A stretch of 64,000 bases of DNA, taken from NCBI GenBank assembly GCA_907165135.1, contig OU015569.1, forward strand, positions 8,370,001 to 8,434,000, given 5' to 3'. Origin of the DNA: Oikopleura dioica (taxonomy: Eukaryota > Animalia > Chordata). Made by a program: the position numbers and the translations under genes. A model generated the notes under the pieces. It worked only from the letters and a program-made list of their open reading frames with translations, was not told where the DNA came from and made no database searches. Shown in pieces: positions 1 through 64,000 of this stretch (position 1 is its first letter; the number at the start of each line of letters is the position of its first letter).

Positions 1-2511
1 TTCTTGAGAAGTCAACATTCGAGTTCTCCGTTAAAGGATTACGAGGTGGATATTGCGGATAGGGAATAGCTTCTTTTGGCAAGTCGACATCCTTCGGGTA
101 GTACTTCTTGACGCTTTGTCCACCAGTTCCAACAGTGGCAGCGATTTTTCTCAGATTTTGCTTGTCCTCCTCAGTCAGTTCTTCCTTTTGAACGTCAGGC
201 GCTTCAAATGCCAGGTCATGATCGTGAATACCTGCGTGGAAGCTTTTGAAGGTATTCAATTTCTCCAGTAGTTCAAGTAGTTGAGGGTAGACTTTTCGTT
301 TTTTAGCAACGACGGCTAACGCCTTCTGTGTCTCTAAAAAGGAGTTAACTTCAAATTCGATGACGGATCAAGCACATACCTGAGCACATGTTTTCCGCAT
401 CGGAAACTGGTGGATTGAACAATTCACGAATGTCGGAGTCCGTGAAGAGTCTTGTTGGATCGTCGTTTTCGCCGTTGTTCTGGCTGATGATGGACTTCTT
501 GAAGAGCTGCTTTCGGTAGATTTTCTCTTCGATAGTGTCGCAGGTAATTAGCCGAAATACTACCACAGGTCGAACTTGCCCAATTCGATAGGCCCGGTCA
601 ACAGCTTGGTCATCTCGCGATGGATTCCAATCGGGATCGAACACAATGACTCGAGTAGCTGCAGTCAATGTCAATCCAACGGCACCTACTCCTGTAGTCA
701 GCATAAAAATCTTGATCCTCTCGTCTCTCTGGAATCTCTGCACCTTCTCATCTCGCACAGGGATCTTGTCTTTTCCATCCATTCGCATGTAGTTAATGTC
801 TTTCTCCTCCAGAATTTTCGCGACAATATCCAAGATTTTAATCGACTGCGAGAAGATAAGCATTTTAGCTGGAATGATGGCGTCAACAAGCTCTGACAAG
901 ACTTTCATCTTTCCACTCTCCTCGAGGAGTGTGTCCAAGTCGCAATCATGAATTCTGTTCGCTGCGCATTCGTTAGCCAAAGTCTCATTGAAAGAACCTT
1001 CAAATAAACCGGCCGCGCGACAAGCATTGTTGGCCATTCTGCGCGGATGATCGCAGATTTTCTTCAACACCGTGCATTGCACAAGGGGAGATGCCTTCGC
1101 CATCAATGCATTTCGCACGTCGTCTGATGACAAGAAATCTAAACACATGGATTAATAGAAGACGCCAGTTGTCGAAACTTACCCTTGTAAATTTTCATTT
1201 GTTTCGCTGTCATCTTGCACCAAAGTACGAAGTCATTCTTCGGAGGAAGTTCTGGGAAAGAAGGCCCGTCTCCCGAGCCTCCCGATTCTGCTTTCTCGTT
1301 GACTTCATCCTTGGTCCTTCTTAGAATCCAGAAATCAGTCTTGTCGCGCAACACCTTGCTAAGCATGTTCGCTCGATGGACCTCGTAGGAACGCGCATTT
1401 TTGGTTCGTCCTATCTCGATCGGCTTTTGATACTCATTTTTAAAGGTAGCCTTTTAACAGTTCAAAACACATGTAAACTTTTTAAATCGCGTTTCTTTCA
1501 GATTAACTCTGTTTTAACTGGCCTGGTTCATGTCAAGAATTCTATCTTGGCTCATAACGCTCATCAGAGTGAAGAAATCGACGAGTTTGTTCATCACTGG
1601 TGTACCGGTCAGAAGAAGTCGGTGCGTTGACTTTATCCCGTCGATTGCCTTTGACGATTTACGGCTAGCATTTTTGATGTTGTGGGCTTCGTCCAAGATC
1701 ATGTAAGGCCATGTCCAGTCCCGTCCGTTCTTCGAGTTGAGAGCGTCCATGCTCGTACGGCAGACGCCGTAGGAGGCAATGACAACGGCTGACCGACAGG
1801 CTTGGGCGTGATAAAGATCTCTCTCGCGCTTTCTTTTCGCAATATCGCCAGAGAAGCGAAACTGGGAGACATTGGGCACCCACTTGCGGAGCTCAGCCTC
1901 CCAGTTCGGAATCAACGAGGTGGGAACGATGATCAAGAAGTGCCGCGCTTCGCCCATATCGAGTAGAGCGCCGATGAACGCTGCCACCTATCAGAAGACT
2001 CATAAACTCTAGTGCTGGACGACTTAAATTACCTGGATGGTCTTTCCGAGACCCATATCGTCGCTAAGCAAACCGCCCTTGATCCGTTGCGAAGTTGGTA
2101 GACTTTCATTGCCCAAATGAACAGCGTCCCACATCCACTGGACACCTTCTCGCTGATGGGGATAAAGCTTCTCGTAGATCTCTTTGTCCATCTTCATCCC
2201 CCGTTCAAGTGTCTGAACATCTTGTTTGCAAAAGATACTCTAAAATAAGTTATCACCTGAACCTGTTCATCGTTTTCATCTGAGCTCGTGCCTTGATCGA
2301 TCACAGCTTGGAGAGCCTCGATTCTCCTGGCAACCTTCTCCGTTTTCTTGAAACGCTGCGCCGATTGCAGGAACCTCATAGCCTCTGTGAGCATTCCATC
2401 TTTCCCGAATTTTTTGGCCTTTGCTAAAAATCAAAAGCTGAGAATAAAGTCCTAAATTTCGGCCTTACCCATATACTCTTCATACATGGCATCGTTGTTG
2501 TTGTCACTCAT
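1..2511 (-). CDS. ERCC6L: ERCC6L/PICH SNF2-family DNA translocase, multi-exon; 3' end runs off the window
   Basis: ATG at 2511 just after a TTTTTTCAG acceptor. N-terminal TPR-like segment (AKAKKFGKDG..AMRFLQSAQRFKKTEKVARRIEALQ). SNF2 motifs GGLLSDDMGLGKT, ILDEAH, LLLTGTP, FDPDWNP..QAVDRAYRIGQ in ORFs 2194-2394, 1514-1987, 1139-1366 and 351-1148. Confidence 0.88.
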
Positions 2512-2689
2512 TTTTGTTAACCGATTTCAACCTGAAAAAATGAGATTGTCAAAATGAGATCGCAATCACAAAAATCATGTGCCTTCTTACTGTGTAGACT
2601 GGAGTAAGAGGCAAACGAAAAGTTCTTGACTCTAGAATCCAGAGAACAGTCAATCAGTATAATTATTAGTTCCGATTTTGAGTATTCTC

Positions 2690-3062
2690 CTAACTCTTGA
2701 GGCCTCTCTTCTCTCTGATTGAAGAAAGTTCTACTAACAGTGGTCGATTTAAGGATTTCTTAAAGAGTAAGACTCCTGGCTCCTTTATAATCTCGAGCTT
2801 CTCAGACTCTTTCTGTTTTGACGCAAGAAGAAAAAGTGCATCATTTGAAAGAGCCTCTGAAAAAATCAGAATGCGCGCTGCGTCCGAAACTGACGCCGTC
2901 CAAAATTGAAACTGTTTCTCGCGGTTGAAGAGAGTTTTCGGCTTTGGATTGGTCAACGAAGAAATTTTCGAGTGAGTCCGAACCACTATCCGATATCTTG
3001 GCTTTTGATTCAATTTGCGATTCAACTGTTTTTGAAGTTCGTTTCGTTACAAGCCCGCGCAT
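2690..3062 (-). CDS. Possible small uncharacterised gene upstream of ERCC6L
   Basis: ATG-initiated charged ORF 2841-3062 overlapping ORF 2690-3025 in another frame. No motif recognised. Confidence 0.3.
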
Positions 3063-3360
3063 TTTTCAAAGGTGAATATTTTTGAAAGACTTGCTGCCCC
3101 TAGATTCTAGGGCTTAGAACTGTCCTACGATAGAGGAAAGACTTTTGAATTACAGAAGGCGCCACTCGAACACCATAAAGATTTAGGGCGTGAGGCTTCC
3201 GTTAATCCGACTTCGTTCGTTCCCGGAAGCGGTGATTGGCCAACCGGAAAGTCATAAGTAAGGCTTTTTATTGGTCGAAAGAAATCACGGCTGTCCGGGA
3301 AAAGCTTTTAATTGGCCGCCGACTTTCGACATCAGTCTGAAATTTACCTTTTTTCAGAGA
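3060..3360. promoter_or_regulatory. Bidirectional promoter with three CCAAT boxes, ETS-like CCGGAA sites and CHR-like TTTGAA
   Basis: ATTGG at 3235, 3270 and 3311; CCGGAA at ~3223 and ~3244; TTTGAA at 3081 and 3144. Lies between divergent genes. Confidence 0.45.
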
Positions 3361-3373
3361 GTAGACAGAGAAA

Positions 3374-4896
3374 ATGGAGCAAACTCCCGGCAACTTCCTC
3401 CTTCAAGTGCCCAGTTTGAATGGGAGAGTCAACGCTGTCGTCGACAAATGGCTCAAACTGGCAGAAGTGAGTTGCGAAGATTCAGCAAGTCTGAATCTGA
3501 ATCATGAGATCTACAAGAGAGCGCTAAATGCGACTGAGGAAGAGGAGCTTGATAAGGCGGACAAGAGAATCGCTAAATACACGAAAATGAAGGCGGAACA
3601 ATCTAGATCCTCGAGTTGGCTCAGATCGGCAAGGGAATTCGATCTAAATCAGACGTAAGTCCTATTTTGCCCTTTGAGCGAATGAATGCTTAATTTTAAT
3701 TCAGTCATCCAGCGGAGGTCGGAGAAATCGACTTTTCGAAGCATGAACCCTTCGGGAGAGTGGACTGGAAATCCGAACGGTTTGAGTTATTGAACTTTTG
3801 CGCGGCGAATGTACCGGACGAAATCGGCAAGAAAAAGGAGATCGACTGCGGCAACAATCGGGAGAGGACCATTTGTCTGCAGGAGACCATTCTAGCCGAC
3901 GAAACTTGCGACCTTGAACAGACAATTGCCGATTTCCAAGCGAGCGAGTTCAATATTCCGAAAAAATACAAATCGCATATTGAGTCCTTTGCGCAGCACA
4001 TCGGCGATAGAGCAAGCAAGATTGTTCCCCCTCCACACAGCGCTAGAATTCAGGTAATCCAGCGCAGATAAGACACTTGCGTCAATTCGTCTTTTAAGGA
4101 TCCCGAGAAGACAGTTTACGATTTCAACAAATCCGTAATCGACGTAATCGAGCGACAAGACTATCTCTACTCCGAAAGCGATTCTTCAGACAGCGAAACT
4201 GATTATCTCTCATCCGAGGAGGAGTCGATCTCAAAACAACTCGAGAAGCTCAACTTTCAGTCGCGATCCAAATCTCAGCCGCCTGATTCTCGCCGGAAGC
4301 TGCCAGTTATTGGCAAATCAGGAGAATTAATTGGTTACAAGTCAACACCAAGTAAAATGGTAAAGACTATCTCTTCAATATGTTGTTAGTGTTTTATTTT
4401 TTAGAAGGAGCAGTCCCGGTCGAGGTCCGCGAATCGACTCGCTGAAGAGAACAAGGAGAACATATCTGACGACGAGATCGAAATTAACCCGCGCCGTGTC
4501 TGGAAAAATCAGGTTTAACACGAAATCAGTACTTTCCATTCAACTCCATTAATTAGCTGCCGATTCCGCGGCTTGGTCGAACTCCTCAGAAAGCGTTTCG
4601 CTCTTACAGCGCTTCAGACTATTCTTATCAGTCTCGAACAACTCCGCGGTACAAGAGAAGTGACGGAACGCAGATTTTCTCAATCACAGAACAAGGGAAC
4701 CGGTAGCTAGCTCCGCTAAATGCTTGTTGTTTAACAATCTTTCAGGACTCGACAGATGATTGACGAACGAATATGCAGTTATCTGTGTTCTCCTGCTTCC
4801 AAGGCGCTCTCTAATAGGAACAAGCGGGTCTGCCAGAATTTGAATCGGTCCTTCGCCGGCTTCAGCCGCTCTTCTTCTTTTAAAGATGAGTTTTAA
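3374..4896 (+). CDS. Uncharacterised multi-exon protein, Ser/Arg/charged-rich
   Basis: ATG after a TTTTTTCAG acceptor. ORFs 3374-3658 and 3760-4071 plus further exons joined by short GT-AG introns, ending ..SSSFKDEF* at 4896. Confidence 0.65.
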
Positions 4897-5126
4897 TCAC
4901 TTTTATTAAATCTCTTCTACACTGTTTTTCACCTCACGTTTTTCACGACTGCCTTTCTGTTCACATTCCTAAATTATTTACTTAATACATGCACACCTGA
5001 CATTTTGAGAATTTTTAAATGTTAGTTCCGTTGCGTTTATAAGCATGAAACAATACGGCCATTTTATTGGGTTTATTGGCCGATTCAGTAATGCATTATG
5101 ATAGGCGTATTCGCGGTACAGCAATT

Positions 5127-6872
5127 TACCATATCTGGCAGTCATCCTTCTCCAATAACCACCTGTAATTGTCGACGTTGTTTATGTCTTCGAATATCTC
5201 TTTTCAATCACTCTTCGTAATAACTGGTTTTCTTAAATGTTGGACTGATTTCTCTCAATGAGTCTTCCTTCATTCCCGTCGACATCCTAGAAAATGATAA
5301 AAACAAAAAACACTGGGAATAAGGGTTTAACTTGATGAAACTTCAGCAGCTTGGTACAGAAAGCTCCTCCAATTGTAAGCAGGGCAATCATCAAGTAATA
5401 TCCAACTAGAAGAGTAATTGAAAGCAAAAGTAGCTATCCGCAAGTTGTACCATTAGATTGCTTGGAGAAGACGGAGTCATCTTCGTAATCTAAAGACGAT
5501 TGGCTGCTCAAAGAAGACATGATGTGATCGAGAAGTATGATGAGAAGGGTCACACCGACCTTGAATGAGATCATAATGGCAGCGACGTCGGTGACCACGT
5601 ATTCATGTCTCTCTTCCTTGTCTCCGTTGCGAGCGCGTGCGAGTAAAATGAACGGCAACAACATTACCACTAATGTCGACGGTCCCGAGATAACCGCCGT
5701 TGTGAAGATGATCGCATTTGCAGGAAATTGGAAAATACAAATGAGCGCGATAATTAAAGTCACGTGTATTCCGACGGTGAGATTTTTAATCCTCACTCGC
5801 TCTGTAGCATTGAATACAAGAACGAGAATCGCAAAAACAAATGAGCCAGAGTCCGACACAGTTGTAACCAGGAATCTTGCCTCTTCACTCTTCGCCAAAT
5901 GAAAGTCGCCTTTGCGTGCGTCCAGCTCTGTCAACAAAGTGGGCAATTCGGAGCGAAGGAGGAATACTGCTGGATAGGTTATCGAGCTGAAAAATCAAAA
6001 TTACTGGTCGGTGTAATTTTGAAGCCTCAGAGCGCTTATTTCCAAAGAAAATAAATTCTTCGGCAGCGGGCTTATTTTAACAATTTCATGCTTTGAGAGG
6101 AATTATCAAAAGCTTCTTGAGATCACCTACGTAATTTCTTTTGAGAGAGAGAGAACTTTTTTAAAACGCACCTCCAAATTTGTAGATTCTTTATGCGAGT
6201 GTCCGGGCAGAATATGTGCAGCGAGTTTATGCAAAACTTTTGCCGATTACTCGAGCTTGATGAATCCATAGACTTCGACGTTTTCACTATCATTGCTGCG
6301 ACAAAAATTGGGACGACAAATGAAGGAATCGTAAATATGCCACCGACATCGACAATTTTGAGGAATAAAGCAGAAGCTACTAGGGATCCAATAGGATAAA
6401 GACTACCAAATGAAGCTATTGCACGCTCTGTGTGTTTTTCACGTGCGATTATCCAGCTTAATTATAAGAGTTAGATTTTGGAGATCAATATTTCTGAATG
6501 CTGAGGAAGGTCGCCTACTTTTGTACCTGATTAGTAAGGCTTGCACGATGTCAAGTGAAATGTCTTGGAAAACAAAGGAGGCGAGAATACAGAACTTCTT
6601 CCAAGTCGGTATGATTTCGGGCGAGTGTTCTTGAGGCGGCACTCCAAGATACCAAATAATACTTGTAAGCGCTGTACAGACGGAGTATATAAGGCTCCAC
6701 AGCAGCAGGAGGATCTTGTGTCTACGTGTGCTCGTTTCTTAATTTAGTTATAAACCTTCTACTTTTGAGTACCTGCTACCGCTGCAGTAACGACAACTAG
6801 AATGATAAAACCGATTGCCGAAATGGCTGTCATCGTTGCGGACAAGTCCCTGGAGATTTTGAAGAGATGCAT
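5127..6872 (-). CDS. Multi-pass membrane protein, MFS-transporter-like (ends approximate)
   Basis: Several exons encode hydrophobic helices (MTAISAIGFIILVVVTAAVA; SFGSLYPIGSLVASALFLKIV; ORF 5434-5946). Confidence 0.55.
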
Positions 6873-8463
6873 GATTTCAACGCCCTTTTAGATGGTTCGA
6901 GAAAAAAAATTGCATTTGGCCGTTTGCCGTTGACATTTCTAAAACAACTGACCATAACTGTTGCCTGGGGTGTTCCAGTGCAGTGGGATGCGCGCTAAGC
7001 CGGCCCTTTCCGAAACCGGACCTTGTGTTCCGCTAAATATCGAGCAAAGCCAAGTCCCCACGCGGTCACGGAGATGAGAGAAAACTCTATGATGTTGACT
7101 GGCATTCGTTTTCGACGGCAAAGGCTTCTCTCGTGCTGATCTTGCTCCATTTTTCTTAAAATGGCTGCGTCCGTTGCGCGCGTTTCATCGGTTTCCCTCT
7201 AGCGGTGGCGATGCCGCGGTAGCTAGCTTCGGCTGTCTCTTATCGCCCTCCGCACCTAAAATGAAAATAAGTCAACTAACGGTCGCATGTTAGTCTTCAG
7301 CTTATTACAACTTATGGAAGCTGAGATAAGCATTAATGGATTTATTGTTTACAAGCTGCCTATATACTGAAAAGCGAGGGAGTTGACAGTAGAAAGCTAG
7401 AATGTAATTACCAATGGTAATTCACCATGGACGTATATTCATACCCCGCGAAATGGAAATTTCACAGCAATTATGATGATCATTCTGCAAGAAATTTTCA
7501 GCGGAACGTACCTTATTTCAAGAAGATGCCCTTTTTCAAAATCTCTAAGCGCAGCGTTTATTATAACAACGAAGAGCTGAAGTGCCTGATTTGAGTATGC
7601 TTTGTCTCGAGCGAACTCCGTGTGAAAGGTAAGATTACCTCATCCGATCACATTTTTCCTAAGTTAGAAACCAAATCGTCTAGCCTCTCGACTGATCTCA
7701 TAAAGACGTGAAACTGAGTAGCGGAGATCATGGGTTCGAGCTTACTTTAAAAGAAAACACTTGAGCCGTGCTGGAGTAAGATCCACTCAGAAAGAACAAT
7801 GACATTAATCTGACTTAATTAAAGCAGACGCTCCCTATTTTTCGTCTGATATTTCACCACCGACGCAGGCCAGGAAGTCTATGGACAATTGAGTTGGCGA
7901 ACAATACGAACTCATTCAAAGTTGCCGTTCTGAAAAACGCTTGAGCAATTGTGATCGCAAAGATGTGGTATATCTGTGCATCGACCGTCAATTTATTTAT
8001 GAAAAGGTCACTGCCTCTTGAGAGTTTAAAACAAACTCAGTCATTTCAAGTAATGACAATTTCTTCATCGGAGAAAAATTACGCGATCGCAGGGAAGACG
8101 TGCTTGATCGGAGGAGATAAAGGGATTTTGCGGTGAGGACTTGAACGAAGCAGTATCAATATTTTCTCGAGTCCGTAGCCTCCCGGTTAATCGCATTTGG
8201 GCTAACCAAGAAATCAGCTCCGCGGTGTCGCCAAGATGCGAGAAGATTTTTTAAAGAAAAAAACTAACTAAACAGTGAAAATTTACACGCAACTAATTTA
8301 TTGATTAATGTATTTTGAATTATTGAAAAGTGAGATCAAGCTGCGCCTTCCAACCTTGATCTCTTTTTATCCTTAGCTTAAAATCTTGAGTCCGCCTCTC
8401 GAAATCTGATTATTCCTTGATATGAAAATAATTCTACGTTTTATAAATGAGATTTTTCAGTAT

Positions 8464-8477
8464 TTAGGGTTAGGGTT
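8464..8477 (+). repeat. Short interstitial TTAGGG repeat (TTAGGGTTAGGGTT)
   Basis: Two and a third telomeric units, the same motif as the TIR at 12636. Confidence 0.5.
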
Positions 8478-8803
8478 GAACGTTTGTATTTATATGTTTT
8501 CTTTTGTGACAGATTGCTAATTCTCAGACCTCAGAGTTCAAGAAATTATCAATTTTACTTGACAGATCTTTGTTTTCTCAACTGTCTAACTAGTACTAGG
8601 AGCAGGTGAGTTTGTACTGTGCCGGTCTAAACATTCTGTGTCGACGTCCTTGTCACTCGTAAACCATGTAGCTCATGGAATTGTCGACATGAAGAGGTAC
8701 CTTTCACGGATACACTGCCAAATATTTGGTTTTGAGATTTGCCATTTTCAACAGCCGATCATAACCAACTTCGTTAGTTGCTGCTAGAGAACATATTGAA
8801 GCA

Positions 8804-11800
8804 ATGTGGTTTTTCACCACATTGTTTCTTGGTCTGTCTGCTTCAGGAAATGATAAAATCGAGATAATAGAGACACATACAGTATGTGACATATTAGATT
8901 TTGAATGTCCCGGCTTGAATAATAATCTTGCACCTCGATAATAACATTTAATAAGCGCCTAAGACCGATTCTATTGCGAATTTCAAGGATGAAGATCACT
9001 GGACCCGCGATAAAGCATCGTCAGCTTCACTCGACGAGTCCGTCTTACTTGGAGCGACTACTTCCGCTTTCCAAATTGAGGGAGCTCATCAAAGTGATGG
9101 CAAAGTCATGTCAATCATCGATACGTACATGCAAACTCTAGTGGAAAACGATGAGTTCTTTTATCCTCTCGATGCAGCTGATTCTTATAACAATGTGGAA
9201 AGAGATATTCAGAATCTTAAAGACATCGGTGCGAAGTCGTACTCATTCTCTATTGCTTCTACCCGTATTTTGGCAGACATCAATGGGGAAGCTAATCTTA
9301 AAGGACTTGAATACTATCGGGGTATTCTAGCGGATCTTAAGTCCAATGGAATTCTTCCAGTAGTTACGCTTATGGATGGAGATTACCCACAAGCAATCGA
9401 AGATAAAGGAAGAGTGAGCGATTAATAGAGATTCTTTTCTTTATAATTTCGATGAGATTGATAATCTTCATTCTTAAAAGGTGGAGTACGGGATCCTGTT
9501 TTTGTTGAGTACTTTGCTCAGTACTCGAAAATTATCTTCGACAATTTCGCGAACGACGCGGATATCAGCTGGGTGACGATCAACAATCCTCAAGACTTCT
9601 GCACGCTTGGTTTTACTGCACAAGCCGCACCAAATGCCACAGATATTGTCAGGAACTGTCTCGCTAACATTCTTATCGTACTAAGTACAAATATATTTTT
9701 GGTAAATTTAGGGCGACCCGGTGCACAGCGGACCCTACACTTGCGGCCACTTTATGCTTCTTGCTCACGCAAAGGCAGTTGAGCAGTTTCGAAACGGAAA
9801 CTTTCAGGGCAAAATTGGAATCAACCTTCTTGCACCATGGGGTGAACCAAGGAAGGCTTCGCAACTTTTTAGAATTTAGTTAATCCAAGCACTCGCTTAT
9901 CTTTTTCTTGTACGCAGAAGTTCAAGATATTCATTCGAGTATATTTTTGAAGCCAAGTAAACAGATCGTGGGAAGACGCGGAGCATGTTGATGCAGCTGT
10001 AAGATTCTTGGACTTTCGACTTGGCTGGATGGCTGAACCCATATTCGGTTCTGGAGATTACCCGGAGAATATGAAAATGTTGGTTGCAAAAAATAACCCT
10101 CCGGGAACTTTGCCTGAGTTCTCGGAAGAAGAGAAAGCTTTATTGCAAGGCTCAGCGGACTTCCTTGGACTTGATTACTATGGCGCATATGTGGTCCACA
10201 ACAATACAGCGTTGGTCGAGCGTGAATGTGCTTTCTTGTGCGACTCAGAAGTGCTCGTCATAGAAGACTGGAGGAGTAGATTTGACGAAGATGGAAGTCC
10301 AATTGTGTATTATGGTCTGAAGCGTGTTCTCAAGTATATCAAAGATACATTCAACAATCCTGAGATCTTCATAAACGAACTTGGTGCCAGCTTCACTGCT
10401 GACTACAATGATGTTCAACGAATAAATTTTCTGCAAGGGCATCTTAGTCAAATTCAACGAGCAAGAAGCGAATTCAGCGCACGGGTAACTCGCATCCATT
10501 TTTTCTCGCTTATGGACGGCCTGGAATATGAAAATGGTTTTTTACAGACTTATGGGCTTTTTAAAACAAACTACCTTGCAAGTGATAAGAGAACAAGCAT
10601 TCGTCGAACAGGAGAGTGGATTCGTGACTGGGATCGAAGTTTTCCTCAAGATGAGCGTCCGTCAGATTCTGTGAAGCTTGAGAATCTTTTCTTTGGCTCT
10701 GCAACTTCCGCCTTCCAGCACGAGTCAATCCTTGTCGCCGATAGAGCTTGGACTGTGTGGGACTTGATGGGCATTCGTGGGCCGCAGAATTCAGCGAATA
10801 TTTTAGATCACATGGAAGACGATGCTAAATTAATGAAGAAAATGAAAATGACCCATTACTTTTTTACAATTTCTTGGGCGCGAGTTTTCCGTAATGGATT
10901 CAACGAAACTGCAATGGCCGATCAGGAGATTCTCGATTTGTACAGAAAGTACATTGAAGTATTAAAAGCGAATGATATTATTCCTATCGTTGGTCTTTAC
11001 AATTGGGATCTTCCACGAGACGTCGTCTCAGAATTCGAGGGCTGGACTACTGATGAAGGAGTCGCTTCTTTTGTAAGATACGGAAAAGCAGTTGTAGATG
11101 AATACGGAGATCTGGTTGACTACTGGGTTACTCTTAATCAGCCACAGCGAGAATTAATGATGTCTTATGAACTTGGTTTAACACCACCAATGCGCCCGAT
11201 TGGTGCCCCGGGTGTTCAAGCTTACAAAGTCGCGAAAAATATGCTCCTTGGACATGCGGATATTTACAACTATTTCAAAAGCCGAAATTACCCAGGAAAA
11301 ATGGGGATTTCTCTCTCTGGCGATTTTCATATACCATTCAGCAAAACCGAAGACGACATCGCATCTGCCAAACTCGCGAATGAGTTTTTCATTGACTGGC
11401 TTCTTCACCCGCTTATTGATGGAAAATGGCCAGAATCAATGTCTGAAAATATACATCCTATTACCATTGGAGATGGACCCTCTATCAAACGGCTTCCAGC
11501 TATCACGATTCAAGAACAAAACAAACTCCGCGGCTCTTTTGATTTCCTGGGGGTCGAGCACGGAAACTACCGAATGACAGCTGCTGGAGAGCCGAAAACA
11601 GACATCAATGAGATTTCATATGCCGCGGATCGAAACGTTCAAGAAGTTCTCCCATGGAATTCGCAACAAACTTCAAATCTTCTTCAACGAGTTTCATATT
11701 CGAGTGAAACTGTTTATGACGTATTGAAATACATATCAAACCAGACCTCAAAACCTATCATCTTGATGTCAGGTATTGCCGGAGAGTCTGCAGCTATTGA

Positions 11801-12185
11801 TGCTCTAGAAAAACGAAGAGGGGGAATAGTAGACACTGCTCGCACAACTGACGAGATGATGATTCAATTTACAGAGGCTACAATTACCCAGCTAAGCAGA
11901 GCAAAACAAGAAGGCGTAAATGTTATTGGGTACATTCACTGGAATTTTGTTGACGGATACCAGTGGATAACTCAAAATGGAGAAGCTTGGGGACTTGTTG
12001 GACTTGACTGGAGCAACGCTTCTCGCGAAAGAATAGTGAAGCCTTTCGGAAACTGGTTCACCGAGTTTATTTCTAACTCTCTGAGTTCTAGGAGACCGGA
12101 ACGCGACTATCTTTCTACGGTTGGCAAAATCGACTACTGGGAAAGGAACCAGGCTCATAATGATAATATTTACGATCAATATTGA
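8804..12185 (+). CDS. GH1-A: secreted two-domain glycoside hydrolase family 1 protein (klotho/lactase-like), catalytic residues substituted
   Basis: Signal peptide MWFFTTLFLGLSASG at 8804. Domain 1: GATTSAFQIEG, WVTINNP, IFINELG. Domain 2: GSATSAFQHES, WVTLNQP, IILMSG. Introns ~8882-8963, 9409-9480, ~9648-9711, 9852-9964. No transmembrane segment. Confidence 0.85.
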
Positions 12186-12262
12186 ACGATTTCAAGCATT
12201 TCCTGATGTTTTACGCTGTTAGTTGAAGGGCATTATCATTACTAACACAAAGTTGGTGATAA

Positions 12263-15200
12263 ATGCTAGTATTTTATATATTAGTAGGATGTTTTTCGCA
12301 TGAAATGCGTCCAGAAAGAGAATTCTTGTTAGATATCCAAAAGCAAGACTACTGGCATCGGTAATTGATATTATCATTTTTTTATTTAAAACGTCATCAA
12401 TAAGCCTATCTTAGAGATCAAATTTATGTCGGAAAATTACCAAGTTCCTTTGGATTCGGTTCTGCAACTGCTTCTTACCAAGTAGAAGGAGCTTGGGATG
12501 AAGACGGCAAAGGAATGAATATTTGGGATTGGTGGGTGCGTTACCCAATAACTCTTCCTGACGGCAATGAAGCCGAAAGATGTCGAGTAATGAATTGTGA
12601 TACTGGTGACATTGCTTGCGACAGTTACCACAACATAGGGTTAGGGTCGCTTTCAAGAAGTTTTTATTTACAGACAGTATAAACAATTAAAGGGATTAAG
12701 AGAACTTCTCCACGCACTCGCTGGTCGAGCTCTGAAAAGGGCGCGCGAGAGTAGCGAGATCGATCAGCTGGGGCACACGCAAGTAACGATGTAGGAGACA
12801 ATATTAAAGCTAAGTAGCCCATCATGAGCAAAAAATGTCGGCCAAGGAATATCTACAAGGTCAATGAGGAATATTCCTGGAAGTAGTTCGTGTTGCAGAG
12901 CATCAAATTTGGACCATATTATCATGGTGTATGGACCATACGATATGGTCCATACCATACAGTAAGGTTAGGCAGTTCGGGTCAAGATGATTTTCAGATA
13001 AATTGAAAGTTTAGACTCAGTCTTGGTGGGTGGGAATATTAAGGGCTTGTCTGGTTTCTCTTATATTTTGGTTTCGATTTTTCGCCCTCTTTGGATTTTT
13101 CATCTCTTTGGATACGTTCACCGTCTCCAATCATCATGTTCTTATGGAAAGTTTTAGTCTCTCAGATCAGCTGGAAAAGGATAAAAGGTAATAAGAGATT
13201 AGATGGATGATTAAAAAAGACTTTTCAAACGGAAGAGAAGATCACAAGACAGCTGGATTAAAATTTGATTACAATAGGATGAACTTTGTCACCCGCTGGG
13301 GGCAAGCGAATCCCTCTTACCCCCATTATACCTACCGGGTGTGCCCATCTCCTACCGCGTTACTCGCGTGTGCCTCAGCTGCTCCACCCTCGCGCCTCTC
13401 GCGCGCCCTTTTAGAATTCCCTCTAGCGAGTGCGTGGAGAAGTTCTTTTTTCCCAATTAAAGAAGCATGTATAAAAATGAGCTGGATAGATAAACTTATC
13501 TGTCAAAAAATAGTCTTTCAAATTTCAATTTGACCCTAACCCTAATATTGCTCGAGATGTCCAAATGGCTAAAGACCTCAACTTAGGATATTACAGATTC
13601 TCCATCAACTGGGCTCGATTATTCCCTGATGGCTATGTTAACCACGAACCTTTAGACGGCGGAGTAAACTATTATAACAACCTTATCGATGCTCTTCTTG
13701 CTGAAGGCATCCAGCCTATGGTAACCTTGTTCCATTGGGACTTGCCACTCAAGCTTCAAGAAGACTTCGATGGATTTGACTCTCCAAATATTCAACAAAT
13801 TTTTGCTGACTATGCAGAAGTGTGCTTTATATTATTCGGCGACCGAGTAAAGCATTGGTTCACTTTCAATGAGCCACATAGCTACTGCTGGCAAGGACAT
13901 GACACAGGAATGTTCCCTCCTGGAATGGGTGATATTACTGGTCGCAACTACTATAAATGCGCACACAATATGATTTTGTCTCATGCCTATGCATACAAAA
14001 GATATCAAGACAATTACTCGTCTCAAGGAGGTCTAATTTCAATCACAATTGACGCATTCTGGGCTGAGCCTGCTGATAAATGGTCCGATGCTGACATTGA
14101 TGCTGCCCAACGTTACCTTGTGCATACTATTGCTCATTATGTAGAACCTTGTAGGAATATTTAAAAATAGTAAAAATTTATTTATTTTTTAAGTTTACAA
14201 TGGAGATTACCCTCCAGAAATGATAGAGCGAATTCAAAGAATTTCCTTGGCTGAAGGACTTGAAGAATCTCGACTCCCATCTTTTACTGAAGAGGAGAAA
14301 TCTGTACTGGAGGGCTCTATTGATTTCTACTCCCTACAGATGTATACTAGTCGAGAAGTTAGCGCCGTACCAGAAGACTCGCAAGCGTATTTAGATCTTA
14401 AGACAAAAGTGGAGAAATTTATTGAAGAAAATAAGGGTACAGAAAGAAAGGATCTTGCAGATCTCATTCAGGAATTGGCGTATTGGTTCCGTCCAGGATG
14501 GTATGGTGATATTGGCGCTTGGACAGCAGTCGACTTAGAATGGGAATCTGCGGAGTCTTCCTGGCTTCAGCATACTCCTTGGGGCCTGAGACGAATGCTT
14601 AATTGGGTTCACCTACGATTCCCTAACTCGGGTGGCATCTGGATAACTGAAAACGGATGGTCAGACACTGCAGACAAAACTGATCCACAACGATTTATGA
14701 ATATATATCAGAGCTTCAACGAAATTTTAAAAGCTATCGAGGTTGACGGAGTAGAAGTCCATGGAACGTGTATTTGGAGCTTGATGGACAACTTTGAATG
14801 GACAGCTGGTTACAACGATAGCTTCGGCATGTATCATGTTGAATTCGGAGAAGAAAATCCAGAAACTTGGGCGAAAACTTCTGTACCAAGAGTCGCTAAC
14901 CTGATTGCAGACCCTAGCTTTGAAGATCCAATGCAAATTCTCGAGGATACTTTCACTTTTGGATATTTCCCTGCCGATTTTGTTTGGGGAGGTTATTCAA
15001 ATGCCTACGAAACAGAAAAGAGAGGACAATCAGAGCAAACTGGAGAGACACTTTGGGATGTTCATCAAGTTCATTTAATAGAGAGTAGTGAAATCGAGCT
15101 CACGAATCAGTGGACGCCGCCAACTCTCGCAGCAGATACTTTAAATCACATCCGAGAAGATATACAAACCATCAAGGATCTTAAGTTAAAGTCCTACACA

Positions 15201-18200
15201 TTTTCTGTCTCTTGGAGTCGTCTCTTCCCTAATGATGACACCACATTGTCTACTTTTCAACTTGATAAATACGTTGAGCTCGCAGAAGGTCTCAAAAATG
15301 CAGGAATAGAACCAATTATTGCTCTCTACAATTGGGATATGCCTCAACGTTTCTTTGAAAATGGTGGAAATGGATGGGATGGAGATGTTGTTGGTCGCAT
15401 TCTACCGGCTTTCCGAGATTATACAGACGCAGTTGTGAAGGAATGGTTTCTCATATCAATTTAAAGCACTTAGTTCAACGATTATTATGTTCCAAGATAT
15501 AAAAGCAGAGTGAGAAATTTTGAAAAGGCCACGCGTCATGTCGTCAAGAAGTTTATTCCCTTCCAGAATGTTGGACGGGAAGTATTTGACGGATACACCG
15601 ATGTCAATTATCCCCCAAAGAGTGCAACATCTGAGAACTCTGCTCTTAGAGTATTTAGTGTAATTAGCAATATCTACCTCGGTCACATTGTTGCTCACAC
15701 TCAGGTCAGTCTTGAACGAAATCGAGCATATTTTGATTTCTATTACAAATAGATAAAACGAAACTGCGGAGACTGTGAAATTGGATTTGCTTTTGATCCT
15801 CACTCTTTTGTTATTCCAGCCGATGAAAACGACGCACTAGACGTAGCTGCCTCTCGACGATATAATGATTTTGTTTCTGGTTCTCTTCTTCTTCCGATGA
15901 CTGAAGGAAAATGGCCGGAATCCGTTACAGCTACCTTTCCGGATTTAAACCCTCCTTCCACAGTGAATGACCCCGGTCTCTTTGATTTCATTACTGTCAG
16001 CTATGAAACTACCGGACTCGCGACTTTCGCTGATGAAGTCTACTTAAAAGAAGGTGATGTTTCTACTTTGTCGTCACATGGAAATTTTTGGGATGCAGTT
16101 GGAGTAAAAGTATGTTATTTCGCATTAGAGCTCAAACCTCACATAGGGATTTTTTAAGAGATACAACGACTTCATAAGCTATCAATCAGCAAAGAAAGAA
16201 CAAAGATACAATCCAAAAGGCTTCCATGAATTCATCAACGCCTTCCTCCCAGAGAATCTTGGCAGTCAAAAATTCTCATTGAATATTGAATGGAGCAGTA
16301 CTTCGGATTATCCAACTAAACTAACAGGAGACTCTGTCATCCCTGAAGTCAATGAAGGATGGGGAATCGGCCGGTCTAAATATGTGAACGATGAGCATCA
16401 AATGTATTACTTCAGTACAACCATAAACCAGGTTCTTTATGCGGTCAAAACTGGCGTCTCAGTGACTGGTCTTTCTTTTAATGTTTTTGATAAATGGAAT
16501 TTCGGTTCAATGACACATACTGCCGACGGACTCGTTCGTGTGGACATGTCCAGCTCGAATCGTGAGCGAACAGTAAAAGACTCTGGTTGGTATCTTGCCG
16601 ATTTGATAGAAGTCAATGGGTATGAAGAGCGAAAACAGAATTGTTTCTACAAAGCAGAGCGGGATGATTTTTCGGGAGGAAGCTTTCCGGACGATTTCGA
16701 ATGGTCTCTCGCAACAGCATCTTATCAAATTGAGGGAGGCTGGGATGAGGATGGCAAGGGCTTGAACACTTGGGATGTGTTTTCGCACTGGCGCAAGAAC
16801 GATTCACTTGTCTCCGAAATTGAAATTGTTCCTGAGTGCAGAATCGATAACTGTGACAATGGTTCGTCTTAAAATTTATAAAGCTAGCATCTATTTTGAA
16901 TGTTTAGTATTCTTACAAATAGACTATTTGAAATAGTCAAAGTATAATTTCAGGTGATATCGCATGTGACTCTTATCATAAGTGGAGGGAAGACGTCCAA
17001 ATGATAAAAGATTTGGGAGTCACGCTCTATCGATTCTCACTCTCCTGGACACGAATTATTCCAACAGGCTATGTAGAGGATGGTATCAACCAAGCTGGAA
17101 TAGATTACTATAATAATCTTATCAACGAACTTATTGCAAACGGAATCGAGCCTGTCGTCACACTTTATCACTGGGATCTGCCTCAACAGTTGCATGACGA
17201 CTTCCGCGGTTGGCTGGATTATGAATCGGGCAAAATGGTAAAAGCGTTCGTTGACTTCTCCGATGTTGCCTTCAATGCCTTTGGCGATCGAGTCAAGCGA
17301 TGGATTACTCTTAACGAACCCGCAGTTCAGGCTCGAGAAGCCTATGGAACTGGAGAGATGGGTATGTGGAAACACCTAAAACATGAGGCTTATTTCATGA
17401 CTGATGATCAATAAAACTAGCGAACTATGATCTGCGATAAATCATCGTATAATAATCCGTTTTTCTAGCACCTGGATGGGTTGGACAACCTTACTGGTGT
17501 GGTCACACAATGTTACTCGCTCATGCAGAATCTTACCATCTGTACGACCAGAAATATCGCCAACAACAAGGAGGAATTATTGGTATCACTCTCAGCTCTG
17601 GATTCGCGGAAGGCCAACAACCTTGGGATCCTGAATATTGGCGATCAGCAATGTACGCAGTCGACTTTGATTTGGGTTGGTTTGCGGAGCCTATTTTTGG
17701 ATCAGGTAAAGGAAAAAGGCATGACCAGATATTAAAAAATTATAGGCGACTATCCGCAAAGAGTGAAAGACAAAAACGGAAACATTACTCTAAGCGATAT
17801 TATCCGTGATCTCGACGTTGATATCAAAGAATTGCCAAATTTCCCAGGAGATAATCTTGAGGCTCTCCAAGATTTCGTGCAAGAGTTTCTTGACACGTTT
17901 CTTCCTTCGTTTACAGAAGCACAAAAAGCAAGAATTCGCGGGTCATCAGATTTCTTTGGGTTAAATCACTATACGTCTAGTCTTTCTAAACCAAGTGATG
18001 GCTATCCAGGTCATGGAGGTGGTCATTGTTCTAACTGGCCAGACACAGGATCTGACTGGCTTCGACCAAATCCATGGGGATATCGAAAGCTTCTTCGCTA
18101 CATTAAGCAAGGGTTCCTACGCATTTATAAAGAAACATGCACTTTCATTCATTTTTTTTAATAAGATAAAGATATATAATAAGATAAAATAAGAATTCAT

Positions 18201-18803
18201 TATACATTCTATGCTTTAAAATATATCGAACTCTGATTCAAGCGAAAATGGAACAATCCACTTATTTATGTCACAGAAAATGGTGTCTCTGATCAAGAAG
18301 GGCCTGAAATAAATCTCGATGACAAGGCAAGAACAGACTTTTATCAAAATTACATTGGTCAAATGTTGCGCGCAATCAACGAAGACGATGTCAATGTTCG
18401 TATGTACACAGCGTGGTCATTGATGGATAACTTTGAGTGGGCAAGAGGATTCTCCGAACGCTTTGGATTACACTGGGTCGACTACACGGACCCAGAACGT
18501 CCTCGTTACAGGAAAGACTCTTCTTACTGCATTGAACATATCGCGCGAACGAACTCTGTGCCGGGTTCAAATACGACGGAGTATGAAACCTGTGGGAAGA
18601 ACTTGAAGGAGGGAGGAGTATCGACGGAAAATGACAACGATGTGAGTTATTTTCGCACATCCAAAAACGATAATATCAATAAGGATGACGGTCTCGGCGT
18701 TGGTGGAATCGTGGGTATCGCTGTCGGTTGCTTCCTGTTTGGCTCACTTCTGAGCTTCCTTCTCACCCGATTTTGCTGCCGTGATAAAGTCTCGTCTGCA
18801 TAA
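12263..18803 (+). CDS. GH1-B: type I membrane three-domain GH1 beta-glucosidase (lactase-phlorizin hydrolase-like), interrupted by a transposon at 12636-13544
   Basis: Exon 1 (12263-12360) reads [25 protein letters not shown], then GT-AG intron 12361-12414, then [21 protein letters not shown] in the first domain, degenerate middle domain, TLNEP/VTENG in the third. C-terminal [25 protein letters not shown]. Confidence 0.85.
12636..13544. mobile_element. Non-autonomous DNA transposon (MITE-like) with telomere-repeat-like TIRs
   Basis: TIRs TAGGGTTAGGGTC (12636-12648) and GACCCTAACCCTA (13532-13544). Diverged ~100 bp subterminal inverted repeats (~12701-12798 vs ~13348-13446). Central palindrome TATGGACCATA-cga-TATGGTCCATA at 12930-12954. 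Confidence 0.85.
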
Positions 18804-21800
18804 TTTTCTTATTATTGGCCCTGTCTAACTTGTACAATAAAGGAATACAAACTGTATTCGTAATATAAGAATCTGTCAATTGTTCACATGAACTCAAATT
18901 GCGTGATAATAGGATGCTTTCCGGCGTTGAAGTTTAATTTTCGAAGCAAATAAAAGCGATCTCCCGAGCTTCTGTTTATTTCTTTGTTAATATTCGTTAA
19001 GTGGTTAAATATTTGGCTTGATATGCGACGGTTCTCCCGCAAAGTTATGTAAGCTTTCAAGGCTTCTGTCTTGGAGACAATGGCCGCCCGGTCATTACGT
19101 GATTTCTCCTAGTCCCCCGAAGCTAGGCCATGGTCCATGGACTAGTTACAAGAGGAGAGTTCCAATCTGAAAAGGGAAATGGAGTTGCAAGAGTGTATGA
19201 AAATCGATCGAGGAAACACCTTCACTGCTTTATAAAACTCCATCAATATCATTGAATCTAAAAACATCAGCTGTAAATAGTAATTGAAAAGATGAAGTTA
19301 ATAAAAAAAAACTCATCTCGTTTTTGATGACCTTGATCATTTTAAATGAACGTTAATATTCATCCTAGTTATGACAGCTAATTTCTTGATGTAGCGCGGC
19401 AGTTGAAAGGACTTTCCCAGCTCAAGCGATGTCCTCCCTATGAAGGATAAAAGATCTTCATAAGACCAATCTCGGCGACGTTATTCGCAGAAAGAAAGAA
19501 TGACATTTGAATCTGAATAAAACTTGTGACTGATTTATGAGCCTGTCATTTTCATGAAGAAGTTTGCTTTCCAGACGCCCCAATGAAACTGACAGACGAA
19601 AACAACTCGGTGTGAGTGTGTCGCATGACTAAATCGCTTTTCAATCGTATTTTCGAGATTTAACAAATACACTCTGCTGCTGTTGTTCACGAGACGCACA
19701 TTCTGTGACCCTTGTAAGAATCTTACCAGCTTTGTGAAACTCAGCCTTTCTCTGGTGTCTGTCCTTTGCGTACGAAAATATTTGTTTTTGTTTATGCGAT
19801 AACCTGTCTCCTGACAGGCTATATCAATACTCTTCCGTCGATACTGATAAATTATCAGTGATAATCTTATCTTTTGAATATCTCACCAGGAAGATATTCG
19901 AGACAAACATACCGTCAAAATAAATAGGTTAATTAAAAACAAAACGGGTTTGTCTCCAGAAAAATATTCTCCTATCTACGGCCACTGATTTATCATCATT
20001 ATTTCAGTTTAATATTCGCGCTGAGCATACTGAATGTCTCATTGGCAGTATTACTAGTGCATAAAGAACAACTGCCTGGTAAAGCATTTTGCGTATGTCT
20101 ATTTCACTCTTCCGGAGTCATTATTCCCGAAGAACATCTTTACTACGCTAGTTGTATCGATCCGTGTGTTCGTGCCGTCAATGTCGAATGAATGACCAAG
20201 AAAATGAAGCGCTGATAGTGAGTATTGAGGCGAAGTTATTGATTAGCCTTGGGGAGGCGTTCTTGTCCAGCTCTACTACTTCCAGTGATCGATAAAAATG
20301 TCGAGCAGGCACGTATCGCGGAGTACTACCTGTAGTGGAGGATCTCATTCAGTGAGAAAGGGGCAATGATGGAGATTGAGCGCTCCGAAAATAAGTTGCT
20401 CTTAGGTTTCCGCAAATTGGAGATGCGATGATTGTACGCACTTGAGCACTGTGAGTAGATGGCCGCTAATTACGGCGCGAGAACTTCCCGGAAGTATGGT
20501 CTTATCATGTTACTCCCTCTGCCCCTGGGGGCTGCTCATGCTCGCCGTTGCAAGCATTGACAGCAGTGATGCGACTGGCGCAGAATGGAGAAATCTTCTA
20601 TTGTTGTGAAAACATAAAATCACCAATTTTGCCTGCCCATCGGGCACCTTCCTTCGCGGAAGTTGGTGATGGCTGTCCGTGAAATATGGCCCCCGCGCGT
20701 TCAGTTTTCGTTTCTGGAGGGGCCGAGTGCGGTAGAGTAGTGTGTGTGTGTGAGTTGAGTGCTGCGCGCGCCCGCCACGATATGAGCAGCGCCCCAACTC
20801 GCTATGTTTTCGAGTTTTTGAAAAGGCAGCAATATAATCATTTGGCATAAGCCCTGGGCCTTAGCGATAACAACGAGTGTCGCTACATCACAACAGTTTT
20901 TCCTATTCTTTTCCTCGAAGAACAACGGAGCAAGAGAGATTATCCACGAAAACTCTCATTCCTTCTACACACCCGGACAACTGCGAAAATTTCCTTGTTT
21001 TTTTCTAAGTAAGCAGGTTTCTCCCGCTTTGCAAATCTGGCCCTGGCGGAATTAGGACGCACTCGGGGAGGAACCCCAATCGACCCTCCTCATTGGCGAA
21101 GGAGAGAAAGCTCAAGAAGCAATTTTCCGCGAAAAAGAAAAACATTTCTCGAACACGACGAAATTGTTATTGTGTTCCTGGAGGAAACAAAACTGGCGGA
21201 AATTGGAAAACACTCTCTCAGGAGCAGAAAAAGCGAACGCAAGAAAGTCAAAACTGGCGAATCCGACGATGACCGCGATTGTGTAAGTACTCCTGTGATT
21301 TCTGTTCGCGCATTTACGAATTTAAAAATGCCCCCTGTCCTAAAGAAGCGCTATTTTGATGTTTTCAAGTAGCGATGCGGGGGAAAACGTAGTAAAACGA
21401 GAAATTTATTGTTACGCGCAGGTTTTTTTGCGTCCAGTGGCACAGTCCCGCACACTTTTCCCGCTCGGGTACTATTCTTTATTTATTGAAGGATTTTTTC
21501 GAAATGAATAGCCTGTGTGGTCAGGAGATTTACGACTTTGGACGCGTAATTCCTGAATGGAACGCGCCACTTACAGTTGATCTGGAATGTAAACAAAATT
21601 TCGAACCAGTTCTAGAATGCGCAACCCGTAGATGATAATGGGCCACCCCTAAGGGCGGCCCTGATCTCTCTTCAAGCAATTTCCACGAAGGGAACGAATT
21701 ATGAGAGGCTTTGACAAGTGTTCAGGTTCAAGAGCATTCTTCAAAGTGTTACTTAGGTGATATATTAGGGCGAGGGTCAATCAGTCACGTATACTTCGTT

Positions 21801-22239
21801 CGTTTAACACGTTTCTACTGACTTTTCCCTGTAATTTAGAGCCAGGAGCGGCTATAACAAGTTCTATTGTTTCATATTACTAAGAATCATCGAAATACCG
21901 CAGTTGTGGAATTCCAATCAGCTTATATACAGATGGGCGCAGTTTTCCAGCGCACACAGATCAGAGTTCCGGAAGCGCGGATAAAATGTCTTTCGGACTA
22001 AAACTTTATTTTCACTAAAATAGCTTTGGGAAATAATGCTTCTCTCCTCGACCTGTAGTTTTTTTTATTGTCAAGACCAAATTTCGCGAATATCTTCCAA
22101 ATTCTCTACGAATGACATTGACCGTTGGGAGTTTCTTTGGAGGATAGACAGTATTTACTTAGATTACGCTTCTCGCAAGTGCAAACAGTCGCGAGGCTTG
22201 TGACAGAAGCAGATTATTTGTATTTTATGTAACTTTTAG

Positions 22240-23506
22240 AGGCGATGAGAAACCAACAAAGACGGGTTCTGTCAAGAAGTATCGACCATCAAGACCGACC
22301 AAAAAGAAGTGAGTTCGGTAGACTCGATCTCAGCTTTAAATTAATTTGCTTGCTTCAGAATCTCCCCCAATGGTGACCATCTCTTTGTCCTGCAAATTGA
22401 GAAGACTTCTGTGCAGAAAAGCAGCAACAGATCCTTCCGCTCGTTGCTGAACTCTCTTCGCAGCTCTGAGAAGTCTTCAGCGAAGTCAAGCTACGATTTC
22501 ATCGAAGTCGACGAAACGAGCTTAAAGGCGTACAAAAAGAAACGAGGCGACAAGGAGAAATTGTGCCAGGAATTCGACCTAAAGCAGTGCCTCGCGTTCA
22601 AGTGAGTTTCCGACAATACTATTCTCTATCGTTTTGATTCGCTTTCATATTAGTGTTTTAGTTCCTACAATCTCATTCACGACAACTCGTCCATGCTACC
22701 GGATTTCGCATTCCGTGGTCGCTCGTGGCAACTCACTCTCTACGCGAAGGACGGAACATTCTGGCAGATCACATGCGACGGTGACAGCATCAGAGACATG
22801 GAGTCAGAGATCCGCAATCGAATACATCGAATTAAGAAGGCGAAACTCGGCATTTCGGATGAGCTGTTCGATATTGCATTCACTGGCACTGTTGAAGACG
22901 TAGAGATCCTTGATGAATACGAAAAAGATCCTGAACTCTCGCGCAACATTCTCGGTCTCAAGCAGTTTATGTTCAAGGCGAGTGGCAGCAGCTACAAAAT
23001 CGTGATCCGCGATCTTCTCGAGTCCGGAATCGCTCCAACCCTCGAGGAGCCTTTCCTCATCACCAAGAATCATGTCTACTCGCGGGGCTACGACAAGACT
23101 CAGATTTCTTTCAAGCTTCTTTCGAATTCTTTGTTGGGGAGTGCTTCTTTTATGGTAAGAATCTCATATGCGATATGAGCTAATATGAATTAAGGTGACT
23201 TGTACTTCGCCAAACATCATCGACCACGTGATTCGACCATTCCTGGAGAAAGAAAACCGTGGCATCACAACATCTTTCTCAGGCTCAGTGATGACTTCGC
23301 GTGGCTCGCGACTGAACCCTGAGCATGAGCGCGCGTTGCGGGCGCGAGAATACCATCGAACTCACGCTGGAAGCTTGCCTCAATACATCGAACTCAAGCA
23401 GCAGCGAGAACGTGCCGTCGCCAACTCTCTTGAGGCATCTGCCAAGTCAATGTCCTCCCCAGAAGCTATCAGCCTCAACGATTCCGGCGTTCCTCAGTCC
23501 ACTTAA
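22240..23506 (+). CDS. IRS/Dok-like adaptor with PH and IRS-type PTB domains (start uncertain)
   Basis: Spliced translation KTGSVKK..HLFVLQ..EFDLKQCLAFN..QLTLYAKDGTFWQITCD resembles the IRS1 PH domain. SRGYDKTQISFKLLSNSLLGSASFMV resembles the IRS PTB C-terminal half. Confidence 0.55.
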
Positions 23507-24807
23507 GACTAAAGTCAACGATTCCAGCTATACTCTAGCAAAGGGAGCGCTTTCCAAACCAACAACATGTCTTTCGCAGATTCTTATATCCCGGCGTTAA
23601 CCCATGTATATAGTTGACTACTTTTTTTCCTATCAATCTTGAGCTCAAAAAGATGTTCTCAAAATGTTGAGCTTGACCTTTCCATCCAGTTTCCATGAAA
23701 ATCCTATTACTCTTATAACATAAGAGCGCCATACTACGCTAATTCAGGGAATATGATTGTTTTTTGACAATCATATATCCAAAGATGCAAAAAAAAACTA
23801 AAAATGTACTATTTTTCCTATCTAGCCCATTTTCGTAGAAATTCGGTGCTCCTCTATTCGCTATATCTCCTCCAACCGGTGTTGGGTTATTCTTTTTTTC
23901 ATTTGATGGCTTTTGTAAGTTTCTTCTACAAAGTCAATCAAGACAAACAATGTGAAACGCCGAAATTCAACCTTTCTTGATTAATAGCTCCCTCTTCCCG
24001 AGTTAGTTATTAGTAACTATTTCAGTCTCTATATCATATTTTCGTTTAAGTTTTCTGGTTCCCCAAGAAGATGCTTTCTATCTTCGCCCGTTCATATTGT
24101 TCAAATTTAAGTATGACAACCATATATATTTATACAGAATTCTGGTATATTAATCAAATTCAAAAACGTATAATCTCTGCCAAGCACTCACTAATGCAGT
24201 AATACGAGAGATAGTTCACTAGAGTAATATTTGCGGATGCATTTTGATTTGAAATTCTAAGGCTTGTTTCTGTTCTACCGCACTAAAGCTATACAAATTA
24301 GCTCCTATTTCGGCCCGATCAAAGTAAAAAAATTCGTGCTATTTTATTTCGATTAGACAAATTGGTTTGCCTCGAGCAGACCCGATTCTACCATGATTCT
24401 GTCATGAATGAGGTAGTTCATCAAATTCAAGTGACCTCTGTACACTCATTTTCCTTAAATTTCCCACAATTCAAAACTCCCTTATTCTGACTTATGTTTC
24501 TACATTTCATTTCGAATTCTATTCCGGCACAAGTTTCCTGACCAGTGCAACCTGCTTGAATTATTCTAAGCATTCGTTGCTACTTCCGATTGTATGATAC
24601 ATTTCGTATCCCTTCTCTGCAATCTCTTATTATAATAAATAGTGACTATTGATTCAAACCAGGAACCGGAAGTGCCTAAAATGAAAGTAGGCGCTTCTGA
24701 AGATGAATTTGCGTTTCATTTATTAAGAATATTTGAATTTATAGGAAAGAAGCTTGACAGGGCAGAAATTGAAAAATAAATAAAGATTGGACGGTCACAA
24801 CTACTAC

Positions 24808-26370
24808 TTAATAACGATTGTAGCTTCCTATGAAATTGCGAAGATATCGGACATTCGAGCTTGGTTCTCTGAAACAGTCTCAATCAGAAGATAAAGAAAG
24901 TTAGATCGAACCTGTATTTTCCCCAAGCACCAAGTGGAACTACAATCGCCGTGCAGTTATCAGTACTGCCCATGTGCAACGCGGTTTCGACTAAATGCCT
25001 AGCAGACTCGATAGCTTGGTCACGTGAAAGCACCTAAATATTTCGATTCCAAATAGATTGAATTGAGAGAAAGTGGAAATAGACCTGGGAGACAATCTCA
25101 TTGACGCTAAGTGGCCCTGAGACTCCATCAGATAGCAGGACAAGGAACGCGTCGCAGTTGTGATTGACAGTTGTTATTCTAGCATAATCAGGGTCGCCTA
25201 TCGGGAGTTCCTCATACGAACACGGCTAAATATTTAAAATATGCTGAGTAGAGCCACGGGTACCTCAGCTGTTATCCCATACTTCTTTAATTGAATATCT
25301 CCAATTGCTCTGGTCATGTTTATGCTGCCGTGTTCAGGGACATGGACTCGGTACTCGCCATCGGACTCGGTGACTTCTGCTCCGGCCGCTGTTATCCTGA
25401 TGACGTTTATTATTAAACCATATATTCAGGAATGTAAGCCACCTTTCAAATTCTGTTTCTCTTAGAGGATTGTTTCTCATCTCCAGTGAATGGTCGAAAG
25501 TAAGTCTTTTCGGCACTCCGTTTCTACACAAGATCGCCCTAGAGTCACCTACCCACGCCCAAGTCATCACATACCCATCCTCGATGACAACAGCAGTGCA
25601 AGTTGAGCCGCTTTTCGCCGGATCACGTTCCATGCGCTGTTTCTGTTCAGAGTGGCCCCGCATGCTTTTATCCTCGTAAAAATCCTCGGGAGTGTTCGAG
25701 TGGGCAATCGCTAGCTCGCTAAATGCTTGATCGACATCTGTAATTGTCTTCTTCAGGGCAGCGGGCATCTTTAATTTTCGTTTCAAATTGCGCTGAAGGA
25801 ACCGCGTGAAATTATCCCGAGCGTAAGTTGCGCACAGATCATTTCCATGGCCATCGAAAACGGCTACCTACAAAATGAAGAACAAAGGGTTGGCGATCTT
25901 TTCCTTTACTAGAACCGTATTTTCGCTCATTTTCTCAATGAGAAAGCGATCTTCCTGTTTTCTTCTTCTGCCCTTGAGTGATTCAACGCCAATGTCTTCG
26001 ATAGGAATTTTAGGAATCAGAACACCATGACGCACACTCTCATCTAAATTTATCTCTGCTATGTGTTGAGAGACTGATCCTTTCTAGGTTTGGATAGTTT
26101 TGTCGACACAATTCCTGTGTACTTGGAGTCCCAGTAGCCTAACCTATCGTAGTAAGAGCTCTTCTTGCCGATTTCATCCTCTCTCTCAATTCCTAAATTT
26201 AAAGATTCCGTAAATTCAAAAGTCAATTACGGAGAAGGCGCAGGTACTGAGTTAATGGTAAATAACGAGTTTTAGTAAGTGCGGTGATTGTGATAACCTC
26301 TAAAGCAATGAACAAAGCTGTCTCCTAAAAACACCAGAACGTAACAGGCGAGAATGATACACCTTCTTAC
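24808..26370 (-). CDS. PPM1K: PP2C-family phosphatase, PPM1K-like (5' end uncertain)
   Basis: RHGVLIPKIPIEDIGVESLKGRR..EDRF, AVFDGHG, SGSTCT, WVGDSRAILCR, MTRAIGD, SDG and DNCTA motifs. Stop at 24808-24810. Confidence 0.8.
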
Positions 26371-26838
26371 CACGTGAGAAGCGCTTCTCGACTTTCTTAG
26401 GGCGTCTCGAAGCCGACTGAATTTGCCACGACGAAGAGGCGGACAGAAGCCTTTGAATGGGATCAAACACGACAAAAAATGACTACCACTAACAAAATGC
26501 CAGTACCAGCAAGATTTCTGATTTGAATCTGGAAATTCACCACCCACAACCTAAGAGACTTCTGCGAGCGTATCATCGTGCAATTTGTTTATCTAAATAA
26601 CGGAATCTTACTGTCTCTGATTGCTCATTTCATTTTGCAGGAAATATGAAACATTTGAGTTTTCGCTTTGAAAGAAAAGCTGAAAACTCGAGTCTTTTTT
26701 GAGGGAACGAAATTGAACTTTTATTGAAGTGCGTCTTACATATTTTCTGAGATTACATGGGTGCTGAGGTAATGTGAGTATAAGTAATCTCTTGACAAGT
26801 TGGTAAGTGATTGTTGTGTTGGAATTTCTAGCAGTGAG

Positions 26839-28983
26839 CTATTTGTAGAAGGAGTCGCTCGAAGTTTCGGTTAGAGAGGGCATTGAACGTGCAGGGTTTA
26901 GTTGCCTCCGCGAGTTTATTTCTGATTTTTAGTAATTCTAACGAGTTAGTAATCGAACGTTATGTTATTGAAATAAACTCTACCCAGTGAGATGTGGTCG
27001 GGGACTAAGATCTCGGCAGAAATCTGTGCGTGGACTAAAATCGGATAAGGCACATCAAGCGTATTGAAGCGTTTTTGCGGATGAACACTACGCTAATTAT
27101 GCTTTCTATCCGTTTCTATTAAGCCATTTATGATTAAGTAGCTCTTTGGCGGAAGGCCGCGTGTCACAGTCTTTTTGAAGAGTCAGTATAATGAAATCTT
27201 GGGCGTCCATGTCGACTTCGTCCCAGTAAGGCGATGGGAATTCAAAACTTCCATTCAAAATGATATGAAACAATTCTTGCTCATTTCCACTGTCGGAAAG
27301 AAACGGGCTGAATCCACAAAGCATAATATAGGTGATGACACCCAGTGCCCAAACGTCAACGCCTTCATCGTAACCTAATAGTTGAATTAAATTTACTGTT
27401 TTGCACCTAAGGCCGTACCTCTACCAGTTATCATTTCCGGTGCAGCATAAGTGGGGGTGCCACACAGCTGCACAAGCTTTTCATATTGACTTTTCACAGT
27501 AGCAAGGCCAAAATCGCAGAGTTTCAGTCGCTTGCTGCCATCGGAGTAATAATGCACCAGCAAGTTCTCGGGCTTGATGTCTCTGTGAACTATTCGGAAG
27601 CTATGGAGGTAATGAAGAGCGTTCGCCAAATTGTACGTAAATTGACATGCTTGGTATTGACAATAGATTTCTGAAAGATTTCCAAGTAAGTATGACTTCT
27701 CCAATCATCTGAGTTACCTGACTGAGTGATGAAGTCGTACAGATCGCCGCCAGTGATGAGCTCGAGTATCAGGTAAATGTGATGTTTAGTTTGATGATCT
27801 TCCAACAGTTTGACGACGTTAGGATGACAGATGCGTTTCATAATTTTGATCTCTTGCTCAGCTATTCTCCTGTTTTGAATTTCGATCACTTTAATAGCCA
27901 CTTCTTCGTGATTTCGTTTGTTCACTGCACGGCGGACCTCCGCGAAATGACCGTCACCAAGTTTTTCGCCCATTAAAAACTGTGTCCGTATGCTCTTCGG
28001 CCACTTAAAGTAGATGTAATTAATTCATTCAATTAAAATCTTAATACTTACCATAAAGGAGCCATATTCTGAATTATTGCGGGTGAGAGAGCCAGTATTG
28101 AATTCACACAGGCTTGATTTACGCTGGACTCGACTCTTCTGGTTGCTAGAATGACGATTTGGTAACGCTTTGATTTCGTCTTTGTGAAGCTTCAGATCTC
28201 GTGGAAGAATTTTGGTTCTCATTGATGGGCAAGCTATGAAGGTGTACGCTGTATCGAAAAGGTCTTCGAGCTTCGAAACTGACAGCCCAGTAGGGACAGC
28301 TACAAGCTTTCGAACAGCAAAATCAACTGCTTCGGAGATTTTGTCCTTTACATCTTCGAGCGAGTGAGCAGTTTTTTTATTCAAAACGAAACGGCACACT
28401 TTTCGTGGCCGATTGCCATGCGATAGAATGAATATGATTCTAGGTCTGACGAATTCTGACGCGCCCAAACGAGAGTTTGGTGACTTTGTGGAGTATGACA
28501 TGGATTTGAACAAAGCCCGTGCTCTGGGATTCGTTTGTCGTGTACATGAAGAGAATATTTGAAGATAATCGCAGTTCTAGGAAATAGATTAAAGCTTTGC
28601 TGAAGTCGGATGGACTACTTTGAAGGGCTCTTTTCCGGCAGCGACAAATGAGCCGCCTTGACAAATCTCGTTGAGCGACAAGATCTCTTCCCCGTTAAGA
28701 TTGTAAATGGCGCGAACTCCTGAAGGAAGCGAAGATGAAGCAAGCTGAGAAGTTAGCTCGTTGTACAGGTTTCCTATGTTCCCATATCGCTCCAGCGAGA
28801 CAGGAAGCTGATACCCGCCATAATGAGTATCTCCGTTTCGATAGAACCTAAGTCGGAAATTATAGGAAAGGAAAATGATTTGTACCTGCATCTGTTAGCT
28901 CTTCTCGATGCCGATCGACTCAGACATCGACTTAGCGCGCCGGAGCTCGGAGATGCCTCCGGCGTGCAGGAACCTTTACTCAT
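26839..28983 (-). CDS. DCLK: Doublecortin-like kinase (two DCX domains plus CAMK-type kinase)
   Basis: RFYRNGD DCX1 and [17 protein letters not shown]2. Kinase motifs [29 protein letters not shown]. Confidence 0.88.
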
Positions 28984-29643
28984 GAATTTTACCGGCTTCG
29001 TATCTAAATACATTAATAACAGTTCTATTAAGAAGTTCATTATTTTCAGAATTAATGAATAGGTAAGTACGCACGAGAAAAGATTTTAAAGTTGAAGCAG
29101 AAGGACAGAATCAGGAAATTATTATATCTCTCATTGCCAGGGTCCTAGGTGAAGAAGATAAATAGTTGATTGAAAAAGTCTCATTAATTAATCTCAGTTT
29201 TGATTTTTATTATAAGTAATGGCAACAAAGGCTCCTTCTGTATTCGGTGGATAAAAATTATGACTCCCAGGCTGGCTGACGAAGCTACTAAGAAATAAGA
29301 GTGAATTGGAGGTGATTCAATTTTACCATCGTTTCCAATTACCGTAATCCGAAAAGAATAAAATTGCCTTATTCATGAATTATTGAAAACTATTCAGTAT
29401 TGAGTCTGGAACAGGGAGTTTATCTTTCTCTAGGCATAATTTGTGAAGAAAACAAATAGGGACAAAGAGCGTTTTTATAGCTCGCGCCCGTTGAGTCAGA
29501 ATGAACGGTGGGGACTGGGGAAAGAGTCGAAGCCAGAAGGAAGCCCTTGGGCAGCGATCCGATCAACGAAAGCAAAATTCAAAGAATCATAGTAATTTTA
29601 AATATTGTAGGGAGTCAAGGGCGATCTTGCTAAGAAAAGAGAT

Positions 29644-30822
29644 TTATTTTCCAGCTTCAAGAGATAATACAGGAAGTATTTTAGAAACGTCACAACCCCT
29701 CATTTGAATAACACTTTTAGCAGTTCCATGACCAGTTTCTATGGCATTTTCCAGTGCAAAAAGTGAAGAGTCATCACCCGAATTAAGAAGTTCAAATATG
29801 AAGCCACCACAAAAAGCATCTCCAGCTCCAGTCGTATCGATGACCCTGTCTTTGTGGACCTTGAAACAGTTAAGCTTTGGTCGATTTTGTGAGACAGACC
29901 TTGTTGACAGGGAATTCATGAACACTTCCTTCGAATAACATCAGCGTTGGAGCGGAGCCAGAAGTTACGAGGAAAGTCCTTCTTTGTTCACCAAGGTATG
30001 ACAGTGCATCCATTTTATGAAGAATATCGTGTACTGATTCGTAGTCCCATTCCATTGCTTGAGCAAAAGCTTCATATTCGACAGTGTTTCCAAATACAAA
30101 GGAAGTGTATTGCATTAAGCACACGAGCTCATCACGGAATTTGTGAACTAGAGACTCTGCCGCGAGATTGAATCCGTAGTGCTGACCGTTTTTGGCAGCA
30201 TGAGTTGCCATTTTAAAAGCACATTCGATGCCATCAGGTGATAAGAAAAACCAAGACGCTTGAAATATGAATGATGCTTTCTTCCATCTGTCTTCTAATT
30301 TCTCCAAGTCAGTGGTAGAAAAATGATTCGCCATCACGACCGGGCCAAGAAGTGATCGTTTACCACCCTCAGTGACGAGAGCAACTGTGTTCCCAGTGGG
30401 CACTTTACTCTTAAACTCCCTTAGCGCTCCGAAATCCTCTAAAGCCTGTAAACCTGCACACGATGGAAGGAAATTCCGTTCGACGTAAGCATTTCATGAA
30501 TTTTGTCGCCAACACCATCCATGCCAGTTACACCAGCGAAATCGACACTGACGCATGATCGTCTACCAGCTAGTTTCGATATAACTCGAGAGGTGTTCAA
30601 AGCGCATCCTCCAGGAACGCGGAGAGTATTTGTGTGTGATGAGACTTCCTTGAACAATGGCTCATGTTCTTCCTCGGCCATGATTTGATCGTCAAGATTG
30701 AGATTCTGTACTCAAAGAGTATATCAACGATTTTTAAACTCAGGTACCCATTTCTTGACGTAACTGGTGTCGGTTTCCAGGATCAAGTCCATCAAAACAT
30801 TTCCAAGAGAAAAGTAAGACAT
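29644..30822 (-). CDS. Adenosine kinase-like PfkB carbohydrate kinase (divergent paralogue)
   Basis: MSYFSLGNVLMD, PGGCALNT, FVFGN and DTTGAGDAFCGG motifs. TTTAG acceptor just upstream of the ATG. Confidence 0.82.
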
Positions 30823-30932
30823 TCTAAATGCAATGAATCAAAAACTAGATGAGCGACTTCGGTTGTTTGAGCGAAGAAATTGGAACATCAGACGGAAATT
30901 TCAAAAGTCTATAATATGTGTTTGATGCGGCT

Positions 30933-31716
30933 TCAGGCCTCTTCGCATTTCTTTCGCATGCTGGTAATGGTCTCAGCCCAGTTCTCTGATTTTATTATTG
31001 CCGATCCTGCAACAATCGAGTTGGCTCCTGCCTTGTAGCATAAGTCAATATTTCCAATACCAACTCCTCCATCGACTTGAACATCACCTGGAAAGAATAA
31101 ATTACTCTAAAATCATTATTTTTTCCTCAACGTACATTCTGGATATTGTTCCCGAATCGCGCTCACTTTCGACATCATATCACCCATAAACTTTTGTCCG
31201 CCGAATCCCGGCTCCACGGTCATTACAAGTGCGTTGGTGACAGGAATCTGATTCTTCTGGCACTTCTGCATCACTTCAAGAAGCGGCGCAACGGGAGTTT
31301 TGGGCTTAATCGCCACTCCAGCGAGCATTCCTTCCCTTCCGATCTCTTGAACAATATCCACAGCTTCGTCGACACTTATTGTTATTATTATGTTCGAGAC
31401 CCTTTATTATGAGCAATTACCCCTCGACTGCTTCCAAATGGAACGTAAAAGCTGATGCTCCTGCTTTTTTGTAATCCTTGATCCACATTCTCGGTTTCGA
31501 CACCATGAGATGAACATCAAGATAGGCGTCTGGGCCGAGCTCCTTTCTTAAGCTCTCTACAACGGGATGACCAAACGTCAAGTTGGGCACGAAATGTCCA
31601 TCCATCACGTCCAAATGCATGATGTCAGCGCCGGCAGCAAAAAGCTTCTTGCACTCGGAGCTCAAATTGGCGAGGTCCGCATTCAAAATCGAGGGCGCGA
31701 TCTTCAATTCTGGCAT
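30933..31716 (-). CDS. RPE: Ribulose-phosphate 3-epimerase
   Basis: [43 protein letters not shown]. Confidence 0.95.
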
Positions 31717-31852
31717 TCTTAAAAATCCAATTCACAAAATTTGATGAACATGAGTTTATTAATTACAATAACTCGAATAAGAAAGGAAACAAGATAGGAA
31801 CATGAGATAGTTGAACTGGATATTTGCGAGAAGGGCGAAATTTGCGAAATTT

Positions 31853-33181
31853 TCACAGTGTGTGATTTATTTTCATATCTTTTAGAATATCTTTTAGACT
31901 TTGCGTTCCTCTATGTCTTTCACTGAACTTCTGATTGAAATAATCGAAGCCCTCAACCTAAATTGCAGAAGTTATATAAGAGTCATCGCGCTTGCATGCT
32001 GCAGATCGTATGGATAGAGCTCTCTAGGCGAGAAGCTCCTCCTCAAAAGTGAAATAAAGAAACTTACGTAAGCTGGAACCTCTGTAGCACTTTGTTCGGA
32101 TTTGGGCGTGTGGCGTTGCACTGGAATAATCGTTGGCGCTGTATCAAAATTCGGCAGTCCGTTTGAATCGAAGGTATTGTCAAAACCGTCTGAGGATACT
32201 GTCGAAATCGAGTCAGGCATCGAACTTACATTTTTAGCGGGCTTAATCACTGACTTAACAAAGCGAAATAACAATTTTCAATTACTTTTAACACTTCTGG
32301 TGCTGATATTTGAATCTGAGGCGCTAATATCTTGATCCCAAGAAAAACGGCCTCGTATGTGCTTGAGACCTTTCCGTACGAGTTTTCGATTCTGTCCATC
32401 GTCCAATGACACGTTTTATCGTAGTTGTCTTGAACATTTTTGAGGATTAAGGTTAATGCGACTTGAAACCTGTGCATCCCCGAACAGACTCCCTAAACTC
32501 GTCCATTATTCGGGTTATTGGGCGGGGGCAGTTATTGTCTGCAAGATATTGTAGAAGTCCATTTGAGACAAGGACGACAACCATGTTCGGCGAAACTTCT
32601 GATTGTGGATAAACATCGACGGAAATAGTCAATGAGAAGCAAGAAACTTCCACGGACGGCCACTTAAAATAAGAAATTGCAAATAAAAGCGAGTTCTCAC
32701 CATTGCGACTTGACAGCCCAAGGTTCCAGTGTATAAATATCCATCATGTCTGAGTATAAGACCGAATTGAGGCCCCTGATTCGACGTTGGAGAACCAGAA
32801 CATTCTCGTCTTAGTTCTTCGAGGAGTTCTGAAACCGATCTTTGGGTCTGAAGTTGTTTTTACATTTGTGGAACTCGCAAATGACATCTGACCTGCGACG
32901 GATTCTTTTGCTCAGCTATGCCCATGCAAGTAAATGCAATCTTTGCACGATATTTAAGTTTTTCATCGGAGTGCGTAAAAGCGAAGAAGCCGCAGCAGTC
33001 AACTGATTGGATTCTCCAAGAAAATGTACAATACTGAGAAGAAGTTGAGCCTCGACAAATTACAGTTCACGATTACCCTTATTGGACATGAGTTGTAGGC
33101 CGAAAAGCCTGGGATTCCACTAATGTCATCTGTCCAGTCCGAATTGGAGTGAACGAAAGCTCCTCCATGAGGCTCCAGCAT
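31853..33181 (-). CDS. Divergent TAB1-like pseudophosphatase (TAK1-binding protein 1)
   Basis: N-terminal SDWTDDI (TAB1 SWTDDL). VVLVSNGLLQYL (TAB1 FLVLMSEGLYKAL). C-terminal VPAY|VEGFDYFNQKF (TAB1 VEPYVDFAEFYRLW). Confidence 0.6.
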
Positions 33182-33614
33182 TCATGAATCCTTTGATTAT
33201 ATCTGCAAGTCAGAATCGACGCTCTGAATTTATCATAATTCAACTAGATTCTTGAACTTTACTGAACCCGATCGAGCAAAGTATAAATGTAACACCGTTT
33301 CAGCTGTGAAAAGCTTCTTTTATTTGGATAATTTGATATTCGGTGGAATTGGTGTTATTGAAGAGGATTTTTTGTCAAAGGGACAGGCTCCACACTGTCA
33401 GGACATGAGGTCTAACTGACCTTCAGAGAGTTTAAGGTTATCTAATTGCACTTTACAGAAAATCTTTGCGTTAATAGACAAAAATAAAATGTCAAGATAG
33501 AAATATACTTTTGCGAAGACTGGGTCATTTGATTAGGAAGGAAAGAACATTACTTCTGAGTAAAATCTCGCATGATAAATATTGAAAGAAAGAGTTGAAG
33601 AGAGGTAAATGCAG

Positions 33615-34820
<1,206 letters not shown>

Positions 34821-36198
34821 TATTCTGAAAATTTTGACTTTTAAACTCGTCAAATATTTCCTATAATTGAAAGAAAGGCGCAATCTCTTTGTTTAGCTCT
34901 TGAGCATGTGATCTCTCGAATCAAATGACTATTTGCATTGCCACTATCAAAAAAGAAAAAGTAATATGTTCTATCTCTTCACTCTCAGTTAAATACTGGT
35001 TAAAAGGCGCCTCAGAGCTAACTGTTGATGGTGAGATTCAGAAAAGCTGAATCGAAATTCTTCGTTTATCGGCTTCTGCTCTCACTGCTCCGAGACTCGA
35101 TCGGTTTGGCGAGAACCTTGTTACGCTAGGGGTGGGATTATGGGTGGTGTCGTTTTATAGCGGGAGGAATCTAGCTAATCAAAACTGGCGAGATCTTCTT
35201 TTCTCGCTCATGAGATTCTCAATCACAGACATCAAATCGAAAGGCAAGTCTTTTGTAAACACTGTCTGATAAAGCTATTTGAACGCATCGACCGACCAAC
35301 TGACATCAATTCAATTTGAATACGGCCAATAATTTGCCCCGTTGATTAATCGTCCAGACTCCGTAGTTGATTGAATCAACTTAATTCTCAGTATTATTTC
35401 TGGCGAACAGATTCCGTCCAAACCTTTCAAATGTGCTAAGCGGGGGTAATAACTTCGGGACTAGCCCTCATTCTCAAATATATTTTCCCTGCAACAAGTC
35501 AAACTACAACCACTGATGGACTCGTCCCTCAACCTGCCGATTGCGTGAGTTTGCTCCTGAACATCTGCCGTTGCTTGAAAAAGGACGACAAAAAGAGAGG
35601 AGTAGAGTTTGATAAATTTATTTTCCCGTTAAATGAATTTTTGGTTGAGTCAAGGGCGACGCACAGGCGATGACCTTGAACAGCTCTAAGGAAAACGAAT
35701 AGAACTTCGGCTATATCAGCTTAGACACGAGGCAAATGAGAGATTGAAGGGATGTTTTTCGCGTATAAGCTGGTATGAGGAACTACTGGGGAGAGGAAAG
35801 TTAAAAAAGATGATAACTGATTGAGAAAAGAAGGTTGACGAGCTTTCTCCAAAAGAAAGAAACATTCCCAGAAGGGAGATCGAAACTATCACTTTCTTGT
35901 GTCAGAAGAAGGATAACATTATCCTTAGACACGTTCTCAGAAATGGCTCATCGAAAAGGGCGCGGAAACGAGAGGCAATATTGCTGGTGAAAAACGCTCC
36001 GAACGGAGACTTGGAATAAATATTTTTGAGTTACAAAATTCAACAAAATAAATAAAGTTATCAGAACCAAGAGCTCGCATGCTGCTAGCGTTTAGGTCCA
36101 TTCAATAAATAAGAGGTTTACCTCGGCTCGATAGAGTAACAATGAAATGAATAATGACATCGAGACAAAGTTATCGGGGTCCACAGGTTGGTCGTGAG

Positions 36199-37492
36199 CA
36201 GGGGTGACCATTTGGGCATTGGGCATTTGGGCAAATCGGGCAATTTTCGGGCAAAAACGCTTTTGGGCGGGCATTTGGTCGGCTCAACGCCTGAAAATAG
36301 GCTGGGCAACATTGGAAAAGTCGGGCATTTGGGCATTTTCTGGGCAGTTGGGCACCATCGGGCAGTTGGGCAAATGCCCACCGGGGGAAATCATGAACGT
36401 GGGCGTTTTCCTGTCCGCTTATTGGTCGTTAAGCTCAGAAACAAGAAAAAAGATATAAGGAGAAGGTTCTGCAAGGGTGTGTGAAGTGGACCTCTATGGT
36501 TAGCTGTCTACCTTTGACCTCTTGATCTTTCTGTGAAATTATCCCTACCCTTAACAACCAACCCCTTCTTTGCGGAGATGGTTCTGCAAGGGTGTGTGAA
36601 GTGGACCTTCATGGTTAGCTGTCTACCCTTGACCTCCAGATCCTTTTTATCCCTCATTTTTCCAAGTTGTAAATTCCAACCCCATTTTTGAACCTCTTTT
36701 TTTTCGAGACGGTTATGCAAGAGTGTGTGAAGTGGACCTTAATGGTTAGCTGTCTATTCTTGACAACCTGATCGATCTTTTACAAAATTATTTTTAACTT
36801 CTCAATACACGGGCGCGCGACTAAACGCTCAAAACACGTGGTCCAATTATTGGACCACAATGCATTATTCAGCCCCGCGCGGCGCGCCAAATTCATAGTG
36901 TGAAAAATAGCGCCCAGAATTTTTGGCCCTAATTCACGTTTCCGTTGAGTAAAAAAGCTCATCAATGTATTGTTAGAGAGCGTGAACCCTCTTCTATAAA
37001 AATATACAATTGTCAATTGAAAAATCCTTTGCGATTTTCAACCAGAGAGCGATAGAGAAATGTGGCGCAAAACGCCACCACTTTTGAGTTTTCATTCGAA
37101 ACTTCACAGAGTGGTTCGTTTCCGTCCTATCAGCTCACATTACAAAATTCAGGTCAAACAGATTACTACAACGGGAATTACAGGGGGTCAAAGTCGCCGT
37201 GGTCCAATGATTGGACCACGTGTATTGAGAAGTTAACCGCTTTTTAAATACATTTCAAACCTTCCAAATCTTCAACTGTAATAAATTATAGAGAGAAATT
37301 TAAAATATTAAAGTTTTAACAAGCCCGAAATGTCGGGAAAATTTTTGCCCGAAAAATTGCCCAATTGCCCGATTGGGCATTCTGGGCACATTGGACTGGT
37401 CGGGCATTTGGTCGGCCCGGGTCTTGATTTTTGGTATTGGGCGGGCAATTGGTCGGCCCGACGATGATTTTTTGCCCAAATGGTCACCCCTG
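36199..37492. mobile_element. Non-autonomous hAT-like transposon, copy 1
   Basis: TIRs CAGGGGTGACCATTTGGGCA / TGCCCAAATGGTCACCCCTG with a perfect 8-bp TSD GTCGTGAG. Subterminal GGGCA arrays, three internal ~45-bp repeats, and a second copy at 60474. Confidence 0.93.
36798..37232. mobile_element. MITE nested in hAT copy 1, TTAA target duplication (piggyBac-type)
   Basis: TIRs CTTCTCAATACACG / CGTGTATTGAGAAG flanked by TTAA on both sides (36794-97, 37233-36). Absent from hAT copy 2. Confidence 0.8.
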
Positions 37493-37845
37493 GTCGTGAG
37501 TATTCGGATTTCCAGGGCAGGAATCAAGGCAAAAGCAGCTCAGTATATTTTGTTTTCGGAAAAAGACCATAGAATAGGATTTGAGCTCCGTTTGCGTGAA
37601 CGCTGACATGGAAATCAATTGTCAAAGTGCCCATAAATGAGTGGAAGAGATGATCTCGGAATCCGCTTGGAGAAATTCACAATAGGCCAAAATGAGAGTC
37701 CGAAAAAAGAACGACTATTACATAGATGACCTGGGTTGAATGAATTTTTGAATAGATATGAATGAATGAATCTGAATTTGGCAAAGCGGACTCACGGATC
37801 TTCGGGAAGAAAGTGACACAGAAGGTACCGGGGAATAATGTTTCT

Positions 37846-39198
37846 TTAATCTTCCTGGGCCTTGGCAAGCGTGCGGAACACGGGGAGGCGATCAGCGGAC
37901 CAGATTTTGGAAGAAACTTCGAGTAAAGTTGACTGCGACGAACTGCCCGCAGCGGGAACCGCACCAGTGCTTGTTGGATTCCATGTTCGAGACCAGCCAT
38001 TCGATGGGACACTGTCGAACTTCGAGCTTGGTGGAGAATAGGACGTCGACTCGGGTTTGGTGATCAATTGAAGTCCGTTAAAATCATCGTAGATGCTCTG
38101 CCAGTAGTCTTCAATCAGCTGTTAGATAATGAGTTGAGAAAATGATCATACCATCATTGTACTGGTTGGAAGACGAGGAGGACTCAGACTCCTGCTGGCT
38201 CAAGATAGAAGCATCCGATTGATTTCGCCAAATCGAGTTCATTGAACCGATAGAGTTCAAGCTCCTGCTAGCAGGAACTGGCATCGATGCAGAGGACTCA
38301 ATCTTTGGCCAATCGGACTCAATCCTTCAAAGACTGTTAATTGACGCAGACTTGAGAAACCTACCCATAATTAAACTCGTTCGATTGGAGAGAAGCAAGT
38401 GTAGCGTTCTTGCGCAGAGTTGTGGATTTGGTAGCGGGCTCGTTCGGAGCTGGCCGCAGCGCTTCTATGTCGTTGTGCACAAAGTGACAGCGGTTGCCAT
38501 AGGGACAGACGCCCACCGTGTGGAAGCTATCACACATCTCAGTCTTGTACTAAAGAAGGATATCGAGATAGCTTAACAGCGAATCCTCTTACTTTTGGAT
38601 GGCGTAAGACATTTCGAAGCTCTTTAGGTGAGTGGGCGAACTGGCACTTCTTTCCGTAGCGGCAGAATCCAGTGTCCTCCCACGATCGACAGAGCTCGGT
38701 TTTGTAGAGAGAAGTCTTAACGATTTAGGTCAACATATTTAGGTAATCCTTATCAAAAACACTCGCTCTGACCAGGGGCCATATTTCAAAGGGTGAAAAT
38801 ATTTTTATCACTAGAAGGGCGTCACTGGACTGACCTGATCGGCCTCTTGCTTCGCCTTAAACTGTCCTCTGACTTTGGTACTCATAATCTGAGTGAATAT
38901 AAAAATATTGCACGCAAGCTCTTGTTAAATAGAGTCGAGCAGCCGGTTGTTTGTGCATTTCTGTCTAAGCTGCAGAATACATCAGTGATTAGCTCGCTGC
39001 GCCCTTTCCCAGTAGTCTAGCGCCCATAATCAAGCCCCGTCTCACCTGCTTTTGACCACTGTCCGATGAATTGCTTGTCATTGATTCGGTGCGCGAACGG
39101 AACTTGGCCAGCTCGTCACGCGACGATTTTCGACTGCTCGGCCGGAAGGAACTTTTCTTCTCCTCGCTCATGTTCTCAGCTAGATGCAATGGAGACAA
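37846..39198 (-). CDS. Tristetraprolin/TIS11-family tandem CCCH zinc-finger protein (start approximate)
   Basis: [25 protein letters not shown] and [25 protein letters not shown] fingers. C-terminal [11 protein letters not shown]1-binding-type motif. Confidence 0.9.
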
Positions 39199-42115
39199 TA
39201 CAGTGAGGATTTTCAGTAAGGCTCGATCGAATCGGTCTGTCGCTCGTCGAGGGTCTTATTTTTGCAGATGTCACAGTAGTCGGTTTCCAAATACATGTAC
39301 AATCTAAAAAGGCTCGCTTGAAACTCGTGACTTGCTCTAGAAGTTCACATCGAGACACTTTGATAGGAAGAGTGATTGTTATGCAATCTCAGAAAAACTA
39401 CCAAAAATGAACTTCGGGATTCGGGATCAAGAATAAGAATAGCTTGGATTGTTTCTCTCCGGGTGTTTTTTGTCATGTGACCAGAGATGCAACCAAAAAT
39501 CGTAAAAGGTTTATGGCATTCAAGAGAGATTCGAAAGTAAGCGAGGTCGAGATGAAAACTCGGTTCACCTGATCACGCACGCTCGTAAAAATAAAATCAT
39601 AAAAGAGCGTCCTATGGGAATCGCCCTAATGGGCTGCTAGTAATTCATTCTTTCTACTTATCGAGTTACGTATTTCTCGCGTCTGGAGGAGTGTCTCTCG
39701 AGTATTAAAGAGAAGGGGCATGGATGTCCCGTCTGTTTCACAGCCGATTAGCCGTCACGGCTCCGGGCCACGTCATTTAGTCATCTTTAACATTTTATTG
39801 CTTTAACTCGCCCTTTGTCATTTCCTCGGCCACATTCCTGTGCCGCCACTGGCGAGACTACTCAATTTAATTTGAAAAAGAAAGATACGATGGGCTGGGA
39901 AGATGACGACGGAAGGAGAATTTCTCTTTAATAACAGGGTCTGTCTCTGTGAACCAAGCCGGGACGACTCCTGAATACAACAACTCAATTGTAAATTCAA
40001 AACAAAAGGAAAAAGTCGATTTTAATTGATTCATATAATAAACAAAGGGGTATTGATGGCAACGCTCGATAAATAGAGGTGAATGGCCCCTGCTACATAA
40101 AGGCCCCGTACTCGTGCTTTACGTAAGCCACGTCCCATTGCCAGCAATTTAAGCAGACAAAAGGCTGACTGGCCTTAGACGCATTATGGAAGTACTCTTG
40201 ATCTTGATTTATGTCTGACTGCTACTCATTCTCCTCCGCTCTTTTTCTGTTCAAACGAGAAGTTCTCTCATCTCATGTTTCCAGGTAGACTAGCTGGGCT
40301 AGTTTGCCTTTTGCTAAATTCTAGTAGTTTTTAGCAAGTCGTCATTTTCGCATTTTACGTAACCCAAGTTTTACATTAATAGCCACCATAAAGTAGGCAA
40401 ATAACTAGCGTTATGTTTATATTCACGAGAAATGAGAATGAACTCAGTGCGAGTTCATGGCCAGTCCTTGACCGCGCCCAAGCGAGTTGAACAAGAACGG
40501 AGCAGGGAAACAGTCTATTTTCGAATGCTGATGAGCAAGGCTTTCTCTTTTCTCTTTGGTACAGATAAAAAATCAATAGGGGGACGCTCTTCCCGAATAC
40601 TTGTATAATCAAGAAATAATTCAACGTTTTACTTATGAATGACGAAAACTCATCTCATCAGCCTAACGCGTAGATGAGCACGAGCCAAAAAATGGAAAAC
40701 GGGACTCGGTTACGTTTCTCTAAAGCTGACTGGCGTATATGTCTATGTCATAATAATATTTGAAGTCACTATTTGAACACTCGACGTAGCTTTGAGAACA
40801 CATTCAGCTCGAAAATATTGATTCATTTTCAACGCCATCGCAATGGAGAACCCTAACGACCAGCCAGATGTGCTATTTCTCACATTCAATTGTAAACTGG
40901 CGGACCTGTTTTTCCCTGTCATCAATTATACTTCAAAATTGAAACACTACAGCAAAGCGGGTAGAATGAATAATCCTCATTTATACCAGCCTAATATACT
41001 TCCAAGGAGGCAGAACTTCTTAAAATCCGAATCTGATCTCTTTTCTGTAAACATATAGGAGAGTATAGTACCATGAAGTTTTACTCTTGAGGGAGAAAGC
41101 CCCTGGGCCCCCTTCCCCGTATCCCGCACAAATCACTGTCGGGGAAGTCTAGAAAATTTCTTAACCACTTGCTTGGCGGTTTAGAAGAATCTCGAGATTC
41201 TGAAGAACAGAATCTGGAAAGTAAACGGGTCTGAGCCAATGAGAGAGCCGACAAGGGTTTGCGCGGCTTCTCCCCAAAATTAGGCGCGCTCAGAAATGCC
41301 CATGTCCCGGGCCAATATCTCTCGCCACATGTCTTCAGACATGGGCAGATTCTCCTATCTCCCTTAACTGCTCAACTTCATGGTAATTTGGAGGTTGTTT
41401 GTAATGTAGGTGGGTTGAACTCTAGCCAAGCACGCTTTAAATAAATAAATGGGTTTAACCCCAGAGGAACACGTGCTCCTATTCGGGATCCCTGGTCTTT
41501 GCGAGTTCATTACGTCCTAAAGAACGACGGACGCACTTTGCCAGCAAATATTTATTCTCAATTTAAAGTAGTTATCTAACAGCCCCCGCTCATTTACTGA
41601 TTAAATATTCACCAAAGATAGGAATACTAATTAACGAATCAAACGTGCTTTTCTTCTCTGATTTCGGTGCTCTCCTAGCTCTGCTCTTTCTCACGTGATT
41701 TCCCAACTCGGAGCTCTCTCTTTCTTTCCTTTCGAAACGACGTTTAAACGTGGCTGTGTGGATTTTCTCCGGTGGCGAGTGAGTATGCGCGGTCATTGTC
41801 CCCGGTGTGTGTATTTTCCCTGTGAAAGCGAGCCAAGAATACTACCGAAATAAAATTTGTGAACTCGGGCGTGGGTGGACGAGTCAGGCTCTTCGAAAAG
41901 AGTCGTCGGATGAGCCAATACAGATCGCCAGCGAATCAGTATTCGCTGTGAGTTATCAGCTCTCCATTCCGTTAAAATTCTGTCAATAATGGCTTCGTTT
42001 TCCTGTTTCGTCTTTCGCTTTGTTATCTGGTCAGCACGAAAATCAGATAACTAAATTTCGATCTCTTCAGTTGCTAGCCCGGGCGGTACCACCACCAGTT
42101 GTTTCACTTTGCTCG

Positions 42116-42942
42116 ATGACATTAGACGTGAAGAATAGAGTTTTGAAACCAGTCCAGGAATCTCGATTTCGCAGCGATTCTGACCCAACCTCGCTGAAGA
42201 ACGCCAAAGAAGCCATGTCAAAGTAGGCCGGAGTGAATTGCTGCTTTCTTAGGGTAACTTCAGGAAATCCCGCCAACAGTCCATCACTGCCTTCACCATC
42301 TTCAAGGACAAAGCGACAATAGAGAACGATAAATCAACCGTCTATTCATCAACTCCCGAAAAGTCGAAAGCCAAAAACGCAAGTTAATTAATTTGCTCTG
42401 CGGGAGAGCACTATTGTACCATCCATTTCAAGTGGAACTTAAACATAAGCAGTAATAATTCTCACGATAGAATAGGTATTAGCTTTTACCTTGAATTCAC
42501 CGGTAATGATAGTCAATTCACTTCCAAAAAATAGGTTTTAGAAAATTCTGGAAACGAAGGGAGTGCAGTACTCCCCAGTAAAGAACGCAGTGGACAGCGC
42601 TGTGGACCTGGAATCGTCCCAGCCGAACGATGCTTACTGGAAATCTCTAGGTCTGCTGGAGAACTCAACAAGTAATCATTTCTTTGCTAGCCGAGGAGCG
42701 GGAAAAAGCTCTGAACGAGACGCTCGAAGAAAACAAGTCTCTTTGTGAAATCATGGAGGTGCGCCAACAAGAACTTGAAGAACTCGCGGTAAATCTGCTA
42801 AGGGATACCCTTGATTTTATAAAACGTCATTCAGGTGGAAAACGCTGAGCTGACAGAAGAGAACCGCCTTCTTGCTGATAAGGCCGCGTCGTTGAGCCAT
42901 TTTGAGAAAATCATTGCCGAACTTACGAACGAAATCGCGTGA
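42116..42942 (+). CDS. GMNN: Geminin-family coiled-coil protein
   Basis: D-box-like RVLKPV near the N-terminus. Spliced PNDAYWKSLAEEREKALNETLEENKSL matches the geminin coiled coil. Confidence 0.75.
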
Positions 42943-44289
42943 ATACACAAATATTACACTTTTGCGCTGTCACTGCGAGTTTTTCTTTTACGCTTTCAAA
43001 TACACTTGCTTTTTGAATGTTCCTGTCTGGGATTTTCTCCCCGCGGAAATCTAATAAAAACAAATGTCAACTACACTTACTCGCGATCTCCGACGACTGA
43101 GTCAAAGAGGCGGATGAAAGAGAGAATTTCATATGAGCAGGGCATCCAAGCAAGATGGGGGTTCAATGATTTCAACTGGCCAAAAGTACTGGGATTTTTT
43201 CGAGTGTAAGGTAGGAGGCGCAAACTGGGGCACGCGGGGTGTCAGGCTAAACGAGCTTTGCAAAGCCACTTGGATTCTTTTTAAGCTTAAATGGCTAGTC
43301 TTCCTAATCCCGCGGAAATGACCTTTCTAGTGTTTCTTTCATCCCTTACAGAGGAGGTAAGGGATGGCGTAGCGCTTTACTAAACGCTTCTCAGACAAAT
43401 AATTATCGATCTATGGAAAGAGCAATCGATTCCGCGGGGAAAGGCAGCACGAGCCAGAGTGCTGCACAGAACAACTTCTGGAAAATGTTTGCTGCCAGTC
43501 TGCTGGAGACAGCGCAGACAATGCTGCTCTCGGATCGTAGCCGGAACGAGCCAATCAGAGCTAAACGAGAGACCCTTCCAGCACACATCTCTCCTGATAT
43601 CCCGATCGTCCTCTTCATTCTCTCCCTTCACTCATCAGGATAGGGTCGAGTTAATCTCTCATTTTATTTAACATGAGGCATGTCATCTTTACTCAAGCCC
43701 CATCAACCGCAATTATGGTTATTTGACGCACTCCTCAATAATTCATGTGAAGTTATGGCCCTCAAATTAAAGTTTATCTCGAACTTTGACTAAGTAATAG
43801 CTGCAAACTTTTCAGATTAATCACAGAACTTTCTCATAAGCAATCTTCTTTAATACCATTATTAGTAATAATTTATTACCATTTAAAGGATGCATTTTGC
43901 TCTGCTCTATGAAATTGTAGGGATGGTCAGAAGAAGAGCAGGATAATCTGCCCTGGGGAGATTCTTACCATTATTGTGAAGTATTTATTGCTGGTGCTTA
44001 ATCACGGCGATCTGCTGTGGGAAAGACCGACTTTGACCCTGAGAGACAGAACGATACTTTCACTTGGCTAATTTTTATGCAACTTAGGTAAAGCAACGCG
44101 TCTTGCTTGGATAAATAGGGGATTAAAGACAAAAGAAAGGGTGATCCATGTTAGATCCTTATTAGTTTCCGTAGAAATCACAAATACCGTTGTCCGGGAT
44201 AGCTTAGTGCGGCCGATGATGGGGTCGACTAGAGAAATATTGATAATGTGGAAGATGTTGAATTTATGATTTCTAACTTTGTGATTTAG

Positions 44290-44831
44290 CCTTGAAGAGA
44301 AAAACGAGAAATCTTTGGATGATGAGAAAATTCAAAAGGCGCTTGTCACCGGCCTGGTCTGCGGCTTCATCTTCATGATCTCTGTGATCGGACTTGTGTG
44401 GTACTGCCATTCGCGTAGGGTAAGCATACGATGCCAGCATCAACGTTTTTCAATTCGTTTAGAAACAACATCCATCGCTCGAGAAAGAAAAATTCCCGAT
44501 GAACCGGCAGAGGAGCCTGTCGAGTTTCCCTCCGAACGCAAACAATCAGAAGACTTGATCCGACTCCCATCTCAAGCAGATGGAACTTGCAATACTATTC
44601 ACACCTTCCATACTAACAACAAAGAATCGCAAGAAGATCGACGTCCCGCCGCCCAAGACATCTTCGCACCGCTGCAACAGACTCAGAGGTTTGACAGGCG
44701 ACGGCGAGCGCGTAGTAACGCAAATTAATTGTAGTAATGATGAGCCCATTAATGCAAATGACTTCCAACCTTCCACTTCGCAAAGCCGCTTTACTGTCGT
44801 GGCGGCCGATGTCACAGAATCGCCCATGTAG
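44290..44831 (+). CDS. Uncharacterised single-pass membrane protein (3' part; upstream exons unresolved)
   Basis: TM segment ALVTGLVCGFIFMISVIGLVWYC followed by a cytoplasmic tail in ORFs 44315-44728 and 44580-44831. Confidence 0.5.
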
Positions 44832-44954
44832 AAAACGTAACAATCCCGAAACAATACGAACCGCCTTCAACACTTATATTGCTGACAATTCAACTACTGT
44901 TCTTCTTATCTAAAGCTTAGAGCTAGAAACTCGATTTCCAATTGATGATTTCAG

Positions 44955-47176
44955 ATGGCGCTTCAGCCGAATCAGCAGGTTCGCGTTGCCTACGATTTTC
45001 AGGGAGAAGCCGCAAATGAAGAGTTGACCGTCAGAGAAGGCGACATTTTGAAAGTTCTCTTCACAGATGTGGGCGAAGGGTGGATTCAGTGTGAAAGTAA
45101 ATATATCCTCTTTCGCTTTTCAATTGATTCATTTATTGGTTCCAGACGCCAATGGCCAGTCCGGTTTGGTACCTGAAGCATACGTCGAGAAAGTAGAAGC
45201 GTCCATGCCGTCCCCTCAAGTGCAGAGCGCAGACAGTGGTTGGGGAATGGACGCTTTCGGAATCTCCGCACAGCCTGCAGGTAAACTTCAACATATACAA
45301 TCGCCGAATACTGTAGCAATCTATCCATCATTTATGATCTGTAGCGCAGCCATCAAATAATTTCGGCAGCGACCCATTCGGCAATGATCCGTTCGGCTTC
45401 GGAACAGCCAAGCCGGCTGCTCAGCCAGTCTCTACATCACAAAATGATCCCTTCGAGAGCAAAAATGATCCATTCGCCCCAACTCCATCTCGAACAGATG
45501 TTTCTTCGTATAATTCAGGCTTCGGTAGGCTCTAGCTCAATTCAAAGCTGAATTAACCGTTCAAATAGAATCGGAAAAGACTATGAGTGGAATGACAGAC
45601 CAGTTCCAGGACGCCACGCTTTCGTCCTCAAAGAAAAGTGGGATCTTCGGCGGAAAGAACAAGTTCACGGATCCATTTTTCATCGGACCATCGCCCGGTC
45701 CATCCCACGACGACTCCATCGCATCCGTCGATTCAGAAGGCGAAATAGTAAGATGGAGAGGCAATAATGAATCTTTCTCGGTATCTGTTGGGAATCCCGA
45801 GAAAAGTTCGAAACTGGGAGGAATGAAAACCTTCATCCAGTACCAAATAACGCCAACGAATACCGGCCGCGGCGTTTTGCGCCGATACAAGCACTTCGAC
45901 TGGCTGCATGAGCAGCTCACGAGAAAATACGCGGCCGTCGCGATTATTCCACCACTGCCTGGGAAACAAGCGACGGGAAGATTTGATGATGACTTCGTCA
46001 CTGATAGAATGAGTCGGCTTCAGTGCTGGTCTGTCAGAATGTGCAGACACCCGCTGATGTCATCTGCGTCTGTTTTTCAACATTTCCTGACCTCATCAGG
46101 TTCGTGCTCTCCAGAAATCATTGTCATTTTCTTATTTAGATGACGAAAAGATTTGGAAAAATGGAAAAAGACAAGCAGAGAAGGACGCTGTTGTTGGCGA
46201 AATTTTCTCTTTGCAACTCAAAGTTCCGGAAGAACCAATCGAACATATGAAACATCAGGTCTGGCTCGCAGAAAGAACGAAACACAATAAATTAATGGGC
46301 GAAGTTGTAAATCAAATGTACTCTTCTTCCGCAAGTCTTCAGGTTAGTAAGCAACAGTTTTGATTGTTCAAGACGAACAATTGCGAATTTCTAATGAGCT
46401 ATTGTTGACGTTTTCCTTTTAGCATAAAATGAGTACGTCTTGCAAGAAAGATTATGAAAAGCTAAGCCAAACGGCAGCCGCATTGGCAGATGCCACCCAG
46501 TTCGACAGATCAGAAGGAAATCAAAAGCTGCTGAAAGCTCTCCAGGTATCGAATTTTCGATGTTGATCGTCTACAATTACCTAATTCGTAGGCCTTTTCT
46601 GGAGAAATGAAAGTCGTTGGAGAAACCGTCTGTTCGCCAGATAATTGGATTCCTCTGAGCGAAGGACTTCTTGAGTACAGAGGATTGCTGCATGCTATGC
46701 CACAGCTGCTTAGTACAAACACCTCCGTGATGGGCCGTCTCGACGAAATGAGAAAAGCGCAGATTTCACAAAAGGTAGAAATCAGATTCTCTCAAGCGTG
46801 CAGCGAGACGCCCATTCGAAAGCCCCGCAGAGTTGATTGGTCTTAATTTTAGGTTTCGAGCGAGCAGTTAAACGAAGCAAAAAGACGAACCGACAATCTA
46901 TCATATGCTGTGAAGGCAGAAATCCAGTATTTCGACGACGAGAGGGTGAAGGACACAACTTCGCTGATAGCAAATTTCCTCAAGCTCCAGATCGCAGCGC
47001 ACCAGAAAGCGGTCGCCTCTCTTCAGGGCGCCCTTCAGTCTATGGTTGACATATTCGGCCGTGATGTCGGAGATGATCTAGCTAGGGGTTCGGAACTATC
47101 ATTTATAACAAAATCTTCATTTAACAAAATATCCTTAAATCCTTCCTTGGCATATATTTTAACGCCAAAGCTTTAG
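44955..47176 (+). CDS. Sorting nexin SNX9/18/33 family (SH3-PX-BAR)
   Basis: SH3 AYDFQGE..GEGW..GLVPEAYV, DPF-rich linker, PX RRYKHFDWLHEQL..PPLPGKQATGRF, BAR WKNGKRQAEKD..KAEIQYF. Confidence 0.9.
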
Positions 47177-48530
47177 CTACACTTACAGCCAATTCCAGGA
47201 AAAATAATCAAGAATTTCCCGAAAATAGCCATGCATGAAAATGAGAAATTAAATTTATAATTTATTCAATTGAACGCGGATAAATACAGCGACGATGGAA
47301 GTTTGAAAAATAAAATTTATCGGCAAAAGTTAGAATTGTATTTTGGAATGAGTTCATGAATTTATAGGCGCGCTTTTTTCATGAAAACTGTCAGAATCAC
47401 TGTATTTGCCTGCGCTAACGATTCGTAATTACGTAAGGTCGTGCACTGAAAATTCAATTCATTATGAAATGGAACAAGAAGTGTACCGGAGTTTGAAATT
47501 TTGCAATTTTGTTGACTTTTGACAGACTGCGTCCGCCGCGTTTCGTATTGATTTTTTACAAAAAAAGCCATCGATCAGGTGGGAATCCTCTGGGAGCTGA
47601 TTTTCGGAGCGCCGCTGTTAGCCGTCAAATGACACGAATGTCGCTATTTTCTCAAATTCCCAACCCAAGGATAGAGTATCTAAGGAGAGAAATCGAAATA
47701 AAGCGCGAGAAATCTGCTGATGCCCAAAAGCTAGAGGGAAACTAAACTGCATCCAATTTGACATTTGGTGCTGTTGTGACCGACGCTTTGTATGGGCAAG
47801 TCGCTCGGACATTTATTAATGTTGTAAACGTTCATATACCCATATTATCACATTCATCATCGAACTTCACCAATCACTGGTACCGCGTGAGTTGTCTTTG
47901 ATGTGCGAAGACATAAAAATCATTTCTCCATGCGTAGAGCTCCCCATCAAAGCTTTTCATTCATCCACATAAAAATTACTCACCATGTGAACCATTTGCA
48001 GTACTTTGACGATGTTCGACAAGGCGAAATGCTGTAACATTGCCTGCGTGACTCGTAACAAGACCTTCCGTCGACGGTCTACGGTAGCCAAGGACACCGG
48101 GAAGTGCAATTCTACATCTTCATATTTATATATATTTATATTCTACGCCAAATTGCTCTTACTTGCTTTCAACAGTATATCTTATGAGCCGAGTGCATTT
48201 TTAACACGAGTTTAACAATAATTGATTCCACACTGATCGAACATTCTACGATGATTGATGGTTAGCCATCCATATTTGTTTCCGTTAATTATGGCAGGAA
48301 CACCTGTCACAATAGAGTGGTATGTTCCATGGGGTCACTCGTGTTTGATTTACACTTTTTCTGATCAGCTCCACCCTGCACCGGGGCGACGGACTTCATT
48401 TTTGCGAGGGAACCCTTTTTCCAATCCTTTCAATCAAAATCTCTACATTTTACTGTTTTGAATCAAAGGTTACTCTTCTTGATTTTCAATATTCAATGAA
48501 ATTTCCATTGACGAGAGCTATTCTTTAGAA

Positions 48531-51312
48531 ATGAACTCAAATGGCGATAAGTCGGATGAAAAGTGCGCCGTCAAAGTTTACTGTCGATTTCGTCCTCTAA
48601 ATCCTTCGGAGGAAGAAAGAAGAGATGAATTTCTACCTTCATTCCAGTCAAATTCTTCCGTTTCCTTTGCTGGAAAGACGTATACTTTCGATCATGTGTT
48701 CGATCCAGAGGTTGAACAGTCTGTTGTGTACGAGTCCGTCGCGTCCAAGCTCGTCGATGATGTTATTAAAGGTAACCATAGGCTAAATATTTAAACTGTA
48801 GCTAGTTGTTTTACTTAGGACAGAATGGTACTGTGTTTGCCTACGGACAAACAGCCTCTGGAAAGACTTACACAATGGAAGGGAGTGATGTTTTCCAGTC
48901 GTCTAAGAGCGGTATCATCCCGCGAGTGGCTCGAGGGCTCTTTCAGAAAATCTATGAACAGCCGGAGCATCTTGAATTCATCATCAAAATATCTTACGTT
49001 GAAATCTACTTGGATAAAATAAGAGATCTCCTCGACCCGAGTAGGGTTAATCTCCCCGTTCACGAAGACAGAGAGGGAACCTCTTTTGTCAAAGGTAGCT
49101 CTTTTTCGATACTCTTTTTCTTATGAAACCGTCTCTAGGGGCTACTGAGAGATTCGTGGCAAGCCCAGAAGAAGTCATGAGGATTATTGAAGAGGGAAAA
49201 AGCAATCGACAAGTTTCAGTGACAAATATGAATGAGCACTCGTCAAGAAGTCACTCACTCTTCTGCGTGCAAGTCAAGCAAACTTCGACATTTGGGGGAA
49301 CAACTCTAAATGGAAAGCTGTATCTCGTAGATTTAGCTGGAAGCGAAAAAGTTGCAAAAACGGGTGCAGAGGGACAAACACTCGAAGAAGCCAAGCAAAT
49401 AAACCTCTCTCTGTCGTCCCTGGGAAACGTCATCTGTGCTCTTGCAGACGGAAGAAAGGTGTGCTAAGCTTCAATGCTTTTTTTTGACTGATTTATTCTA
49501 GTCACACATTCCATATCGCGATTCTAAAATGACACGCATCTTGAAAGACTCGCTCGGTGGCAATTGTCGCACTTCGATTATCATTTGTTGCTCGCCGGCC
49601 GAGTTTAATAAGGATGAAACGCGATCGACACTGATGTTCGGTGTGCGCGCCAAAACAATCGAAAATTCCGTCCAAACCAATATTGAACTCACTGCTGAGC
49701 AGTGGAGAGTCAAATACGAAAAGCAGACCAAGAAACTTGAGAAGCTACAAAGAATGATCGATGGGGGCTCCGAAATCGAAGAAAGACCAGATCCAGAAGG
49801 CGCCAACGACACAATCAGTGTTAATGGTTTGTTGGTACATCCAGATGTTTTTATTATTTCGTAGAAATAGATCTGCACTACGAACGAATCTCCGAATTAG
49901 AGAAGAAAATCATGATCTTGTCAGAGGAGAAGCGGTCAGAAGAACAAGCCAAACAAAAAGCCTTGCAAGAAGTTCAGGTAGTTCAAATCCAAGCCGTTCA
50001 AAAACCATGAACACATTCTAGGACGTCATGCGGGCATTAGAAGAAGTGGCGTTATCTTACGACCAAAAGGCAGAACAAGCTTCAAAAACGGAACAGCTCC
50101 AGTTGCAGTTGGAAGAGGCGCAACTCAGATCCGAAAAGCTTTCGAATGTATTTATTATCCACATTTTATTATTTTTTCTAAAAGTGCTGACTTCTTTTGA
50201 AATTATTCGCAGAAGTCGCACTTTCCGTTATTACCGTAGGAGATTACAGCTTACCGCTCAAAACTCAAAAATAGCCGATTTCATCTTGAAACATTTACGT
50301 TGGGTAGAAAGTATTTATATCTTTAGGAGCTACAAACACGGCGTGACGACTTAGGTAACCTTCAATGTTTGTACATCAAGTATTCTTTATCTATATTGTA
50401 TATTTGTCTTTTCATTGTCTCCCGTTATCAAATCGCAAAGCCAGCGAAGTCGTTGGCTAGCAAGTGTTACACAAACTATTTAAATTCTTCAACTCCGCTT
50501 TTGCCTTCAAAGACTCGCTCGAAAAGAGTGAGAAAAAATTCTTGGAATTCTTCAACATTGTTCTCAATAGACCTCTCATTCCGACAACCAATTCAAAGTT
50601 GTTGTTCAGATGTATTTCAACAGCAGGTTTACTCATTGGCGGCAGACATCGGTGACGAGCTTCTCGAATCCGGAGACAGCGAGATGGCGGACAAGCGAGT
50701 ACTCGAAGAAGTTTTCACGCATCTAAGGCTGCAATTTCTGCAGCAGCGTTCCAGAATCAATGAATACGAGAACTTTGATCAATACCGTCTTGAGACTGAT
50801 CGTCACATTCGAGCATCGATCGACTTGAGAGGCGTTGAGGAACAAGTCACTAAAGAACTAAATCAATTGCGTGGTCTGAGGTGATTACTTATTCTAGCAC
50901 GCGCTTTTAACTTGCGTCAAATAAAGACGGAGTTTTCTTCACGACATCTCGAAAAAGCTAGTCTCCGCGAAATCGAGCGATTTGACGGACGTGATCAGCG
51001 GAGCGCATCCGCAAAAAATAAAGTTCTTGGAAGCGAATTTGGAGCAGTTGACATCTGCCCACAAGGCTCTAGTTAGAGAGAACTATGAATTAAAATCGCA
51101 AACACCCCGCCTCGAAGCACGCCTTAACGCCACCCTCAACCGTTGCAAAAAATTGGAACAGACACTCAAGCAACAAAAAGAACAGATAAGCAAGGTAGAG
51201 GAATAAGTTCTGCTCGTCTATTACAAATCTTAATTAGCTTCAGTCATCCATGATCATCTCAAGCAAACCAAGAGTCGTCAAGCCAATCTGCGGTGGGAAT
51301 AAATGTCATTAA
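48531..51312 (+). CDS. Kinesin-1 heavy chain (KIF5-like), short stalk
   Basis: [73 protein letters not shown], tail VVKPICGG. Confidence 0.9.
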
Positions 51313-51400
51313 ACTGCATGAGCTGCGTACATTGAAAACAAATAAATAGTAGTAACCAATATAATAAAGCCATACTTTTTCTTCAGAGAATATTTATGTT

Positions 51401-52549
51401 ATGAGTCTTCTCGATTTTTTCCCTAAAGAAGGGTTTGTCTTCATAATGTTCGCCGTGATTTTTGTTAGGGGGATTTGTCTCAAATATTTGATTTTTATAT
51501 CAAATCATAGTCTCTTAAATAGAGAGCATTTGTGTACAACTCCAAAAAGTGAGCCTAAAGATCTCAAAGGACTTGGGATCTCTGTTGAAGGGCTGTGTTC
51601 TCGCTGGCTAGGAGACAGGAGACTTAATTTCGTGCAGTATCAAATAAATAGATGCTTTGCAACGATGATCTTCCACAGTCTTTTGCCTGGTTTGTATTCC
51701 TGGCTCAGCTTGGAAGGTGATCTTCGCTGGTCAGCATTGCAGTTCGCTATCCTGCCCTTTCTTTTCACACTTGGCTATGTGTCCTTTTTTATCATGGAGC
51801 TAGCGATCAGTCCTCTTGATCGACAAATTCAACGTCTAAAGATTGTTGGGGAAAGTTACCTAGAGCTCCTGACGAAGATTAATTCCGAAATGACTTCCGG
51901 AAACAAATTTGAAAGTGAATCCGGGAACGTAATCGTTTCTCCTTCGTTTATCGTCAAACTGAGTCCTTATTCGATGAAGATCATCCGCAAACTTGACGCC
52001 CAGTTGAATGTTCTCCGTGTTTCAGAAGTTCCCTCGACGGAGAGAGGTGCCGAGCCCGAAACGAATATGACCGTAGAAGCAACCGGCTTGATGACCAGCC
52101 ATGGCCAGACGAGTTTCAATATTTTCGTCAGAGCATCTGACATGGATCATTTAATTACGTATCTGGGCGACGACGTGGAGATCAACACACAAAATTTTGA
52201 GATTAATACTGTTTGGGACCGATTTCGTATGGCAGCGAAAGGAATTGTGGATACGAACGAAAAATTAGAGAAACGTGAATGCGACGAAGAAATGGAAATG
52301 TGTTTTGCCTGCGATATGAATAGATGCGATATCAGACTTGCGTCATGCGCCTGTGCTGCGATGTGGTGCTTCAGCTGCATCGTAAGAGTATTCGCATCGC
52401 ACCAGGTAAGCTCCCTATTGACGAATCTAATTTCACACCTTTCTTAGGACGCAAAGAGAATTCCGAAAACGCAATGGCTGAGTGGATCTGCTCTTTGTCC
52501 ACACTGTACGAAGGAATATAATATTCTAGGGACGTTTGAGCTTCGCTGA
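51401..52549 (+). CDS. TMEM129: TMEM129 ER membrane RING E3 ligase
   Basis: GISVEGLCSRWLG..FVQYQINR..HSLLP, TM segments, C-terminal CFAC..CACAAMWCFSC..WLSGSALCPHC. Confidence 0.82.
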
Positions 52550-52716
52550 ATATCTTTGTTTATTTATGAACATAATCAGCATCAAACTTCATATAGATAT
52601 CCGATATTTCAATAATCAATCCTGAACGAATCTATCAATGAAAAATCTTCATCATATCTGTACCTTTTCAACGGAAAAATGTAGCTGTATTTTGTTTGAA
52701 ATCGTGTAAATTTAGA

Positions 52717-54520
52717 ATGAGTCTATTACATGATGACAGGCAAGACGATAATAGTCATCACAATGCGTCCTTTAGCAGGGGAAGCGGTCTGTTAAAATCT
52801 ATCAGAAGAAGCTTCAGAAAGCGTAAGCCAAAGCCACCTCAACTGACAGCGGACGCCCAAAAGCCTGTAGAATGGCAAGACGACGAGAGGAAAGTGAACG
52901 ATGGAACTTGTGAGTTTCGGGTACGTTTCTTTTCTTGATGACCAGTTTATAAAATTTTTCCAGGTTAAGTATCTGGGATGCGCTGAAGTCGCCGAACCAC
53001 GTGGTATTCATCATTGTGAGGAAGCTGTGAAACGGCACAAGCTGAGAAGACAACGTAACAAACCCAGAGCTGTGTTGGTCATCTCGCCCGATGCTGTACG
53101 GCTGATAAAAGAAAAGAGCAAGCAACTAATACTCGACCAGTCGATTGAGAAGATATCTTTCTGTGCACCAGATAGCACTTATGAGGCCGCCTTTTCTTAC
53201 ATTTGCCGAGATGGTGCAACGAAAAGGTGGATGTGCTACAGGTTAGTGCAGAAACATGTCTACGCGGCTATCAAAAATTTTAGTTTTTCATCGATGACCA
53301 AAGAAGGTGAACGTTTATCGAATGCATTCGGTGCTGCCTTCAGAGCATGTTACGACAAAAAGAAAAGTCTCCAACTTGCAGAGAATAGAATCAGAGAAGA
53401 AACTTCGTTCATGAGCGAGCAGCCAGTAACTACAAAAGCGGAAATTATTGTTACAAAGCCTGAGAGTGATCCGGGCTATTGCGAGCCACCGAAAAGCGAT
53501 AATTCTGAATCAAGGTTAGCTCTGCTGCCGTTACGGCGTTAACTTTTCAATCTAGCAAAGAGGAATCGAAGAAAATCAAGTTCGAGATCAAATCCTTACC
53601 GCGCCCTCAAGCTCCAGAAGAATTAAAAAGACAGCCAAGCTTTAAACTATTCGTGCCATCGAAAAATGCTTTCAAGACGTCGAGCTTACGGGAAGATAAA
53701 CTACAAATTAATGTTGAAAAATTTCGAGGCCATCAAGTCCTTAACCCTGTACCTGAACTAGAGCCTGAAAATACAAAGCCAATACAAGCGGTGCAGCCTT
53801 TTAGACGGAATATTCTCCAAAGTCAAAGCATGCAAGTAATGTAAGTAATAAATGAAATTTTAATAAGAAGGTAAAATGTTTGAAGGCGTCCTGCTCCAAA
53901 GCCAATAGCGCAACCAATTCGCGAGAGTAACCCCTGGTCCACTCAAGAAGAGGAAAAGGATAAATTCCACTTCGAAAGCGCATTTCCCGCAGCAACTCGT
54001 GAAGAAGCCCCCTCGGTCACAGACGATGGCCAGTCGGAGGTTGGCTCGACTGATTGCTCCGGAGCGGGAGACCGATGGATTGAAAGTATATCCCGCGATG
54101 TAATTCCTTTGCTAAAGACTGGCGAGTCTGGATCTTCAGTGGGCATTTCTACGCCACGATTAAGCCAAAGAGGGAAAACTCCGCCTGTTATACCAGCTCG
54201 AAGTGGTTTCAATCGCTTTAACCCAGCTTACGCGAGCCAGCGAATGCCAAACTCGTACTCAGCTCCGACCGGCGCTTTCCAGAGAAGCTATAGTGTCCGA
54301 TATGTAAGTAACTTTAGTCGATAAAAAACGCTCATTTCACACAAAGACTGGATCGGCTGGTATGTCGTCAACCTCGAGCTCACCGAATCCTTTCCAAGAT
54401 GCCCCCTTCCCGGACTTTTCCTCCCAGTGGGAAGCTCTTGGCCAAAAACGTACCCCGAGCTCGTTAAACACCAGTACTAGTGAAACACCAAAAAATGGAC
54501 CGCCCTTTTTATCTATTTAA
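52717..54520 (+). CDS. NUMB: Numb (PTB-domain endocytic adaptor)
   Basis: IRRSFRK..KPVEWQDDE..F.VKYLGCAEV..RG, DQSIEKISFCAPD, FSYICRDG, GERLS.A.G.AF. C-terminal NPF. Confidence 0.9.
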
Positions 54521-54943
54521 CGCCTCTACTTTTCTCTTTGTCCTCTAACCACATGTTTACCTCACTCACCCACAGGATAAAGTGAATTCGCTCATATCTC
54601 TTACTTCTGTTTCTGATTAAGTGGCCTTATGGTGAGATAAATAATTTTTTCAAATGATTTTCTTCGAATGATGCAATTTGACACTATGTAGATTTTCCGT
54701 GTACGTTCAGAACACAGCATTCCTCCCTCTGTTTCCAATTAATATTTCAGATAATTTAATTTCTTTCACTTCTCTCTATAATATAGAGTCTATATTCAGG
54801 TTATGGATATACTGTACTTCTTTCAATCTTCGATTTACCCGCTGTTTTCTTCGCTGAATATGAGTATTCTTTGTATTTACAATTGTCTTTTGCAATTATT
54901 GATAACAATTTAAAAGTCATTTCTTATATTGTCAATTTCAGAA

Positions 54944-57900
54944 ATGGGCATCAAAGAGCGCAGGGCGAAATTTCAGGACAAGAAATCGTTAGTCAAGCCT
55001 AACAGTGGAAAACCAAAAGGAAAGTCCAAACCATTTTCAAAGAAATTTGCTGGAGGAAAAGACCAGAAAAGTGATTCCAAATTCACGCAGAAGAGAAATG
55101 ATGGAAAGTTTAAGACAAAAAGACAGTTTCCGGAAACGAATGAGGACCTCGAAGAAGCTTCTGTGAAAGAAGAGAAAGACTTAAAATCCGAAGTGAAGGA
55201 AGAAGCGAAGAGTGAATCGGGCAAAGTTTACAAAGTGTCTATTTCCGGATTGAAGAGCCCATCTTTTGCAGCCCTCCGCGAACTGACCAAGAAAAACAAC
55301 ATCGTTACCGACGAATTTGAAATCAACGAAGACTCCGTGACGATCGCATATAAAGCAAAGAAACACGCGTTGAAAGCGTGCAACGTCCTCTGTGGACTCG
55401 AGTACGAAGGAAGCAGTATCCACGCGTCACTGGTCGGAGATAACGATGCAAAGAAAGCTAGAAGAACGCGGCTTATCATTCGAAACCTCCCTTGGTCATG
55501 TACGGAAGAGAAACTGAAAAATGTCTTCCACAAGTTCGGAGCGGTTACGGAAGTCAAGATTCCGCTCAAAGCCGACGGGAAAATGAGGGGCTTTGGATTC
55601 GTCCAGTTTACACACGGACATGAAAGCGCAAAAGCTGTGAAGGCGGTAAGGGAAATTGATAACAGACGGGTTGCTGTAGATTGGTGTCTTCCCAGAGAAG
55701 ATTATCAGGCAGAAAATAAAGAAACGAGCGAGACGACGGAACCTCAAGAAGACAATGACTCATCAGATGAAGAAGAGGAGCCAACTAACGACGAAGATGA
55801 TGAAAACAAAATCGCTCCGATCGGAACAATGTCATCGACAGAAGAAGAGGACTCTTCAGACGAAGAGGAAGAGGTCATTGACGAAGCACCTCAAAATCGA
55901 GTGAAAACGAAACCAGAAAAGAAGCAAAAAAAGGTTGAGGTCGACACATCAGACGTGACAGAAGGCCGCTCTGTTTTTCTGCGGAATTTGCCATTCGACG
56001 CTTCTATGGAGGATTTAGAAGAACTTGTCAAGCCTTACGGAAAAGCGGTAAAGGTCTCTATCGTCAAGAATGAAGTCGGCGTTTCAAAAGGAGTTGCTTT
56101 CGTTGAGTTCGAAACAAAAGACGAAGCTGACAAGTAAGAATCTTAACAGTCTTCTTTTTCATGTAACATTTCCTCTAGAGATGAATTACCATAAGAATTT
56201 TTCGGGCAAAAAAATTTTTTTTGAGATATTGGTATATTCTGAAAGTCCAAGTCAAAATTAGTCGATTCCCAAATTTCTAGGGCTCAATGACGTCATTATG
56301 ACGTCATTTATGATGAATAAATGTCCGAAAAGGCTCCAAATTCATGAAACTTTGGAACGCTTTTTGAGGCTGTTTTTGCTGGAAATAGATTTTTCTATTG
56401 ATGGCATGTTGTTCGCCATCAAAAACTACGTAGGGACCCGAGGTTTATTTTTCGAACCGACCGGTTTCAAAAATTGAACCGGTCGGTAATGGTTGATATT
56501 CAATGGTTTGATCCCGGGTCCCTACGTAGTTTTGGTCGATACTGAATATGTAACGAATGTAACGAATGTAACGAGTTTGCTGACAATGTAACGAAAACGG
56601 AGACATGTTGTTTTTTTGTTAGCTGATTCTAGAAACTTTTTCTAAAGAGCGATCTTGGGGAGTTTTACTTTATTCAACAATTGAATATATCGAAAAGAGC
56701 AAAAAAAGACAAAAAGAATGCAGAATAGCATAAATATGGTAGATTCGTTTTCCAAACCTGCTCTGAATGATTAAAAACGCCCGCTCCGCGGGTAAATTTG
56801 TAGGAAACTCAAGGGGATGAAATAAGATAAACAAAAAATCTCTAGAATTTTACTGACAATGTAACGAGAAAAAGACATGTTTTTGAGTTTTCGTTACATT
56901 CGTTACATTCGTTACATATTCAGTACCGTCGGTAGTTTTTCATGGAAAATCCGAATCCGTCGAGAAAAATAAAATTAAAAAACGTTTTCGGCTCGAAAAA
57001 GCGTTCCAAAGACAAAATTTTCAAATCAGCCCGATGACGTCATAATGACGTCATCTGACCCTAGAATTTGGTGATTCTGTATAACTTTTTACGGGCTTTC
57101 AGAATATACCAATATCTCAAAAAAAATTTTTTTGCCCGAAAAATTCTTATGGTAATTCATCTAGAGTTGTCGTACATACGAAGGAGCTCTCCCTAAATGG
57201 ACGAGCCGTCTTCGCCAGAACGGCCTTGCCTCAATCCACCGTCGAAAATATGAGAAAAGTAAAGGAAATAGAAAAGAATGCAAAGAACGACAAACGCAAC
57301 CTTGCTCTGGCGAAGGAAGGCGAAATTCGCGAGGGCTCAAAAGCATGGAACGTAAGTAAAAAGATATATCTGTTTATTGGATGTGATTTTCTCCAGAAAA
57401 TATAAGCTTTGCTGGCAGTTTCGCTTACTTGAGCTGTTTCAGCAGGCCGGCTCGCCGTAGACCCTTAAAAGTAAAATTAAAAAATAAAGTTACAAGTAAA
57501 GTTAGCCTGTTCGTAAGACGGAACGTACCTTGACCGCGTAGTTGGTTGCGATGAAATAGTAGGGCCATTTAACGGGAGCGATAATAAATTCGTAGATCAC
57601 CCATGTTGCTGCTAAGTCGATCAGAAACTTCTTTGTCAAATATTGATCGGGAATTTTGACTGGCGAGTATTTCATTAGCACTTGCATGAACTTGGGAGGT
57701 TCGCTTTCTTCGCCTTCTTTCGGCAGGTGATGATCGACATCGATTCCCAAATTCCGAATCCATGCTTGGAAGAAAATTTTACCTCATTCGCGAGTAAGCG
57801 ACTTACGTTGATCAAGAGTTTGACGGGTGAACTCGGATATGTCTTCGTAGCCGAACTTGGAGGGCAAATGGTAGCATAGGTACATGAGAGGCGTGAAAGA

Positions 57901-60204
57901 GCCGAATTTGATAACTAGAAATACGCTTCCATTTTGTGCCAGAAAGCGTCGTGAGTTTTTCCATCTTTCTACTAAAGAACCAGAATTTCGCAGCGTCGAT
58001 TGCCGAATTGGATTAACTATCCTTCAACTGATTCTCCACTTTTACTCAAGTCGTGAAAATAAAGTAAAAAGATGAAATGCTAATTTGACTGAGAACGAAG
58101 TTGGTTTCAATTCACTTGAAAATGAAAAATGGAGACATTCCTCGTGAAAATAGGCCTTCTTGATAAAACAGCTCTATTCATTTTTTCGCCTTCCTCTGCT
58201 GCACAATCCTATGAGTAATTAGGAGCTCAATGACTCACGGACTCACTCGAGCGTCGTTTCCTCAAACTAATCGATGCACACAATGTGGAATCGAAAATAA
58301 ATACAGCTATCTAGAATTCATTTTTTAGAGTATTTCCACTAGTTGGAAACTTTGCAATGTTAAGAAATTAGAAAATTTTTTTTTTTGATTTTTTTTAGTA
58401 AGGATCTACGGAAGAGTTTTTTCTTGTTTTCAGATGAGTAATGTAGTGAACTTTGGGAGTAGAATGGATCGCGTATTGTTGGCTGTGGAGGTGTCATTAG
58501 GGCGCTGAGGTAACTGGGCTTCGTGAAGCTTCTCGAAGGAATTATTGCGCTGTGACGTGAGCGCGCGCCGCCGCCGCTTATCTCCGAAACCCCAGCTTTT
58601 ACTCCCGCTTTCCCCAATCGTCTAGAACAACCCAAAATCGTCACTTGCCCCATTTTCTTTTGTCTCAGAGTGCCCTCCGAACTTTCTAAGAAAATTTGCC
58701 TTGGGCCAGGTACTTACTCAAAACAGCGCTTACTTCCATGAATCTGTCAAAATGAACTCGATTATTTTTACTTCAAAATTGAATATCTAACTCAGGGGTA
58801 CTCTACAGTGATAACTTTTTTTTTGCGGAGTTATATCGTTAAGAACTGATGAAGAATTCCTTGTTTTTTTTTACTTCAAATATAATGTAAAGATTTCTGG
58901 GGATAATAACATTCATTTTTATAGTTAACATTCTTTTCTTAGGAAATTTCCGAGCAAGACAGAGCTCGTAGACAAAAGTTCGCGGAACTCAAGTTTCAAA
59001 AGCTTAAAAATGTGGAGAACTTTGTCGATTCCTCGAAAATAGGAAGGGCTAGGCAAATTGTTAATTATTAATTAGATTTTTATTTTTACATAAAGTATTA
59101 AAAGTTTTCATTTTTCAAGCCTCAAAGTTATTCATAATATTCCGAAGAGCTTTAGCGAAGAGGATGTTCATTTGCTCGCCCGAAAGGCGGCGAACGGAGA
59201 CATTAAAAAGGAAGTGGGAAAGAAAAAATGTAAAACAGTATCGTGCCATCTCATGCGAAGCACTGACCCTGAAGAGCAGAACCAAAGGTGGATCGATACT
59301 CTTCTTATGTAATTTCTTAAATTTGTAGCCTCGGCTTTGCTTTCATCAAATTTCAACGCGAGGCAGACGCGATGAAAGCGCTTAGAATCCTGAACAATCA
59401 TCCGACGGCGTTTTTCGACGACAAACGACCGATCGTTGAGTTCGCCGTCGAGAACGCAAAAGCCTTGAAGATATTGGCGGATAGGAAGGAACGTAACTCG
59501 AAGAAGATCGAACTGAGGAAGAAGATGGAGGCGATGAATGTAGACGAACCAGAGCCGGGCCAGATTCCAAAGCGAAAACGACCGTGGCAGATCGCTCGCG
59601 AAGAGCGGAAGAAAAAGCGACGGGCGGCTAGACTGTAACAATTTTATCGGAATGCCATCTGGCTGAAACTCATATTTAAGTGAAGCAGCGGGAGATCAGG
59701 ACGGTACGTCTGCGGAGGCAAAGATCAATGAAACGAAAAGCGAACCATCTCAACCGAAGAATTCGTCGTTGAAAAAGAAGACATCTCCGAAAGAGTCAGC
59801 TAAAACTGATGAATATGATTCAAAGCCGGAGTACGGTGGAATGACGGTTCAGCGAGGAATAGGAATGGGTTTACTCGACTGACCGGCTCAATTAATGAGA
59901 TAACAGTTGAGAAACCTAAACAGCTGGTCAACTGAAGCGACCAAAACATTCGGGAACGAAAATTCGAGCTCGTGACAAAGGAAAGATTACTCTTCAGCGA
60001 CAGCAAGAGCGGAAGCTCAAACGGAAGGAAAACCTGAAGAAGCTGAGGTATTTGATTTACTCTCATTGTTAGTTAATGTTTTATAGTGTATCTGTTAAAA
60101 AGGAAAAAGGCGTGAAACCGAAAGAACGGAAGGAAGATCAGTCCTTTGACTCGTTGGTTGCAAATTATAAAAGCAAAATTTCAGCTGGTCTGAAGCTCTT
60201 GTAA
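54944..60204 (+). CDS. RBM28: RBM28/Nop4 multi-RRM nucleolar protein
   Basis: RLIIRNLP, MRGFGFVQF, VAVDW, VFLRNLPFD, DKRNLALAKEG, RPIVEFAVEN, KIRARDKGK, FDSLVANYKSK. Contains a foldback element and a nested gene in its introns. Confidence 0.88.
56180..57161. mobile_element. Foldback/MITE with long TIRs inserted at an RBM28 splice acceptor
   Basis: ~65-bp near-perfect TIR GATGAATTACCATAAGAATTTTTCGGGCAAAA..CTGAAAG, with imperfect arms continuing ~180 bp. TSD TAGA (equivalently CTAGAG if the ends are read 1 bp inward). Internal AATGTAACG x3 and its inverse. Confidence 0.92.
57502..58050 (-). CDS. FAM210/DUF1279-like small membrane protein nested antisense in an RBM28 intron (upstream exons possibly to ~58650)
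   Basis: RFLAQNGSVFLVIKFGSF..LCY and DLAATWVIYEFIIAPVKWPYYF resemble DUF1279. GT-AG intron near 57770-57806. Confidence 0.55.
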
Positions 60205-60279
60205 AATATAATCTGCCTGAGTTAATGATTGACACTGACCATGAATTCGTTTGTAGAATGCCAACGGCGAGAGTTTGAG

Positions 60280-62103
60280 ATGCCGTTGAGTGTGAAATCG
60301 GGATATTCGGCAACGTCGTCAGCATATACTCCGAACTGCACTCCGAAGCCAAAAGATGCCCTTCTCAAGGTTCATTTTATTCTGATAAACGACGCTTCAA
60401 CCGAGCTTTAGGTGTGGAAGTTCTGCAGGAGACTGCTTTACGTTCGCCAGATGGACTTCCAATATGCTCTTTGCAGGGGTGACCATTTGGGCATTGGGCA
60501 AATCGGGCAATTTTCGGGCAAAAACGCTTTTGGGCGGGTATTTGGTCGGCTCAACGCCTGAAAATAGGCTGGGCAACATGGGATACGTCGGGCATTTGGG
60601 CATTTTCTGGGCAGTTGGGCACCATTGGGCAGCTGGGCAAATGCCCACCGGGGAAAATCACGAACGTGGGCGTTTTCCTGCCCGCTTATTGGTCGTTAAG
60701 CTCGCAAAGAAAAAAAAGATATAAGGAGAAGGTTCTGCAAGGGTGTGTGAAGTGGACCTCAATGGTTAGCTGTCTACCTTTGACCTCCTGATCCTTTTAT
60801 GAAAATATCCACCCCGTTAACTCGACTTTTTTGCGGAGATGGTTCTGCAAGGGTCTGTGAAGTGCACCTTGAAGGTTAGCTGTCTACGGTAGACTCTACC
60901 CTTGACCTCCAGATCCTTTTTATCCCTTATTTTTGAACCCCTTGTTCGAGACGGTTATGCAAGAGTGTGTGAAGTGGACCTTTATGGTTAGCTGTCTATT
61001 CTTGACAACCGGACGGAACTTTTACATAATTATTTTTTCGACCCCTTTTAAATATTTTTCAAACCTTTCAAGAGCCTTTTTTTGCTTAAAATTCGTTCAA
61101 TCACTTCAACTGAAACAAATTATTAAAAGAAAAGTAAAAAAGAAAAGTTTTAAGAAGCCTGAAATGCCGGGAAAATTTTTGCCCGAAAAATTGCCCAATC
61201 GCCCGATTGGGCATTCTGGGCACATTGGACTGGTCGGGCATTTGGTGGGCCCGGGTCTTGATTTTTGGTATTGGGCGGGCAATTGGTCGGCCCGACGATA
61301 ATTTTTTGCCCAAATGGTCACCCCTGCTCTTTGGCAAGTGCACAAATTGCTAACATGTCCGCAGAAGCTTTACGTCGACTTCCAATACAGGTAAGCGTTT
61401 CTGATTCATCCATCACTAAAGAAACTCAAGAAAAACAACAAAAGGTCAATTCGCTCGAGATGATCCTGCCTTTCTCGTCATGTTGGCGTTAACATTCATT
61501 ATTCTTACGCTCAGTTTCGGTGTTCTTACAAGTCTCCCGATTCGGGACATGCTATTTGTGATGTTTTGGCTCGTTGGGATCGATTGTATTGGCTGCGGCA
61601 TGTTGGTTGCAACATTCTTCTGGTTTATTGGAAATAAATTTCTTCTGTCACATCCCCGTTCAAGAGGTATTTGGATTGATATTTTTTGATTTACTTTTTT
61701 CGCTCAGGCAACGACTTGGAGTGGGGCTTTTGTTTCGATGTACACTTAAACTCTTTCTATCCCTTTCTGATAATTCTTCACGGTGCTCAACTGCCGTTTC
61801 TTTGGCTCATCAACGGAAGCGAAAACTTCCTGCCCATACTTCTCGGAAACAGTTTTTGGCTTGTCTCTCTAACTTATTACTGGTACATTACTTTCCTCGG
61901 CTACAAGTAAGTTCGCGTCTGATCTTCACAAAGCTAACTTTCTGTTTAGTATTCAGCCGAATCTACAAAAAAGTACAGTATATCTGCTTCCATTGGTGCC
62001 TATAGCCTTATCTTTTGTATTATCATGCATTTTCCGATTGAACTGGACGTCTGGTATGGTCAGTTTCTATCAACATCGAATAGGCCACACGCCGAGCAAC
62101 TAA
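60280..62103 (+). CDS. UNC50: UNC-50 homologue, exon 2 interrupted by hAT-like element
   Basis: RRLLYVRQMDFQYAL[W]QVHKLLTCPQKLY..FQYR, TKGQFARDDPAFLV, LEWGFCFDVHLNSFYP, YYWYITFLGY. Confidence 0.9.
60474..61326. mobile_element. Non-autonomous hAT-like transposon, copy 2
   Basis: Same TIRs and internal repeats as 36199-37492, 853 bp. Flanking direct repeat CTCTTTG (7 bp). Confidence 0.93.
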
Positions 62104-62301
62104 CAACGACGATCTCATACTATTCAACTTTTAACTCTTGTACCCCTACTAGCCAAGGACATGTCTTCATATTACTCCTTACAGTGCAAAGCATTCACAC
62201 TTCGCTTTTCGCATTCTGTCCAGAGTCGGAAATTCATAACTTGTTCAATCTGTCTACTGGATCGAATCAGAAAATATGATGGAACAAAAGATCCATTAAG
62301 A

Positions 62302-64000
62302 ATGTCGTCGACGCTTCGGCGCTTTCGACAGATATGCAGTCGAACGTGGAAAACCTCTAATCTAAGGTGAGCGTTAAACACCCTTGTTATTAACAAGCTG
62401 TTACTATATTTAATTATCGTCTTCTTACATTTCCGTCTTAGGCGTATCATGTCTTATGCTATGATGCCTGCTCCGAATCTGAGCGAAAAACGACACGGCG
62501 GGAACGTCGTGGCGAGCGTTTTGAAGGCGAATGCTGTTGATTCCATCTTTGTGCTCTCCGGCGGACATGTCTCACCAATATTTGTCGGCTGCGAAGAACT
62601 CGGAATACGCGTGATCGACACACGAAATGAGTCAAATGCAGTGTTTGCAGCCGATGCGAATGCTCGACTAACCGGCGGCATCGGGGTAGCTGTTGTTACT
62701 GCTGGCCCGGGTGTTACCAACACGGTTACAGCGCTGAAAAACGCTCAAATGGCGGGAAGCCCCGTTCTACTTCTCGGTGGCGCTGCGGCGACTTTGCTGA
62801 AGGGGAGAGGGGCCCTTCAAGACATCGAGCAACTGGATGTTCTGAGAACTGTGTGCAAGGAAACGTTTACTGTCTCCACTGTGCGCGACATTGTACCAAC
62901 ACTACACAGTGCGATTGAATGCGCGATTTCTGGCAATCCTGGACCGGTGTTCGTTGAATTGCCGATCGACACTCTTTACCCGATGGAGATGGCACAAAGT
63001 GAGCTAAACCCGCCTACTGGTAATACTGCAGGAGCGAAAGTTGTGAAACTTTTTCTGGACGCTTACATTCACAATCTCTTCACGCGAGGATTCGACAACT
63101 CAGCTTCGATGATTACTCCGAGAGCTCTTCCAATTTCAGAAGGGGCCGTAGAGGATGCGAAGTCGTTACTCCTCCAAGCTAAACGGCCTGTCTTCGTTCT
63201 TCAATCACAGACAGTTCTTCAACCGTCAAAGCTTCATCATCTCGCTGATCTTCTTGAGAAGACCGGCGCTCCAGTTTTTCTCGGAGGAATGGCCAGAGGA
63301 TTATTAGGTGGCGAATCTACTGTTCAATGTCGACACGCACGTGGAAATGCTCTGAAAGAAGCCGATGTAATCTTTTTGTGCGGAGTTCCACCCGATTTTC
63401 GTCTTAATTACGGCAGAAACCTCCCAAAATCTGCGAAAATCGTCACAATAAATCGTGACCCTGACGCGTTAAAGCAGAACACTGATCTTTTCTGGAAGCC
63501 GAAGATGGCTGTTAACGCGGACCCAGCTGATTTCATGATTGCTCTCCTTGAGAAATGTCCATCTAATGTCGCACCAGAGTGGCTTGAGACATGCAAAAAT
63601 CGAGACGATGATCGTGACGAAGAAATAGCTGAGAAAGCGTCATCACCCGCGACTGATGGAATTAATCCAATTCATTTGTTTAGGGAGCTTGACTCTATTC
63701 TGCCAGACGATACCATCCTTATCGCCGATGGTGGTGACTTTGTTGGTACTGGTAGCTACATCTTACGTCCTAGAGCTCCTCTTAGCTGGCTTGACCCAGG
63801 TGCTTACGGTACACTCGGTGTTGGAGGTGGATTCGCACTTGGTGCGGCGGCGGCTTTTCCTGATCGTCCAGTTCTTATTGTCTACGGTGATGGGTCCTGC
63901 GGGTATTCCTTGATTGAGGTGGATTCGATCAAACGACTTGGCTTCGATAATATCCACTGTATTATTGGCAACGATGGCCGATGGAATCAAATCCTTCGCG
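62302..64000 (+). CDS. ILVBL: ILVBL/HACL2 acetolactate-synthase-like ThDP enzyme; 3' end beyond window
   Basis: [75 protein letters not shown]. Not in the ORF track because no stop codon falls within the window. Confidence 0.92.

What the first reader, a model, noticed from the sequence alone, without database searches (positions are those of the whole stretch)
12629..13567. Telomere-repeat-ended transposon sits mid-exon in GH1-B; in-frame removal needs non-canonical splice sites
Seen: DSYHN(I) is separated from (I)ARDVQM by a 909-bp element with (TTAGGG)2-like TIRs. The paralogous domain at ~16950 reads [12 protein letters not shown], so clean removal is required. The flanks are an imperfect direct repeat (AACAT / AATAT) and the subterminal arms have diverged, which suggests some age, yet the downstream ORFs stay open with catalytic motifs. 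The GT donors in the TIR are out of phase with the nearby AGs. In-frame options are AG..AT (12637-13548, restoring HNIARDVQM exactly) or GG..AG (12645-13556, giving HNIGLDVQM). Known: MITE-derived AG-AC/AG-AT introns are described in the appendicularian Fritillaria. Inference: a similar event may exist here.
Basis: partly seen in the sequence, partly recalled or inferred. Interest (0 to 1): 0.82.

Follow-up and report, generated by a model that had tools for sequence, protein, structure and literature searches.

The report
Nested insertions splitting a glycosidase exon
In the Okinawan tunicate Oikopleura dioica, a coding exon of a lactase-like enzyme gene is split by an older 139-base insert with hairpin ends, and a young jumping element has landed inside that insert; the gene still looks selected, so the insert is probably removed like an intron, but no RNA shows how.

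Summary
The sequence observation holds. A 13-base perfect inverted repeat made of telomere-like letters bounds 909 bases that interrupt a GH1 domain exactly where the family profile is continuous. Three related larvacean contigs read straight through this point.

The "909-bp transposon" is two nested insertions:
- The inner one is a 761-bp MITE with ~105-bp inverted ends and an 8-9-bp target duplication. It has about 10 copies in the genome and is absent from this site in an independent DNA run.
- The outer one is a 139-bp piece that carries the telomere-like ends. It is unique in the genome, belongs to no repeat family, and is present in both animals.

Scarless removal is possible only with non-G..AG ends (CAT|AG...TAT|). 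That matches the Fritillaria AG/AT signature. In-frame GT-AG, GG-AG and GA-AG options also exist, each leaving a small scar.

Downstream exons differ between the two insert-bearing haplotypes by 6 synonymous and 2 non-synonymous changes. This argues that the domain is still translated, so the outer piece probably acts as a stem-closed intron.

No RNA covered the locus, so the splice sites remain open. This scan has already reported exonic transposons and stem-closed non-GT introns elsewhere in this genome. This locus is a further, testable case.

The parts
12437..12635 (+). Upstream exon of GH1 domain B. The frame is open from 12404 and the exon ends ...[10 protein letters not shown](I).
   Evidence: Pfam GH1 profile positions 5-60, E=4e-16; translation.
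12636..12648 (+). Left 13-base terminal inverted repeat, TAGGGTTAGGGTC (telomere-like).
   Evidence: Perfect complement of 13532-13544 (I4). 0.04 matches to the 13-mer expected by chance in the window, 3 found (one of them a 1-mismatch copy at 8465).
12636..12692 (+). Left 57 bases of the older outer insert. If unspliced, the frame runs into a stop at 12680.
   Evidence: Present without change in the run X3 contig that lacks the inner MITE; stop position.
12684..12692 (.). Target-site duplication of the inner MITE, copy 1 (CAATTAAAG).
   Evidence: Identical 9-mer at 13454-13462. The X3 joint has 9 letters that fit both sides.
12693..13453 (.). Inner non-autonomous DNA transposon (MITE), 761 bp, with ~105-bp imperfect inverted ends beginning GGATTAAGAGAACTTCTCC. 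It is young and polymorphic.
   Evidence: About 10 genomic copies, the closest 96-99% identical. 8-9-bp duplications flank 6 other copies. Absent at this site in run X3. No Pfam or Rfam hit inside.
13454..13462 (.). Target-site duplication of the inner MITE, copy 2.
13463..13544 (+). Right 82 bases of the older outer insert. It holds the AG at 13512-13 and the branch-point-like CTAAC at 13536-40; the CTAAT at 13542-46 overlaps its end.
   Evidence: Unique in the genome. One difference in X3, at 13487. Sequence.
13532..13544 (+). Right 13-base terminal inverted repeat, GACCCTAACCCTA.
   Evidence: It pairs with 12636-12649 in the predicted RNA fold of both alleles.
13547..14164 (+). Downstream exon of GH1 domain B ([11 protein letters not shown]...), which holds the NEP acid/base motif.
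   Evidence: Pfam GH1 profile positions 60-252, E=3.6e-59. Differences from X3 in this exon are 3 synonymous and 1 non-synonymous; with the next exon the count is 6 and 2.
12637..13548 (+). Candidate scarless intron, CAT|AG...TAT| (912 nt here, 142 nt in the MITE-free allele). It restores HNIARDVQM. The same product comes from 12635-13546 or 12636-13547.
   Evidence: Enumeration. Three relatives read HNV[E/N]RDV at this point.
12645..13556 (+). Candidate Oikopleura-type GG-AG intron giving HNIGLDVQM. The sister option 12639-13556 gives HNIDVQM.
   Evidence: AG 13555-56 lies 12 nt after the stem and 11 or 17 nt after CTAAT or CTAAC. The same gene has a GG-AG intron two bases upstream of an out-of-frame GT.
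12677..13513 (+). Candidate canonical GT-AG intron inside the insert (67 nt in the MITE-free allele). It would leave 25 extra residues in the protein.
   Evidence: The donor is weak on a position-weight matrix built from this window's own introns: score -0.4 against a training mean of 7.6.

Best explanation
The interruption consists of two nested insertions of different age in a coding exon of a multi-domain, membrane-anchored GH1 (lactase-like) gene of Oikopleura dioica from Okinawa.

First, a unique 139-base piece entered the exon. With 3 extra bases it adds 142 nt. Its ends are a perfect 13-base inverted repeat of telomere-like sequence, and it sits between the codons for HNI and ARD.

Later, in the reference haplotype only, a 761-bp miniature DNA transposon jumped into that piece and made an 8-9-bp target duplication.

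I infer that the outer piece now behaves as a lineage-specific intron. Its two ends are clamped by the 13-14-bp RNA stem, and it is removed in frame, so domain B stays functional and the inner transposon is harmless intronic cargo.

Which bonds are cut is not shown. There are two leading options:
- An Oikopleura-type G..AG intron that uses the AG at 13555-56, most likely GG at 12645 or 12639. This leaves a two-residue scar.
- A scarless Fritillaria-like CAT|AG...TAT| excision.

The nested structure, its polymorphism, the uniqueness of the outer piece and the absence of the insert in relatives are shown. The splicing is inferred.
For: Nesting and relative age:
- Other genomic copies match only the inner part.
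- Target duplications of 8-9 bp flank this copy and 6 others.
- A 7.4-kb contig of the independent DNA run X3 joins 12683 to 13454 and keeps the outer piece with a single change.

The outer piece is a singleton:
- Its right 82 bases have no other match in the genome.
- The other 25 genomic copies of the 13-mer have unrelated neighbours and no partner in the 1.5 kb fetched on each side, except one degenerate pair at L046.
- The 9-base core of the repeat occurs at chance level, 265 against 262 for the control.

The insertion entered a previously continuous exon:
- The Pfam GH1 profile is continuous across the site at position 60.
- Three related larvacean contigs read CDSYHNV[E/N]RDV without a break.
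- The closest of them has domain B as its best match in this genome, 62% against 45% for the next.

The domain is still constrained:
- Between the two insert-bearing haplotypes, the exons after the insert differ at 6 synonymous and 2 non-synonymous sites, over 287 and 1108 sites.
- This gives pN/pS of about 0.09 and a binomial p of about 0.0015 by my arithmetic.
- The insert itself has gained one substitution and a transposon, so it is not brand new.
- The NEP and TENG catalytic motifs are intact.

The stem:
- The predicted fold of both alleles closes the insert with the 14-bp helix; z=-4.4 for the short allele.

Precedent in the same gene:
- Three introns are placed by homology as GA-AG 9852-9964, GA-AG 15441-15527 and GG-AG 18111-18242.
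- Each has a 5-7-bp terminal stem that starts 0-4 nt inside the 5' end and ends 8-10 nt before the 3' end.
- Here the AG at 13555-56 lies 12 nt after the stem, with CTAAT and CTAAC just upstream.
- About 11% of introns in this assembly are non-GT/AG (PMC8008620).
Against: - No RNA evidence. The two raw RNA runs laid gave no real coverage. The RNA or possible-RNA runs listed under the species label that are indexed hold none of the gene's words.
- None of the candidate sites looks good on a matrix built from this window's own GT-AG introns. In-frame GT donors score -0.4 to 4.6 against a training mean of 7.6, and both AGs score about 2 against 6.7.
- The two best GTs (12640, 12646) are out of frame and would give a frameshift.
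- No G-starting donor lies 0-6 nt upstream of the full stem, so the geometry seen in the three neighbouring non-GT introns is not reproduced exactly.
- The selection test rests on 8 differences from one other sample. Some of these may predate the insertion if recombination has shuffled them.
- The two animals may come from one laboratory culture.
Confidence: 0.6

Rival explanations
1. One reading: the insert is removed without a scar as a Fritillaria-type AG/AT intron (12637-13548). It is recognised through the YAY|AG...YAY| context and the terminal stem, and it restores HNIARDVQM.
For: - It is the only excision that leaves the protein unchanged, and relatives read HNV[E/N]RDV there.
- The flanks are CAT|AG and TAT|. 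They fit the YAY signature reported for AG/AC and AG/AT introns (PMC13326754, section 21; PMC11282704).
- The stem starts at the first intron base and ends 5 nt before the cut.
- An earlier, unchecked note of this scan (s1-342417) reports an Oikopleura intron without an AG end that is cut out exactly in RNA.
Against: - Published non-canonical introns of O. dioica are mainly GA-AG (PMC7072748).
- In Fritillaria, use of 3' AC/AT ends goes with extra U2AF paralogues reported for that lineage (PMC13326754).
- The outer piece belongs to no MITE family.
- No cDNA is available.
Confidence: 0.18
2. A canonical GT-AG intron inside the insert (12677-13513; 67 nt in the short allele) is used. The two ends of the insert are translated, adding 25 residues ([14 protein letters not shown] + [11 protein letters not shown]) to helix 1 of the domain.
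For: - Both flanking stretches are open in the right frames and the phases match.
- The intron size is typical for this genome, whose median is 49 nt (PMC8008620).
- The inner MITE and the only substitution in the insert (13487) both fall inside this intron.
Against: - The donor ACA|GTATAA scores -0.4, and 78% of all GTs in the window score at least as high. The acceptor also scores low.
- 25 residues in the conserved YH...RDV stretch, where the GH1 profile has no gap, are unlikely to be neutral.
Confidence: 0.13
3. The insert is simply disruptive. Transcripts keep it and stop at 12680, or they are cut at the strong out-of-frame GTs in the left repeat. Domain B, or the whole gene, is then dead or dying on these chromosomes.
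For: - The best-scoring donors (12640 at 5.9, 12646 at 4.9) are out of frame, and all in-frame sites are weak.
- No transcript evidence exists for the gene in any run found.
- A second transposon has accumulated in the same spot.
- Earlier follow-ups in this scan judged several exonic transposons of this genome to be ordinary segregating insertion alleles.
Against: - 6 synonymous against 2 non-synonymous differences lie downstream on two insert-bearing haplotypes.
- The catalytic motifs and all downstream frames are intact.
- The outer piece is in both samples, and no empty-site contig was seen in X3.
- The insert carries its own substitution, so it is not very recent.
Confidence: 0.3
4. An alternative for the origin only. 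The outer piece is not a transposon but filler DNA captured during repair of a double-strand break whose two ends had each been extended by telomerase. This would explain why the telomere G-strand runs inward from both flanks.
For: - The orientation fits: TAGGGTTAGGG follows the left flank on the top strand and the right flank on the bottom strand.
- The piece is a singleton without a family or a standard target duplication.
- Short interstitial telomere-like runs are common in this genome: 27 copies of the 13-mer against 0-1 for the control.
- Gain of introns through break repair has been proposed in other animals (PMC3443670).
Against: - The two arms are identical through the 13th base, a C that is not telomeric, and they are equal in length. 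Independent telomerase additions would rarely produce this.
- The 3-base imperfect flank repeat (ACA/ATA) fits a staggered cut by a transposase equally well.
Confidence: 0.15

Closest known systems
MITE-derived non-canonical AG/AC and AG/AT introns of Fritillaria borealis (Henriet et al. 2019, as summarised in PMC11282704; PMC13326754)
   Same: - The host is also a larvacean.
- The position in a conserved exon is lineage-specific.
- The ends are inverted repeats.
- The scarless option begins with AG and ends with AT.
- A YAY triplet lies before the 5' cut and forms the last three intron bases (CAT / TAT).
   Different: - The outer piece has no family of copies.
- The host is Oikopleura, where published non-canonical introns are mainly GA-AG, and where the extra U2AF paralogues of Fritillaria are not reported.
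- Splicing is not shown.
- G..AG alternatives exist.
G(non-T)-AG non-canonical introns of Oikopleura dioica (about 11-12% of introns; PMC8008620, PMC7072748), and the stem-closed subclass noted repeatedly by this scan
   Same: - Same genome.
- A terminal stem closes the insert.
- An AG with branch-point-like CTAAT/CTAAC lies 12 nt past the stem, close to the 8-10 nt seen in three non-GT introns of the same gene.
- In-frame GG-AG and GA-AG pairs exist.
   Different: - No G..AG pair removes the insert without changing the protein.
- The in-frame G donors lie inside or beyond the 5' arm of the stem instead of just upstream of it.
- The stem is far longer (13-14 bp against 5-7 bp).
Introners: DNA transposons that create canonical introns using their target duplication (Micromonas, dinoflagellates and others; PMC11282704)
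   Same: An insertion into a coding exon that seems to be tolerated because it can be spliced, with inverted-repeat ends.
   Different: - No multi-copy family.
- No GT...AG built from the element plus its duplication.
- The exact excision is non-canonical.
Mutator-like or hAT-like miniature transposons (for the inner 761-bp element)
   Same: - Long inverted ends (~105 bp).
- An 8-9-bp target duplication.
- No coding capacity.
- A low-copy family with near-identical members.
- Presence/absence polymorphism.
   Different: No autonomous partner with a transposase was found among the hits, so the superfamily is not settled.
Nonconventional introns of euglenids (PMC3935182, PMC12501133)
   Same: The borders are variable and non-canonical, and an RNA secondary structure brings the two intron ends together.
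   Different: The organism is unrelated, and nothing here shows such a mechanism. It is an analogy only.

Membership tests
Fritillaria-type MITE-derived AG/AT intron | Lineage-specific position inside an otherwise continuous conserved exon | tested here: met
   The GH1 profile is continuous at position 60. Three relatives are uninterrupted.
Fritillaria-type MITE-derived AG/AT intron | AG at the 5' end and AT or AC at the 3' end, with a YAY triplet before the 5' cut and as the last three intron bases | tested here: met
   CAT|AG at 12634-12638 and TAT| at 13546-13548 for the scarless option. The signature is taken from PMC13326754, section 21.
Fritillaria-type MITE-derived AG/AT intron | Terminal inverted repeats | tested here: met
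   A 13-bp perfect inverted repeat.
Fritillaria-type MITE-derived AG/AT intron | The element belongs to a multi-copy MITE family | tested here: not met
   The right 82 bases have no other genomic match. The other sites of the 13-mer are unrelated. The 9-mer core occurs at chance level.
Fritillaria-type MITE-derived AG/AT intron | Exact removal seen in cDNA | not testable with these tools
   RNA runs X14 and X16 gave no real coverage, and the single read-laying run is spent.
Oikopleura G(non-T)-AG stem-closed intron | Starts with G, ends with AG, and keeps the frame | tested here: inconclusive
   In-frame pairs exist: GG 12639 or 12645, GA 12657, GT 12624 or 12660, each with AG 13556. Every one alters 2-9 residues and none is scarless.
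Oikopleura G(non-T)-AG stem-closed intron | A short stem a few bases inside both cut sites | tested here: inconclusive
   A 13-14-bp stem is present. The AG at 13556 is 12 nt past it, against 8-10 nt in three same-gene examples. No G lies 0-6 nt upstream of the 5' arm.
Introner (canonical transposon-made intron) | GT...AG supplied by the element and its target duplication, giving exact removal | tested here: not met
   No GT-AG pair restores the ancestral reading.
MITE of a cut-and-paste DNA transposon (inner 761-bp element) | Inverted ends, a target-site duplication, several copies, and an empty site in another genome | tested here: met
   Inverted ends are 76-86% complementary over ~105 bp. 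Duplications of 8-9 bp flank 7 copies. There are about 10 copies. The empty site is seen in run X3.
MITE of a cut-and-paste DNA transposon (inner 761-bp element) | An autonomous partner that shares the ends and encodes a transposase | tested here: inconclusive
   All 20 hits to the terminal 108 bases lie in elements of 0.66-1.6 kb. No transposase search was run.
Telomerase-healed break with captured filler | Telomeric G-strand extends from each flank, with independent lengths and junctions | tested here: inconclusive
   The orientation fits. But both arms are identical through a non-telomeric 13th base, which favours one palindromic origin.

The most novel reading that the evidence does not exclude
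Oikopleura dioica has no report of the extra U2AF paralogues of Fritillaria. It may nevertheless cut out a hairpin-clamped insertion exactly at CAT|AG...TAT|. In that case Fritillaria-style AG/AT splicing, guided by a terminal stem and not by GT/AG, would exist outside the Fritillariidae. It would let arbitrary hairpin-ended DNA, not only MITE families, become an intron at the moment of insertion.
Probability: 0.18. Interest if true: 0.8.

Novelty: new member of a known kind. Interest (0 to 1): 0.5.

Why it matters
Larvaceans gain introns faster than any other animals, and the mechanism is debated. This locus shows two steps in one place. One is an insertion old enough to be shared and to have mutated. 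The other is a fresh, still segregating transposon inside it.

The shared insert cannot be removed without a scar by any GT-AG or G..AG rule, yet the exons behind it still look selected. One RT-PCR on Okinawan animals would therefore show which rule Oikopleura applies to a hairpin-ended insertion:
- scarless AG/AT, as in Fritillaria;
- its own GG-AG type, leaving a scar;
- or none.

Animals with and without the inner transposon also give a natural test of how a 770-base addition affects that splicing.

Tried and rejected
- RNA evidence. Read laying on two raw oligo-dT RNA runs of the species label (X14, X16) laid 1 and 0 reads, which is no test. X4, which I had hoped was RNA, laid only repeat pieces. 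The word search with the downstream exon found nothing above 63% identity. Exact look-ups of three window ORFs found nothing on record. Records of this genome appear to be withheld.\n- Repeat family for the outer piece. I searched with the right arm, the 13-mer and the 9-mer core. No family was found. One other inverted telomere-like pair (L046) flanks unrelated sequence that includes a high-copy 160-bp MITE.\n- Similarity of the outer arms beyond the 13-mer: none.\n- Rfam and Pfam inside the insert: nothing.\n- An unsupervised search for non-GT introns across the window was too noisy to give a register. The short allele folded is the natural MITE-free allele seen in run X3, built inside a script from window coordinates.
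Full report
**Where the window comes from.** The window is G000:C2:8370001-8434000 of a 64.28-Mb assembly in 19 contigs. This matches the published OKI2018_I69 assembly of Oikopleura dioica from Okinawa: 64.3 Mbp, 19 scaffolds, median intron 49 bp, 11% non-GT/AG introns (PMC8008620).

**The gene.** It runs on the + strand from about 9.1 kb to 18.8 kb. It consists of a chain of GH1 (glycoside hydrolase 1) domains and ends in a hydrophobic anchor, like lactase-phlorizin hydrolase. Domain B, the one interrupted, keeps the NEP and TENG catalytic motifs.

**Check of the observation.** TAGGGTTAGGGTC lies at 12636-12648 and its exact complement at 13532-13544. Chance would give 0.04 matches to the 13-mer in the window. 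The upstream frame reads ...[11 protein letters not shown], and the downstream frame resumes with [11 protein letters not shown] at 13547.

Pfam's GH1 profile aligns the upstream piece up to position 60 and the downstream piece from position 60. The 912 extra bases therefore sit at a point where the fold has no gap. The paralogous domain reads [12 protein letters not shown] without a break there. Its nearest intron is a plain GT-AG intron 15 codons upstream.

**Comparison with relatives.** Three contigs from related larvaceans read straight through the site:
- L059, a Logan contig, reads CDSYHNVERDV.
- L060, an ENA metagenome contig carrying the same multi-domain gene, reads CDSYHNVERDV.
- L067, a JGI contig, reads CDSYHNVNRDV.

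The L059 protein has domain B as its best match in this genome, 62% against 45% for the next. The insertion is therefore real and specific to this lineage.

**The 909 bases are two nested events.**
- Other genomic copies match only positions ~55-820 of the 909.
- Inside the piece, CAATTAAAG occurs at 12684-12692 and again at 13454-13462. It flanks a 761-bp element whose ends (GGATTAAGAGAACTTCTCC... / GGAAAAAAGAACTTCTCC...) are ~105-bp imperfect inverted repeats.
- Six other copies are flanked by 8-9-bp duplications.
- The family has about ten members of 0.66-1.6 kb, the closest 96-99% identical. None has coding capacity.
- In an independent DNA run (X3, another study and another species label), a 7.4-kb contig joins 12683 directly to 13454, with 9 letters fitting both sides. 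That animal therefore lacks the inner element and carries the outer piece with one substitution, at 13487.

The inner MITE is young and segregating.

**The outer piece.** It is 57 + 82 = 139 bases. Compared with the ancestral reading, 142 bases were added, which leaves an imperfect 3-base flank repeat (ACA/ATA, or CAT/TAT).
- Its right arm has no other match in the genome.
- The 13-mer occurs 27 times genome-wide against 0-1 for the control. The other 25 sites are short interstitial telomere-like runs with unrelated neighbours and no inverted partner in the 1.5 kb fetched on each side, apart from one degenerate pair at L046.
- The 9-base core is at chance level.
- Beyond the 13-mer the two arms are not alike.

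So it is a hairpin-ended singleton, and I cannot call it a member of any transposon family. A break-repair origin with telomerase-extended ends fits the orientation. It fits poorly with the two arms being identical through a non-telomeric 13th base.

**Whether the domain is still used.** If unspliced, the frame stops at 12680. Between the two insert-bearing haplotypes, the exons after the insert differ at 6 synonymous and 2 non-synonymous sites, over 287 and 1108 sites. This gives pN/pS of about 0.09. By my arithmetic, the chance of at least 6 of 8 being synonymous under neutrality is about 0.0015.

The insert has itself gained a substitution and a transposon, so it is about as old as the haplotype split. 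The test is small, and recombination could have brought in older variants. It nevertheless argues for continued translation of domain B, and hence for in-frame removal of the insert.

**Which splice sites could remove it.** Enumeration gives these options.

| Option | Coordinates | Product |
|---|---|---|
| Scarless AG..AT (same as TA..TA or AT..AT one or two bases to the left) | 12637-13548 | HNIARDVQM restored |
| GT-AG | 12677-13513 | 25 extra residues |
| GT-AG | 12660-13556 | altered ([14 protein letters not shown]) |
| GT-AG | 12624-13556 | loses SYHNIAR |
| GG-AG | 12645-13556 | HNIGLDVQM |
| GG-AG | 12639-13556 | HNIDVQM |
| GA-AG | 12657-13556 | altered ([13 protein letters not shown]) |

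I built a matrix from about 30 GT-AG introns of this window and scored the sites:
- The in-frame GTs score -0.4 to 4.6, against a training mean of 7.6.
- Both AGs score about 2, against a training mean of 6.7.
- The best GTs (12640, 12646) are out of frame.

No option is convincing on sequence alone.

**Structure.** Both alleles are predicted to close the insert with a 14-bp helix, extended by CAA/UUG in the exons.

**Precedent in the same gene.** Earlier notes of this scan (s1-378084, s1-322894, s1-360582 and others) describe non-GT introns of this genome as closed by a short stem. I tested this on the present gene. Homology places three non-GT introns:
- GA-AG at 9852-9964.
- GA-AG at 15441-15527. 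This placement gives a gapless alignment to domain B, whereas the GT-AG alternative adds 8 residues.
- GG-AG at 18111-18242. The GT two bases downstream is out of frame.

Each has a 5-7-bp stem containing G-C pairs. The stem starts 0-4 nt inside the 5' end and ends 8-10 nt before the 3' end. Fifteen GT-AG introns show only scattered AT-rich matches, with one exception.

At the finding, the AG at 13555-56 lies 12 nt after the stem, with CTAAT and CTAAC just upstream. No G lies just before the 5' arm, so the geometry is only half met.

**Comparison with what is known.** The scarless option reads CAT|AG...TAT|. This is the YAY|AG...YAY| signature reported for the AG/AC and AG/AT introns of Fritillaria borealis, which carry inverted repeats and target duplications and are thought to come from MITEs (PMC13326754, section 21; PMC11282704).

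Three points count against membership. The outer piece has no family. Published non-canonical introns of O. dioica are mainly GA-AG (PMC7072748). Use of 3' AC/AT ends in Fritillaria goes with U2AF paralogues of that lineage (PMC13326754).

**Odds.**
- About 0.6-0.7 that the insert is removed in frame. Of this, roughly 0.3 goes to a G..AG cut at 13556, 0.18 to the scarless cut and 0.13 to the internal GT-AG.
- About 0.3 that the allele is simply disruptive.

**Limits.**
- No RNA covered the locus.
- Only two animals were compared.
- Records of this genome are withheld from the protein tools.
- This scan has already reported exonic transposons and stem-closed non-GT introns on other DNA of this genome. 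This case adds three things: the nested two-age structure, a shared insert with no scarless G..AG solution, and a first hint of selection.

Noticed in passing
window 9852-9964, 15441-15527, 18111-18242: Three introns of the same GH1 gene are best placed by homology as GA-AG, GA-AG and GG-AG. Each has a 5-7-bp terminal stem (GGCTTC/GAAGCC, TTTCTCA/TGAGAAA, GGGTTC/GAACTC) that ends 8-10 nt before the 3' AG. In the third, a GT two bases downstream is out of frame.
   Followed up: partly
genome-wide; L031-L057; L046:1490-2731: The telomere-like 13-mer occurs 27 times against 0-1 for the control, as short interstitial runs on all large contigs. Several lie next to a ~160-bp palindromic MITE with more than 100 copies (L046:2542-2703). 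At L046 two telomere-like runs face each other 1.2 kb apart.
   Followed up: partly
window 8465-8477: A further telomere-like run (TAGGGTTAGGGTT) lies a few hundred bases upstream of the first GH1 exons of this gene.
   Followed up: no
window 15528-15600: The GH1 domain after domain B reads FIPFQNV where the acid/base motif NEP should be, so it is probably catalytically dead. Domains B and C keep NEP and TENG. This is a lactase-like mix of live and dead domains with a C-terminal membrane anchor (18363-18803).
   Followed up: partly
window 11802-12185: In the tail of the long upstream GH1 open frame, run X3 differs at 1 synonymous and 2 non-synonymous sites, unlike the exons after the insert. 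Part of this tail may be intronic, as another note on this window (s1-534541) suggests.
   Followed up: no
L060 (ENA ERZ508537 NODE_871), L059, L067: Marine metagenome and Logan contigs carry the same multi-domain GH1 gene from a related larvacean, 61-63% identical in domain B. They are useful for mapping intron turnover across the whole gene.
   Followed up: partly
window 12929-12955: The inner MITE holds a perfect 12-bp palindrome pair (GTATGGACCATA / TATGGTCCATAC) separated by 3 bases, inside a short run of ACCATA-type repeats.
   Followed up: no
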